The position numbers and the translations under genes were made by a program. Source: Rhynchobatus australiae (lineage: Eukaryota). Taken from it: DNA of 64,000 bases. Positions 1 through 64,000 of this stretch are shown piece after piece. How positions within the stretch are numbered: position 1 is the first letter of the stretch; each line of letters starts with the position of its first letter. The notes beneath the pieces were generated by a model that was given only the letters and a program-made list of their open reading frames with translations, searched no databases and had not been told where the DNA came from. The stretch covers positions 9,645,524 through 9,709,523 of the forward strand of contig JAUZTB010000094.1 in assembly GCA_034780895.1 (NCBI GenBank). The letters are read 5' to 3'.

Positions 1-1640
1 GTTTTATCTCAAACTCCCATTCAGTTTGTATTGAGGGACGGATGTAATGATTTTTTTTGTCTGAACTGCATTACCTGCTTCCAAGTGGAGGAGGGCTTGA
101 TTTATCTGTGCAGCAAGTTGCCACGTAAAAGTACCATGGTTTGAACTGTTAACAGTCCAGGTTTTGTTCCATTAGTCATCACTAAAATTGTTCCAGTTGC
201 CCTCACCTTGGCAATGAGTTCCTTGAAAACCATGCTGTGAGTGAGCTTGGAGGGGGAGCAAGGTCAGCGAGATCCTGATGGATTGGTTGGCGTGTGACTA
301 TTTGCATGGGCCTCTGCCATCTCTGCAGATATGAAGAGGACTAGGATTCACAAGATGGGAGCTGTGGAGTTGGCATTGACCAAGATTATGTTGATTGCCA
401 TGTAGCAGAGTTCATGTGTATCAGTGGGTTGTGTGTGATGGCTCCAACTGGAGCATTACTTGGTAATAGTGGCATAAAAATGGGTCATTTTAGGGGTAGG
501 GGTGGGAGAGAAGTAGTGTTGGCTGTGTTTGTGAATTGTGCTAATCAGCATTCTTGCAACCTTCTATAGGCAGTCAGGACAAGACAGACCTGTTGAGGGT
601 CATGCCAAAGTGCTTGTGTGCCAAGTTGTGGTGGATCCAGGGCTATTCCTTATGAAAGGGAATGTGGGAATTGGCAACCAGTAACCCAAGTGAAGAAGCA
701 TTGGGTGATGTTTTAGTGTAGTTGGCAGATGGTTTGCAAGGTGGATCAATGACTGTATTTGAGTTTGTTTGCAGCCTCTACTTCTGGAAATGGTCCACTG
801 TTGTCCTGGTCCCTGTGTGCTTCAGTAATATGTAATTGGCTTTCACAATTTGAGTTGTCATTTAATAAATATTAAAGAGCATAAGAGGCCACTTGGTGAA
901 CAGTATTGACAATGGAGCAATTCTTTCATAAGTTTTGCCATGAGCTCATGGATCATCCAGAATAAGACTTGGCCTACAGCTCTTCTGGGCCACTGGGTTC
1001 CTGATGGTGATGATCATGCCTCTTGCCAGATTCATAGAACATAATCCATTCATCCAGGGCATGCAGCAGCTGCTATGGCAGTGGGCAGGTCCTCTGCCCA
1101 TTTGTTGCCAAAGGCCCAAGGTGGGATATAGCCTTTTTTGTGTTCATGAGGGCAGTGGTTTATTCCTCTGATTTGGAAAGGCTGCAAAATGTCAAAATTC
1201 ATTGGGGTCTGTCTGTTTTCTTTCCACTTTTTGACTTTGAACCTGTCCTGTGCCACTTTTTATGATGGCCAATCCATACTTTGGATAATGGTGGCTTGAT
1301 GTAAGCTTGCATCTTTTTTGATCCTGCATTGGTGAGCTTGGTAATCATTTTGTGATGTGGTTTTCTTTGAGGATATTGCTATTACTTGGGAGCCTCTTGT
1401 TTGGCTAATCTGACTTCAGCCTTTAATGTTAAATTGACTTGTCCAAGGCCTTGCTTTTGTTGGGCTCACGAAGGTGTGTGGTTTTTTGTATGTGGTTATG
1501 AAAGTTGCTTAATTGGCATTATCAATATGATGACATTGTGTCCAGTGTTCCATTTTGAAAAGCTGGATTTTTGGATAGCTTTTGCCTTCCACCTCGTAGA
1601 AAATTTACCTCAGTTTGGATGCTGGGGAGAAGGTGAGTTT
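1..1640 (-). mobile_element. Possible decayed LTR-retrotransposon (Gypsy-like) pol/integrase relic
   Basis: Strong strand compositional bias; - strand DNSGPFPEVE (~775-806) resembles integrase DxYSRFPEVE; otherwise heavily degraded. Confidence 0.3.
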
Positions 1641-1854
1641 AATTTGCATCTTCCAAATTCAGTAATTAGGCAGAACAAACAATGTAGATTCTATTATTCC
1701 ATTAGACAAAAACTTCATGTCACTAATGCTTTAAAAAAAAATTTGTAGAGCATAAGGAAGAATGTAAATTGTATTTTCATTCTGGGACTCAAACAACTTT
1801 GGAAAGGAATACTATCTAAAGGAAATGTTTTAAACTTGTTATCTTTTGTTTCAG

Positions 1855-2014
1855 GAAATTGTACGTCTTCATATCCATATTCCTGTGCCTATTCATATCT
1901 GGGCTGGTTGTCTTTTTCTTGTTCCCCCGGTCAGTGGCAGTGAATGATGATGGAATCAGAGTGGTTATTGTCAGGTTTGACACCAATAACTCCAGAGTCA
2001 TCATTGATATGACG
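1855..2014 (+). CDS. TMEM106C: TMEM106C internal exon (transmembrane helix and start of luminal domain); upstream exons are outside the window
   Basis: tttcag|G...ACG|gtaata, 160 bp; KLYVFISIFLCLFISGLVVFFLFPRSVAVNDDGIRVVIVRFDTNNSRVIIDMT. The DDGI(K/R)VV segment matches TMEM106C rather than TMEM106B; the gene is adjacent to COL2A1 as in human. Confidence 0.93.
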
Positions 2015-3020
2015 GTAATATTTGAAAATAATTCTCATTTATTATATTAAATCTATACTCTTGCCACTTTTTCCTTTCCCCAACCCCACAAATCTATTTT
2101 GGTGGCCCAGAAGTGTAAATTGGAAAACACTGTCACAAAGATATTATGCACACTAGTATCTCCTTCACTGAAGTGCTTGGACATTTTGAAAGAATTAAAT
2201 GTAATTTCTATTGAAATATAGCTGAAATCAACCTCTGCACATTGAGTCTGTATGAACAATAAGATAAAGATCTGTGCATTACCGCAATTGCAATTGGTAA
2301 CTAAGGGTGTCGATGGCTATTTAGGTGATCTCCGCAAAATTAACCATCAATGAACTAATGTGAGAGTGACAAGTGCTAGCAGTTCACTTAGATTATCTGA
2401 AACTGCTCAATAAGTGTGCCGTTAGCTCTTGTAAAACTGGTTACAGCCAATCATTTTGCACATTATGATCAAATAATTTGGAGTTAACAAGCTATCCTTT
2501 GGCTGGAGAACCAAAAATATATCTGGCAAGTTCCTGAGCTAATTTAATGAGGCAACCTTTTGAGTGTAAGAGAAGCCAATCAGATGTGAAATACTACAGT
2601 GGTAAAAGATTCTGTGGTGGTGATGTATGGCAGTTTAGTAAGTGGCTTTTTGAGTAGGGACATCCAGTGCTAAATCTTGCAACAATGCCTTAATCTGTAT
2701 TGGTTTTTGGATTTGTAGCTCGCTTGCATGACCTCCTAACTTGCTAGCAATGATCCAGATTTCATTTATGAAATGGTGTTAGCATAAGTGCCTGGGTGTA
2801 GCCAAATTGCATGTTGGATGTCACTTGCTTTAGAGCTGTCTTTTTGCTAATGTTAACTGAATGTTGTGGGAGGGAGAGGAAAGTGGGAAGGGGGGAGAGG
2901 AGAAGAGGAAGCAGAGGGGANNNNNNNNNNNNNNNNNNNNNNNNNNNNNNNNNNNNNNNNNNNNNNNNNNNNNNNNNNNNNNNNNNNNNNNNNNNNNNNN
3001 NNNNNNNNNNNNNNNNNNNN

Positions 3021-3127
3021 TATGGACATTGTGTAGGCAGAAGGGATTACTTAGTTATTAGTTTAATTAGTTCAGCACATCATGGGCCAAAGGACCTGTT
3101 CCTGTGCTGCACTGCTTTATGTTCTTT
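3021..3127 (+). mobile_element. CR1 LINE 3' tail
   Basis: catcatgggccaaaggacctgttcctgtgctg...tatgttct, typical CR1 3' end, next to an N gap. Confidence 0.6.
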
Positions 3128-4809
3128 GCAAAGACTTGTGACAGTTCATGTTGCTATCCAACACTAGAAGAAATCTTGGTCATAACACCATACACCCCAA
3201 GTAACTTTACCCCTTCTCTGTACGGGCAGTAATCGGACTATTGTTTGGAGATTTGCCTGATTTTTATCCCATTCATTACAGAATGGAAACAGAGGGATAG
3301 ATGTGCAATCCATTTCATTTCTCTTTTGCTCATATACAGAATGAAAGCAGAAATACTTTCATCGATTTAACAGGTTTCACAAATTCAAGATGTTCCCAAG
3401 TACTTCAACTTAAAATAGGTCTCTTAAGGATAATATAGGTAATATATTATAAGGTAACACACTGTAATGTTAGAGGGAAGGAGAGTATTCACTTGACATG
3501 CTAAATTCCAAATCATATTGTGCAGAAAGCTGCAGTTTGATTTAAAGAAAGCCTGTATGAGCTGTCCCTTGTACTGAAAGAGTATCTGAAAAGAGCTAAA
3601 TAGTAATAATAGTGCAAAGCAGGATCAAATTTTACTTGCAGATTAAATTACATTCTTCAAGTTTAAACCAAACCATGCAAAGTAAATAGCAGTTACAATG
3701 AACACCAAAGACAAAGAAAATTTGAGTTCAGTGTGTATACTGTTGGCTGTTTATCACTATCAAATGCAAATTTGAACCCACTCAACAATAACACACAGTG
3801 GTAGAATCTAATTGTACAATGTGTGGACAGCCCAGTCCTCACCTTTGCCACATTCAGTGGAAAATGGACTGTGGTCCCTATTGTATAGAAGAAATATAAG
3901 CACACAGCATCTCTTTAGTTAAAGAGTCTAGGTTATAGATTATATCCTATGTAGCCAAGCTAATCCCCCGAGAATTAGCATGGAAATCAATTATTATTAT
4001 AATGCACTATGCTGTACCCTTAATAGACAATTATGCAGCAATAACAAGATGCATGATTATGAAGAATATCTAGAGCACTGGACTAATCGGCTCTAACTTA
4101 CAGGCAACAATGATTGCATGGCTTGTTGGGGGAAATGTGCTAAATTTGGGCTAAACTGGCTTCACAAAGTTACCGAAGATCAATATTACCATAGGAATTG
4201 TTGGGTTGGCATTCCATTTCCTGCTAAAGTTTGCTTACTGAAGGCCATGTTTCCAAAGAAGTTCTCTTATACAAGATAGATACAATTAGCTAATTAATGC
4301 AGTGAGATCCTATGATACAATAAGTAGTTTAAAGCAAAGGTCCCTTACTCCTAATTGAATATTTCAGCCATCAAGTTGCTCCCCTGATGTTTAATCCTGC
4401 TGCAGATCCTTCACAGCTGGTCATTAGGAATTGAAGGGTGCTCCTGTGGAGAGAAAGGCTCTCACAGATGACAACTTTCAAAGAATTTGAAGTGACATTT
4501 GTGAGAAACAGTGAAATGGATTCTTCTGATTGATTCTTGGAAAAATATAACCCCACTATCTACATGAAGCAATGAGTTACAATTGCTTCGGGAGGGAAGA
4601 GAAGTGCATTGCACTACAATTTGGATTTATATATTCCCAGAAATTCTATCATGACAGCAGGATTGGTTCTCCTCTTGCTCATCCCCATTATGCCCCCACC
4701 ACTGCTGTTTGCAAAAAAAAAGGGGGGGAGGGGGAAATAAAAATCCAAAGTTCCTCTGGGATACTGCCCAAAACCAATATATGCATATTCATAGGCCTAA
4801 AGGATCAAT

Positions 4810-5020
4810 TACCATTACATATCATGGCCCTTACTCCTTATTTGTCTACCTGCACTGCACTTTGTAACTTTAACACTATGTACTAACAGAATGTAGAATA
4901 AAGGGAAAAGCAATATCTCGAAGTATGTGCGTTTTGGAATGATCTGTATGAATAGCATCCAAGTTTTTCCTACTGTATTTCAGTACATGTGACAACAATA
5001 AAACAATTGCTAATTACATT
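4810..5020 (+). mobile_element. LINE 3' tail (Rex1/Babar-like)
   Basis: ctgcactgcact...actgtatttcagtacatgtgacaacaataaa; a similar tail occurs at ~16710-16750. Confidence 0.4.
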
Positions 5021-5714
5021 AGGGAGTACACTGCACTCATGATTTATTGCTAGTCCTTTATCTTTAGGCTGATCACACATTTGAGATCTCAGAATGACAG
5101 GGCAACTGAGTTACAGATCCTCCAAAAATCAAAGTACTGTCATTCTGTGGTTCTTTCAGGGTAGGATTAATAAATAGGCCATTTTGCTAGAAAGATGTTA
5201 TAAACCACTACACTACGATAAGCAACGAATTCCACAGTACTTAAATCCCATATTTCCATTTTCTGTTGCGAAGCACTGAGGCATCTGAAGAAACTTGATT
5301 GGTCTATCCCAGGTGCACTAAGCAGCCTGACTTTCCCAACGCATCTCACATTACTACCATAGGAGCTGTCACTGATGCTAGCAAGTGTTTTCAAAGGCTT
5401 TCAGAATGCCAGACTGGCCCTGCATTTTATTCTCACCTAGAGCCATTGAAATATATACAAAGGAGCTCTCTTGCATCACATAGATAAAACAAATAAGTGC
5501 TTGTAATGAGATCCAGTAATACAACTTTTTCCTAGATTTTGGGTTGCAAAGGTGTACGTGAATGACATGCCCGACTGCAAGGCACTTGGATCAGATGCCA
5601 AGAGCTCTAGAGAGGAGGGAAAACATCTCCAGATGGATCATACTGTGTTACCCAATGGCCAGAATAGAATTAAAGGCTGTTCTGGATGAAAGAAGGGCTA
5701 TATAGAAATTGGGT

Positions 5715-6071
5715 GGTTGCAAAGTAGCTGGACTTGGAGCAAGTGGAATCCCTTTCAATTCATAATGTTGCCAAGATGGTGATGGGAAGTAGGTAACACT
5801 GGTGCATTGTGTTGTGCTAAACACATTGGGGAAGGATGCAGTAAAACAAAACCTTTTGTCGTCTCTTCTTGCTTTACTCTGTCCACTTGCAAACATTTGT
5901 TAATTGCCTTTTTGTTGCATGCTCTTTATCATTACAGATGTAAACTGGAAAGATCACTAATGGCACATGTTACAGCCCAGAAGGTGACAGGTTGCAAAGT
6001 AGCTGGATGTAGAGCAAGTGGAATCCCTTTCAATTCTTCATGATGCTAAGATGGCAATGGGGAGTAGGTAA
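5715..6071 (+). repeat. Diverged 82-bp direct repeat pair (5715-5796 and 5990-6071)
   Basis: Both copies read ggttgcaaagtagctgga..gagcaagtggaatcc..ttcaatt...aagatgg..atggg.agtaggtaa. Confidence 0.85.
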
Positions 6072-6089
6072 TGTTGATAAATAGTCATC

Positions 6090-6580
6090 AAGCTGTAACA
6101 TTGATTCAGTTTCTCTCTATATAGATACTGCTGGAAGTGCTTGGCTGGTCAGTAACAATCCTGGGGAAAGTGCATGATATTGCAGATCATGGGGTCCCTC
6201 AGAACTTCGGTGGGGGTGGAAAGGGGTGTTAAGAAAATAAGTTGCATAGAGGTGGAGAGAATAGCAAATGTCTGTGATGGGATGCAGACCAAAGTTGGAA
6301 AAGTAACAATTGGTTCAAAAACTAATATTTGGAGACGGATTTTTTAAAAACATTAAAAACAGATGACTTCTGGAGGGGGAGTGGAGGAGAAATGATTAAC
6401 TGAAATTGTTAAATTCAATAAGTTTATTGGATGATGAGCTGTTCCTTAAGCTTGTGTTGTGCATTGTTGGAGCAACACTAGAGCAATGGTTGAAGGCAAA
6501 GGTGGGAATAGGATGGGATTGAAATAGGTGACTGGAAGTTTGGTTACTTGTGGACCAAAGAGAAGTTGTACGAAGTGCTT
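6090..6580 (-). mobile_element. Penelope-like element 3' remnant
   Basis: gatgatgagctgttccttaagcttgtgttg...ttggagca and purine-rich flanks resemble chondrichthyan Penelope 3' regions. Confidence 0.4.
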
Positions 6581-6665
6581 GCCCAATCTGCATTGTTTCT
6601 ACATCAGTGAAATGTAACGCCATCAGCTGTGTTCCTCCTGAAACTGGTTTTCTCTTTAATTTCAG

Positions 6666-6806
6666 AGCACACTCAACATTAGTAACTCCAATTTTTATGC
6701 TGTTTCTGTGGATACACTTACCAGTCAAGTCCAGTACATGAAAACTGTGATTGGAACAAAGCAGTTGAATAATGTTTCAATTATACCACCTCTAAGTGAG
6801 AAACAG
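6666..6806 (+). CDS. TMEM106C: TMEM106C exon (luminal domain)
   Basis: tttcag|...CAG|gtaact, 141 bp, phase 0/0; STLNISNSNFYAVSVDTLTSQVQYMKTVIGTKQLNNVSIIPPLSEKQ. Confidence 0.93.
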
Positions 6807-6904
6807 GTAACTGTTTATTTGTGTTGGATTTTCTTTAACACATTCATATACCCCTTTTTTGTGTGGCGTGGAGCTTGATCTGCTATATTCTTAGTGTGGA
6901 ATAG

Positions 6905-7192
6905 AGATGCAATATGGAAATGGGCACTTCAGCCCACCCAGCTGTGTGCCAGCTGTCAAGCAGCCATTTACACTTTGACCCATTTTCTTGCCTTCCCAGG
7001 TTCACCTACACTAATGTGTAGTTGCCAATTAATCTGCCAACACATAGGTCTGTGGGATGTGGGAGGAAACCTGGAGGGTACTCATCGAGTAGCACAATAT
7101 GCAAACTCCACACAGGCAGCACCTGGAGTCAGGAGTGAATCCAGGTAATGGAGTGGTGAGGCACCACCTCTACTAACTGCACCACTGTGCTG
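6905..7192 (-). mobile_element. HE1/V-SINE-like tRNA-derived SINE
   Basis: gggaggaaac...gcaaactccacacag...gtgaatccagg...ctgcaccactgtgc core shared with copies at 21.8 kb and 47.2 kb. Confidence 0.75.
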
Positions 7193-7649
7193 TAGGAAGT
7201 GCCACATCTGATTTCTGACTGATACTATACAAAATCTTTGTGCCTGTGGTATGTAAATCCATTTCTTTTGGTTAAGTATCATGGCTATCATTCCCCAGTG
7301 GAACATGGGGATAAAAATTTTACATAAAGGCTCAATAGGCACCTAATCTTCTGGTTTTGATTTGACATTTGGGTAATCTCTTGACTTGCCTAGAGTTTGA
7401 CTTTTGGATCAAATGATTTGCCTGAGACTAGAATGTCACTACCTTTTTTGTAGGTGTTCTGTACCTATGACTCTTGAACAGTGCAAATTAAGCAGGCTTG
7501 ACAATTTGCCTCCAGTCTTTGTACAAAAGAGACTGCTGACCCTGCATTGTTAAATAAGAGCATATACTATTTACCACCTTGACATTAGAGACATGTTAAT
7601 GGTTATTCCAGGGATTTTATTGTTCAAATTTAATAAATTGGTGTACAAT

Positions 7650-7830
7650 AACAGTGATGGGATTACTAGGCTATTGGCCAGAATTCTGGGCCACTGATTC
7701 TTGCCTGACCTATATTTGGCTCCAGACCCAAAAATGTGGTCAACTCTTAAATTGGTTCAGAGGCAAGTAGGAATAAATGATAAATACTGGCATTATCTCC
7801 AATATCTGCGTCTTGTGAACAAATAAATGA
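7650..7830 (+). mobile_element. Old SINE fragment (same family as 21597-22240)
   Basis: ctccagaccca..aatgtggtcaactcttaa...gtgaacaaataa shared with 22140-22237. Confidence 0.5.
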
Positions 7831-7990
7831 AAATGAGGCTTTGAAACTTTCTGACTAAATTGCCTAAACTGTGTTCATACTTCATAGCAAGTAAATAAGA
7901 CAGCTGGTCATTCTATTTGCATAAGAAGTAAGTGATATTAAAGATTTGTACTGTTACTGACTGCTTGTATCTATGAACTTTATTTTGCAG

Positions 7991-8040
7991 GTTAACTACA
8001 CTGTTCAAATGGAATTTAGTGGACCTCTAACATATGTGTA
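7991..8040 (+). CDS. TMEM106C: TMEM106C exon
   Basis: ttgcag|...TA|gtaagt, 50 bp; VNYTVQMEFSGPLTYV(Y). Confidence 0.93.
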
Positions 8041-9213
8041 GTAAGTCATTCTTTTCCCTCCCACCCCTTGTTCACTGCCTGAATGTTAACTGCATTTCTT
8101 TATAAATAGCTGCTAATGGCTCCTCGTCCATCCAAAAGCTACAGTTTGAGAAGAACTTTATTTGCTTGTTGAGAAGTAGAATTTAATTTGGGCTATGAAG
8201 CTCTTCAGTTAAAATCTTTTAAATAGGATTAAATCTTTTTTGAAAGCTGCTACAGCTGAGAAATGGATGTCTAAAATCTGACGGGCAGGGGAAATGGGGA
8301 CAGTAACTATTCTGCCCAGAAGTATTATTGATCTTTCCATTAACAAATAGAATGCAATATTAATTTGTCCCCTTGGGTGTGTACATGTTTAGATATGCTC
8401 ACCACTTGAGTAGCTGAGTGTTTGGGAGTTTGTGGTAATCTAATCCAGGTATATTTAAAATTACCTGCCCTTTAATGGACTGACTGAGTTGGCTCCTTTA
8501 TTCCTTAAGGTAACTTTTTTTTGAGTTTTGGGGTGGTATGGAGAATTGATAGTACATTTAGGCTTTTCCATAGGAAAATATTTTGGATTACCTTTCTCCC
8601 CTCCCCATGCCCTTTCCACTTCCTACTTGGTCCACTGTCTCTGAACTGTCTATAGTATTTGGCCTATAAAAGTTACCTTCATGGGCCTAAAACGGCAGTA
8701 CAAGCCTTGTGGTACAGTATGATTGGCCACTGCTAGAGTGGAGCAAGTTACAGTATAAATCATGATCTGGTGCTTGTTTCTAAGCTTTTTCTGGCACCTG
8801 AACATGAGGGCAAGCAGAGTTTTAGACTGTGTTTAAACCTGTATGTTAATGCAAGTCACTTCAAGAATCAAAATGTAACAACTTTTTAATGGTAATTTAA
8901 GACTCCATTTGTAACAACTCTGATTCTATGAATTTTGGTAGGTTTGAAATTGGAAGGATTTTGGAGTGGAGCTGCTTGATATTTTCTGACTTGAAATTTC
9001 ACTTCCCTGAGGTAGTGAAGCAACCTGAAATTTTAAACTATATGACAGAAACCATTCCTTTTGGTGGTGGGAAGGAAAGGGGCCTTTGGATCAGTTAGAA
9101 CTGATCATTTTGTGATGTAGCCTTTGCTTTACAATAGATGTATGGTCCTGTGAGCCACCTGGCTTGCCCAACCATGGTCAAGGTGATTTTAACCAGTTTA
9201 TTTTCTTCCGCAG

Positions 9214-9267
9214 TACTTTTTGCACAATGCCATCAATCAAGGTCCATAATATTGTTGTCTTCATGCA
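9214..9267 (+). CDS. TMEM106C: TMEM106C exon
   Basis: ccgcag|...CA|gtaagt, 54 bp, phase-compatible with neighbours; (Y)TFCTMPSIKVHNIVVFM(Q). Confidence 0.93.
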
Positions 9268-9544
9268 GTAAGTTCATTAAGATTTCTTTTACTAAATTAG
9301 AATGAAGATTTGCTCTTTACCATACTGTTACTTCTAAGATGTCAAAAATAATGTAGTATAATGCATTTAAATTAGCAATACTTTAAAAATCCAAGTGAAG
9401 GGAGCTCTATCAATCAGATTGTTACAGTTTCAGACACTGAAATAACCAGAAAAGCTTGAGAATACTAACTGACTATTTAGCTCCTAGTTCCTGTCAATGC
9501 TTTGTGAAACTGTCTGTTCAATCATATTTTTCCTGCCCTCTGCT

Positions 9545-9940
9545 TTTTTTTCCTCCCTGGCCCACCCTTAGCCCTGCAAGTTATTTTCAGGCAATTAGTT
9601 CCTGATCATAACTACTATTTTAAAAACCTCTGTCCCCTCATCTCCACCCCAGCACTTTCTCTCCCTAACCCTATTTGCCCTGTCCAAACACCTTGATCTT
9701 GCTTTGCTCCAAGGAGGACAATCCCAGCTCTTCCAGTGTAACTTTAAGGTTGCTAATCTTCAAACTATTTTCTGCATCCTGTGGGGCTTTTGTATTTCTA
9801 AAGTGTGGTGACCAGAATTGAATGTAATACTCTACCAGTTTTGCTTTAGCCAATGTTGTATGTGTGTTTTTATAATAAAAACAATATTTCAATATGACCT
9901 TCCTGCTTGTACTCCATGCCTCTAAAGCCAAAGATCTCCA
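9545..9940 (-). mobile_element. CR1 LINE fragment
   Basis: - strand peptide LVEYYIQFWSPHF...LEELGLSSLEQ, CR1 ORF2 C-terminal motifs. Confidence 0.65.
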
Positions 9941-10159
9941 AAGCTTTGCTGCTGCTGTCCTGTAATGGGGAAGAGGAGTGATTGGGGCAAGTTCCCCCAA
10001 TTTCATTTTGGGGAAATAATTGACCAGCTAAAGTACAATCTAGTCAGAGTAATATAGAATGCTTTAGTGACCAGCATTTGACATATCAAAAATGGATACT
10101 TGTCTGATGAACACTTGCTCCATGCCACACATTTGAATAGTGGAACATCTGTGGCTGAA

Positions 10160-10335
10160 AATAAAAATAATGCAGATGTTGGGAACTACTTGGGCTGGGC
10201 AACAAATGAACAAAAAACAGTTAATGTATAGGGCTGATGAATTTTCATCAGTCACCAGGCATCAACCTGGAGTGCTAACATCTTTCTGTGACATGCTGCT
10301 TGACCTGCTAGGTCTTTCCACCATTTACTGTTTTG
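10160..10335. repeat. Quasi-palindromic short interspersed repeat (related copies ~13545-13680, ~34545-34640)
   Basis: aatgcagatgttgg... / ...atgctgcttgacctgct..tttccaccatttactgtttt inverted arms. Confidence 0.45.
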
Positions 10336-11099
10336 GTCATGTTACCAGACAGAATTGGTCTCCAGCTTTGCTTCTAATTGGACATTTGAATCTAAAACCA
10401 TAATGTATTCTAATTCATTGAAGTGTGGTTCAACCTTTTTGTAATGGGCATCAGTGGAATGTACTTGTGTTGGTACAAATTTGAAGTTTAGATTTTAAAG
10501 TGCTATTAGTCTGGTTAACCCTTTATTGCCCTCTTGTATAGAAGCAAAATTAAAGCTAAAATTTGTTTGGTCCTAAACTTGGAAGCTTGAGCTATCTCTA
10601 TCCAATTTTTTAAAATTCTTTTTGGTGTCTTTACTGTCTCAAAGATTTTTAAATTATTCCTTTTTCTTTCAAGATGGTTGCAAGGTGATTCCTGGCATTG
10701 AATTGCCCCAAACTACACTGAGGCTTTTTTGTTTCGGATCTCCCCTCACCAGTCATTGAACCTGCTTTTGGATCATGGATCAGTTTAGTCTGGAGGAAGC
10801 CATGTCTTGTGGTTTTTGCATGCTAGCAGAAACTACTTTTCAAAATTTGAAAGTAAATTTTCTATATTTAGAGAAGGCTACCTTGAGTAAAAAGTAACCT
10901 ATAGACTTGCCACCATCCATGATATAAGCCTGATGCCCCATTGATTTTTGGTTCAATTTTTAAATGATGTTGGATCCAAAACTGCAAAGAATAATTTGAA
11001 CATGTTCCCTAATCTACTTTGAATATGATGTGTAATTTCAGTCGGTCAAAGCTGATGTATTCAAAGTGCCAGAAATCCTTTGTGCAGTAGCACAAATGG

Positions 11100-14000
11100 T
11101 TGCCTAACAATCTGAAGGTTTATGCTGTGTAAAACAAAAACCACAATGTTTTTTTTGAAAGTGGTTTAACCCAGGGTGGACCACTATTGTGACAACTTCC
11201 AGGTTGCATTGCACCACTCCAGAAATTCAACAAGCCACTTTGTCAGGATACATGCTCTTCTGACATTGCTTAGCATCAGTCATGCATTTAATAACCTCTA
11301 TCCTTGCCCAAGTTTTGTTTTGGTACTCATAACTTTAAAACTTGATGCTAGTCCAAGGAACAGTTGTCTTCTGTCAGTCGCAAGCCAAGCAGGTCTCCAT
11401 AAACGCTGCTTACTATCCAGCAACAGTTTTCTCAGGTTGAAAAGTACTCCATCACTGCAGATGCTTCTCTCAACTGACAAATTAGTACATGGAGGTAACT
11501 TCCAAAAGGGGTTTCCATGGTGATCCTGGTGATATTTGAGTCTGAGCTGCTTGCAAGCTTGGGGACCTTGAGGGAAAAGATGAAGTGCTTGGGTTCAAAG
11601 ACCCCATTTACACAATCTATAGGGATAGATCACATCCCCTGTGGTCTGCAGAATTGTATTCCTATCTTGGATTCTGAGTAGTGTCTCCATAGGAATAGTT
11701 TGTATAGGTAGTCATTGCAGATGAAAAATTGTCTGGACCTCAAACAAGTGTGTATCTAGATTCTTAAGGTCAGAGGATCAAAGTTGCTCTCACTCCCCAC
11801 TTCTTAGACTCCATGTCACTGAGTAGCTATTGGATGGTCTATGCCATATAGAGCCCCTCATGGATCATGAGGGTTTCTACTCCATTTGACCACAAATATT
11901 CTAGTTTAATGCCAAGTATCCAGGAAGGTCTTGTGACTCCATCTTGCAAGAGGTACCATGTGTCTTTTATGGGAGCATTGCTCCAAAGGCTGAATCTTGG
12001 GTGATTGAGGGCTACCCCTTGCCTCTCCTGCTTCTGAGTTGTGCATACTCAACACCTGCAGTGTTCCTACAGTGAAAACTATGATACTAATGGAACCCTA
12101 GAAGAGAATGCTTGGGGCTGTGTGCAGGCAATAGAATCTCAAGTCAGGGATATGCACTGCAGTGCACCAAGCAGATCAATATGCTTATCTGCTTCATTCC
12201 ACTCTATATCAACAGGAGAACTTGGCCCTTGTCTCAGGGTCCACTGTATAAGAAACATGAGAATGAACATTATTGGGCCCTACAAGGGCAAAAGGATGCA
12301 GATTATGTGCATTGCAGGAGGGAACCTGTATTTGAAAGTGAAGTTGAAGCACCTGAATAGCCAGATCATCCCCATAAGCACTATTTTCTGTAGTCTCTTG
12401 TCTACTTCATGGAATTTGTTCTGTTGTGACTGCCAGGCAGTACACTTCAGTTGTGGTTCATTTGCTGAAGTGTTGCTATGGCTTGGCTAATGCTCCATTC
12501 AAATGAATCCCACCTTGTGGGAGGGAAATGAACAGGCACCTTTTATTGAAAGCCTAAAGGATAGGGATCCCATTACTAGAAGCAATCCCTTAGTCATGCA
12601 CAGAGCATTTTTGTCTTCAAAGACAAATTAGTGCCTGTTATTTGGCACATAGCCTCAGTGCACTGAATGTGTCCTAGCTGAAAGAGGTGTTTTTAAAAAA
12701 AAATCCAGGGACACCTTTGTCGAGAATGACTTCTCTCGACTGAGGAGTGGAAGATGCCTTTTATGAATTTTTTTTGTGACTGTTGCACAGCAATGACCAT
12801 ACCTGACTGACAGGTCTTGGCTCAATAGCAAGGGGATCCAAGATGATTTAGAGACCAGGTTCTGCTTGATGAACGCGCACACTCCATTGTACCAAATGAG
12901 CTGGAGGAGAACTGGTGAGATGAAGGAAAAGATGTGGGCAAGCATGTGCTTTGTCCAAAGACACGTAAGACCCACAGCAGCTGTGGTCACTGGCAGCTAG
13001 TATCCATGGAGGCAAGTGGCCTTGTGATTGATGGAACAAGCTTTCTTTAATTGACAGGGAACACTCCCTGAAATGAGTTGTCATTTTGTACAGCATGATT
13101 TTTAAGTCAAATTGTGAGGTTTTCAAAGTAGTTGCTCTAGTTATACTTGTAAAAGCATAATGGGAAACAGTTGATCTAGATTATCTTTAAACTTTAACAT
13201 TGTCTATCAAAAATGGAACTGTGCTAAGATCACCAACAAACTGATCTCCTTTGGAGTATAGCATTCTCATTACTGAACTTTCAGGAATGATGATCACTCA
13301 GCAGCTGCACTCTTATCTGGCCCAGTGCAAGGAAAAGCTATGCTTTAACTTTTGTCTTTGCACACAGCCTCTGATTAATAAATTGATGACATGTGGTCTT
13401 GTTTCAGTGTTCTACTGTGGAAGTGGGAGCAGGATCATGAAATATTGCAGAGCACAAGACCTTTGATCCAAAGTCCATTGTTGGATATAGTTTGGAATCA
13501 AATTTCCCAAAGATAGTAAACCTGGTGCCCGGTCAAAATTTTGAACTTGCCAGATGAAAAACTCAACTACAGATGTTGAAGTCTGAATAAATACAGAAAA
13601 TGCAAGAAACACTCAGCAGGTTCCTCGATCTGAACTGTTTCTTTCCACATACTGCCTGATTTGTTTTCACATTTAATATTTTTTTTATTTTTTGCTGCAG
13701 TTTCATTTATGTAATGTCAAGGATCTACCTGCATCTATAATTACACTGTGCAACAATGATGCCACAAATTGGGATCATTTTCTATTGCCAGCAGTGATGG
13801 AGAATAGACATTTAACTCATGGTCTCCTCCCACCATGACATGGTGCCCATCTGAAATGTTTCCCCATCTTGGATGGGCACTGTGTTCAAAGCAGTAATTC
13901 TCCAAGCTAATTATTCTGTGCACTGCCTTCATATTCTGTTGTGGAATAAAAGCCATACAGTCAAACACTAATCTGATTATTTGGGAAAATCCCAGTTGTT

Positions 14001-15620
14001 CAGCATTTAGCTCACTGGATTCTGATTCCTGTACTCCTGACCATTCAACAGATCCCCACTAAATTTATTCTATTCTTTAGCATGTTGGATGTTGTATTAA
14101 TACTCCAATAATTCAGCAGATCTACAAGCCCAGCACCATTTGAAGTCCTGAGCATGCTGAATCAGCAGCTTGCTGTATAACTGCTTTCCAGCTGTCTGGA
14201 AAGTCTGTTACTATAGCACTTTTGCTTCCAAAACCCAGTGGCTACAGCCAGGCTGCTGGTAGGCTGCTCCCTTTCATTTGGAGGGGTTGCCAAGATTTGA
14301 TGGATGTATGGGGTTAGCACTCTGCCTTGATGGGATGCCAGGATTTTTGACTGAAAATGGATGATGTAAGAAAAGTTGATCTGAAGGGTGGCAGCAACAT
14401 CATTCTCCACAAGCCCACGAGCTTGTGTACCTAGGTAAATAAGTGACCCAGACTTCACTTCCACCAGAGTTCTGCCAGGAGTCCTTTCCTGCTCTGGGTG
14501 ATCAATTTACTCCCAATGGAGATCAGCCTGATCCTGGGTGGTTTCTATTCCTACAGAATGTCTGTCTTGGCCCAATGTCCATGAGGTGGACTCTAGCCTT
14601 TGAGGCAGGGGATCCAGCCAGATTGGCCTTGATGGTTACTTGAAGCCCTTGCCTGACATGCAATGGAAACTATTGCAGTCAATCAACAACATCCTTGAGC
14701 ATTGACTTTGTGTATCAGTTAGTGACATTGGCAAGAGACTGCAAGTTCTAGGGGTGTCAAGTATCCCAGCTGGAGACAGTATCCTTTTTTTTGGTGGGGG
14801 GGATTGAGTGTCAAATGCTTTCATTGATCATGCAGTCTTTCCCCTAGCATTGCTTCATGCACCTTGGCTTATTGCACCAGGAGCCTGGCACTTGCACAAC
14901 CTTCCACTAGCCTCCCTTGACGTTGGCTCTCTGCCCCACCCTGGTGCATGCACCTCCTGCTAGGTGTGCATTTTATTAACCTGATTGTCCAATAGCAATC
15001 CATAAGTGTGGTGCTGGCTGCCTCTAGGCTCCATTGTGTTTTTTTACAATTGTTAATCTGCCACAGTGTACCTTGGATCTGAAGCCATGCAGGGACTGCT
15101 ACACAAGTTACTGGCTGTTGCTTGAAATCCAGTAGTAAATTACACTTATTGCAATAAATGGCAGCCTTTCTCAACCCAAGTGCATCAGTGATCTGCAGTG
15201 GTTCACTTGGCACAAGGATATTGCACAATTAACCTAAAAGTTGGAGCTAATAAACTTCAAGATAAATCAGCTGCTTGTCTACTTGATCTTTTTGCGCTAT
15301 GGTAATGTTGATGTCTGATGCAGAACAATGGGGGGTGGAATTGGACAGCTTGTGCACAGTGCTAGATCTTATTAATTTAATTTTAAGGGTTAGTAACAAA
15401 TGTTGGTCAGTTATTGAAGAGCAAGGCTTAAGGTATGCAGATAACAAAGCCAGCTCTGTATTGTGGCACAGTATACAATACACCTTAATGCATTTGTTGA
15501 TGTTGGAGCAATGCAGCAAAGCTTGTGTTGAAAGTGAATTTTGATCCAGTGAAGTTGGGAATGCTTGCAAAGCTGGAAATGGCCCAGCTAGGATTTTGGC
15601 CTGACAGTCAATCCTGTTCC
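11100..15620 (-). mobile_element. Probable decayed DIRS-type (tyrosine recombinase) retrotransposon
   Basis: Degenerate motifs in RT-RNaseH-MT-YR order on -: LPF (~15160) then F..QPV..LQIQG, NRLSRQ (~14200), LWTKHMLAHIF...PLLLSQDL (~12800-12960), NFDPL (~11780), RQLFLGLASSFKVMSTKT (~11320-11370). Many stops and frameshifts; boundaries approximate. Confidence 0.45.
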
Positions 15621-17890
15621 TCTAACAGAACACATCCAGTTTACCTTTCAATCTAAACTGCTTGCATTTTGTCTATTCCTAAAAGCACTTCTACCTTCAC
15701 TTGACACTTCCTTGCACCTTGATCTTAATTTTTTTTAAGCTGGTACTTGTGGTGTTCTGCATTCTTTGTCCCTAATTTGATCCTCATCTCCATCTTAGTC
15801 TTCAATGCTTGTTTAAAACATTTTTGAAATAGTTCTATCCTTTGATTTTACTGAGGTATTGGAATGCTGTAGTTCTGGAACTGCACAGTGCTCACTTTTA
15901 CTTGACATAGTAAGGAGCACCACAAGGTTAAGTACCCCTCCCCAAGTAATCATTACACATTCTCTATCTAAGCTTTTGCACTATGTGCATCATAATCCCT
16001 ATCTTTCAAAGCCTTGCCCATTTTGGTAACCTTTGAATTTTGGCACCAACTAAACATCTTCTAACGGATCCCAAAATTGGAGTTGTGTATGTTCCAACGT
16101 GAGCAAAGAGTGCTGAAAATACTCCATGTTTGGTGGCATTCATGCCAGGAGAAATGGTTAATGCTTCAAATTCTTTGCCCTATTATCAGATATCCCAGTT
16201 AACAATGGGTTGTAGAATAGGGGCGATGAGGAAGAGGGAACACAAAGGTCTGAGACTGGAGTCGTTTAATCTCCTATGTCAAGATAAAGTGGTGGAAAAT
16301 GATGGGACTAGTTCCTTTTTCTCTCAGTCTCTGTAGCATCTGTGTGATGGGAAGGCTCTGGTGCTGGAGCCAAATTACTTGATCACTAGTAGACCTCACT
16401 AGCTCTAAGAACAGCTTATTGAAGTAGCTTAAGATGGTTAGGCCTGGTGCCGTCCTTAAACCATGGCAACATGCTGGAACTGAGATTGCCCTAACTGCTA
16501 CAACAGTCTTCCTTTAGTGCTGGATCAATGCACGTGCAGAGGTTCAAATAGCACTGTCAACTACCCCATCTCTTTTTCTCTCTTATAATTTTTTTTACCC
16601 CTCCCCCCATCTCTTCTAATGCAAATAGATTGTCCTGTTTTATTGCATGGACTAAGCAAATTTCAACATGGCTTGGTAAGCCCCCAGCACATTCTCAGTA
16701 ACTCAGACTCATTTCACTGTTTCAATGTACATGTGACTAATAAATATCTTGTATCCAGATCCCAGTCCAATTGTACTTGAAAACATGTGCTCTTGAATAG
16801 CATTCCTTCCAGCCAGTCTCTAGTTCTTGGCTAGAATATTGGGTCTCATGGCTATTGCTGAAGCTCTCAGCTGTTTATCACACCTGTGAATTAAATTGGC
16901 TTTTGCACAAGGGACCTTGAGGCCAAGATGGAGCATTCACACTGCTTCTGGAAGGTGGTTCCAGGGCTTCAGCCTTGACCCTTGTACTTTTGCTGTTGCC
17001 AGTGTTGAAGATGNNNNNNNNNNNNNNNNNNNNNNNNNNNNNNNNNNNNNNNNNNNNNNNNNNNNNNNNNNNNNNNNNNNNNNNNCTGAGTCATTGGAAT
17101 GACCTGAGCTGTCAGTAGCTTGCTGTTCCCTCTTTAATGTGCATGTCATATTGTAGCTTCACCGGGTCAACTGTAATGTTGCCCCCAAGTTCAGTTGAGT
17201 TCCAGTTCCTGCTTGAGATTCGCACACAATCTAGGCTGATATTCTGAGGGCATGCACATTCTTCTGGGGGAGTGTTGCACTTGGGTGCTGCCTTTGAAAT
17301 CTTAAATCAAGACCTTCTCTGCTCACTCAGGTGAGCAGAATACCATGACGATCTCAGGGTGGGGGCACTTATTTCTGGCAACCTGACCAATGTCCCATTA
17401 TCTAGAGGCTGAACACTGGGATCTTGTGTTTTGCATTCTCTAAAGTACAGTGGGATATCCCAAAATGCTTAACAGTCATTCAAGATCCTGAAGAGCACTG
17501 TGTATATGCAGCTCTTCAGTTGCAGTTGTATGCCAGCATGCTCAACCATGAGCACATTGAGAGGTGGGGTAGGCTTGAGGAGCCTTATAGCCTTTAGCCT
17601 ACTGCTTTTTTTGACACTGGTTTTGGGGTAGTGAGGCATCTCCTGTGCCACTGGGCTTTGCTATGGGATGCAAGCAGAAATAATATTCAGTCACATACCC
17701 AATGTTCCACTGTGTATTCTAAATCTCCTGTTGCACAACGCAATGGTGTGTTGATCAAGTAATGATGTGATATGTCAAGGACTGGAGTGTCTATCTTGCC
17801 AATATCGCTACTTGTAAGCAATGTAAACTGTTCCTAATGTGTAAACAAGTCCATTCATGTCATGTTATCCCTTTTATTTTCCTTTCTCAG

Positions 17891-18008
17891 GACCACAGTG
17901 AAAAGCTCTTACTTGGGACATCCATCGCAGAACTCTTTGGAAGCATACCGCTATTTGGATTGTGGGTCCAATTCTACAGCATACAGGAGACCCCCTTTGA
18001 ACCACTGA
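17891..18008 (+). CDS. TMEM106C: TMEM106C last coding exon with stop
   Basis: tctcag|G ACC...CAC TGA; (Q)TTVKSSYLGHPSQNSLEAYRYLDCGSNSTAYRRPPLNH*, family C-terminal YxDCGxNxT motif. Confidence 0.92.
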
Positions 18009-19321
18009 GATTTGTGGCAGTTTATTCTCCACTTGAGCTCCTCCCTTCTTTCCCCTCCACCATATCCTCAATGTTTCAAAGTAACTTGTATTCATTTAAC
18101 ACTGGGCTACTCTCTTGTTGGAAAATCTGGAGGGTCTATTTCTGCATCTTTTTGTTATAGTGCCCATATCCAAGTATTTAATTTGTAGTAGTTTTATCAT
18201 ATGATATCAAAGAATACAGCTTTTCANNNNNNNNNNNNNNNNNNNNNNNNNNNNTGAAGAAAGCTTTTTAACAATCTACCCATTAGAGCCCATTCAATCA
18301 TCACCTAAAACTATTTGTAGCACAATCAAGCACTGAAATCTAAAAATCCCAGGACCAGCCTATGACCCTGGATGCTTTCTCAACCCTTGCGTCCCCAGTA
18401 CACTAGCCCCTGAATTGCATGTGCACTTTAGCCCTAACCTGGTCACTTCTTTCTCTGACCCATTTTGTATCTTGAATTTGAATCTTCTAGTGTTCTTAAC
18501 TCTGGTCCTAGTCTTTTTCCCCTTCCCCTCTTGTATACATGTTTTAAATGCACTTGGCCACTGAAATGCAGCCAATTTTCTTTTATTAAGAACACCAATC
18601 CACATTGGACTTGCATCCAAGTTATTACCAATAGTGTTTTGTTTTTGCACCAGTAAACTTTAAAGTAATCACATTCAAATTGAATATTTAACCAGAGTAC
18701 AAAAAGAATTGCAAGTCACTTTTTTAAACCCAACTATGTAGCAGTTAACATCTCCACATAGGAGAATCTAGTCCTCCACCTATACATTAAGTTCCATTGT
18801 ACTGAGCTATACTACCACAGCAGTCACTTTCTAACTTGCTTTATGGATTAACTTGTTGCATCACTTAAAAACATTAAATTTGATAGTGATGTAGCCTGAT
18901 GCAATCTTGATCACTTCATTTCAATCCCTATAATTAATAAGAATCTTTTGGTTGCATATCTACCTTCTTGGGTAGGTGCAATTGAACCTGCTGTTGCTAG
19001 TAACTGTTCAAAGCTAGTGTTTAAATGGCTACATACTTTGAGCACAAAGGTAAATCCCTAACTAAAGCTCAGTGGAAATGGAAGATGACTAGTCTTCAAA
19101 CCAACTTCATTGGAAACCTTTGCTATATTTTGTGAAGATGCCATTGCCTGCCTTGCCAATTGCACCAGATCAGAAGGGGAACTTGCGTGAATGTTTGTTT
19201 GGTTTCCTGTGGAGCAGACTAGACAGAAAAGGAAGACTGAAAGTACATGTTTTTATTCTCGTAACTTGGAGAAAATGGATTTTATTTTGTGGTGTTATTT
19301 ATTCCAAGATGTGTTTGTACT

Positions 19322-19327
19322 AATAAA
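19322..19327 (+). terminator. Candidate TMEM106C polyadenylation signal (another at 19654-19659; true 3' end not determinable)
   Basis: AATAAA downstream of the stop with GT-rich sequence following; sequence evidence only. Confidence 0.3.
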
Positions 19328-21714
19328 GGTGTTTATAGGGTAAGATAAACATTTAGAAGTGTGGGGATGGGAAGGAGATACCAACTTGTAATGAAGTTCT
19401 TTCAACTTGAACTTTATTCTGTGACCCANNNNNNNNNNNNNNNNNNNNNNNNNNNNNNNNNNNNNNNNNNNNNNNNNNNNNNNNNNNNNNNNNNNNNNNN
19501 NNNNNNNNNNNNNNNNNNNNNNNNNNNNNNNNNNNNNNNNNNNNNNAGCTTTAGACCAGGGAGACCTGGTGTTGAAATGCCAATTGCCTTTGTGCAAATG
19601 TGATGTGATCATGAGTTTATCTTGGTTAGGTGATGCAGAAAAAGGGGAATAACAATAAAACCTAAGCCAGTTTGGTATTTGGACTTAATTCTCTGCTTGC
19701 TCTTTCTGGCAAGTTACTGAAGAATTGTACCTTTTTCATGCCAGGTTAGAATTGATCTCTTCTTAACTGGCAGCCTGACTTTGCCAATAATTGCCATGCC
19801 TTTTCAAACAAATTTTTGCAACATATTTTCTCCAGGAATTGTTGAGTTTCCACTTGTCATTAGTTCTAGCATTCTACCAATGAATAGCTAATGGGACAGC
19901 TGCTTAAAATTGGGCTCTATAATCCTCTGCCATTTGCAATTTCAGAATGTACTGAACTTCTGCTTTTGTGGTCAGTGTTGGAGTCTGCCTTCACCCAAAA
20001 TGTGCCCTGGTTGCAGTATGAGGAAAAATTGGCAGTATTGAAGTAGACCCATGGGAGGTTTCAGCAAATTTTTGATCCTTGCTTTATCCAATTCTCAACC
20101 CCCCCCCCAGAACTACTGCTAGAAGGATGGATGACTTTCTGTGAGAACTACAGCCCATCCTTTCATAGATTTTGTTGGAATGACCTGTTTTTAATTCTGC
20201 TTACAAAAATGGATCTTGTATTTAATCATGTTTCATACTAGATTTGTTTTCTTTCCAAGGGAAAGGACAGAAGGCCTGACCAGGCTGGAATGTCTTTAGC
20301 ACTGAGCTGATGTGCATTGTTTAAATGTAATGCTGTCAGTTACTAGCACTTTTTTCCAAATAAATGTTGACTAAGGGACTAGTGTACTGACTTCTATAAT
20401 TTTCAGTGATGTGAAGTACTGCTTTGCCCTTTTTGTCTTGCTATTGCACCATAGAACAATTGCTAATCTGGCACCATGCTGTGACCATGTAAACTTTCTA
20501 ATGAGCTATTAAAGTAATCAACTGGCAACTTTGCGCAAAGATTCATTTCATAGCTGGGCTGCTTATGGTTGCTACACAACTTTATGGGACTTGTTTTCAC
20601 CCTGTACGCAAACACCCACTCAGTTTTGCATCTCTGGTCTATGCCCATATGTTTTACTAATGTGTTCATACATCAGTCAGGATGTGAAACTTCCACCCTA
20701 ACATGTTTTTTAAAAATCTTGTTCAATACAAAATCAGATGAAGCACTCTTTGACTACTTGCTATCTGGTTAAGCCTAGGGCATTCCCATGAGCTAGCTTA
20801 CTGAATTGTACTTTACCAGCCCTCATTAGTACCTGAACATCAAACTGCTTTGATTCTGATCTCTAATTCTATCCTTGATCTCTCACATTTTTTAAAATCC
20901 TACAACATACAATGATAAAGTTCCTTTTACAAAAGTGTTGCACTTATTTACTGCAACTTTGTTAAATAAGCTTGCACACTTGCAGCGCAAAATGCAGCTA
21001 TTCATCGTTCCAAGCAGGCAAGATGGGATTGCTCTTGCCCCCATATTTGACTAGCATAGCAGTCATGTAGAATATTTTCACTTCTGAGCAAATCAACAAA
21101 CCTGCTCTTAAATGGCTGCTATGCTGCCTTGCCAATAATGTAGCTGTCTGTTTCTGGTTTTGACACTGAACACTACTACTCCTGAATGATGCTTGGATAT
21201 AATACAAAAGCACAAAAAAAAGGGGCCTGAATCTCTTTTGAGCTCTCGTTTAGCTGTAAACTAATGTGTGTATGGTACCTGGGTCAATTCACATAGGCAG
21301 AACACTTGCTTTGTGATCAGCTGACCAAGTTTTGTTGACAACCAGAGCTCCTTGACTTCTTACTCTTGGCACAGATCTTAATAGTGAGATTTCTAACTAA
21401 TGTTCAACCTTCTCTTGCCAACAGCTAGTTCTGTAGCTGTAAAAGAGCTTCGTGCCCCAGTCAAACTTGTCTTTCAGGCAAGTGTATTACTCTATAATAT
21501 TGACTCCTAATTCATACTTGACCTTTTAGCTATTCAAGGAAATTGAGATTGGCCCTTTTGTCTCAACCCTTAATGTGATGTTGCAAGTAAATCTATGGGG
21601 TATGGTGGGATAGTGGTTAAGAGACTGATACTGAAGTTCTGGATGATTGCTATGGAGAATGAGTTCAAATCCCATCAAGGCAGCTGAGGAATGAATTAAA
21701 ATAGAGTAATTTAT

Positions 21715-22003
21715 TAAACTTTGAAAAGGTTACTTTCAGTAATTGTAACCACATAAGATATCAAAACAGTGAAATAAATCCTTTGCATAGTGTCCTGGGG
21801 GCAGCCTGCAAGTGTCACCACACTTCCGATGCCAATATAGCATGCCCACAACTTCCCAACCTGTGTGTCCTTGGAATGTGGGAGGAAACCCACGCAGACA
21901 CTGACAACGCAGGACACTGAGAACGTTACAGACAGTGGCCAGAATTGAACCAAGGTCATTGGTGCTGCAGAGCATTATGTTAACTGCTACACTGCCATGC
22001 CTG
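21715..22003 (-). mobile_element. HE1/V-SINE-like SINE
   Basis: ggaatgtgggaggaaacccacgcagaca...gaattgaacc...actgctacactgccatgcc. Confidence 0.75.
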
Positions 22004-22013
22004 TGAAGATTAT

Positions 22014-22072
22014 CACCCAGTTAGGGGCTTGAACCCACAACCCTGGGATTAAGAGTCCCATACTCTACTGAC
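22014..22072 (-). pseudogene. 5'-truncated tRNA-Lys(CTT) pseudogene
   Basis: - strand GTCAGTAGAGTATGGGACTCTTAATCCCAGGGTTGTGGGTTCAAGCCCCTAACTGGGTG; intact anticodon stem TGGGA/TCCCA with CTT; first ~14 nt missing; CpG-decay substitutions. Confidence 0.85.
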
Positions 22073-23089
22073 GAAAATCCATCTGGTTCACCAATATCCT
22101 TCAGAGCAGGAAACCTGCCATACTTGATCAATCTGCCCTACATACTTCCAGACCAACAATGGGGTTGGCCAACTGTCGCCATGGTTTGGGCACAATTGGG
22201 GATGGGCATTTGAGGCCCTTTGTCATGAACAAATAAGTAATAAAAATTCATGCCATCAAATTTGAATTGATTTGGAATGGTCCAACTTGAGGCTATATAA
22301 AGTGGAACTGAACAATGTGATAAATGCCATGATGTAAATTTATTATGGTCTGTCTTTAATCTCCAGACTTGATTGCATAGAACCACAAAGCAATCTTAGT
22401 GTCATTGGTTTCAAGCTTCTACAATATGCTATTGTTTCAGTTGATCTTGCTCTCCAAGAGAGGCTGGATTTCTGCTTATTTGACTGGCTTGGCTCCAAAG
22501 ACCAACAATGAATACCTTGTTTTTTGCTCTCTCCCCATACCTCTTGTTTATAAATAAATTGTAGCAGGCCTTAATTTAAGCTACTGTTTCTGCTGCCATC
22601 TTTGTTCAAGATTCAAGTGATGGCTTCTTTCCCATCCATCTCCAGTGCGGCTGGCTTGTACTTGAGGTTGTTTATGTGCAAGCTGCTTATGTTTACATGA
22701 AGAGTTTTTCTTGGTGCCAAGCTCACTTGAGTATTGTACCTAAATATTATCCATGAAGTCCTACCAGAGACAGTATAATAATTATCCTGTTCAGAGTGAA
22801 ATGCACCAAAAAACTTTACATAGTTGAAAATCTCAGGACTCTGTCCCTTTTATTCTATATTATCATCCATCTTTTACCTGCTGATCAGTGTGCTGAGTTC
22901 AAAATGACTATGAAGTGCTTTGCAAAGTAAATTGTACACTGAATTTATATCAAAGAGCATGTATGTGCAATGTTCTTTTCCCAGCAAACTATGCAACTTG
23001 TGGCAGAGTCAGAAGATTATTGGATTAAAACTCTCATCAGGCATTTTGAGCCTATAACTTTAGATTGATATTCCAATTTGGAACTGAAG

Positions 23090-23370
23090 GCATGTACTCT
23101 ATGAAGTGCCATTTTCAAGATGAAACATTAAAGATGTTGCCTTCTTGTAGTTGGATGTGCGATTATTTTGGAGAGCAGGGTCTGTCTTGGATAATTTTTA
23201 TCACAACTGACATTAAAAGCAAATGATTTGGTCATTACCTCTTGCTGTCTGTGGAACCTTGTTGTACGCAAATAGTCTGCTGTACTTCCTAAGACTTGCT
23301 TCAAAGTGCTTAATTGGTGCAAAGTGTCTCATGCTCTTCAAAATATCAGGATGTTCTATTTAAATGCTTT
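23090..23370 (+). mobile_element. DeuSINE/SacSINE1-like SINE
   Basis: gatttggtcattacctcttgctgtctgtggaaccttgttgtacgcaaat...ctatttaaatgc; homologous to copies at 35.1, 40.5 and 43.2 kb. Confidence 0.6.
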
Positions 23371-26007
23371 CATACTGTGATGTAGAATAGGCTTTGCAAT
23401 TTGAAGCAAGAGTTCACTGTAATAACTGTTTTGCACTGTGCGAGAACTGCATAGCCGTATGCAAACCATTCAAAAGGCAAGAAGTTGCACAATGGCTTTT
23501 ACTCTTGCACTGCTCATCCTGGTTGATGGATTCAAAGAGTATTATGCTTGCTTTAAAAAATGCTTGAAACAGTTGCTTGTATGGAAGCTGCTAAGGAGAC
23601 TTACACTGATTCTTTCTTGGATCTATCAGCTACTTTGAGAACCCACTTGCAAATATGGGTGTTTTGGAAAGTTATTTCCCTGCTCAGTTATCTGCTAAGC
23701 ATTGCAGTTTCTCTGGAGAGAGTATCCTTGGGGCTGTTGGACTCCCCTTTCTTTGCTCTATTGTACGCATCATGCCTTGCCGGTTAGGGTCTTAAAGTGG
23801 CAGAAAATAAAGTGTTGCATTCCTCTTTCAACAAAATAGAATTTCTGCAAGTCATCTTAGTTTGTAATGTATGGTTGTGTGAACAAAGATGCCTNNNNNN
23901 NNNNNNNNNNNNNNNNNNNNNNNNNNNNNNNNNNNNNNNNNNNNNNNNNNNNNNNNNNNNNNNNNNNNNNNNNNNNNNNNNNNNNNNNNNNNNNGGTTGT
24001 GTGATCAGCTAATCGTCGTTCCTGCTGGCAGTAGATAACCTAATACTTTTGCCCTTAAAACTGAGCAGAGGTGGATTTTCCCAATTGAATAGTCATTAAT
24101 TCAGACAGTATTTTATGTTTATTCCTACTTCTGCCACCTTATTATGAACCCAACCTGATGTCTTGGGTTCAATACAAAACACAACAGTCTATACTTTCCT
24201 TAAATACTAAAAAAAATAACAATCCAATTTTGTGGAATTTACTCATGTCTTTGAAATATGACTTCTGAAATTGGGCCATACATTTTGTAAATACATACAG
24301 TGATAAAGAGCCAGACTCACTTACTTATTTGCAGAATGGCTGTCCATTTGCCCTCGAGTTCAGGAATTGAACAGCTAATCGGCCTGAGTATACACTGATA
24401 AAATCCTGAAGTAGTAGATGATTAAATAGGGACAGCACCATGATATTGATGTGATCTTAGGCTATTTTGAGATATGGGAGACTGAAAGATTAGGCCAGAG
24501 GTCTAATGCTCATTCAGTACCTACCTCTTGTAATCTTGCTTATTCTTAACCTTGGTCTAAAGCACTTTCATAACTAATAGCCAGAAACCAGAATTTGTTC
24601 TGTTATTAATTAATTACCTGGAAAATACATAACCTATTTTGGCAGCTAATTATCCCAGATTATCATCTCTGGTACAATATTTACAAATATTATTACACCA
24701 ATCAAATCACATGTTATTTTAAATAGTGTTCATTGTGCCCCAGGTGAGAAGGTGGTGAAATTACCTACCATATAATTGGTCAGCATCGGGTTCCTGAGAC
24801 TCTCCAGTTTGCCAAGCCCTTCCCTTCTGTGGGAACAATGGCTCTACTCACATGAACCAGTCAAGATTGAAGCAAGTGAGATAGTAAAATCTGGGCCAGA
24901 GTGTTACAGCATGGTGCAATGCAGGATCTGAAACCTTTTGACAGTTACAATTTTATTATGGGATTCATTTACAGAAATGGTGGACTATCACTAGTTGTAA
25001 CCAGAAGCTTATACCAACATTTTTCTTGTTTTGTCTAAGACTTTCATCCCTCTGTAGAATTTATGCCCAAGAGATCCTGTAATTTCTGAAATCCTTAGCA
25101 AGTTCTATTTTAAGGTTATTCAACAAATACACCTTTTAATTCACGTGGGATTTATGTGGTCAGTCTATAACTATTACTGAAACTGAGGGGAGTTTTAATG
25201 GAATTCACTGGCTGGGAATTCCATGTAGTTGGGGAGAGTGCTGCTTTTACACCTTGTCCCAGTGGAGAGTAAATATGAATGGGGTGTTAAATTAGCATTA
25301 CACTTGATTTTTGTCCAGCTGCTAGGCAGACAGGTTAGGTTACAATTGAATTCTCTTTCTGTACCAAACACCATGGCCCTTAATGATCAAATCTTGTTGA
25401 ATTTGGTGTGGAGCTTCTCCAACACCTGATGGTTGGTGATGACCATACCCACCAAAGTTTCCTCCTGGTTTCTGCTAAGGTAGCAGATATTTTCTGACAG
25501 GACAGTTAGGGTACTGCAGTTTGTTTCAGTGGGATAATTCAGTCAGTATTTGTGCAATGGTTTGCTATTCCATCATCTTCAGTGGCGTTGGGTGAGGAAA
25601 AGACCTACCCAATGACGCTCACTTTAGGTTGATACATGGAAACCATCCCTTGGGAAGAGGAGAGGTTACTGATACCCAATGAGCTTGAGGAGGTGGAATT
25701 TTCTTTTAAAAAAAAGGTAGGAAAAAATTTGGTCAGGAACTTAAAGGACCATGTCTCTCTTGGTCTGTCCTGGCAACAGCCCTGACTGTAGGGCATGGTG
25801 AGTAACCTTTGGATCAAAAAACAGCTGAAACCATGGTGGGTACTTTTTTTAATTAAGTTTTATTTGTGTTGTTTCATTTTTTTCTGTCATGAAATATCCC
25901 AGAATAGATAAACATTTCAACAAAGATACATCATAGGATGGACTTAATACAAATAAAAAAAAAATTCAAAACAAATGTGTTTTTTTTTAATAGAAAAGCT
26001 TTCTATC

Positions 26008-26013
26008 TTTATT
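26008..26013 (-). terminator. Candidate distal COL2A1 polyadenylation signal
   Basis: AATAAA on - strand about 1.2 kb after the stop, followed by ATTAAA and T/GT-rich sequence. Confidence 0.5.
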
Positions 26014-26519
26014 GCTGTTGAGGAGGGGTAGTGGGTTGAGAAAAAAGTACAAAGTGACAGAAGCTTTTCACAAGGAACAAGATCATTAGTGTTGTGATGG
26101 GAATGTTCTAATCTACCATGCTTCAAACCAGTATTGCAAAATATTTAAAAACATTTGAACTATTTTACATATACAAAATAGTACATATCCTTGGTTTGTT
26201 TTGCCCCCCAAAAAAAGCCTACCTCTTTTTTTCCCCTCTAGTTACAAGAAAAAAGATTGCACAAAAGCTAGAGATGCATGGAGTTAGGGAGAAAATAGGT
26301 CATAGGAAAAAAAAAAGGATTAATTTTATCCACATGCCTAACTTTGGAAAACATAGGGGAAAAAATTGTGGTTTTCACAAGATTTGGTTGGAGATGAGAC
26401 CACACATCATCCATGTAGAATTTTTTGCTGCAATACTGATTTTGTTATTTAGAAAAATGACTGGATGTTAAGTGGGTGTTACAAACCTGTAACACAGCAA
26501 ATGGCAGCTTCGGAATCAT

Positions 26520-26525
26520 TTTATT
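26520..26525 (-). terminator. Candidate proximal COL2A1 polyadenylation signal
   Basis: - strand reads TGGTGCTG-AATAAA, about 0.7 kb after the stop. Confidence 0.45.
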
Positions 26526-26526
26526 C

Positions 26527-26533
26527 AGCACCA
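26527..26533 (-). promoter_or_regulatory. miR-29 seed match (7mer-m8) in COL2A1 3'UTR
   Basis: TGGTGCT on - strand (+ strand agcacca). Confidence 0.55.
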
Positions 26534-26925
26534 TCAAATCTTGACTGGATCCCTCTAGTTCACTAAACTGTCACAGAAGGAGGAACCAGAAGCCAAAAAA
26601 AAGTTCCTTTTTGAGAGTTAAACTGGAAATGGGAGAGTATTTGGACTTTTCTCCCCCCCATCCCAGCTTCTGTTCCTACTACTGTGTGTTTAGTCCCTTC
26701 AAGATCATTAGTGTGAGGTAGCTTAAACTGGGGAAGTTCTAGATTGTATTCCAAACTTCCTTCATCTTGATAGAAAAAGAGGGCAGGCAAAGTTAGATAC
26801 TGGAGCAGTTAGAATCTCTTAAGTCTGCAAAAAAAAAATCCACAAAAAAAAAAGCCCAGATCAACTTGTACTTTCCACATTTTTTATATCAATTGTTCTC
26901 CATGTTACAGACTGGTTTTACAACA

Positions 26926-26933
26926 TAGCACCA
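26926..26933 (-). promoter_or_regulatory. miR-29 seed match (8mer) in COL2A1 3'UTR
   Basis: TGGTGCTA on - strand (+ strand tagcacca) in AU-rich context. Confidence 0.6.
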
Positions 26934-27235
26934 TTTTTATATTTTACACAGTCTCCTGCTAGTAACCTTTTTACAGACTGGTACGGCATGAATATTAGTA
27001 ATACCTGTGCTGGTACAATCCAAGGGAGGGCCTTCAACAGATATCAGTAAACACTTTCGCCTGACCTGAAGATCTTACAGGAAAACAATAAATAAATTAA
27101 CCGTTTTCACCGTCTGTCCAGCTAGGCCATGAAGTCCAAAATGTAAGCGTGTGGATGAATGGAGTGATGGATTGGATCAGCCATTCAGTGCAGAAGTCCT
27201 AGAAGTGATTGGAAAGTACTGAGGTCCTTATTATT

Positions 27236-27382
27236 TTACAAGAAGCAGACTGCGCCAATGTCAACACCAAATTCCTGATCTGAACCACCAATATCCAAAG
27301 GTGCGACATCCACAATAGGCAGACGGGTTGTTTTCTGTGATCTGTATTCAATGACTGTCTTGCCCCACTTCCCAGTATGTTT
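27236..27382 (-). CDS. COL2A1: COL2A1 last exon (human exon 54 equivalent), end of C-propeptide
   Basis: CAG acceptor; 147 bp incl. TAA; [48 protein letters not shown]. Confidence 0.97.
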
Positions 27383-27970
27383 CTGAAAAAGTATAATATA
27401 TATATATTTAGTTGTACATTCACAATACAAGTGAAACTAAATTTCTCCAGTACTGATGGTGTTTAACTTAAATGCAGTAATTGGAATCGGTTTTTCTTTT
27501 TAAAACATTAATTAACAATAATTATTCCCTTCCTCATGTTTACTCTGGTTTACCTTTATCAGTGTTTCTCTAACAACCAAAGTGGGAGGATATTCAGAGT
27601 CTCTGTCATCATTGCATTTTAGATTGCACATCCTTCGCAAGTTAGCGGGACACCCAACTAACTTCTTCCCACACTATTATTTTCAATTTTGTAGTGCCTT
27701 GCCATCATGAAACAATCCATCTTGCAACCTGTCCAAAGTGATGCACGATTTCCCCAGTACGGTAACTATAATCGCTAGATTACATTCAGATATGGCTTCC
27801 CTTCCCCAGGATGAGGCTGCAATTTCCTAATTGGCTTGTCAATTATCTTGTTCTGTAAATGATAAACCAGAAGTTCCATACCACATCCCACAGAAAACCA
27901 GTTGATGTCCTTCCTGTACCATAGTCCTATTTAATACTGTCTCTCTGAGTTACAAATTCCAAAAACGTAC

Positions 27971-28213
27971 CGTGCAGCCATCCTCCAGGACAGTGTATGT
28001 GAACCTGCTGTTTCCTTCAGCTCTGATTTCAATGTCATTGGAACCTTGCAATAAGAGGGCCTTTTTCAGGTTGCCTGTAGCTCTGTCCATATAGGCAATG
28101 CTGTTCTTGCAGTGATAGGTGATGTTCTGGGAAGCCTCAGTGGACAGCAGACGCAAGAAAGTCATCTGGATGGCAGCAGTATTGGCTGTTAGACTGCCAT
28201 CACCGTAGCTGAA
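27971..28213 (-). CDS. COL2A1: COL2A1 exon 53 equivalent, C-propeptide (COLFI domain)
   Basis: AG/GT, 243 bp; [41 protein letters not shown]...EDGCT. Confidence 0.97.
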
Positions 28214-29188
28214 CTATAAGAGAAGGGAAAGGAAGGCTCAAGAAACTGAAGAATTGCAAAAATGTTTATCATACTTAAGAATACTGTATTAGCTGAAAAA
28301 ATACAGATGGGGAAGGATCCAGATGAAGTCCACTGTCATATTTGCTAGCTGTCTCAGACAGGGCACTGCAGTTGACCTCAGCACCACCTGCATTTAGAGA
28401 GGGAGAAACTCAGAGTTCTCCCACATTAACAGTAAATAAGAGTAGCATGGATTTCTAAAGCAAAATCCACTTCAGATACTTATTGTATTATAGACACATG
28501 TTTGAAAAATCTATAGCTGCTAAAAGAGGAATTGGGTATTCTGANNNNNNNNNNNNNNNNNNNNNNNNNNNNNNNNNNNNNNNNNNNNNNNNNNNNNNNN
28601 NNNNNNNNNNNNNNNNNNNNNNNNNNNNNNNNNNNNNNNNNNNNCTAGACCAAAGCTGTGGACAAATCTCCATGTCACTATGAATGGAGTTCAGCAAAGA
28701 ATGTTGGAGAGAACAGCATTAGTATTAAACAGTACCTGAAAGTAAGACTGTTGGGAGACAGATTTGAATAAAATGAACTCCAACCACTTTATCCCTCCTT
28801 GATCAAAGGGTACAAGGATACCCAAGTGCTAAAACCAGTGCTCACATTGAGACCAGGCAAGACAGCACAGACCTGGGGACTGTATGTGGCTTATTGGTTG
28901 ACATTGTTAAATTACTCATCCAATACATTAACTGATCTGTTGGGTGACTTTAGCAGAGACTAAAGAATTACAGGAAGAAAGAGGTCACTGGAGTTGAGGC
29001 AACCAAAGAGGGACAATTAGCTTACTGTAGCTAAATGGTTTAATGTTACCTTACTGTTGTATGCATTGCTGAAATCGGTCAGCTGGTGGACAGGGTTTTC
29101 TCTCAGTATAAAGGAGAGTTACTAAATCTATAGGTGATCTATGTTCTTAATCTCTCATTTTTTAATCAATGATTATGAAGGAACTTAC

Positions 29189-29376
29189 ATGGAAACCACC
29201 GTTCATTGTCTCACCAAACCATACGTGCTTCTTGTCTTTGCCCTTGCTTGTCCACCAGTTCTTACGTGGAATACTTGCTGGGTTGGGATAGACGCAGGTC
29301 TCACCAGTTTCCATGTTGCAGAAGACCTTGATGGCGTCAAGTGTGCAGCCCTGGTTAGGATCAATCCAGTAATCAC
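29189..29376 (-). CDS. COL2A1: COL2A1 exon 52 equivalent, C-propeptide
   Basis: AG/GT, 188 bp; (G)[30 protein letters not shown]...GETMNGGFH. Confidence 0.97.
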
Positions 29377-29721
29377 CTGTGATGAAATCAGAGTACATTT
29401 GCTTGTGATCTACAAAACTCTCCCATTGAAATTCCCATTTTCATTCATTAAATTGTTATTTAGAAAGAGACAATTTAAAACAAAGCTAAACATGTGTTCC
29501 AATGAAACTAGTGAACAGAAAGTACACTGAGACTGACAGTGGGGAAAAAACAGGTGTTTGAAATGCAATGGTGCACTGGTTTGCTAAAGTACAGTGAGTA
29601 GCTGAATTCAGCAAAGATTGAGCTGAAACATTTTAAGTATGTCAGACAGGAATGAATCTCCTTTTACCATGACACTATAGGTCAACGTACTAGTGTCATC
29701 CTAATATTCAAGTCTACCTAC

Positions 29722-30010
29722 CACTCTTCCAGTCTGAGTGACAAAGCTTCAGGTCTCGGCAGGTACGGGCTGGGTTCTTCTTGCTTCCTTCTGGGCTACG
29801 AATGTTTTCAATTTGGTTGTTGAGAGATTTCAGAGTGGCATCAACCTCTGCATCGTGTTGGCGAAGGAATGGAGCAGCCTGGTCAGCCCGGAAGTATCGG
29901 AGTGGATCGGGAGCTTTCTCAGGTTGTGACAGGCCAGCAAAGGCAGACATATCAATGCCAGGTCCTGGTGGGCCAGGAGGACCAGGTGGACCAGCACTAC
30001 CAGGAGGACC
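29722..30010 (-). CDS. COL2A1: COL2A1 exon 51 equivalent: helix end, C-telopeptide, start of C-propeptide
   Basis: AG/GT, 289 bp; [46 protein letters not shown]...; the [10 protein letters not shown] telopeptide is diagnostic of type II. Confidence 0.98.
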
Positions 30011-30328
30011 CTGTTGGGGAACATCCATTGCAGCATTAAAACCTGTTACAGTTACTGAGGGAGAGATTCTAGAGGAGCTAGAGAAAGAATCAGTGGGAGG
30101 TATCTTGATTTCAACAGTAAGAAGGATGAGTGTTGACTTGGTTATATTTAGTTCTATTTATTCTTTTGTTATTTTTTAATTACTTTTTCATGTTATAAAC
30201 TTGCAAATTATGTTATTTACAACACTAGGTGTAATATTTCCCATGTGAAATTAAGTTAAAGAGACTACAATCAAGGACATCAAATGTGCCTGACATGGAG
30301 AGTGGATGGGAGATGGCATGATACTCAC

Positions 30329-30436
30329 AGCTGGGCCAGTTTCACCAGAGCGACCACGAGGACCAGGTGGGCCAATGGGACCAGGCAGACCATTAGAACC
30401 ATCCTTACCAGGTGGCCCAACGGGACCAGGGGGACC
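30329..30436 (-). CDS. COL2A1: COL2A1 exon 50 equivalent (Gly-X-Y)
   Basis: AG/GT, 108 bp; [36 protein letters not shown]. Confidence 0.96.
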
Positions 30437-30559
30437 CTGAAATGGGAGGCAACAAACACAGTTACAAACCAGCTGGAACTTTTAACACTTGTAAATCAAA
30501 ACAAAATCATGAATAGATAAACAACAACTGCTTAAGGATATCTCCTCACAGTGAGGGAA

Positions 30560-32420
30560 GGATGTAGTGCGAGAGGGAAGAATCCATTTGTTGTGACCCA
30601 AGTAGCACAAATAAACTCAGCTAAGAGTTTGAGGGGCTGGGGTCAAAACTGAAACACAGGACCACATGAGTAATAATCTCTGGATTATTTCCTTTGCCAG
30701 GAACAAAACTGGTGAAGAGTCAAAGCTTTGATTGTGTGGCTTAAACAATGGTGTGGAAGACAAAGGTTCCCATTCATGGGACACTGTCACCAGTACTAAG
30801 ACGGAGCTATTCCATACAGATGAACCCTCTTAAACTGGGCTGACAGTCAGCTCCTGGCCAAGCAGAAAAGTAGGTTTTAAACTTTTTTTAAAAATGTGCG
30901 TGTGTGTGTTGGGGGGTGGTCGGTGGTGGTGGAGTTGGTATGATGGGCTATTGGGTGAAGGTTCAGAGGATCAGAAACTTTATAAATTTAAATAGGTCAA
31001 GGCCAGGGAACAAAATAGCAATTTGGGTAACAGTATAAGCAGGTGTGACAGTATGAGGGTAGAGAGTTTAAAAATCAAAATGCATTAGTGAGCGAGGTTA
31101 AATCAAGGATGTGCATGGTGTCTAAGATGTGAGAACTAACTATTCCAGGATACTTGACATTCAGAAAGGAAAAGCAGGGAGGGTGCTAGCACTGATAGAT
31201 GAAGAATGATCAAACAGCAGTAATAGAGAATGATCCTGCCTTCAAAGTACAATCAAGATGTGAAGAATTAGGAGATAAGAAGGGACAAGAAACTGTTTAG
31301 AAACTGGCTTACAAAGTCACCAATATCAGTTACACAGTTAGAGAGACTATTAATCAAGAAATAACAGGAGCCTGCAGGAAAGGGTAATACAATAATTAAT
31401 GCGTGTTTAATCTTCATAAAATGGACAGAAGTAATGTGGAAGATGGGTTTATAGAATCCATTCAGGAGTTTCTGGAGCAAAATGTCATGGAACCAGTTAC
31501 AGAACAGGCCGTTTTAGATCTTGTTTTGTGAAAAGAGAAAGGTTAAGTAGTAATCTCATGGTATGGGATTCTCTAGTGAAAAGGGAAAACAAAATTATAA
31601 TGCAGAATAAGGAAATGGTCGAGATATTAAACAAGTATTTTACCTTTGTGTTCACATTAGAAGGCATAAAGAATGTACTAGAACTCTTGGGCAATAAGAA
31701 TCTAATGACAGCAAAGAACTTAGTCAAAATGAGTAAAGGGGAAGTACTGAAGAAATCAAAGGGACTAAAAGCTAACAAATCTATCTCCTGGACCAGATAT
31801 ACGACTGCATCCTAGAGCTGAAAGGTAAATGGCTGTACTGATAACAGATGCATCACTGGTAATCTTCCAAAGTTCCCTGGAATCTAGAATGGCCCCAATG
31901 GATTGGAAAGTGACACACGCGACACGACGACTTGTGAAAGGAGGGAGAAAGAAGACTGAGAACTTTGGGCCAGTCAGCTGTCATCAGTTGTCAGGAAAAT
32001 GCTAGAATCTGTTGTTAAAGAGGTGGGAATAGATCATTAGAAAATTGTTTATTATTACGCAGCATCAACTTGGTTTTATGAAAGAGAGATCAACCTATGT
32101 TAGAGAGTGAAATGAAAGGACAAAGTCTAATATATACAAGTTTGCTAGTGATACAAACCTATGTATGATAGTAAGATGTGAGGAGAATACAAGTCCTAGA
32201 CTGGAAAGTCTAGGACTAGTGGACACTGTCTAGGGATACAAGGATACCATTTGGGACTCGGACAAGAAGTTTCTTGGAGAAAACTTTTGGAATTCTCTAC
32301 ATCAGGCAGCTGTGGATGGTGAGTGGTTGAGTAAATTCAAGGCTGGGATCAATAGATTTTTGGATACTAGGCAAATCATGGGATATAGGGATTGGGTGAG
32401 AATGTAAACTTCAGGTAGAA
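30560..32420 (+). mobile_element. Heavily deleted CR1 LINE (ORF1, endonuclease, RT and 3' remnants)
   Basis: QNKEMVEILNKYFTFVFTLE, LKGLKANKS, gattggaaagtgac, aagtttgctagtgatac and the CR1 3' end aattcaaggctgggatcaatagattttt. Confidence 0.75.
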
Positions 32421-32809
32421 ATGTTCCAATGCACTTGGTGCAAATGTTATCAAACTAAAAATTTAATACCAAACCACAGATACCAGGATAGAAGGACAAA
32501 GGCTTGCCAAAGAGGAACATTTCAAGTGGCTGAGGGGGTAAGAAAGGTAGTAAAGTGGAGTTTAGAGTCTAGGTATAACTGCCAATACTGTAATTATTAA
32601 AATCAGGAGAGAACAAGAGACCAGAGTTCAAGGAGCAAAAAGAATTGTGGGGTTAAGTCATATTATGTAATATATTGTATCTGATTATAGTATATAGTAC
32701 GATATAATGCAGATTGAACATCTTCAATATTACTAAGATGGGGTGAAGACCAATACAATGGATTGTTGTTTTCAAGATTTTATTTGTATTGTTCTCATTA
32801 TGAAGATGA

Positions 32810-33120
32810 TACTGGTAAGACTGCCTTGCTTGTCCCAAATTGTCAATACTGATGGTTTTTCTAGCTGAGCCATTTCAAAGAACCTGAGGCACACTGTGAC
32901 ACTGGAGTCACATGTACACCAGACCAGGTAGGGGTGGTATAATCCTAGCCCCAAATGATCCAGTTATGATATTGCAACACTTGGGCAGTGTACATGGTGA
33001 ATTTTCCTGATACCAGGCCACAAGTGACCAGATTTCAGTACTTGTCCTTGTGTGATTTTAATTTGGCATCTCCATATTGCTTTACCAGGACCACAATCAC
33101 CAAGCTACCATATCCACTAA
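32810..33120 (-). mobile_element. SINE fragment (family of 21597)
   Basis: ctggagtcacatgtacaccagaccaggta is the reverse of the family core. Confidence 0.5.
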
Positions 33121-33359
33121 ATAGTACAAATTCAAGATAACATCAGTTTTTAATCTGAAGTGAGTTGCATGTTTTGGACAAGCTTTGATCTTGAGGAGCT
33201 ACATTGGGACAGCATTTAAAAATGGTGATATTTGGAGAGTGTATGTTATGGTACTTATCCTTACCAGTCTTTACCCATAATTTCTGCTCTGGAGGTGTAT
33301 TTTCTGCATTGTGTTTTGCTTAAAGAAAATCTAATGCAAAACTGAAAGTTAATACTCAC

Positions 33360-33413
33360 TCTAGGACCAGCAGGACCAGCAGCACCAACAGCACCTTGAT
33401 CACCAGCAGGGCC
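33360..33413 (-). CDS. COL2A1: COL2A1 exon 49 equivalent
   Basis: AG/GT, 54 bp; GPAGDQGAVGAAGPAGPR. Confidence 0.96.
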
Positions 33414-34039
33414 CTGGAAAAAGAAAGAAAGCATCAAAGTTACATATTCACAATAAGTATGTAATAATAGAGTGAACTACACACAATGGTGAATACCAGG
33501 TAAACAGCAAGACATTCTCTGATATGTGAGCACAGTCTCACCTTTAAGAGGTTCAAACTCTCATAAACCAGCTGGGCAGTGGGTAGAATTTGGACAGGAT
33601 CCAACCTATTGTCCTCTGTTGAAATTTACAGCGCAAGTGAGGACTGGTCAAGATGCCAATAAGGGCAAGAGGCAAATTGATGTGTTTTGGAGGAAGGATG
33701 AGAGGATGTAATGAGGGGTAGGTAGGAGGTGGGTTGATCTATTAACTAAGAGGTTGGCTTTTTGACCTTAATTGTTCCTGTTTTAGAGTTCTTTTAAAAT
33801 GAGAGACAAAATAATAAAAATGCAAATAGTTCCTGAGGAACTGCAGAAAAAAAAACTTGCATCCAAAAATAGATGTTTATAGTTTNNNNNNNNNNNNNNN
33901 NNNNNNNNNNNNNNNNNNNNNNNNNNNNNNNNNNNNNNNNNNNNNNNNNNNNNNNNNNNNNNNNNNNNNNNNNNNNNNNNNNNNNCATCCAAAAATAGAT
34001 GTTTATAGTTTTACAACCCTATATAAGAGAAGCCACAAT

Positions 34040-34290
34040 GTTTATTTTTTCATCCATGCACAGGCTATCACTGGAAGGACCCACAGTTAATGCCAATCCC
34101 TCCCTAACTACCCTTGAACTGAGTGGCCTGCTGAGCTATTTTGGAGGACTGTTCAGAGCCAGTTACATTGGTGTGGGTGTGGAGTCACTGTGTAAGGACA
34201 ACAGATTTTCCTCTCTGAAGGTCATCAGTGAATCAGAATGTTTTTCTAAGACAATCTGGTAATTTTATGGTCAACATGACACTAGACTTG
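34040..34290 (-). mobile_element. SINE fragment (family of 21597)
   Basis: cccttgaactgagtggcctgct...tggagtcac...taaggacaacagattttcct...agtgaatcag. Confidence 0.55.
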
Positions 34291-35109
34291 AACTTTTGTC
34301 TATCAACTATACTGTTAAGTTAGAGTAGAGTACAATGATACCATGGTCACAGAAGGCCATGGATTCCTTCAGCCTAGTAAACAGAAACTAATCCTGTGTT
34401 CCTAACAACTTTGGAGAAGTCAAGGGTATGTACATGAGAAGGTGCAGGCCATTTCCAGTGGGATGTAATCCACCACCAAGCTATGCTAAACAAAATGTTG
34501 ACAATTCCTTTACCCTCACAAATGATGCTAGGCCCTCTGAGTTCCATCAGCAATTTGCTTTTTGCTGCAGATTCCAGAATCAGCATTTGCAATCTCGATG
34601 CTGAACATATGCCAACTTCAGGTATTACATTCATCCTTAACAATAGTAATTAATAACCAATTTCTTAATATTCTCCTTTAATTTTGCCTCTTCCACCCTT
34701 GTTGCAATTTGGTTCCATAGGTGAAGGATACCCTTGAACTTCTCAACCAGATGCCCATCCTTGAGGCAATGAATGTGAAGGGTGAGGATGGGGTTAAGCA
34801 GACTTTCCAACAAAACTCAATCCTGTCTATAACTTATATCCAGACTTGAACTTCACAGTGTAGGATCACAGGATACTACACAGGAGCTAGAATTTTGAAT
34901 AATTTCCTCCCTCCTAAGGGGCTGGATCCAACTGTTGAGCCCCAAATAACTGAACTTAATACAGAAGGGTTGGTGAGACTGGGTCCTTCTGGTTTGGCTC
35001 TGTTACACACTGGCTTTACCAACTAAGTGTCAGCTGGGTCTTGATTCCTTTTATCAGTTGGATATAAAAAATGATGTTCTCACAGCTAAGGTGGTGTCAC
35101 CAACAATGA

Positions 35110-35370
35110 ATTTCTGCCTCATTAAAATCAAAGCCCTGCCTGCCTCTTCAGATACATTGCTAATCCTGTGGCACCATCAAAAGGTGATCAAGAGAGTTCT
35201 CCTGGTGTCCTAACAAATTTCTCCAAAAACAATTTTTGTGGCTATTATTTTCATTTAATGTTTGCGGGATTTTGCTGAGTGCAATTTGGTTGTCTAATTT
35301 CAAAATAATTCATTGAATGTGAAGTGTTTTGTTTTCCCAGTATATGATGAGATGCAATATAAATGCAAAT
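35110..35370 (+). mobile_element. DeuSINE/SacSINE1-like SINE
   Basis: atcctgtggcac...gagttctcctggtgtcct...tgtttgcgggattttgctgagtgcaatttgg...tataaatgcaa. Confidence 0.6.
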
Positions 35371-35497
35371 GTTTGTACCTTTACAAACTGGATGATAGAT
35401 TAGATAACATGTAGGACCCTCTGCAAACTGAAAGGGATTTGTNNNNNNNNNNNNNNNNNNNNNNNNNNNNNNNNNNNNNNNNNNNNNNNNNNNNNNN

Positions 35498-35623
<126 letters not shown>

Positions 35624-36242
35624 TTAAGTTCAAGAGGTTAAAACAGGCTTGTCATCAAGTCCCACTGCTGGAATGAGGCTCCCATTTTGAGCTAGAACTG
35701 TATCAATGTTTTACAATTAGAAACACCATTATGTATTCCTGAAAATAACAACATGACAATGTGACTTCACATGTTTTGGTGAAACTGAATTGGGCATTAT
35801 CTTAATCAAGGCATAAAAAATAAAATATTATACTTCAATGTTATTCAAAATCCCTATATCTTTTTAATGAGCTTGTGCTCAAACACTCTCCCATAAACTT
35901 CACTTAGATTGTCTGGATATTAGTTAAAAGTGAGGTACCCACACCATTGTAGGATTGGAGCTTTCCTCTGGATGGTGAAAAGACATATTCCATCTTCCCA
36001 AAATGTCTTTCTGTGAAGCAATTTTGTGCTAATACTAAAAGAGGAAGCTCCGAAACACGACCTTATTTCTCCAGTGACAAGCATTACCTCAGCATGGTGC
36101 AACTCCTGACGCAATAAGATTGCTCTTTCCCATTGAAGTTAAACCTAAATTTTTAACCCAGACTTTTACCATATTCAACCTGATTGCCTGAACAAACCCA
36201 CCACATAATTATAGAAAATATTAAATTACAAAGATTACTCAC

Positions 36243-36299
36243 GGGCATACCACGAGCGCCAGCAGGGCCAGAAGGACCCNNNNNNNNNNCTTGAGCACC
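36243..36299 (-). CDS. COL2A1: COL2A1 exon 47 equivalent (contains a 10-N gap; expected true size 54 bp)
   Basis: AG/GT; GAQ[G..]GPSGPAGARGMP; span is 57 bp with the N placeholder. Confidence 0.92.
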
Positions 36300-36522
36300 C
36301 TAAATCAAAGGAAAATAATTGTATTAGTTGTTAATAAAATACAACCAGAATAAATGGTCAATACAAAGATTGCTATATTTTTGCTATGTAAGTAAATCAA
36401 TGTAAACAATTTAAACAATTCAGTATTTAAAATCTTTGTGATGGATGCAGCCAGTTTTACATATTGTTGAATGGCTACTGTAAGTTAAATAGTATAGATG
36501 TTCTGAAGCCACAGCTACTTAC

Positions 36523-36630
36523 AGGTTCACCTCTGTTTCCTTGTTTGCCAGTTGGGCCAACAGGACCTGGAGCACCAGGGGCACCAGGAGNNNNNNNNNN
36601 NNNNNNNNNNNNNNTCTGACCTCGCTCACC
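36523..36630 (-). CDS. COL2A1: COL2A1 exon 46 equivalent (contains a 24-N gap)
   Basis: AG/GT, 108 bp; GERGQ...PGAPGAPGPVGPTGKQGNRGEP. Confidence 0.93.
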
Positions 36631-36669
36631 CTGTTAGGAAGAACAGAAAGTCATCACCAACCATTCACC

Positions 36670-36930
36670 AATCAACAGAGGAACACTTGAAACTGAAATC
36701 TTTTTTAGTAGGAGCTTTCACTGCCTCATGTAGAGGGCTGTTGGAACATGGAATGCTTTACCAGAGGGAATGGCTGAAGCTGAGGCCACTTTTAAAGGAC
36801 AAGTGGTTAAATATTTGAAGCAGAGAAGGATCCAGGGCAGTTGGGGGAAAGCAGGGAAGTGGAATTAGTTATAGATTGTAAACAGCAGGCAAAGACACAA
36901 TAGTCCACATGGCCTTTCAATGCCTGATCC
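36670..36930 (+). mobile_element. CR1 LINE 3' fragment
   Basis: tggaatgctttaccagagggaatggctgaagc...ttttaaagga. Confidence 0.5.
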
Positions 36931-37019
36931 TATTTGACTCTAACATCTGATGTCACACAAAGATCCAATAAACATATTAAATATCTTGAATATTATATTT
37001 TTCATGGGTAAATACTATA

Positions 37020-37930
37020 ACTGTTAATGACTGGGTGTGAGTCCAACCCTCTATGACTGGTAATAACTGGATACATGCCCATTTGCCGATGTGTGTCATA
37101 ATAACAGGACACATGCCAATCCTGTGTGACTGGTAGTACTTGGTACACACCCACCCTTACTGTGACTGGTAATAACTGGTACACACCCATCTCACTGTGA
37201 ATGGTAAGAACTGTACAGGCCCATTCTCCTTTGACAGGTGCACACAGGTACACACAAATCTCACTGTGACTGGTAATAACTGGTAAATGCCCAACTCTCT
37301 CTATGAATGGTAATGACTGGTACACACCCATCCCTTTCTGTGACTGGTAATAACTGGGATCATGCCCATATCACTGTGATTGGTAGTAACTGGTACATGC
37401 CCGTCACTCTCGGACTGGTAATAACTAGGTACATGCAAATCTCACTGTGACTGGAAATAATTGTACACGCCCATCTCTGAGCCACTGATAATAACTGTAC
37501 ACACCCATCTTTCCATGACTGGTACTAACTGGTACCCATTCCTCTCTGTCTCTAGTAATAACTGGGTAAATACCAATCGCTTTGTGACTGGTACTAAGTG
37601 GNNNNNNNNNNNNNNNNNNNNNNNNNNNNNNNNNNNNNNNNNNNNNNNNNNNNNNNNNNNNNNNNACGTCTATCTCTCTGTGACTGACAATAACAGTGTA
37701 CACACCCATCCCTCTGTGACTAGTCATAACAGGGTACACACCAATCTCTCTGTCAGTCTCTGGTATTAATAGGTATATGCCCATTTCTCTGACTGAAAAC
37801 AATAGGTACATGCACAACTCTCTCTGGGACTGGTAGTAACTGGGTACATGCCCATTCCTTTCTGACCTATAATAACTGGTACACACCCATCTATATGGAA
37901 CTGGTAATAACTGTGCGCATGTCCATTTCC
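37020..37930. repeat. Minisatellite, ~36-38 bp unit, more than 20 diverged copies
   Basis: Unit approx. ctctgtgactggtaataactggtacacacccatct, repeated head to tail. Confidence 0.92.
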
Positions 37931-37975
37931 CTGAGTCTGAGCATAAATAGCCTGAATGTGAACTGTTTCCTTGCT

Positions 37976-38001
37976 TTGGCATTGGCATTGGCATTGGCAT
38001 T
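37976..38001. repeat. (TTGGCA)n hexamer microsatellite
   Basis: ttggcattggcattggcattggcatt. Confidence 0.85.
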
Positions 38002-39032
38002 ACCATAATATAATACATATTTATAAAAGTGAACTCAACAGATATCACAGTTCAATTCAGTGCAGTGAAGCAAAAGAACTGGAATATTTAAGAAAATCAA
38101 AAAATAACGTTAACAATATTTGTAGAAGATTTAATTTGTCAATGAATAAAACTATTTATCTATTACCTCTTAATCTTCTGTTTTAGTATTGCCCTTAATC
38201 GTTTATAGTAGGTTACTAAGTATCTGGCAGCTTTTAGTCACTTCTCATCTTTTCTCTCATTTTATCGACTTTGTTGACAGCTCCTAACTTCATAGATTTG
38301 CCCTTCTTATCACACTTTCACACAGTAACAGGAGTTCTGTGGGCAACTGCTGTCCTTTGGTTGGAAGGAACAAGGATGCAACATTATGTTTGCTTACATT
38401 CAATATTTAGGTGTTTAAGCATTTGAATTGAGGGGGCGAGTTGTGCAATATGTTAGTTGATTATCTTTGTCTTGGAGATTAGATTTCCACCACCCTGAGG
38501 ACAGGAAAATGCTTCACTTCTGTGGAAGGTCAGGGACCTCCATAATATGAGTTTCAGACATTCTTGGAGCATTGCATAGAATTATTTAGAAACAACAACA
38601 TGGAAACAGGTTACTGGTCTAACCAATCCATCTTGGTCTTCAGCCTTCATATGATTAGTAATTTTAATCCCACGTGCCTTTCCTATCTCCATAATACCCT
38701 ACCCTTCAACTACCTGGCTAGTCAATTCTTAACTGTTGAGAGGGTCTCAGCTACAATCACCAAGTGTGGCATTTGAAACACAGACCAATGAAAATTCTGT
38801 TCTATTCAGATTTTAAGTGTTATTTGGCTCTAACCTCACCCAGGTCCACTGCAGGCTGCATTTCTGAAATTAGGATTCGGGAAGATCAATGGGATAGAGG
38901 GAACTCTAGTTTGTAAACAATGTTATTCCTGATCTTCAGTGAAATGTCATTTGGAGCACTTACATTTTTGAATTTATTTATGAGTAACTTACTAATCCTC
39001 TTCAGTGTTAATGTACAAATTATTCACCATAC

Positions 39033-39304
<272 letters not shown>

Positions 39305-39791
39305 TTACAAATCAGAGTGTACTTGATGCACTATTTTTTTCATTTATATAAGTCTGGAAATGACTGATGGTGTCGCTGTTATCATCCCTCTCCTGGTGAT
39401 ATGTTGGCATTGATAATTTCAGGAGTCTGATGATACAACACACAACCAGTCTTTGTAGCTGGGCTGAGATGGCTACTCAGTGTTACAGCAGTGAACTTGT
39501 GAGTAAACCTGGTTAAAATCCACAAAGTTGATTCTTAAATTCTACACATCATTTGTCGAGGCAGCCATTTCACACATAAAGTGTGTTCCCACCCCTATTT
39601 CATTTTACTGAGTTGCTACAGAACAGAGGTACAACTGCAGCTGTTTAGGGCAGCATATATATTGGAACCAGTACATCACCTGAACTTAATTAGCTGACGA
39701 GGACCAGTCTGGGATGCAAGATAGCCCACAAGAAGAAAATCATTCTGGGTTCCCAACCTTGGCACAATAACCCAGAAATAATTGAAAATCA

Positions 39792-40490
39792 CTGACAGAG
39801 CTGTCTGAGGGTCAGCTGGAAGGCTAAGACACAGCCAATATCATCTCCTCAATGAACACTTTTGGAATCAGGCAACTATCCTGTTATACTGTTAGTTACC
39901 ATAAAAGTGTCCAAGGTCATCAAACTTTTATGTGTTTTGGTCCTTCTAGTCAAGGCCTGGGAATAGCTGAAGGTCAAGCTTATTTGTTGATGTAGCCACA
40001 GCACATCAACAAACACGCATTATTCAACAGAGTTAGCCACTCATTACTTTGGCTATGACCAACACCAGCAATGCAACAAAGCATCAGAATTCTACACATC
40101 TGCTGGATTTCCAAGAACTCAAGAGTCAGTGATGAAAGGGATTTTATTCCATCAGAGTTCAGCTGGTGTGCAGCCCCAGCACCGAGTGACGCAGGTGAAC
40201 ACTTGGCTCCTCAGCAACTGTCAAGACATCTTCACTTTAAGGCAATCACCTGTGCCATCTTTACTTGATGTGGAAGGAGGAAAAAAAGGATGGCTCCTGG
40301 GAAACCAAGAGAACTCTCTGCAGCTAAGGTTCATGACATCCATGCACTAATATATACAACAGTGGAGTCACAGGTACAATGAAGGCACTGCTACAAGCCA
40401 GGGTACTTACAGAAAATACTATTTTAAGGGATCGTAAAGTGGTGTTTCAAATATCTTAGCTGATCAGGTGATACCTTATAATATCTCATG
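39792..40490 (+). pseudogene. Decayed PIF/Harbinger (HARBI1-like) DDE transposase
   Basis: Collinear frameshifted motifs: VTIKVS..NFYVFWSF* (~39895-39950), AGFPRTQ (40102), KGFYSIRVQLVC (40136-40171), QVN..SNCQDIFTLRQSPVP, GWLLGN (40288-40305), FMTS, RYNE (40372), KWCFKYLS*SGDTL*Y (~40440-40485); these follow the order of the Harbinger consensus NFYASGSFQ / GFP / KGFHSLNVQLVC / GSxHDxFIL / GWLLGD / LMTP / RYN / KxRFRCLDRSGGxLQY. Confidence 0.8.
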
Positions 40491-40519
40491 AATAACCAAA
40501 AATACTACGTGACTTTGCT

Positions 40520-40850
40520 GTCAGCTTGGCTCAGATGATAACATTCTGTTTTCTGAATCAGAAGATCATGTCTATAAACAGCACTTGTTTATAGCCTATT
40601 CTGGTGGATGCAAAAGATCCATTCAATGAAAAGCATGGAGTTCTGGTTTCTTAGCCAATATTAATTCCAACCAACCAGTTCAAGAGCAGATTAAGTGATC
40701 ATAATTCTTGTTTGCCGCTTGTGCGATCATGCTGTACGCAAAATTGCCTGCCGCATTTGGTTATAAAACAACAGTGAGTCCATCTTAGAAATAATTTATT
40801 AGCAATGAAACAATTGGGGACATGGAAGAGGAGCAACATAAATGCAAGTT
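40520..40850 (+). mobile_element. DeuSINE/SacSINE1-like SINE inserted at the 3' end of the Harbinger transposase relic
   Basis: tRNA-like head cttggctcagatgata, core ggatgcaaaagatcc...ggagttct, tail gctgtacgcaaaattgcctgccgcattt...ataaatgcaagtt. Confidence 0.65.
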
Positions 40851-42032
40851 TCTTTTTCTTGCTCTGCATGGAAGAACAGAATGTCAAAGCCATGGTAATA
40901 CAGCAATCTAAGACGCAGCCACAGAACTAGCTGGGCAGGAAGGAAGCCTGGTGTATAAACATGAATTCAAGATGTCTTTCAGTAAGTACCGGTATTGTTC
41001 CATGTAATAAAAAATTAGCATCCACATATATTAGTGAAGCATCGCTAAACCAGCTGCAGTTGTACTCTCCAGTACTCAAATATCATCTACTCCCAACCAG
41101 AATCCTGGATCATGTTTAACTTTAACTAAAGACAAATAAACACACAGCAGAATGTACAAATTAAATCCAGTGATTTTATTCCAACCATTATGTTATTGTG
41201 AAAATTGTACTTTATGCCTGGAGTTTGTTGGGGTAGAACACCTGGCCTACCTCATCTCCTCCTCATTGATTCCCTCTTGAAAGGAGTACACGTATGGTCT
41301 GGTGGTGAGTTCCATAGTCAGGCTGTTGGAATTGCAGTGGCATAGTGTGCCCTCCATGTGGCATGGACTCCAGAAGCTTGGTCTTGGTCTCAGTCATGTT
41401 TACGACTGCTTCTTATCTACTTTCTGGCATAGCTACTGTTACTCATGTTGAATCAATATGACCCAATCATCTCTTTAACTGCTACCTGCCCATTTGCATT
41501 CTCTCAATGTCCACTAATGTGAGAATAGAATTCAGGCATCTTTAAAATCTGCAAATCCTTTAAGATTGCCTGTATTCAATCTCCATGTTAACTGAAGGTG
41601 GTAAAAGAGCATCTTTAAGGATTGAGCCTCAGATCTCTAAAGTGGTAGTAAGCACATTCATGAGAAATGTCACAAATGTGCCTATAGTCTGCACCCTGGG
41701 GCTACCACTGTAGGTCCATTGGAGTTACCACACTATGTAAAACTCCAGCGTAACCAACCATTCATGCATAACTGCACAGGTCTAGGTAGTGTACTCCTCC
41801 ACAATCCTTTCAAGATTTTGCAATGAATGTTTCCTGTACATAAATAATTCCGGTGGATGATTTGCTCAGACAAGCATGTCTGCATTTAAGCAGATCCTAT
41901 GAGGTCAATATCCTCAGATATTGCATCAGAGCCAGTAACCATGCTGGGCTTTTGCTCAGTAGATGATTAATGCGCCCTCTTGCTCCTCCTCATCCGTGAA
42001 CTGCGCTTACGCATCCGTGAACTGCGACTTAC

Positions 42033-43066
42033 CCTGAAGTTCCTCCTAAACCTCACTATCTATGTCCTTTGAAGTGTGTAGCTGTACTTAGTGTTTGGCA
42101 TAGTGATTGTGATACAAAGTGCTGTGATTGTGGCCCTTCTTGCAGATACTGCTACACTGCTGTTTTTCCATTTCTGTGAAAAGAGAAAATAATGTGTCAT
42201 TCCATGGTATTACCTGCACTGTTACTTAGGTCAGCATGTGCCTGGTTGACAGTTATTTAACAGAACAAAATGATACAACAAAAACATTATAATACTAGCC
42301 ATGAACTCGTTGGGAGCTTCCAGCTTTGTCGTCCCCCACTCCCTCTATACTCTCCCTGTATATTATTTCCAAAGTGTCGCTCTCGAATAGGGTAGGGGGC
42401 TTGAATTGGCTGGGTCCAATGCAGCATTGTTCTCACTGATTGAAGGCCATCTTGTCCTGCAAGTAGAAGAACAGTATTGGTATATTGAATGCACCCAGAG
42501 CACTGACAGTTGCACATGCAGTTGCACAGTTCCTGTGGCGTACGAGATGTTTTCATTGAATGGGTATCACCCTGCTAGATTCACTTCCAAACAGTCATTG
42601 TCTACATCCCCTTTTGGAAATGTTGTATACACAGATTTGCATCAGCACTTCATAACTTATATCTAGATGTCCCCATTCATGCTAACCATTCATTGCCCTT
42701 GTATCTCATGGCAGTGCTGGACAAGTGAACTTCCTCATACCAGTTTTCAGAGAGAAGCAGGAAAGAATGAGAAGTTTGCCAGGGTTGACTTTCTTGCATG
42801 TCCACTTATGGCAGGTGCATATTAATATTATTGACTTACCTTAGCTGATTTCTTGAGATCTCTCATCTTCTTCCTAATATCTTGCCAGGTTCGGCGAGTT
42901 CTGGAAACAGCATTTACATACTCCACGATTTCTTTCCATACCTGCTGAACCAGGTTTCTCTGAGAAGGAGCGGCCCTCCATGCAGTATATGCTCGCTCAC
43001 TTCTTTAATTAAAGCCTTTAGCGCTTTGTTGTCAAAATGGTACTTCCTGTGTCTGGTACACTCCAT
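42033..43066 (-). pseudogene. Decayed spliced Myb/SANT-like (NAIF1/MSANTD-type) Harbinger accessory gene
   Basis: Exon 1 43066-42840: MECTRHRKYHFDNKALKALIKEV..(frameshift)..QVWKEIVEYVNAVSRTRRTWQDIRKKMRDLKKSAK|gtaagt. Exon 2 42456-42300: cttgcag|DKMAFNQ*EQ...FESDTLEIIYRESIEGVGDDKAGSS. Exon 3 from 42173 after ttttcacag. Phases are compatible (0, then 1). Confidence 0.8.
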
Positions 43067-43149
43067 TGTCCGAGGAAAATTGCTGTGGAAATAGCTGCAC
43101 TGGGCTGACACGCGCAAGATCAATGCTTTAAGCCGCTGCTTAGCGCTCA

Positions 43150-43320
43150 ACCTACACCACCAAAAACAGGTTAACTGATCATTCATATCATTTGCTGTTT
43201 GCAAATTTGCTGTCGCATTTTGCAACATAACAACAATCACATCAGTTCAGAAATAATCTGTTGCATCTTTAGCGCTTTTGAAATGTTTCTGCAAGACATG
43301 GTAAAGCACTATACAAACCT
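43150..43320 (+). mobile_element. DeuSINE-like 3' fragment
   Basis: aaaacaggttaactgatcattcatatcatttgctgtttg...agcgcttttgaaatgtttc...gcactata. Confidence 0.55.
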
Positions 43321-43709
43321 CTCTTTAAACAAAATGCCATCATCTTGATTGATGCTGTGCTTTCATTGAATGCTGCATTTTGCGATCATTATAGCGCATT
43401 ATAAAAATTCAGCCAGATAGTGCATTACAACCCTTACAGCTCTTACGAAATCCTCTGCGATCTGCTGTTAAACTTTTATGTGTGCAAAAACAATAATTGC
43501 TTGCCTTTAAACTGCACCTCTAAATGACAAATAGGTACAGCCCTTGACTAGTTTCTGATATATTATGGCGTACTGAAGCTAGTTTTATGAAAATTTCCTT
43601 GCACACTTTAGCAGAATATATATATTACATTTAACAGTACATCTTAAATATCACAACAGTTTTCAAAATTTGTCTTGGATCAGTATCTTGAAAATGTTTA
43701 AGGCACCGC

Positions 43710-44000
43710 AGAATGTGATCCAATAACTTCTATGACCCAGCACTCTATATTATCCAGTTCCTAATATAACCAAGTACTCAATGTGATTCAGTGCTCAATG
43801 GGCTCCAATACCCAACATGCTCCAGTACTCGTGTGATCCAGTGTTCAATAATGACCCAATATACAATGTAATCCAGTTCATTATGTGGCTCAGAGCAAGT
43901 TGAGATCAGGTGCACAATGTGATCCAGTGCACAGTATAATCAAATACACAATGTAAATCAGTACCTCTCAGTTTTGCGAGCTTGACATATTGTGACCTAC
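43710..44000. repeat. Degenerate tandem repeat, ~17-18 bp unit
   Basis: caatgtgatccagt(a/g)c(t/a) recurring. Confidence 0.75.
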
Positions 44001-44009
44001 TATGGCACT

Positions 44010-46600
44010 GTTCCCAATACTATATGTTTTACAGGATTGGTCCCCATTTGTATAAGATACAGGGCTGGCCCTACCTTTCCTTTGGATTCTTCAGGGATGA
44101 ATCCTATTCTGTACATGGTACAGAGTTGCCTTGACTATTTGTACACACTACCAGATTGGTCCTAAATATATAAAATCTTACACTGTACACAGCACCGGAT
44201 TAGTTCTTTTACTGTGTACACTGAAGGACTGGCCCCTATTCTACATGTGTTTAGACTGTTTCCTATACATTTTAAGTTGTTTGCAATATGTAGGTTCCAC
44301 AGGAAATTCCTCTGTACAGTCCATTTTACAGGACAGATATACAGTCCATTCTATAGGACATCTAAAGGTCTACACATCCTACAGGGCTGGTTCTCAAACA
44401 GTACAATCTGCAGGGCTGTTCTAATATAATAAACATCCTAGATGCTGGTACTATACAGGACTGGCTTCTTTATATTCTGTGCATATGTTCATACCATGGG
44501 TGATCTCTATACTGTACATATTAGAGGACTGGAGCCTATACATTCTGCGAGACTGGTCTCTATGAGACATACCTACAATACTGGTTCAGGACTGGTCACT
44601 ATACTGTGCATCAACAAGAAAGGTGCCCAGAATGCACATTCTTTGGGGCTGGACTCTGTAATGTAAATACTGCAAGCCTGGTCTTTATATATTAGAGTCT
44701 ATATGACTGCTCACAAGTTTTGTGCATTCTATGGGTCTTATCCCTGCACTGTGCATACTATGGACCCATTCCCCATGCTGTCAATTCTGCAGGGCTAGCC
44801 TCTATACTGCTCATGCTACAGAATTGGTCCCTACACTGCACATTCTGTACTGTGTACCTTTCAGGGCTGGTCCCTAGACTTTACATATTACAAAACTGGT
44901 CCATATACTATACATCTTATGGGGCTAGTCTCTGTATTGTACATGCAATTCTGGTCCCATACTGTACATCGTACTGTGTCGGTGTTTATCCTGTACATAC
45001 CATGGAATTTGTCTCTGTGCTGCATATTCTAATCTACAGGGCCTGTCTACATTCTGGACATTCTGGAGGATTAGTCTCCAGACTATATATTTTACAGACC
45101 TAATTTCCATACTGTTTATTCCACAATCTTGGTCTATAAACAGTACTTTTAACATGACCAGTTCCTATTATCTACATTCTATGAGGCCAGTCTTTATATT
45201 TTGCATACTGCAGAATTGCTTCCTTTACTATATATAACACACACCTGATCTCTGTACTATAAATGCTAATGATTGGTCCCTAAACTACACATTATGTACA
45301 CATTATACAGCAGGGATAATGTATATTATTCAGTTCTGATCCCTACACTTTATATCATACCCGGCTGGTTACTATATAGTACATACTGCAGAACTAATCC
45401 TTATGCTGGTCATTGTGCATGGCTGGTCGCTTTACTATACAACATAACGGTCCCAACACCATATGTTCAAAAAAGTTGTTCTCTATACTGTACTTGCTAC
45501 AGGTCTGGTCCCTATACTGCATCTTCTGTGGGACTCATCTCTGTAGGGACACGCTACAGATCTGGTTCCTACATTGTATATTCTACAAGGCTGGTTTCTA
45601 CACTACATATTGCAAGACTAGTCCCTAAGTCACACATTTTACATGGCCAGTCCTTCTGCTATACATTATAAAGGTGATGTCCCTGTACAATACATTCTAA
45701 GGCACTGGTCTCTGTAATGTACAGACAAGTCCATTCACTATACTGTACATATTACAGTGTAGGTCTCTGTACTGAACTTACTACAGGACTGGTCTCCATA
45801 ATGAATATTTTATGGGGCTCATCTCTACATTGTTCATACTATAGGCCTACAGGATTGGTACTTGTACAGAACATACTTCAGCACCAATCTCCATAATGCA
45901 CTTTCAACATGGCTGGTCCATCTAATGTATGTTATAAAGGACTTGTTTCTGTACCATATATTCTTAGAGTCTGATCATCCCTTTACTGCACATTCTACAG
46001 AATAGATCTATGTGCTGTACTTAATATAGTCCTGGTCCCTATACTAAACATGCTATGGTGCTTATCCCTATACTGTACAATTTATGATGCTGGGCTCTAT
46101 ACTGTAAATTTTACAGGACTTGTCTCTGTACTATGTATCCTACAGGCCTGGTCTCTATACGGCAATTTTGAAAGACTTTATCATCTTACACTCTATAGTT
46201 CTGGTCTATAAACAGTTCGTTCTGCAGAAATGAGTCCCTTTTCTGTATATTCTACTAAGCTGCGTTTTGTACTGTTCATACTACAAGACTGGTCTGTATG
46301 ATGTATGTTTTACAATATTGCTCCTTGTACTGTACATTTTATAGGTCTACATGTACATGTAAGACACCCTATTCTACAGACATTATCTCTATCCTGTACA
46401 TACTGCAGGACTGATCCCTGCACTATACACTCTGTCTCACTATATGACCCTGATACCATACATTCTATAGGCATGGCCTCTGTACTGAAAACTGCACAGG
46501 ATAGGCTTCTATATACTCTACAGAGCAGGTTCTTCTCATGTACTTACTATGGGACTGGTCCCTATACTGCATTTTCTATGGCCCTGTGTTCTCTATATCA
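44010..46600. repeat. Large degenerate minisatellite, ~30 bp unit
   Basis: Unit approx. ggactggtc(c/t)ctatactgtacat(a/t)ctaca over ~2.6 kb. Confidence 0.9.
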
Positions 46601-46885
46601 TTTGGATAGTCTCTCCTTTTTAACATTACTGAATGTCTTGTCATTTTACAGTATATATTATTTCATGCTTCATTTTGTTTTTATAATTAATTAGTGGGTG
46701 ATGAATTGAGCCAAAGATGCTCTGGATCTTTCGAGTATGGACATTGTTGGATTTGATTAGTTTTGACTATCACTGAGAGCACAACACAACCCAACATTAA
46801 GTGAATCATTTTTCTCAGTGAAGTTGGGACTAACTACACAGAAGGTGAAAGGAAGCAGTTTTATGTAATGTTGTGCTATACTTAC

Positions 46886-46993
46886 AGAAGGACCAGGGAG
46901 ACCTGGGAAACCTCTTTCTCCACGCTGACCAGGAAGACCTACAATACCACGCTGACCAGACAGACCTTGTGGACCTGAAGGACCATCAGGACC
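46886..46993 (-). CDS. COL2A1: COL2A1 exon 43 equivalent (collagenase site)
   Basis: AG/GT, 108 bp; [36 protein letters not shown]. Confidence 0.96.
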
Positions 46994-47054
46994 CTACCAA
47001 AGAATAAAAGACAACAACACTTAATATGCATGGTTTATTCCATATTTCCTTATG

Positions 47055-47366
47055 ACAGAGAAAGAGGCTATTCAGCCCTTTGTTTATGCCAGCCCTCACA
47101 GCAATCCCATTCCCCCACTGATTTTTTTCATAACTTATTTTTGCAACATTCCCATGAACTTCCCTCCCCAGATTCCACCACCTACATATGCTAGGGGCAA
47201 TTTACAGCATCCAATTAACCAATCCACACCAGAGCACCTGGTGGAAACCCACGTGGTCACATGTAGAACGTGCAAACTTCACACAGACAGAACCAGAGGT
47301 CAGGATCGAACCTGGGTCACTGGAGCTGTGAGGTAGCAGCTCTATCACTTGCACCACTGTGTAGCC
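47055..47366 (-). mobile_element. HE1/V-SINE-like SINE
   Basis: ggaaacccacgtggtcaca...aacgtgcaaac...caggatcgaacctgggtcactggagctgtgagg. Confidence 0.8.
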
Positions 47367-47480
47367 ATTTACACTATGCAATTATTAAAACAAGAGAATA
47401 AAATGAAACAAAACACTGACATAAATGTAAAATAAAGCAGGCATTTGTCAGTGTTTTATTTTCTCTTATTCTATACTTAC

Positions 47481-47642
47481 AGGAGGACCATCTTCTCCAG
47501 GTTCTCCTTTCTCACCAGGAGCACCAGCAGGGCCTTGAAGACCAGGGTCACCAGCGCGCCCAGCTTGGCCAGGATCACCACGCAGACCTTTAGGACCATC
47601 TTTACCAGGAGCACCAGGAGGACCCACTGGGCCAGGGTTGCC
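47481..47642 (-). CDS. COL2A1: COL2A1 exon 42 equivalent
   Basis: AG/GT, 162 bp; [54 protein letters not shown]. Confidence 0.96.
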
Positions 47643-48653
47643 CTACATTAAGAGAAGCAGGAATTAACAAAAGAAATTTAACATCAAGAATGGTGGGGAT
47701 AAAGTAAAAGAATTTCAACTGAGCCTTCAATTACATCAAAAATGTTGCAATGTGCCTTTCAACACTGGCTGATTTACTGAATTGCTGTAAAACATATTGA
47801 TTTAAAATGAGTCCTTCAGTGCACTTAATTTCATATCCATTTTTTTCTGAATTTACGCTACGATGAGAATAGGAATTCTATATTTGTGTTCCAATTAAAC
47901 TTTCTCCAGCTAATCCCTGTTTATCTGTCAAAATATTTGCAAGACAAAGCAGTATGTGATACACTGGATAGGCCTACCACCAATCTATTCTCATCTAGCC
48001 TCACAGCCCAAAAGTTATTAAAATTAATTTCTGACATCTAAATTGTACACATCTTCGATCCTCTGTCAAAGGCAGTAGTTCACTACACAGCCAATCAAAT
48101 ATGGCTGGTTCTCGATTATCTGCCAAGTTCCATTCTCTACTAGGGTTGGGATTGTGAGTTGTCCCCTCCATCTTGCTGATAACTACATTCAATCATGTCG
48201 TAGAATCATTTTTTCTGACTTCTGGAAAGAGGAATGATTTCATACTCCATCATTTACACCCCAATTTCATGAAGTAGCTGCAAATTAATTGCATATCTGG
48301 CTGTGTTAAAATATTGATTATTGTTCCATTGCATACACATAGAAGTTCCCAATCTTTATTTGGGATCATAGGCAGTTTAGTCTGGGCTAGCAACCTTGGA
48401 AAGTATCATAGCCAAGCTTGTTGCTGATCTTTATTTCATATCCTTACACCTATATACCAGTAGGTGTCACTGGTGAGCAAAGAACAATCCTGACCACCCG
48501 CACGTTCCACAACGACCCAAGCACTGAGCCCAAATGCCATTACAATCTTTTTTTAAAAATCAGTCACGTGCTTCTTTTGTTCTATCACTTATTTCCCAAG
48601 GATAATTTGTATCCATATATTCAAAAGAAAAGTCAATCCTGAGTGTCACTTAC

Positions 48654-48707
48654 ATTAGGACCAGGAGGGCCAACTCGACCAGCAGCACCAGGGAAACCAG
48701 TTGCACC
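48654..48707 (-). CDS. COL2A1: COL2A1 exon 41 equivalent
   Basis: AG/GT, 54 bp; GATGFPGAAGRVGPPGPN. Confidence 0.96.
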
Positions 48708-50998
48708 CTAAGAAAGAGAAAAAAGAATTTGAAGGTGAAGCATCACTTCAATTTACATTAATGCTGAGTTGGCATACACCATGCATTGTGGCTTTTCTCT
48801 GTACATAATGAATAATACTACCACCATTGATCCTATGAATAACGCCTCACTTCCAAAAACACTTCATCCTCCATAAGGGGTCACTGTACTTAATTGCAAT
48901 GTCTGGCTTGGAACATACATGGTCATCACTAGGATGGGTTTCGACTAAGATTATTAAATAAACCAGAGGACATGATGCACCTCTGCTACAGGGGTCAGGA
49001 GAGGCTAAAATTTAGGCAGTGGTTAAATGGGTGGAATATGGGTAGGGTGTGCATGGGCTATGAAAAAGAATTAAATGAATGTATACAGTCCACAACAGAG
49101 TACAATGTAAATAGGATGTGGATGAGGATTGAATGAGCAAGTTGACCCTATGATAGGGTAGACCATACACATGTTGTGGATGGAGTTAAATAGGTAGATA
49201 TGAAAGAGAGTACAAAAGCTGTTGAAGAGGACGGTTGATCCTCTGGTGGTGAGGGTGGGAAAAGTAAGTCTAAAAAGGTTCTGAGGAAGAGGTGGGGAAA
49301 TAACTTCAAGGGGAAACCACCTGAACTAGGATCCCATCCACAGCCCGGTGGTATGTGTTGTGGAAGATTGCCTTCAAGTTGTGCAGAAGCAGCTTTCTCA
49401 GGCACATTGAAGGCCTGCTTCAGGATAAGCAGGCAGTTTACAGTGTGGGCATCTTAGATGACACAGGAAATCCTGGAAATGGTGTTTGACATGCAATACG
49501 CATGTCACTCAACACAATGAATGTCCCAATTTTCATCAACATTTAAATGTTCATGGAAATTGAATCACAGTGCAGAAAAATGGAATGCTGCATGGTCCAA
49601 TTTCTTGACATGTATGGAGCAAACATCATGGTCCTGCTTCTACATTTTCAACATATTTAAGTTACACAGCTACACAGGATAACATAGCTCTGCTTGATCT
49701 GTTGGAACCTACAGTTTAGAATAATAATGAACTTAAGAGGCTAAGCAAACTGAAGTAATTACTGAGAATTAGTTGAGAATTGAGAATTCTCAAATATTGA
49801 GAACTACTGAGGTAATTCTCAAAGGGTTTTATAAGTTTAAGAGCCAGTTGTTTGCTTCCGGCTCCTGGAAATTTCTAGCAGCTTCCTGTTTGGAACTGGT
49901 CATGTTATCTAATGGTTCCCAGTAGTGCCTTGGTTTCAGTCTCCAGCAGTTTGTTGCTGGCTCCCAACAATTTTTAGCTGATTCCAAATTTTAGCTCTCA
50001 TTTCTTGCGATCAGAGTCCCAAATCTTAACTGCCAAGTATTGATGTTTGGCTGACAGCTTCTAGCTACTGGCCCTAAGAACCATTCTCCAGACTCTAGGC
50101 TCCCATCCTCTAGATTTAGCCTACCAAATGGGAGTTTCCAGATTATGGGTACCTCCTACCTCAGAATTACAACTCACATGGGCACCTAGCAACCTTCTGT
50201 TCTTGGTTCCCAACACCTGCTTTCTGGCTCCCAGCACTTCCCTGGATTCTAATTCCAGAAACCAACTGCACCTTGTCTTCCAACCAAGCAGAGTACAGCC
50301 TTCNNNNNNNNNNNNNNNNNNNNNNNNNNNNNNNNNNNNNNNNNNNNNNNNNNNNNNNNNNNNNNNNNNNNNNNNNNNNNNNNNNNNNNNNNNNNNNNNN
50401 NNNCAGCCTTCGGGATTCAACAGCGACTTTTTAACAGTTTCAGATAACTGGTCTTTCCAGCTTTGTATCTCAAGGTTCTTAGTAATTTTGGATCTGATTC
50501 AGATCTTCCTATTTATAGCCCACCCCGACATATGTTTTGATGTTTACTACTCTAGTACCCTCTTTCAGATAGTTCCATCTCCAGCTGGGTCATTCAGTCC
50601 CTCCTGGGCTCCAGTTTATTACAGGCCTCTTTCGTTCTCTTCACCCCTCCCCACTTCCCTGCAACTTAAAGTGCTACCATTTCTAATTTTCCTAGTTCTG
50701 ATGGAAGGTCATTTACCCAAAATATTAACTGGCAGCTGAACACTTTCCGTTTTATTTAAGAAGATATGCAGATTTCTGGATATTCTGTACATGAAATAAT
50801 CTACCCACATGATCTGGACAAGATAGTCACATTCACTAACAGGTGTCTGAATAACATCCACGAAAGGAGAGCTAGAGATCTAAGAATCAGCAATAATGCC
50901 AAGATCTCACTGCAACACTGTAATAGCCTGTTGTTAAAAGGAATTAGTATCTATTTTCATTTTGTTTTAAGGTTCAGATTGAATAAAACCATACTCAC

Positions 50999-51052
50999 AG
51001 GAGGGCCTTGGGCACCACGAGCACCTTTAGGTCCAGTTACACCTGTTGGACC
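50999..51052 (-). CDS. COL2A1: COL2A1 exon 40 equivalent
   Basis: AG/GT, 54 bp; [18 protein letters not shown]. Confidence 0.96.
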
Positions 51053-51141
51053 CTAAAATAAAGAAAAGAAGAAAGTAATTTCAATGTGATCGTATGTGAA
51101 AGTAATTTCTCTGCTAATTTATAATGTATTTCTTGCCTCAC

Positions 51142-51249
51142 CTGTGGACCAGGAGCACCTGATGGACCCTGAGGACCAGGAGCGCCAGCATCACCTTTTT
51201 GTCCAGTTTCGCCAGGTTCACCCTTGGGACCAGCCTGACCATCTGAACC
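51142..51249 (-). CDS. COL2A1: COL2A1 exon 39 equivalent
   Basis: AG/GT, 108 bp; [36 protein letters not shown]. Confidence 0.96.
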
Positions 51250-51609
51250 CTATTGGCAAGAAAACATGGGAGTGTGAGCAACACCTTAAGAGTATTCTTT
51301 GGAGTCCAGTAATTTTGAATTTGTGATCTCAGCTAACTCTTAACAAAATACAATATGCAAATTCCTGATTTTCTCAACTAAAGCAAGGACCCACATTAGC
51401 AATCTGACTTCCATCAATAATTGGGGCATTAGTGCTGACTGCAGCTCCAACTGGGGGTACACTACATGACTTTTGCAACAGGTGCCATAACCGTTGAAGT
51501 GAGATTGTGACCAAGTCACTGGCCGCCCATATGAATTAAATAATAATTGTTATTAAATTGTGTGAACTAACTAAATAAATAGCAAACAATAGGGACAATT
51601 CAATCCCTC

Positions 51610-51830
51610 ATCAGCTCAGGCAAGGACCCTGGAGGGAGATCTGGCCTTCATCTGCCAAGATGGGAATCTTATAGAAGATCTACCCTTTAATGCAGGGATC
51701 CTAGAGGGATTGGCTTCCATCAGCCAAGGCAGGGATCCAGAACGAGGTCTGGCATTCTTTAGCTGAGGCAGGGATCCAAATGGGAGATAGCTTCCCTCAT
51801 CAAGCCAATGGTGGGGCTAGAGGAAGGCAG
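51610..51830. repeat. Short degenerate tandem repeat, ~38 bp unit
   Basis: cagctgaggcagggatccagagggagatctggccttcat-like unit, about 5 copies. Confidence 0.7.
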
Positions 51831-52012
51831 TTGGTCCAACCTTCAAGAGCCAATTGAGATTATTTTCTATAAATGAAATTCAAAATTGATTGGCAAATGA
51901 TAAAGTGGCAACTGCAATGATTTTTGTCATGTTTAACAAGGCACTGAAACTGCAACCACTTATTTCACCCTCGCCAATCTTAATATTGGTGTACTTCAAC
52001 TGTGTCATTTCA

Positions 52013-52460
52013 TGTAGAATGATTGAACCGTACAACACAGAAATGAGTGTTTTTTGGCCTGCCTCATCCATTTAGCCAAGCTATGCGAATCCCATGTGCC
52101 TGCATTAAGCCCATATCCCTCTACACCTTTCCTATTGAAGTACCCGTCCAAATACATTTTAAACATTGCAATTGTGTCTGCCTCCACCGCTTCCTCTGGC
52201 AGCTCATTCCAGACATTCACCACCCTTTGCGTGAAAAACTTACCCCTTAGATTTCCTTTAAATTTCTCCCCTCTCACCTTAAACCTGTGCCCTCTAGTTC
52301 TGGACTCCCCTGTCTTGGCAAAACAGAACTATCTACCCTATCTATGCCTCTTTTAGTTTTATGAATCTCTGTAAGGTCACTCCTCAGCCTCCTACACTCC
52401 AGTGAGAATAAACTCAGCCTATCCAATCTCTCCTTTTAACTAAAGCCCTCCATTCCTAAT
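52013..52460 (-). mobile_element. CR1 LINE 3' end (relatively well preserved)
   Basis: RGEKFKGNLRGKFFTQRVVNVWNELPEEAVEADTIAMFKMYLD, canonical CR1 ORF2 C-terminus plus 3' tail. Confidence 0.9.
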
Positions 52461-53518
52461 GAATCTACACAGTTTGAGCAGGAAATTCAATCATGGGACA
52501 AATGTTAACTGTTGATAGGTGGCCATACACAGAATGGCCATTTTATATTCATATAATACTGGAAGGGACTCCCATATAAGATCAGTACTGGCATCCAGGT
52601 ACAACCTTGCATCGAACCACCCACCCAGCCACCAATCCTTTGCTCCAAGCCCTGGGTACCTGACTCCTTATCAATCCTCAGCTCTGATTCCTAATCTCCA
52701 CTCACACCCGTGCCATAATCATCATGAACTCCTTCCCACATTCTTTCAAGGCCCTTTGGGCTTCCCAATCAGCATTTAACCACCACCCTCGCTCTCCACT
52801 ATTCCCAGTCACCTTCACTGCCACTTACCCAGATGTCTGAGCTGGAAGTGGCACCCCTCACTCCCTGATAGATGTAGCAGGCAGCACATTTTCAATTCTG
52901 AAAATGTACAATGCCCTTTGGGTCACTCTGAAGTCCCAAAACCTTCAGTGTCATCCATATTACGATGGATCCACAATCCCCTAAATGATTGGAGACCGGC
53001 TGCATTACTCTGTATGCTGTTATAAAAGCATTCTCCAGTATCTAGGCCATGCTTTCTTGCTCAGGTCAGAAATTCTGAGTATATTCAACCTCTGCTATCT
53101 TAGAAGAGATACCATTCTCCATCGTTCATATTAGATCTTGGTCTCCATCAGATGAACACAGTTGTACTTACACCACTCAGAGAATCTGGAGGGAGGATCT
53201 TAGCTCAAATAACCAGCAGGAAGTTATACCCAATTACATGGGGAAAATTATTCTTCCCTTCAGCTTCTGGGTGAAATAGCATTAATACTATCCTATAAGG
53301 AGATATTGATGCCACCAGTGTAGATTGAGCCACTGATTTTGCAGTGGACATGATGGCTGTTGAGGACAGTTTGTCAACCAGGTCATTGGCCATGCATCTG
53401 AAGCAATAAATACTAATATTAAATTGTATGAATAAAACATACATCTTTGTGTAGAGTGCTAATATGTATCTATAATTTATTCAGACAGTTATCTGATTCT
53501 TTCTGAGTCTATACTTAC

Positions 53519-53572
53519 AGGGGGACCAGCAAAGCCAGCAGGACCAGGAGGACCCGTCTCACCACGTTCACC
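53519..53572 (-). CDS. COL2A1: COL2A1 exon 38 equivalent
   Basis: AG/GT, 54 bp; GERGETGPPGPAGFAGPP. Confidence 0.96.
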
Positions 53573-54419
53573 CTGAAATACAAAAGGTAGCAGGTTATAC
53601 ATAGCTAATAATGATGGCACTAAATAATCCAATATTATTAAGTATGCTGACCAATGGAGGTTGTAGTCCAAAGGATTTTTTGTTAATACTCAGCCTTGTG
53701 AATAACTTGTTATTTCACACCAACAAAAACTGAAAGTTCACATAGAATAGCAAGTTAAATTTGGGCTGAAAGGACCTAGCTTTAAATATTATGTGTCTAG
53801 AACTAAACAAAATATATATAGTTGATTTCCTGTTGCATTTCCTCATCATCAAGTCCTGTCCTCAACTGATCATGGATGCAATTTATTCCCACTTTAAGCT
53901 TACACAAAAACTTCTGGTAAACGTGCAATTTCTAAAAAAATATTCTGCATTGAAAGGAGTTAATTTACACAATCTGTCATTTTATATTTTCTTTGTACAC
54001 ATCTATGCAGATATTTACAATGGAAACTGATTTTGTTAAATTAGCTTGGATCCTAGAATTTTGGTATGGATACAATCTGTAAGGTGTTATAATCGATACC
54101 ATTTTTTGAATATTTTAAAGTAACAAAATAATAAATAATATTTGGCAATAGCTGCCAAGCATACATAATATCCAAAAGTGATGAAATTCTCAGAAAATGC
54201 TATAGTGTATTAAAAGGCACTTGTGGAAACAATTTCTCCTGGGAACTAGTTAGATGATGTTGCAATAACAGTTGCAGTAGCATTGAATGCACACCAGTGT
54301 TAAAGGAGCAAATATGTACTTTTGAATCCAGAGGCCAAGAAGCATAAGAGTTAACCCTTTCAGGTTTCCCCAACCTTAGAGTGTTTCATTCACACCCCAG
54401 TCTCACATTGGCCAGCCCT

Positions 54420-55000
54420 CAAGTGATCAGGCAGCACACATCATAAGCTAGTCAATACAAATCAAAATTGATAACTTCATTCCAGGTTGGTATTGACCTT
54501 GTACCCTTTTGCTCACGCATACCTTTATTTCCTCTAAACTTGATTATTCCAAACCACTCTCTCATATTCTGCCCTTACTCTGCTGCATGTATCGTAACTC
54601 ACATAAACTTCCATTCACCCATTACTCCAATGCTTGCTGATCTCTATTAATTCCAGGTTAAACAAAATCTCAGTTTTAAAATTCTTAGCCTTATTTCTAA
54701 ATTCCTCCATGCTCTTGCCGCATCCTATTTCTTTAGACTTCGTCAACCCTACGACCCTGAGAGTTCTGGCCTTGAGCATCCCATATTTTAGTTACTCCAC
54801 CACTGGTGAACTTCGCTTCAGTTGCCTTGGCCCTAAGCACTGGAATTCCTTCTCCAAGCCTTTCTGCTTTGCTACTGTTCCTTTCTCCTTAAAAATCTCT
54901 CTGAATAAACTTTGAGTAACTTACCCTAATATCTCCTTATATAGCTAGGTGTCAAATCTTGTTTGCTAACACTCCTGTGAAACACCATGGGACTATAGAA
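54420..55000 (+). mobile_element. L2 LINE 3' fragment
   Basis: HSPITPMLADL, ttttaaaattctt, ttcagttgccttggccctaagcactggaattcc. Confidence 0.65.
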
Positions 55001-55039
55001 AAGGTGTCTTATAGATAGAAGTTGTTGCTGTTCATGCTA

Positions 55040-57135
55040 TCTTGGAAGTTTGCAGCACAAAGGGAGAACATCTTGCCATTCATGTCTATGCCATCAAAAA
55101 TGGACCTATGGTTATGCACACTGCCCAGCTCTTGCTCTAAGACTTGTAGGTTACAGCCTTTCAAAGGCTCTGTTAGATGCCATTTAAGTGCGGCAAGGGT
55201 TTCTGGTGGAGGTTAGGAAGCAAGTTCCAGACCCCCACTACTCTTCAGGTAAAAAAACATTTCCTCAATTCCCCTCTAATCTTTCTACCACTTAGTTAAT
55301 CTATGTTCCCAAGGTATCAACCTCACTGCTATGGGAAAGAGGTCCTTCCTGTTCACCCCGTCCAGACTTCTCAAAATTTGACACATTAAATCTCTGCTCA
55401 TCCTCCTTTGTTCCAAGCCTAGTCAGTCTCTCTTCGTAACTATAATTTTCTAGCCCTGGCGATGTCCCTGTAAATCTCCTCCACACTCTCTCCAGTGGAA
55501 GTACATCTTTCCTATAGTGGGGTGATCAGATTTGTACAGACTATTCTAGTTGTGGCTTAATGTTTTATACAGTTCAAGTATGACTGCCCTGCACTCATAG
55601 TCTATCTCTTAGCTAATAAAGACAAGTGTCCTTATGCCTTCTTATGTCATCTTATCTGCATGTGCAGCTTCCTTCAGAGACCTGAACACATGAAGTCCAA
55701 GATCTCACTGTTCCTCTGCACTTCTTTAGAATCTTACCGTTCATCATACATTCCTTCACCTTGTTTATGCATTACGTCACAATTCTCTGGATTGAATTCT
55801 ATTTCCCTCCTAAATAGGCCATTGATGTTTTCTTGCAGCCTACAACTTCCTTCTTCATATCTCAACCACATTGCCAATTTTAGTAATGAATCAAGGCCCC
55901 TACATTTAAGTCCAAGTCATTAATATACATCATGAAAAGCAAGAGGCCTAGTATTGAGCAAATGGAACCCTGGCGTCCAGTCACTGAAGATGTTGGTTAT
56001 TAACCTTTGTTTTTTTCCCACTGAGCCAATATTTGATCCAACTTGCAACCTTTTGTGGAATCCCATGGGGTTTCACTATCCTGATCAGCCAAGTGAGATT
56101 TTGTCTAATGCCTTTCATAAACTTATTAAATGTGTTACCCTCAGTGACCTTCCTTGTAATCACCTCAAAATCTTCAATTTACTGACTTTCATTGATTAGT
56201 CTGTGCCACTCTAAATACTGATTTATGTTGTCCCTCATAATTATATCCAACAATTTGCCCACCACCAATGTTAGCCTGAATGTTACTCAGTCTATCCCCT
56301 TTTCCTTTATTAGACAACAGTACAACACTAGTTGTTTTCCAGTCCTGCTGCAGCATGCCTGTAGCCAAAAAGGATTGGAAAATTATAGTCAGAACCTGCA
56401 TCTTCAATCTCTCTTTGCTTCTTTCTTGATTCTTTTCAAAGCTTTGTTCATATTTTATCAATGCTTGGCAATGTATCCACTTTTAATGATGCTAAAGCTC
56501 TTAATATGTCCACTCTCTGCTTAATTCCAATATTTTATTATTCTTCCTGCTTCATGGTGCGTGTCTCTATTATCCACCCCTTCCATGAAATCAGATGCAA
56601 ATTATTCATTTGGAACCATATACGTTTCCTGCCTCCCCACACTCTGTTTTGGTATCCAATAAAACCTGCACTTTCCTTATTACAGTCTTTCTTTTCAGAG
56701 AAAAAAAATTCTTTGTCCTTTTCCTTAACTATGCTAATTCTAACCAAAATGCTCTCCTCAGCCAGGGGAGACATCCTCCCTGCATCCAGCCTGTTGAGCT
56801 CTGTAAGAATTTTGTAAGTTTAAATCTCTCAGTTTTCTAAACTCTAGGGAATACAGGCTTGTCTACTCAATGTTTCCTCATATGGTAGACCTGCCATCCC
56901 TTGAACCAGTCTAGTGAATCTTTATTATACTCCCTTTTTGACAAGTTCATTTTTTTAAGGTAGAGAGACTAACACTGTGCACAAAACTCCAACTGTGGTC
57001 TCACCAAAGCCCTATATAAATAATTATATCAAGACATCTTTGCTCCCGGCTTCAAATTTTCTTGTAATAAAGGCTAAAATATCATTTGCTTTCCTACTCA
57101 TTTGCCTTACCTGTGTGCTGGCTTTCAGTGACTTG
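55040..57135 (-). mobile_element. Cluster of CR1 LINE fragments
   Basis: RRFTGTSPGLENYSYEERL, HGIPQKVASWIKYWLSGKK, IFQSFLATGMLQQDWKT, KANDILAFITR. Confidence 0.8.
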
Positions 57136-57139
57136 TGTA

Positions 57140-57520
57140 CAAGCACATGAGTGTGAATTTGAAAATCTACAATACATTCAATGACTTTGCAGAGGAAAGA
57201 GAGATTTAAGATGTGATGGTAGTTTGGAAGGACAGAGGAATGAAGGGTTTTTTGTGAGAAGTGTGATGTAGCACACATGAAGGAGATGGGGATAGTACCT
57301 GAGAGAGAGAACCATTAAAAATATCAGTTTACAGGAAGTTAAGAAGGGAAATTAGGTGGTCAGCAGTTTAATGGGAATAAGAGGTAAGCCTCATGGGCAA
57401 GATGAGTTTGGAGAGGGCACAAGTGAAGGTNNNNNNNNNNCAGAGAGAAACTTTAGAAAGATATGACGAGCTATAGTTGGAGACAACTTTATAAATTCTG
57501 AACCATGAATCATGAGCATC
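57140..57520 (-). mobile_element. L2 LINE RT fragment
   Basis: NYHHILNLSFLCKVIECIV resembles the RT domain start NYRPISNLPFLSKxLE. Confidence 0.55.
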
Positions 57521-57525
57521 AGTTA

Positions 57526-57890
57526 CAGATTGAAACTCTCTGGTCCAACATTCTGTGGTCCAGCAATTCCCGTGGCCCAGCATGTTTTGAAGTGGAAGTT
57601 TTGAACTCATTGTGATTCTAATTAAGATCTAACTAAGATCTAAAATTAACTAAGATCTGTACTAATCTGTAGCCATTTAACCGATCAGTGCAACTTCTGT
57701 GATCTCAGCCGACAGCATTTCCAATTTAGAGGAACTTCAGGTTACAGACAGTTCTCAGAAAACTTATGTAACCTGGGGAGTGTCTATACCTAAAAAGAAC
57801 AGTTCTCCTGCTAAGAGGAAGATGATCGGGGGCAATTTCTGTGATCTGGCAGCAATCGGGTGCCAAGTGTGACTAGAGAGTTTCAACCTG
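57526..57890. mobile_element. Tc1/mariner-pogo (Tigger-like) MITE
   Basis: TA|CAGATTGAAACTCTCTGGTC ... GACTAGAGAGTTTCAACCTG|TA; TIR 18/20 identical, TA target duplication. Confidence 0.8.
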
Positions 57891-58097
57891 TATTAAATCT
57901 GCAGGATGGAATTCTAGCATCTGTATAATTAGGCTCTGAACAAAGTATGTTATCCTAACCCTCAAATTGGGCTTTTAAATTCAGTGTAAAGCTCAGAGTA
58001 CATGTGGGATTTTAAAAGATCTCATCAACTGCAATATCTTTGAACAATTTTGCTCTGGTGTTAACAACAACAGAAAAATAAAATCTTTCACACTTAC

Positions 58098-58151
58098 AGG
58101 AGCACCACGAGCACCAGCAGCACCCGTTGGACCACGAGGACCTGTCTCACC
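58098..58151 (-). CDS. COL2A1: COL2A1 exon 37 equivalent
   Basis: AG/GT, 54 bp; GETGPRGPTGAAGARGAP. Confidence 0.96.
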
Positions 58152-58347
58152 CTAAAGGAGACAGAACAGAAAAGTGTTATTAAGATGCAGGGGACAGCCA
58201 CAGTAATAAACAACAAAACATTGAAGCATTCATTAAATATATATTTTGTTTATTTAAGGTGAGAAGCAACATACATGTAACCTCTGCAAATATTATTAAA
58301 AAAGGTTCCTTAGCATTTTGTACAAAGATAAAACTCAGTATTTTTAC

Positions 58348-58401
58348 CTTCTCTCCATTGGGACCGGCTGGACCAGGTGGACCAATTGGACCAGTTAAAC
58401 C
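58348..58401 (-). CDS. COL2A1: COL2A1 exon 36 equivalent
   Basis: AG/GT, 54 bp; [18 protein letters not shown]. Confidence 0.96.
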
Positions 58402-58999
58402 CTAGAATAAGAAAGAGAAGAAATAATCACACTAGATTTCAAAGTGAAGTTATAACATAGAGAGCTTACCAGTACAGGCATTGTTATTGATAACACATTT
58501 GTTAGAGGCATCTTTTAGTCAGTAGTACTGTATACTTGAAAGCAGAAGGAATGAGAGGAACTGTACCCTGCATGACAGTCCCCTGGAAAGTGGATTGCAT
58601 AGAACCACATTTTTAGGTGCTATGTGATTGAGCTTCAATAAGAAATAAAACATAAAAGGAAGATTCTGTTCTCAATGTGATTTTCATAGCTTGCATGCTT
58701 CAGGTGGGCCAATACACAGAGGGGCCCTGTCATGAGCAATGGCATCCAATGGTGACCAAGGTGCACTTGGACACTACTTCCAGGATTTTCATGCAGAAAC
58801 AGGTTTCCACAGTGCTTGTGGAGTCTTGTGCTAAGAACTTGTCTAAGGAGGGTCCCCTTTAAGCAAAATACTTACCTGGCTTCTCCTTGGGCATCCCATA
58901 TCCTATCCAAACACATCCTATCTGTTTGTGCTGACAATTCCCACCACCAGCAAGCTCAGAACTACAGCTCAATGATACTGCCTCTGCACTATCTCTTTG

Positions 59000-59380
59000 C
59001 CACCTCCCCTCCCTGCAGACTACTGATCTACCAGTCATCGTTCCATTCACTTGACCTCTGACTCCATCCCAAGCTGCTGACCATTGTGCATACCCTTCCC
59101 CCACCAAAGCAACCTCTGGCAGTTTCTACCCTTCTACCAATCTCCCACCCTGACCCTCCCTCTGTTCTGTCCCCTCTACCAACCTACTGATCCTCCACAC
59201 TGATTCTGGAAACTGACTCTTGCACCAACCTCCCACTGACCTTCTTATGATCCCTGTCCCAACTCCTCTTTCAAACCCCGTCCACCTATAGCCACTTCCC
59301 ATCACAACCCCTCCTCCAGACCCCTGGGCCTCTTTCCTCATTCCCCCTACCCTACTCCCCAGGCCCAGTCCTGGATTTAT
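59000..59380. repeat. C/T-rich low-complexity degenerate repeat
   Basis: Recurrent cctctaccaa / cctactgatc units. Confidence 0.55.
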
Positions 59381-59665
59381 CCTATTTGCTTTAGGCAGTC
59401 CACCATTATAAAGCAGAAGTGTTTCCCAGTTTACAGACGATTCTACAGAGCACAATACTTAGGACCTTGAATTTTGCAGTGGCCAAAGAATGCATCAGAT
59501 TGGGTGAGTATATCAGGTACGGGGTATAAATACAGGCCAAAATCTTCTACATTCACAATGTATGTGGCACAATCCAGACTGCCCATCCTTTTTAAGTGAC
59601 CCATTAATGAACACATCTGAATTGAAAACAATGTTGAAAATTTGAATGTGGAGTGTTTTACTTAC

Positions 59666-59719
59666 TCGTGCACCATCTTTGCCAGGTGCACCCTCAGGAC
59701 CTTTCTCGCCACTGTCACC
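59666..59719 (-). CDS. COL2A1: COL2A1 exon 35 equivalent
   Basis: AG/GT, 54 bp; GDSGEKGPEGAPGKDGAR. Confidence 0.96.
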
Positions 59720-60417
59720 CTGAGAAACAAATGAGAGAGGGGCAAATGAGTACTGTGCTTATAAAACAGTGAACTTTCATTTACTTTACTTCCTAATCTC
59801 TTCATAAACAATGGTTTTTTTTCCTTCATCAAAAAACTTTATGCAAATCAGAATAATTTTAGTCCATAACCTTTATGACACTACTAGTGCTCAAAGTACT
59901 AAACCAGGCCTCTACAAGTATGAAAATTTGAGAATGTAAGAAATTTAACATACAAGAAGACTAATAGGCCCAAAAAGACTAGACCTTTTTGGTTATCAAC
60001 CCAAATCTGATTGCTGCCTTCTTGATCTCTTCTCTGGCTAGTTACATATCCAGTTGTTTACTGAACCTACTGATGCTGTCTGTTTCAATGGCCTTCTCTA
60101 GTAACTTGTTCTGCCTCTAATTAACCTTTGTGCAAATAAATTGTGTAACTCTTACTCTCGTCATTTTTCATGTTCCTCCTACTAAGAAATTTGCATTATC
60201 GGCTTTGTTAATTCCTGTCTTCAAACTCTCAGCAAGCTTATGAAAAAGTCCCTCTTCTAAGGAAAAGATGCAGGAACTCAGGCTAGAGTAAGAAATAGTG
60301 TAGCAATGTCAACAAATATAGCTAATAATAAATATTACGAGAATGACGTGGAAAATGTGGTCCATTAGCGTCACACAAATCAATGAGGGTTAGGAAGGAC
60401 TAAGGTAGGAAACTTAC

Positions 60418-60525
60418 TCTGTCGCCCTTTGGACCAGGGATTCCAGCACTACCCCTTTCGCCTGGCATACCCTGAAGACCAGGAGGACCTTGAGCACCGT
60501 TGGGACCAGGAGCACCACCTGCACC
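60418..60525 (-). CDS. COL2A1: COL2A1 exon 34 equivalent
   Basis: AG/GT, 108 bp; [36 protein letters not shown]. Confidence 0.96.
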
Positions 60526-60611
60526 CTGTGAAATGAAACAAGTTAGAGAAAGGTCTTTATAAATGCTTAAACAAAATACTAGTTTTCATAAGAGTAAAAG
60601 AAGAATCTTAC

Positions 60612-60710
60612 CTTAGGACCATCAGCACCAGGAGTACCTGGAAGACCACGGGGACCCTGCAGACCCTGGGAACCTGGAGATCCACGTTCACCTGGGAAAC
60701 CACGTTCGCC
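60612..60710 (-). CDS. COL2A1: COL2A1 exon 33 equivalent (GFPGER integrin site); no earlier exon seen in the window
   Basis: AG/GT, 99 bp; [33 protein letters not shown]. Confidence 0.96.
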
Positions 60711-60949
60711 CTGAGGACAAGGACAGACATGTCACTTACCAGGGGCTTTGCACAAAAGTAAAAACAAAGCACAGCTTGGACATGCTTAGAGAGAACAATA
60801 AACTGAATATAATAGAGTATGTTACATTATATGGATTTATACTATAAATAGAATACACAATAGGGTAGGGTGTATGCTAGACCACAATGACAGGTAATAT
60901 TTAGCGACAGGAATATGCAAGTGTACTGTGTATGTAACAGCACTTTTTT

Positions 60950-61600
60950 TTCAATTTAGTCTTTTTTGGGGATCTGAGCATCGCTGGCAAGGCTACATCT
61001 ACTGACCATGTCTAATTACCCTCGAGAAGGTAATTGTAAGCCATTGCAGTCCTTCTGGTGTTTTTGGGGAGGGGGCTCCAGGATTTTGACCCAACAGCAA
61101 TGAAAGGTTGGTGATATATTTCCAAAATCAGGATAGTGGTGACTTGGAGGGGAACCTGTAGGTGCTGGTGTTCCAATGAGCCTACTGTCCTTGTCCCTTT
61201 TAGCGATAGAGGCCATGGGTTTGGCTGTTGGAGTAGCTATTGGATGAGTAATTGCAGTGCGATTTGTAGATGATACACACTGCAGCCACTGTGCGCTGAT
61301 GGTGGAGGGAGTGAATGCTTAGGTTGTTGGATGGGGTGTCAGTCAAGTGGCCTGCTTTGTTCTGGATGGTGTTGCGCTTCCTGAGAGCCATTGGAACTGC
61401 ACTCACCCAGTAGAGTGTTCCATCACACTCTTGATTTTTGCCTTGTAGATGGTGGAAAAGCTGTGGGGTGTCAGGAGGTGAGTCACTCTCCACAGGATAC
61501 CCAGCCTCTGACCTGCTCTTGTAGCCACAGTATTTATGGGGCTGGTCCTGTTGAGTTTCAGGTCAATGGTGACCCTCCCCAGATGCTGATGGTAGGGGAC
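60950..61600 (-). mobile_element. CR1/L2-clade LINE 3' fragment
   Basis: IQNKAGHLTDTP..NLSIHSLHHQRTVAAVCIIYKSHC ORF2 C-terminus; its tail resembles the tail of the 21597-family SINE. Confidence 0.75.
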
Positions 61601-64000
61601 AGTGATAGTATAGGGATATATGACATAAGAAGAATGTGAAACAGGATAGGAGCATGTAGCAGAATATGGATATGTAACAGTTAAGTGATATGTAAGAGTA
61701 GAATATGCAGTAGAGGGTCATGTATAAAAAGTGATATGTAAAACTATAGGTGTCTGTAACAATACAGGTGTCCCCCGTGTTATGGAGGGGTTGCATTCCA
61801 AGAAAACAGTCCATACTGCAGTTTTCTGTANNNNNNNNNNNNNNNNNNNNNNNNNNNNNNNNNNNNNNNNNNNNNNNNNNNNNNNNNNNNNNNNNNNNNN
61901 NNNNNNNNNNNNNNNNNNNNNNNNNNNNNNNNNNNNNNNNNNNNNNNNNNNNNNNNNNNNNNNNNNNNNNNNNNNNNNNNNNNNNNNNNNNNNNNNNNNN
62001 NNNNNNNNNNNNNNNNNNNNNNNNNNNNNNNNNNNNNNNNNNNNNNNNNNNNNNNNNNNNNNNNNNNNNNNNNNNNNNNNNNNNNNNNNNNNNNNNNNNN
62101 NNNNNNNNNNNNNNNNNNNNNNNNNNNNNNNNNNNNNNNNNNNNNNNNNNNNNNNNNNNNNNNNNNNNNNNNNNNNNNNNNNNNNNNNNNNNNNNNNNNN
62201 NNNNNNNNNNNNNNNNNNNNNNNNNNNNNNNNNNNNNNNNNNNNNNNNNNNNNNNNNNNNNNNNNNNNNNNNNNNNNNNNNNNNNNNNNNNNNNNNNNNN
62301 NNNNNNNNNNNNNNNNNNNNNNNNNNNNNNNNNNNNNNNNNNNNNNNNNNNNNNNNNNNNNNNNNNNNNNNNNNNNNNNNNNNNNNNNNNNNNNNNNNNN
62401 NNNNNNNNNNNNNNNNNNNNNNNNNNNNNNNNNNNNNNNNNNNNNNNNNNNNNNNNNNNNNNNNNNNNGCTCTGTAAATGTATATTGATTCTAATGGCAA
62501 ATGGGTATGTTATACTATGGCAGCTTATAACTGTTGTTGGGGGTATGAATCAACATTGCAGGAGGATAGTAACAGTATAGATATATGCAACACCACATGT
62601 TTTTGGAGCACCACAGAAATCTGTAACAGTCCAAGAGATATAGAACATTATAAGGGAGAGATGTTTGTAATAATATAGACATATGCAACTCTACGGGGAT
62701 CTGAAATACCATGGGGGTCAATAACATTATAGGAAGTCCATAACATTTTTGCGATGAGTAATACAATAGGGAATGCAAAAATAAAGGAGCTTGTAACCAT
62801 TCATCAGGAGAGTGCAGAATCTGTAAAAGTATAGTGGTTTGTAACACCAACCGGGTTTTGTAACAGATTAGGACCATCTATGACTATTTTGGGTGGGTGT
62901 GTAGGTGGTCTGTAGCAGTATAGCGGGCTTGTAAATTATTGAGATGCAAAGCACTATAGGTGTTTCTAACCATATGGGGAAGGTTAATTGTACAGGGATA
63001 TGTAACATTAGAGGGGTCTGCAACAGGAATGCCGATCTGCAACTGTGTAAGAATATGTAACTCAACAGTGGACTGTAACAGCTTAGAGATATGTAATGGT
63101 ATAGAGATCTGGATGTGCATGTATCCCTCAATTTCTCAATATCTGANNNNNNNNNNNNNNNNNNNNNNNNNNNNNNNNNNNNNNNNNNNNNNNNNNNNNN
63201 NNNNNNNNNNNNNNNNNNNNNNNNNNNNNNNNNNNNNNNNNNNNNNNNNNNNNNNNNNNNNNNNNNNNNNNNNNNNNNNNNNNNNNNNNNNNNNNNNNNN
63301 NNNNNNNNNNNNNNNNNNNNNGTAACACCATTGACTCTTTGGAGTACATGTCTTTAATCTGTGAAGCCACTTTTTGCTACGAACAAATAGCACATACTAT
63401 CTGTGAATGGGAATATATTGCACCAAATTTCTCATAATGCATTTTGCCTAGCGTTTTCAACTTATGAAATTTTGCTAAATGAAATGTTTCCCAGGAATGC
63501 ATCTCTTTCGTAAATTGAGGAAAGGCTGTAGAGAGATCAGTAGCGATATAGGGGGAGTGTCTGTAACATTATATGGATAAATAATACTATAGGTCTACAT
63601 AATAGTGTAAGGGTCAGAAACAATAATGGGTCTGTTACACAGTAAGGATGTGTAATATTACAGTGATCTTTGACACTATGGGGCAGAGTAGTATAGGAAT
63701 ACATAACACTACAGGGGCCTGTAACCATGGGTTTGCAACTGTGGAGAAGGGATGGGGCTGTAACAGCAATGGAATAGTTTTCATATAAGGCTACATAATA
63801 TCATTGGGCTCTGCAATGCTATAGTGATGTGTATACCAACGTACAGACATGGAGTACAACAGAAGTCTGCAGCACTTCAGGAATCTATAATTGAATAGGG
63901 AAGTGTATGTAAAGAGGACCTGTAACATTATGAGGTTTGCAATGGTATATGGATATATACCTCTGCAATGATCTGTAACAGTTTAATCAGAGGTATCAGT
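61600..64000. repeat. Degenerate minisatellite region (~19-20 bp unit) interrupted by large N gaps and Tigger-like ends
   Basis: Recurrent (a/g)tctgtaacagtatagg; TA|CAGGTGTCCCCC at 61765 and ...gaggaaaggctg|TA at 63528. Confidence 0.75.

Follow-up and report, generated by a model that had tools for sequence, protein, structure and literature searches.

Results

The window, which is the whole stretch of 64,000 nucleotides from Rhynchobatus australiae analysed here, contains the remains of a transposase gene and of a Myb gene. Both fossil genes lie within intron 43 of COL2A1. The features are as follows.

39173..39280, minus strand: COL2A1 exon 44, bounding the host intron downstream (number from a 54-exon numbering)
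39661..40512, plus strand: Harbinger transposase in decay, from the N-terminus to residue ~325; of 310 codons aligned to P0001, 119 are identical
40513..40850, plus strand: near full-length SINE in the 3' end of the transposase gene; matches to L002, L003, and L005
40870..40988, plus strand: C-terminal tail and stop of the transposase, after the SINE; 85 matches among 116 bases aligned to L056 4763-4895
41131..41341, no strand: non-coding region between the convergent genes; 65% to L056 5123-5347, a score reached by 0/300 controls
41501..42173, minus strand: exon 3 of the Myb-like gene, helical C-terminal part; for 41949-41605, score 56, with 102 controls reaching 44 at most
42300..42456, minus strand: exon 2 of the Myb-like gene; score 57, with 192 controls reaching 30 at most
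42840..43066, minus strand: exon 1 of the Myb-like gene, with the Myb/SANT domain; score 141, with 192 controls reaching 41 at most
43146..43325, plus strand: 5'-truncated copy of the same SINE family; matches to L002, L003, L004, L006, and L007
43326..43414, no strand: candidate right subterminal region and terminus; the position resembles a GGGC-type end seen by eye in L064
46886..46993, minus strand: COL2A1 exon 43, bounding the host intron upstream; collagen II alpha-1 match

The exon upstream of the host intron was identified as collagen II alpha-1 by 34 of 36 identical residues. Intron 43 was assigned by counting exons backward from the last exon in a 54-exon numbering, which we take to be that of COL2A1; the labels of exon 43, exon 44, and intron 43 depend on this scheme. 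On that numbering, the host intron named in an earlier note on this DNA stands. The locus is common to related organisms, and in organism C a single contig carries all of it, with 184 substitutions over 5401 bases. No RNA data set carrying the locus was listed.

The whole transposase gene runs on the plus strand from about 39661 to about 40988 and is split near its 3' end by the first SINE. The earlier note had started it at 39792, which is too late, and had drawn it too short at the far end, which lies past the first SINE. Its six quoted motifs were all recovered on the plus strand, in order and in shifting frames, between 39924 and 40470. Frameshift-aware alignment revealed 13 frameshifts and 6 stops over the gene. 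A deletion has removed about 19 codons around the first catalytic Asp, and the GD of the transposase reads GN, so that the intact frames and catalytic residues of an active autonomous Harbinger are absent. The N-terminal DNA match to L056 outscores 300/300 controls. For the C-terminal tail, 0/300 controls match the score against L056 DNA, and at the protein level alone 2/98 controls do, which is not significant. The domain DDE_Tnp_4 was traced by frameshift-aware alignment to proteins bearing it (score 147 against a control maximum of 33, n=17) and by a second such alignment (302 against 63, n=22). The direct Pfam scan of the broken frames, covering three read-through frames and three plus-strand ORFs, returned 0 families, and the transposase is not among the 66 genome-wide DDE_Tnp_4 matches. 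The proposed domain thus stood in the alignments and not in the scan.

The Myb-like gene starts with an ATG at 43066 and points toward the transposase, as had been read before, and it has three exons. Exon 1 has one frameshift and an intact GT donor; this donor, at 42840, is on the strand of COL2A1 exon 44 and in a phase compatible with it. Exon 2 has one in-frame stop, and its splice donor is likely mutated, as judged from the sequence. Exon 3 is heavily decayed, with an intact AG acceptor at 42174, a 3' end left undefined and a 60% DNA match to L058. Myb_DNA-bind_5 (PF13873), which the earlier note had proposed to look for, was matched significantly on 42831-43001 of the minus strand (E=1.6e-8, 34.8 bits where the cut-off is 21.7), and this domain is among the 14 genome-wide matches. 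The fossil Myb fragment, used as a query for homologues, brought up two candidates, none significant, which is weak evidence. Six of the eight Myb-exon differences against related species are non-synonymous, which supports their decay as coding sequence.

The SINE at 40513..40850 has a tRNA-like head, and repeat contigs stack up at 40525-40564 in 4/4 runs. The copy at 43146..43325 matches it at 72% over 71 nt. Rfam gave no match beyond one chance-level hit. Both inserts are repeated elements, as the earlier note had held; the name DeuSINE is presumed for them. DeuSINEs such as SacSINE1 of dogfish (table in PMC3747384) would have in common with the inserts a tRNA-like head and a central body, in a repeated element of a cartilaginous fish.

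The search for the ends of the element was less productive. The sequence aaaaattcagcc is present at 43403-43414, and its proposed role as the right terminus gained no independent support from end or pattern comparisons. Compared with 13 left and 5 right ends, the candidate had no partner (best p=0.04, uncorrected). The right-end pattern matches the window only and no family copies, and 15 matches to a shorter pattern share nothing downstream with the right end of the window. The 15-to-0 excess of this shorter pattern over its reversed control was rejected because the control contains CpG and about 16 matches are expected by chance (our own estimate). No pair of terminal inverted repeats was found by a repeat finder, by left-end alignment with L056 and L101, or by right-end comparison; decay can explain the absence. 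The left repeat that the earlier note had sought in vain was likewise missing from the first two of these. An 18-nt inverted repeat at 39629/41048 was taken as chance, with no counterpart on reading L056. No target-site duplication was found, nor any consensus flank among the pattern matches; a 3-bp duplication is the mark that sets PIF/Harbinger apart from NuwaI/NuwaII. With neither a repeat pair nor a duplication recovered, the termini and the act of transposition are putative. Since the ends and target site of the fossil are unrecoverable, PIF/Harbinger is not separable here from NuwaI/NuwaII.

The same convergent pair of transposase and Myb gene occurs at the three other loci examined, L056, L101, and L064. 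The first two belong to the transposase family of the fossil; L064 belongs to another, and its transposase prefers L016. Both halves are therefore found together in other genomic copies, and the claim of one formerly autonomous element is borne out by two genes that are present, convergent, decayed, and paired again elsewhere. DNA similarity to L056 covers both transposase ends, the intergenic region, and Myb intron 1, each with 0/300 controls. The intergenic region 41131..41341 also matches L101, more weakly (1/300 controls). Two separate insertions facing each other by chance would fit the failure to find termini enclosing both genes, and the Myb gene is linked to the family more weakly than the transposase is. 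However, L056 matches the window in order, from the transposase over the intergenic region into Myb intron 1, and L101 does likewise, more weakly. We regard such a coincidence as highly improbable.

There are at least 110 decayed-transposase matches in the genome, and 4793 first-look candidates. Among 31 fossils, two clear cases and one tie were assigned to the family of the fossil described here. DNA searches of the genome found SINE copies only, or the window itself. No close DNA copy was found in the genome, the only match (1/1) being the window. The fossil in itself is ordinary, and such fossils are abundant in the Rhynchobatus australiae genome. What sets it apart is the likeness of its two broken genes to intact shark and ray genes, themselves probably domesticated from that transposon family.

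By sequence comparison, the nearest kin of the transposase is L019, a gene conserved across sharks and rays. L019 is a transposase-derived gene of 378 aa at L056, with orthologues 88% (sawfish) and 81% (catshark) identical, and one 90% cluster of its orthologues holds four shark species. With L019 and its orthologues the fossil scores 320, 299, 293, and 271, and none of the remaining 45 of the 49 proteins exceeds 200. The earlier description "HARBI1-like" is apt only loosely. It does not hold for nearest kinship: mammalian HARBI1 (P0064) scores 80 against 320 for L019, ranks 47/49, and falls outside the elasmobranch clade. Trees place the fossil with the L019 clade (96/69; in a second tree 84/78, nested in a clade with 98/99). 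The fossil sits on a long branch, and in the AU test moving it out of the L019+P0005 clade was not rejected (p=0.31).

This kinship bears on whether the fossil might have arisen as a pseudogene, by duplication of the L056 host locus, and not by transposition. The collinear similarity to L056 across coding and non-coding parts agrees with such an origin, and in one tree the fossil and the L019 orthologues branch from one open fork. However, similarity to L056 is lacking upstream of the transposase. The window Myb gene is far better preserved than the L056 Myb remnant, which has no protein-level signal, and L101 exists as a further sister copy. At a position where 35 of 53 motif-matched homologues have Asp, all seven L019 orthologues carry Ser, and both fossils (the window and L101) retain the Asp. 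This is expected of transposon copies rather than of duplicates of the host gene. The pseudogene origin is therefore largely refuted, with very little probability left to it. L019 itself is likely a host gene domesticated from the transposon family of the fossil, as we infer from these comparisons.

The fossil Myb gene appears closest, less firmly than the transposase is to L019, to two conserved shark and ray Myb genes on other contigs (L058/L060). With exons 1 and 2, the top 12 of 161 Myb-like proteins all belong to the L058/L060 family (178-208; best outsider 176). With exon 3, this family holds 8 of the top 10 places among 90 proteins, and for exon 3 of the L101 fossil, of the same transposase family, the four best of 90 proteins come from it as well. 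The exon structure is identical between the fossil gene and the family. For L058 exon 3, shark and ray orthologues stand at 78-88% and a group of paralogues at 50-56%. However, the partner of the fossil in the Myb tree is the chimaera protein P0130 (83/84), and the two form part of an open fork next to the L058/L060 clade. The protein set was collected with a family member as query, and the score margins are small. The L064 fossil outscores the window against L058-family exon 3 yet prefers other proteins, and L060 may be frameshifted in exon 3 in the Rhynchobatus australiae genome. The search around L058 and L060 met no decayed transposase (L147 is half N). L019 and L058/L060 are each conserved across distant species, as judged by protein identity only. 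On a putative common transposon origin, the best scores agree in two fossils and the Myb tree is forked.

The Myb half was also considered as a putative non-coding regulatory element of COL2A1, an enhancer or internal promoter that is under selection and no longer coding. In 41853-43066, a region picked after organisms B and D had been seen, substitutions number 22/1192 against 162/~4110 elsewhere in organism C (scan-corrected p=0.007), 20/1134 against 89/2277 in organism D, and 8/1166 against 29/1921 in organism B, where the B and D counts cover listed contig pieces only and the species share branches. The CpG O/E is 0.63-0.69 over exon 1 and its upstream part (0.69 for 42841-43145), the highest of 229 tiles with a median of 0.14; at other loci, 15/480 tiles reach an O/E of 0.65. 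TAGCGC occurs four times in 43019-43397, of five matches in the window on both strands. However, organism B has three private changes inside the core unchanged in organism C, and in organism D the CpG-rich end 43127-43566 counts among the pieces that change fastest. Retained CpGs are also seen in the fossil L140 (0.50). Variation in local mutation rate or gene tree is a possible alternative cause. SOX-like heptamers show no clear enrichment in the Myb half (5 in 1.2 kb against 2.5 per kb). The Myb half, at half the local substitution rate and with retained CpGs, gives a post-hoc hint of regulatory reuse, which we consider unlikely on balance.

Discussion

The locus very probably holds a dead copy of a two-gene Harbinger-type DNA transposon, in which a broken transposase faces a broken three-exon Myb gene. 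The two genes, their layout, and their decay are seen directly, as are the sister copies and the kinship to L019. In the living element, binding of the element ends and nuclear import of the DDE transposase would have fallen to the Myb protein, and excision and reinsertion of the element to the transposase. This is the Harbinger mechanism as given in PMC9179366, PMC9392472, and PMC9710019. We infer that the copy would have arrived in COL2A1 intron 43 by cut-and-paste, likely before sharks and rays diverged, an age judged from the family and not from the present insertion. After insertion, it would have undergone neutral decay as coding sequence and taken up two SINEs. The family of the fossil is the likely source of one transposase copy that sharks and rays would have kept as a host gene (L019, at L056).

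Autonomous vertebrate PIF/Harbinger elements (PHIS), such as zebrafish Harbinger3_DR, and the NuwaI group likewise combine a DDE transposase and a Myb/SANT gene in one element (PMC9179366, PMC4482050, and PMC9710019). In contrast, both genes of the fossil are dead and its ends are lost. HARBI1/NAIF1 and MSANTD1-4 are host genes from the two Harbinger ORFs (PMC9392472), and L019 and L058/L060 look like further cases. The donor family of HARBI1 differs from that of the fossil, whose conserved relatives were found in sharks and rays only. In insects and plants, the PIF pairs DPLG7/DPM7, APLG/APM, HDP1/HDP2, and ALP1/ALP2 are likewise transposase- and Myb-derived host genes of one family, a precedent for co-domestication (PMC9710019 and PMC5339849). 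Those pairs are tied by adjacency or shown binding, whereas L019 and L058/L060 lie on different contigs and are tied only via dead sister copies.

Since its transposase and Myb genes are closest to the conserved L019 and L058/L060, the fossil may record the source family of a putative co-domesticated pair. By analogy with HARBI1/NAIF1, the L019 transposase protein and the L058/L060 Myb proteins may be binding partners in chromatin or transcription; we put this forward tentatively, as somewhat less probable than its opposite. Slightly more tentative is the fuller proposal, in which the fossil and L101 would keep the ancestral pairing behind elasmobranch co-domesticated L019 and a duplicated Myb gene (L058/L060), by now located on separate chromosomes, a putative lineage-specific second complex of the HARBI1/NAIF1 type, and the Myb half of the fossil may also be a COL2A1 regulatory element. 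No paper on the element or on elasmobranch-specific Harbinger-derived genes was found in our literature search, outside which lay subscription papers, Repbase, and Dfam.

According to PMC9179366, no Harbingers were detected in elephant shark, and other cartilaginous fish were recommended for study. In contrast, the Rhynchobatus australiae genome has more than 100 decayed transposases. For this genome, that answers the point made there: cartilaginous fish besides elephant shark hosted Harbingers, abundantly. Regulation of the chief collagen gene of cartilage by such a fossil in a cartilaginous fish, which is only hinted at, would be of separate interest. Current annotation gives L019- and L058/L060-type proteins no more than the names "putative nuclease HARBI1" and "uncharacterized". 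If the family link is true, it names a specific elasmobranch-only pair of transposon-derived proteins, and it would show that dead copies can match domesticated partners that are unlinked.

Results

The collagen exons of the window lie on the minus strand, and the exon at 46886-46993 shares 34 of 36 residues with collagen II alpha-1. The host intron, with exons counted backwards from the last one, spans 39281-46885, which we take to be intron 43 of the 54-exon COL2A1. Degenerate tandem arrays (units about 29 bp and 35 bp) occupy collagen introns at 44000-46500 and 37000-37950. The two-gene Harbinger element in the intron is a real fossil, with a transposase facing a minus-strand Myb/SANT gene:

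About 39661 to a stop near 40988, plus strand: transposase, its span widened by DNA alignment to L056 (also L019), a locus with an intact, probably domesticated transposase-like gene
40513-40850: SINE within the 3' end of the transposase
43146-43325: second copy of this SINE, 5'-truncated

All motifs quoted in the earlier note were present. The DDE_Tnp_4 identity that it expected was upheld in part: neither a Pfam scan of the frames nor a genome-wide profile search gave a direct match, while frameshift-aware alignment to transposase-like proteins scored well above controls. The score was 147 against four intact transposase-like ORFs of the same genome (control maximum 33, n = 17) and 302 against the closest family (control maximum 63, n = 22). 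The alignment to the closest family has 119 identities over 310 codons, with 13 frameshifts and 6 stops in the fossil, from which a deletion has removed some 19 codons at and near the first catalytic aspartate. The Myb/SANT gene was recovered by a clear PF13873 match (E = 1.6e-8). Its three exons, arranged as in the intact Myb gene at L058, scored 141, 57 and 56 versus control maxima of 41, 30 and 44. In the DNA match to L056, none of 300 genomic controls reached the score of the N-terminal or the C-terminal piece of the transposase, of the piece between the two genes, or of Myb intron 1 together with exon 1. Myb exon 1 alone was reached by 3 of 300, and at the protein level alone the transposase head and tail were not significant (2 of 98 controls reached each score).

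Both claimed SINE insertions were found, and they are presumably DeuSINEs. The dogfish possesses a tRNA-derived DeuSINE (PMC3747384). A possible right terminus had also been suggested; no pair of terminal repeats was demonstrable by repeat finding, end alignments with other loci or pattern searches, nor was a target-site duplication by end comparisons and pattern searches across loci. Harbinger-type subgroups are distinguished by target site (PMC4482050). Since these end features were not found, the element is given no subgroup. The motif TAGCGC occurs four times in one orientation at 43019-43397 (one copy within the truncated SINE, one at its edge), with five matches in the whole window; these copies are possible remnant binding sites.

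The 2.2 Gb genome has ray orthologues as the nearest matches of its genes, which marks it as elasmobranch and likely that of a ray. In this genome, the transposase query gave 4793 first-look candidates and at least 110 matches among those listed, most with stops. A DNA search of the genome found no close copy of the window's transposase. The convergent pair recurs, as the earlier note had anticipated, at L056 (transposase intact, Myb remnant visible at the DNA level), L101 (both decayed, same family as the window) and L064, where both genes are decayed and the transposase is of the L016 family. Of 14 ten-kb loci taken around decayed transposases, the remaining 13 showed no convergent Myb exon clearly over background. 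The locus is present in contigs of related organisms and complete in organism C, with 184 substitutions. A 21-bp duplication at 41991 is found only in the window's species among four runs of related organisms compared. Because 6 of 8 differences from related species in the Myb exons are non-synonymous, the fossil is dead as coding sequence. The Myb gene shares its strand with COL2A1 and its phase-0 donor at 42840 is intact; a predicted splice from this donor to collagen exon 44 (39280) would keep the phase.

Against 49 transposase-like proteins, the fossil scored 271-320 with L019 and its orthologues, at most 200 with all others, and 80 with mammalian HARBI1. Trees also place it with the L019 orthologues at modest support, and alternative placements are not excluded by the AU test (p = 0.31). 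The L056/L019 ORF is intact and its matches are at the level of orthologues: 88% in sawfish, 81% in catshark and 72% in carpet sharks, this last value being depressed by a query gap and a shorter isoform. The catshark cluster includes four shark species. One position is aspartate in 35 of 53 motif-matched homologues and serine in 7 of 7 L019 orthologues; both fossils (window and L101) retain the aspartate. The first catalytic aspartate is also lost in 2 of 6 L019 orthologues compared, which suggests that catalysis is dispensable.

Four more intact Harbinger-transposase-like ORFs (L009/L057, L011, L016/L069 and L013/L070) are likely further domesticated genes. L011 falls in a starred clade with ray and shark proteins, and L009 and L011 lack the first catalytic aspartate. 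A broken copy at L111:3063-4345 (G000:C76) groups at 100/100 with the shark-conserved gene P0005/P0006, and may be the remains of a domesticated transposase that this lineage has lost. In the sawshark protein record P0018 a Myb domain and a Harbinger transposase are joined, probably because gene modelling wrongly merged the two genes of an element that carries them on the same strand.

For the Myb half, the L058/L060 family of Myb genes fills the top 12 of 161 places with window exons 1 and 2, and 8 of the top 10 among 90 with exon 3; for exon 3 of L101, the top 4 of 90 all belong to it. The Myb tree does not settle this link and gives the fossil P0130 (LOC103184966), a Myb-like protein of the elephant shark, a chimaera, as neighbour at 83/84. 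Exon 3 of L058 has orthologues at 78-88% and a paralogue group at 50-56% in sharks and rays. Exon 3 of L060 (3765-4449) aligns with its shark orthologue in two frames, so this genome may carry a frameshift there. Several other Myb/SANT genes have their first exon open: L059 and L062 (both G000:C75), L061, L063, L065, L066 and L072; L059 is similar to the P0126 cluster, conserved in rays.

Discussion

The window element is like known PIF/Harbinger elements in both gene content and dispersed copies. PMC9179366, PMC9392472 and PMC9710019 describe a Myb protein that attaches to the ends of the element and brings in the transposase for cut-and-paste transposition. In the window's family, the Myb protein would likewise have sat on the element ends and the imported transposase would then have cut and pasted.

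Our literature search listed no description of this Harbinger family or of elasmobranch-specific Harbinger-derived genes. PMC9179366 reports Harbingers as not found in elephant shark and calls for the study of other cartilaginous fish; P0130 comes from that very species.

In three comparisons among species that share branches, the stretch 41853-43066, picked after part of the data had been seen, unexpectedly shows a rate of change about half that of the remaining sequence (scan-corrected p = 0.007, organism C). CpG retention peaks within the window at the Myb 5' end, and this CpG-rich end is itself fast-changing. Given the post hoc choice, the shared branches and this fast-changing end, the slow change and CpG retention of the Myb half are treated as a lead only.

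No decayed transposase was found adjoining L058 or L060 in the loci around both genes. That L058/L060 and L019 were co-domesticated as a pair from the fossil's Harbinger family is a tentative proposal that we consider somewhat doubtful. The presence of the L019 gene in both sharks and rays places the activity of its family before the shark/ray split, and the window insertion, compared in close relatives, is likely of similar age to that activity.
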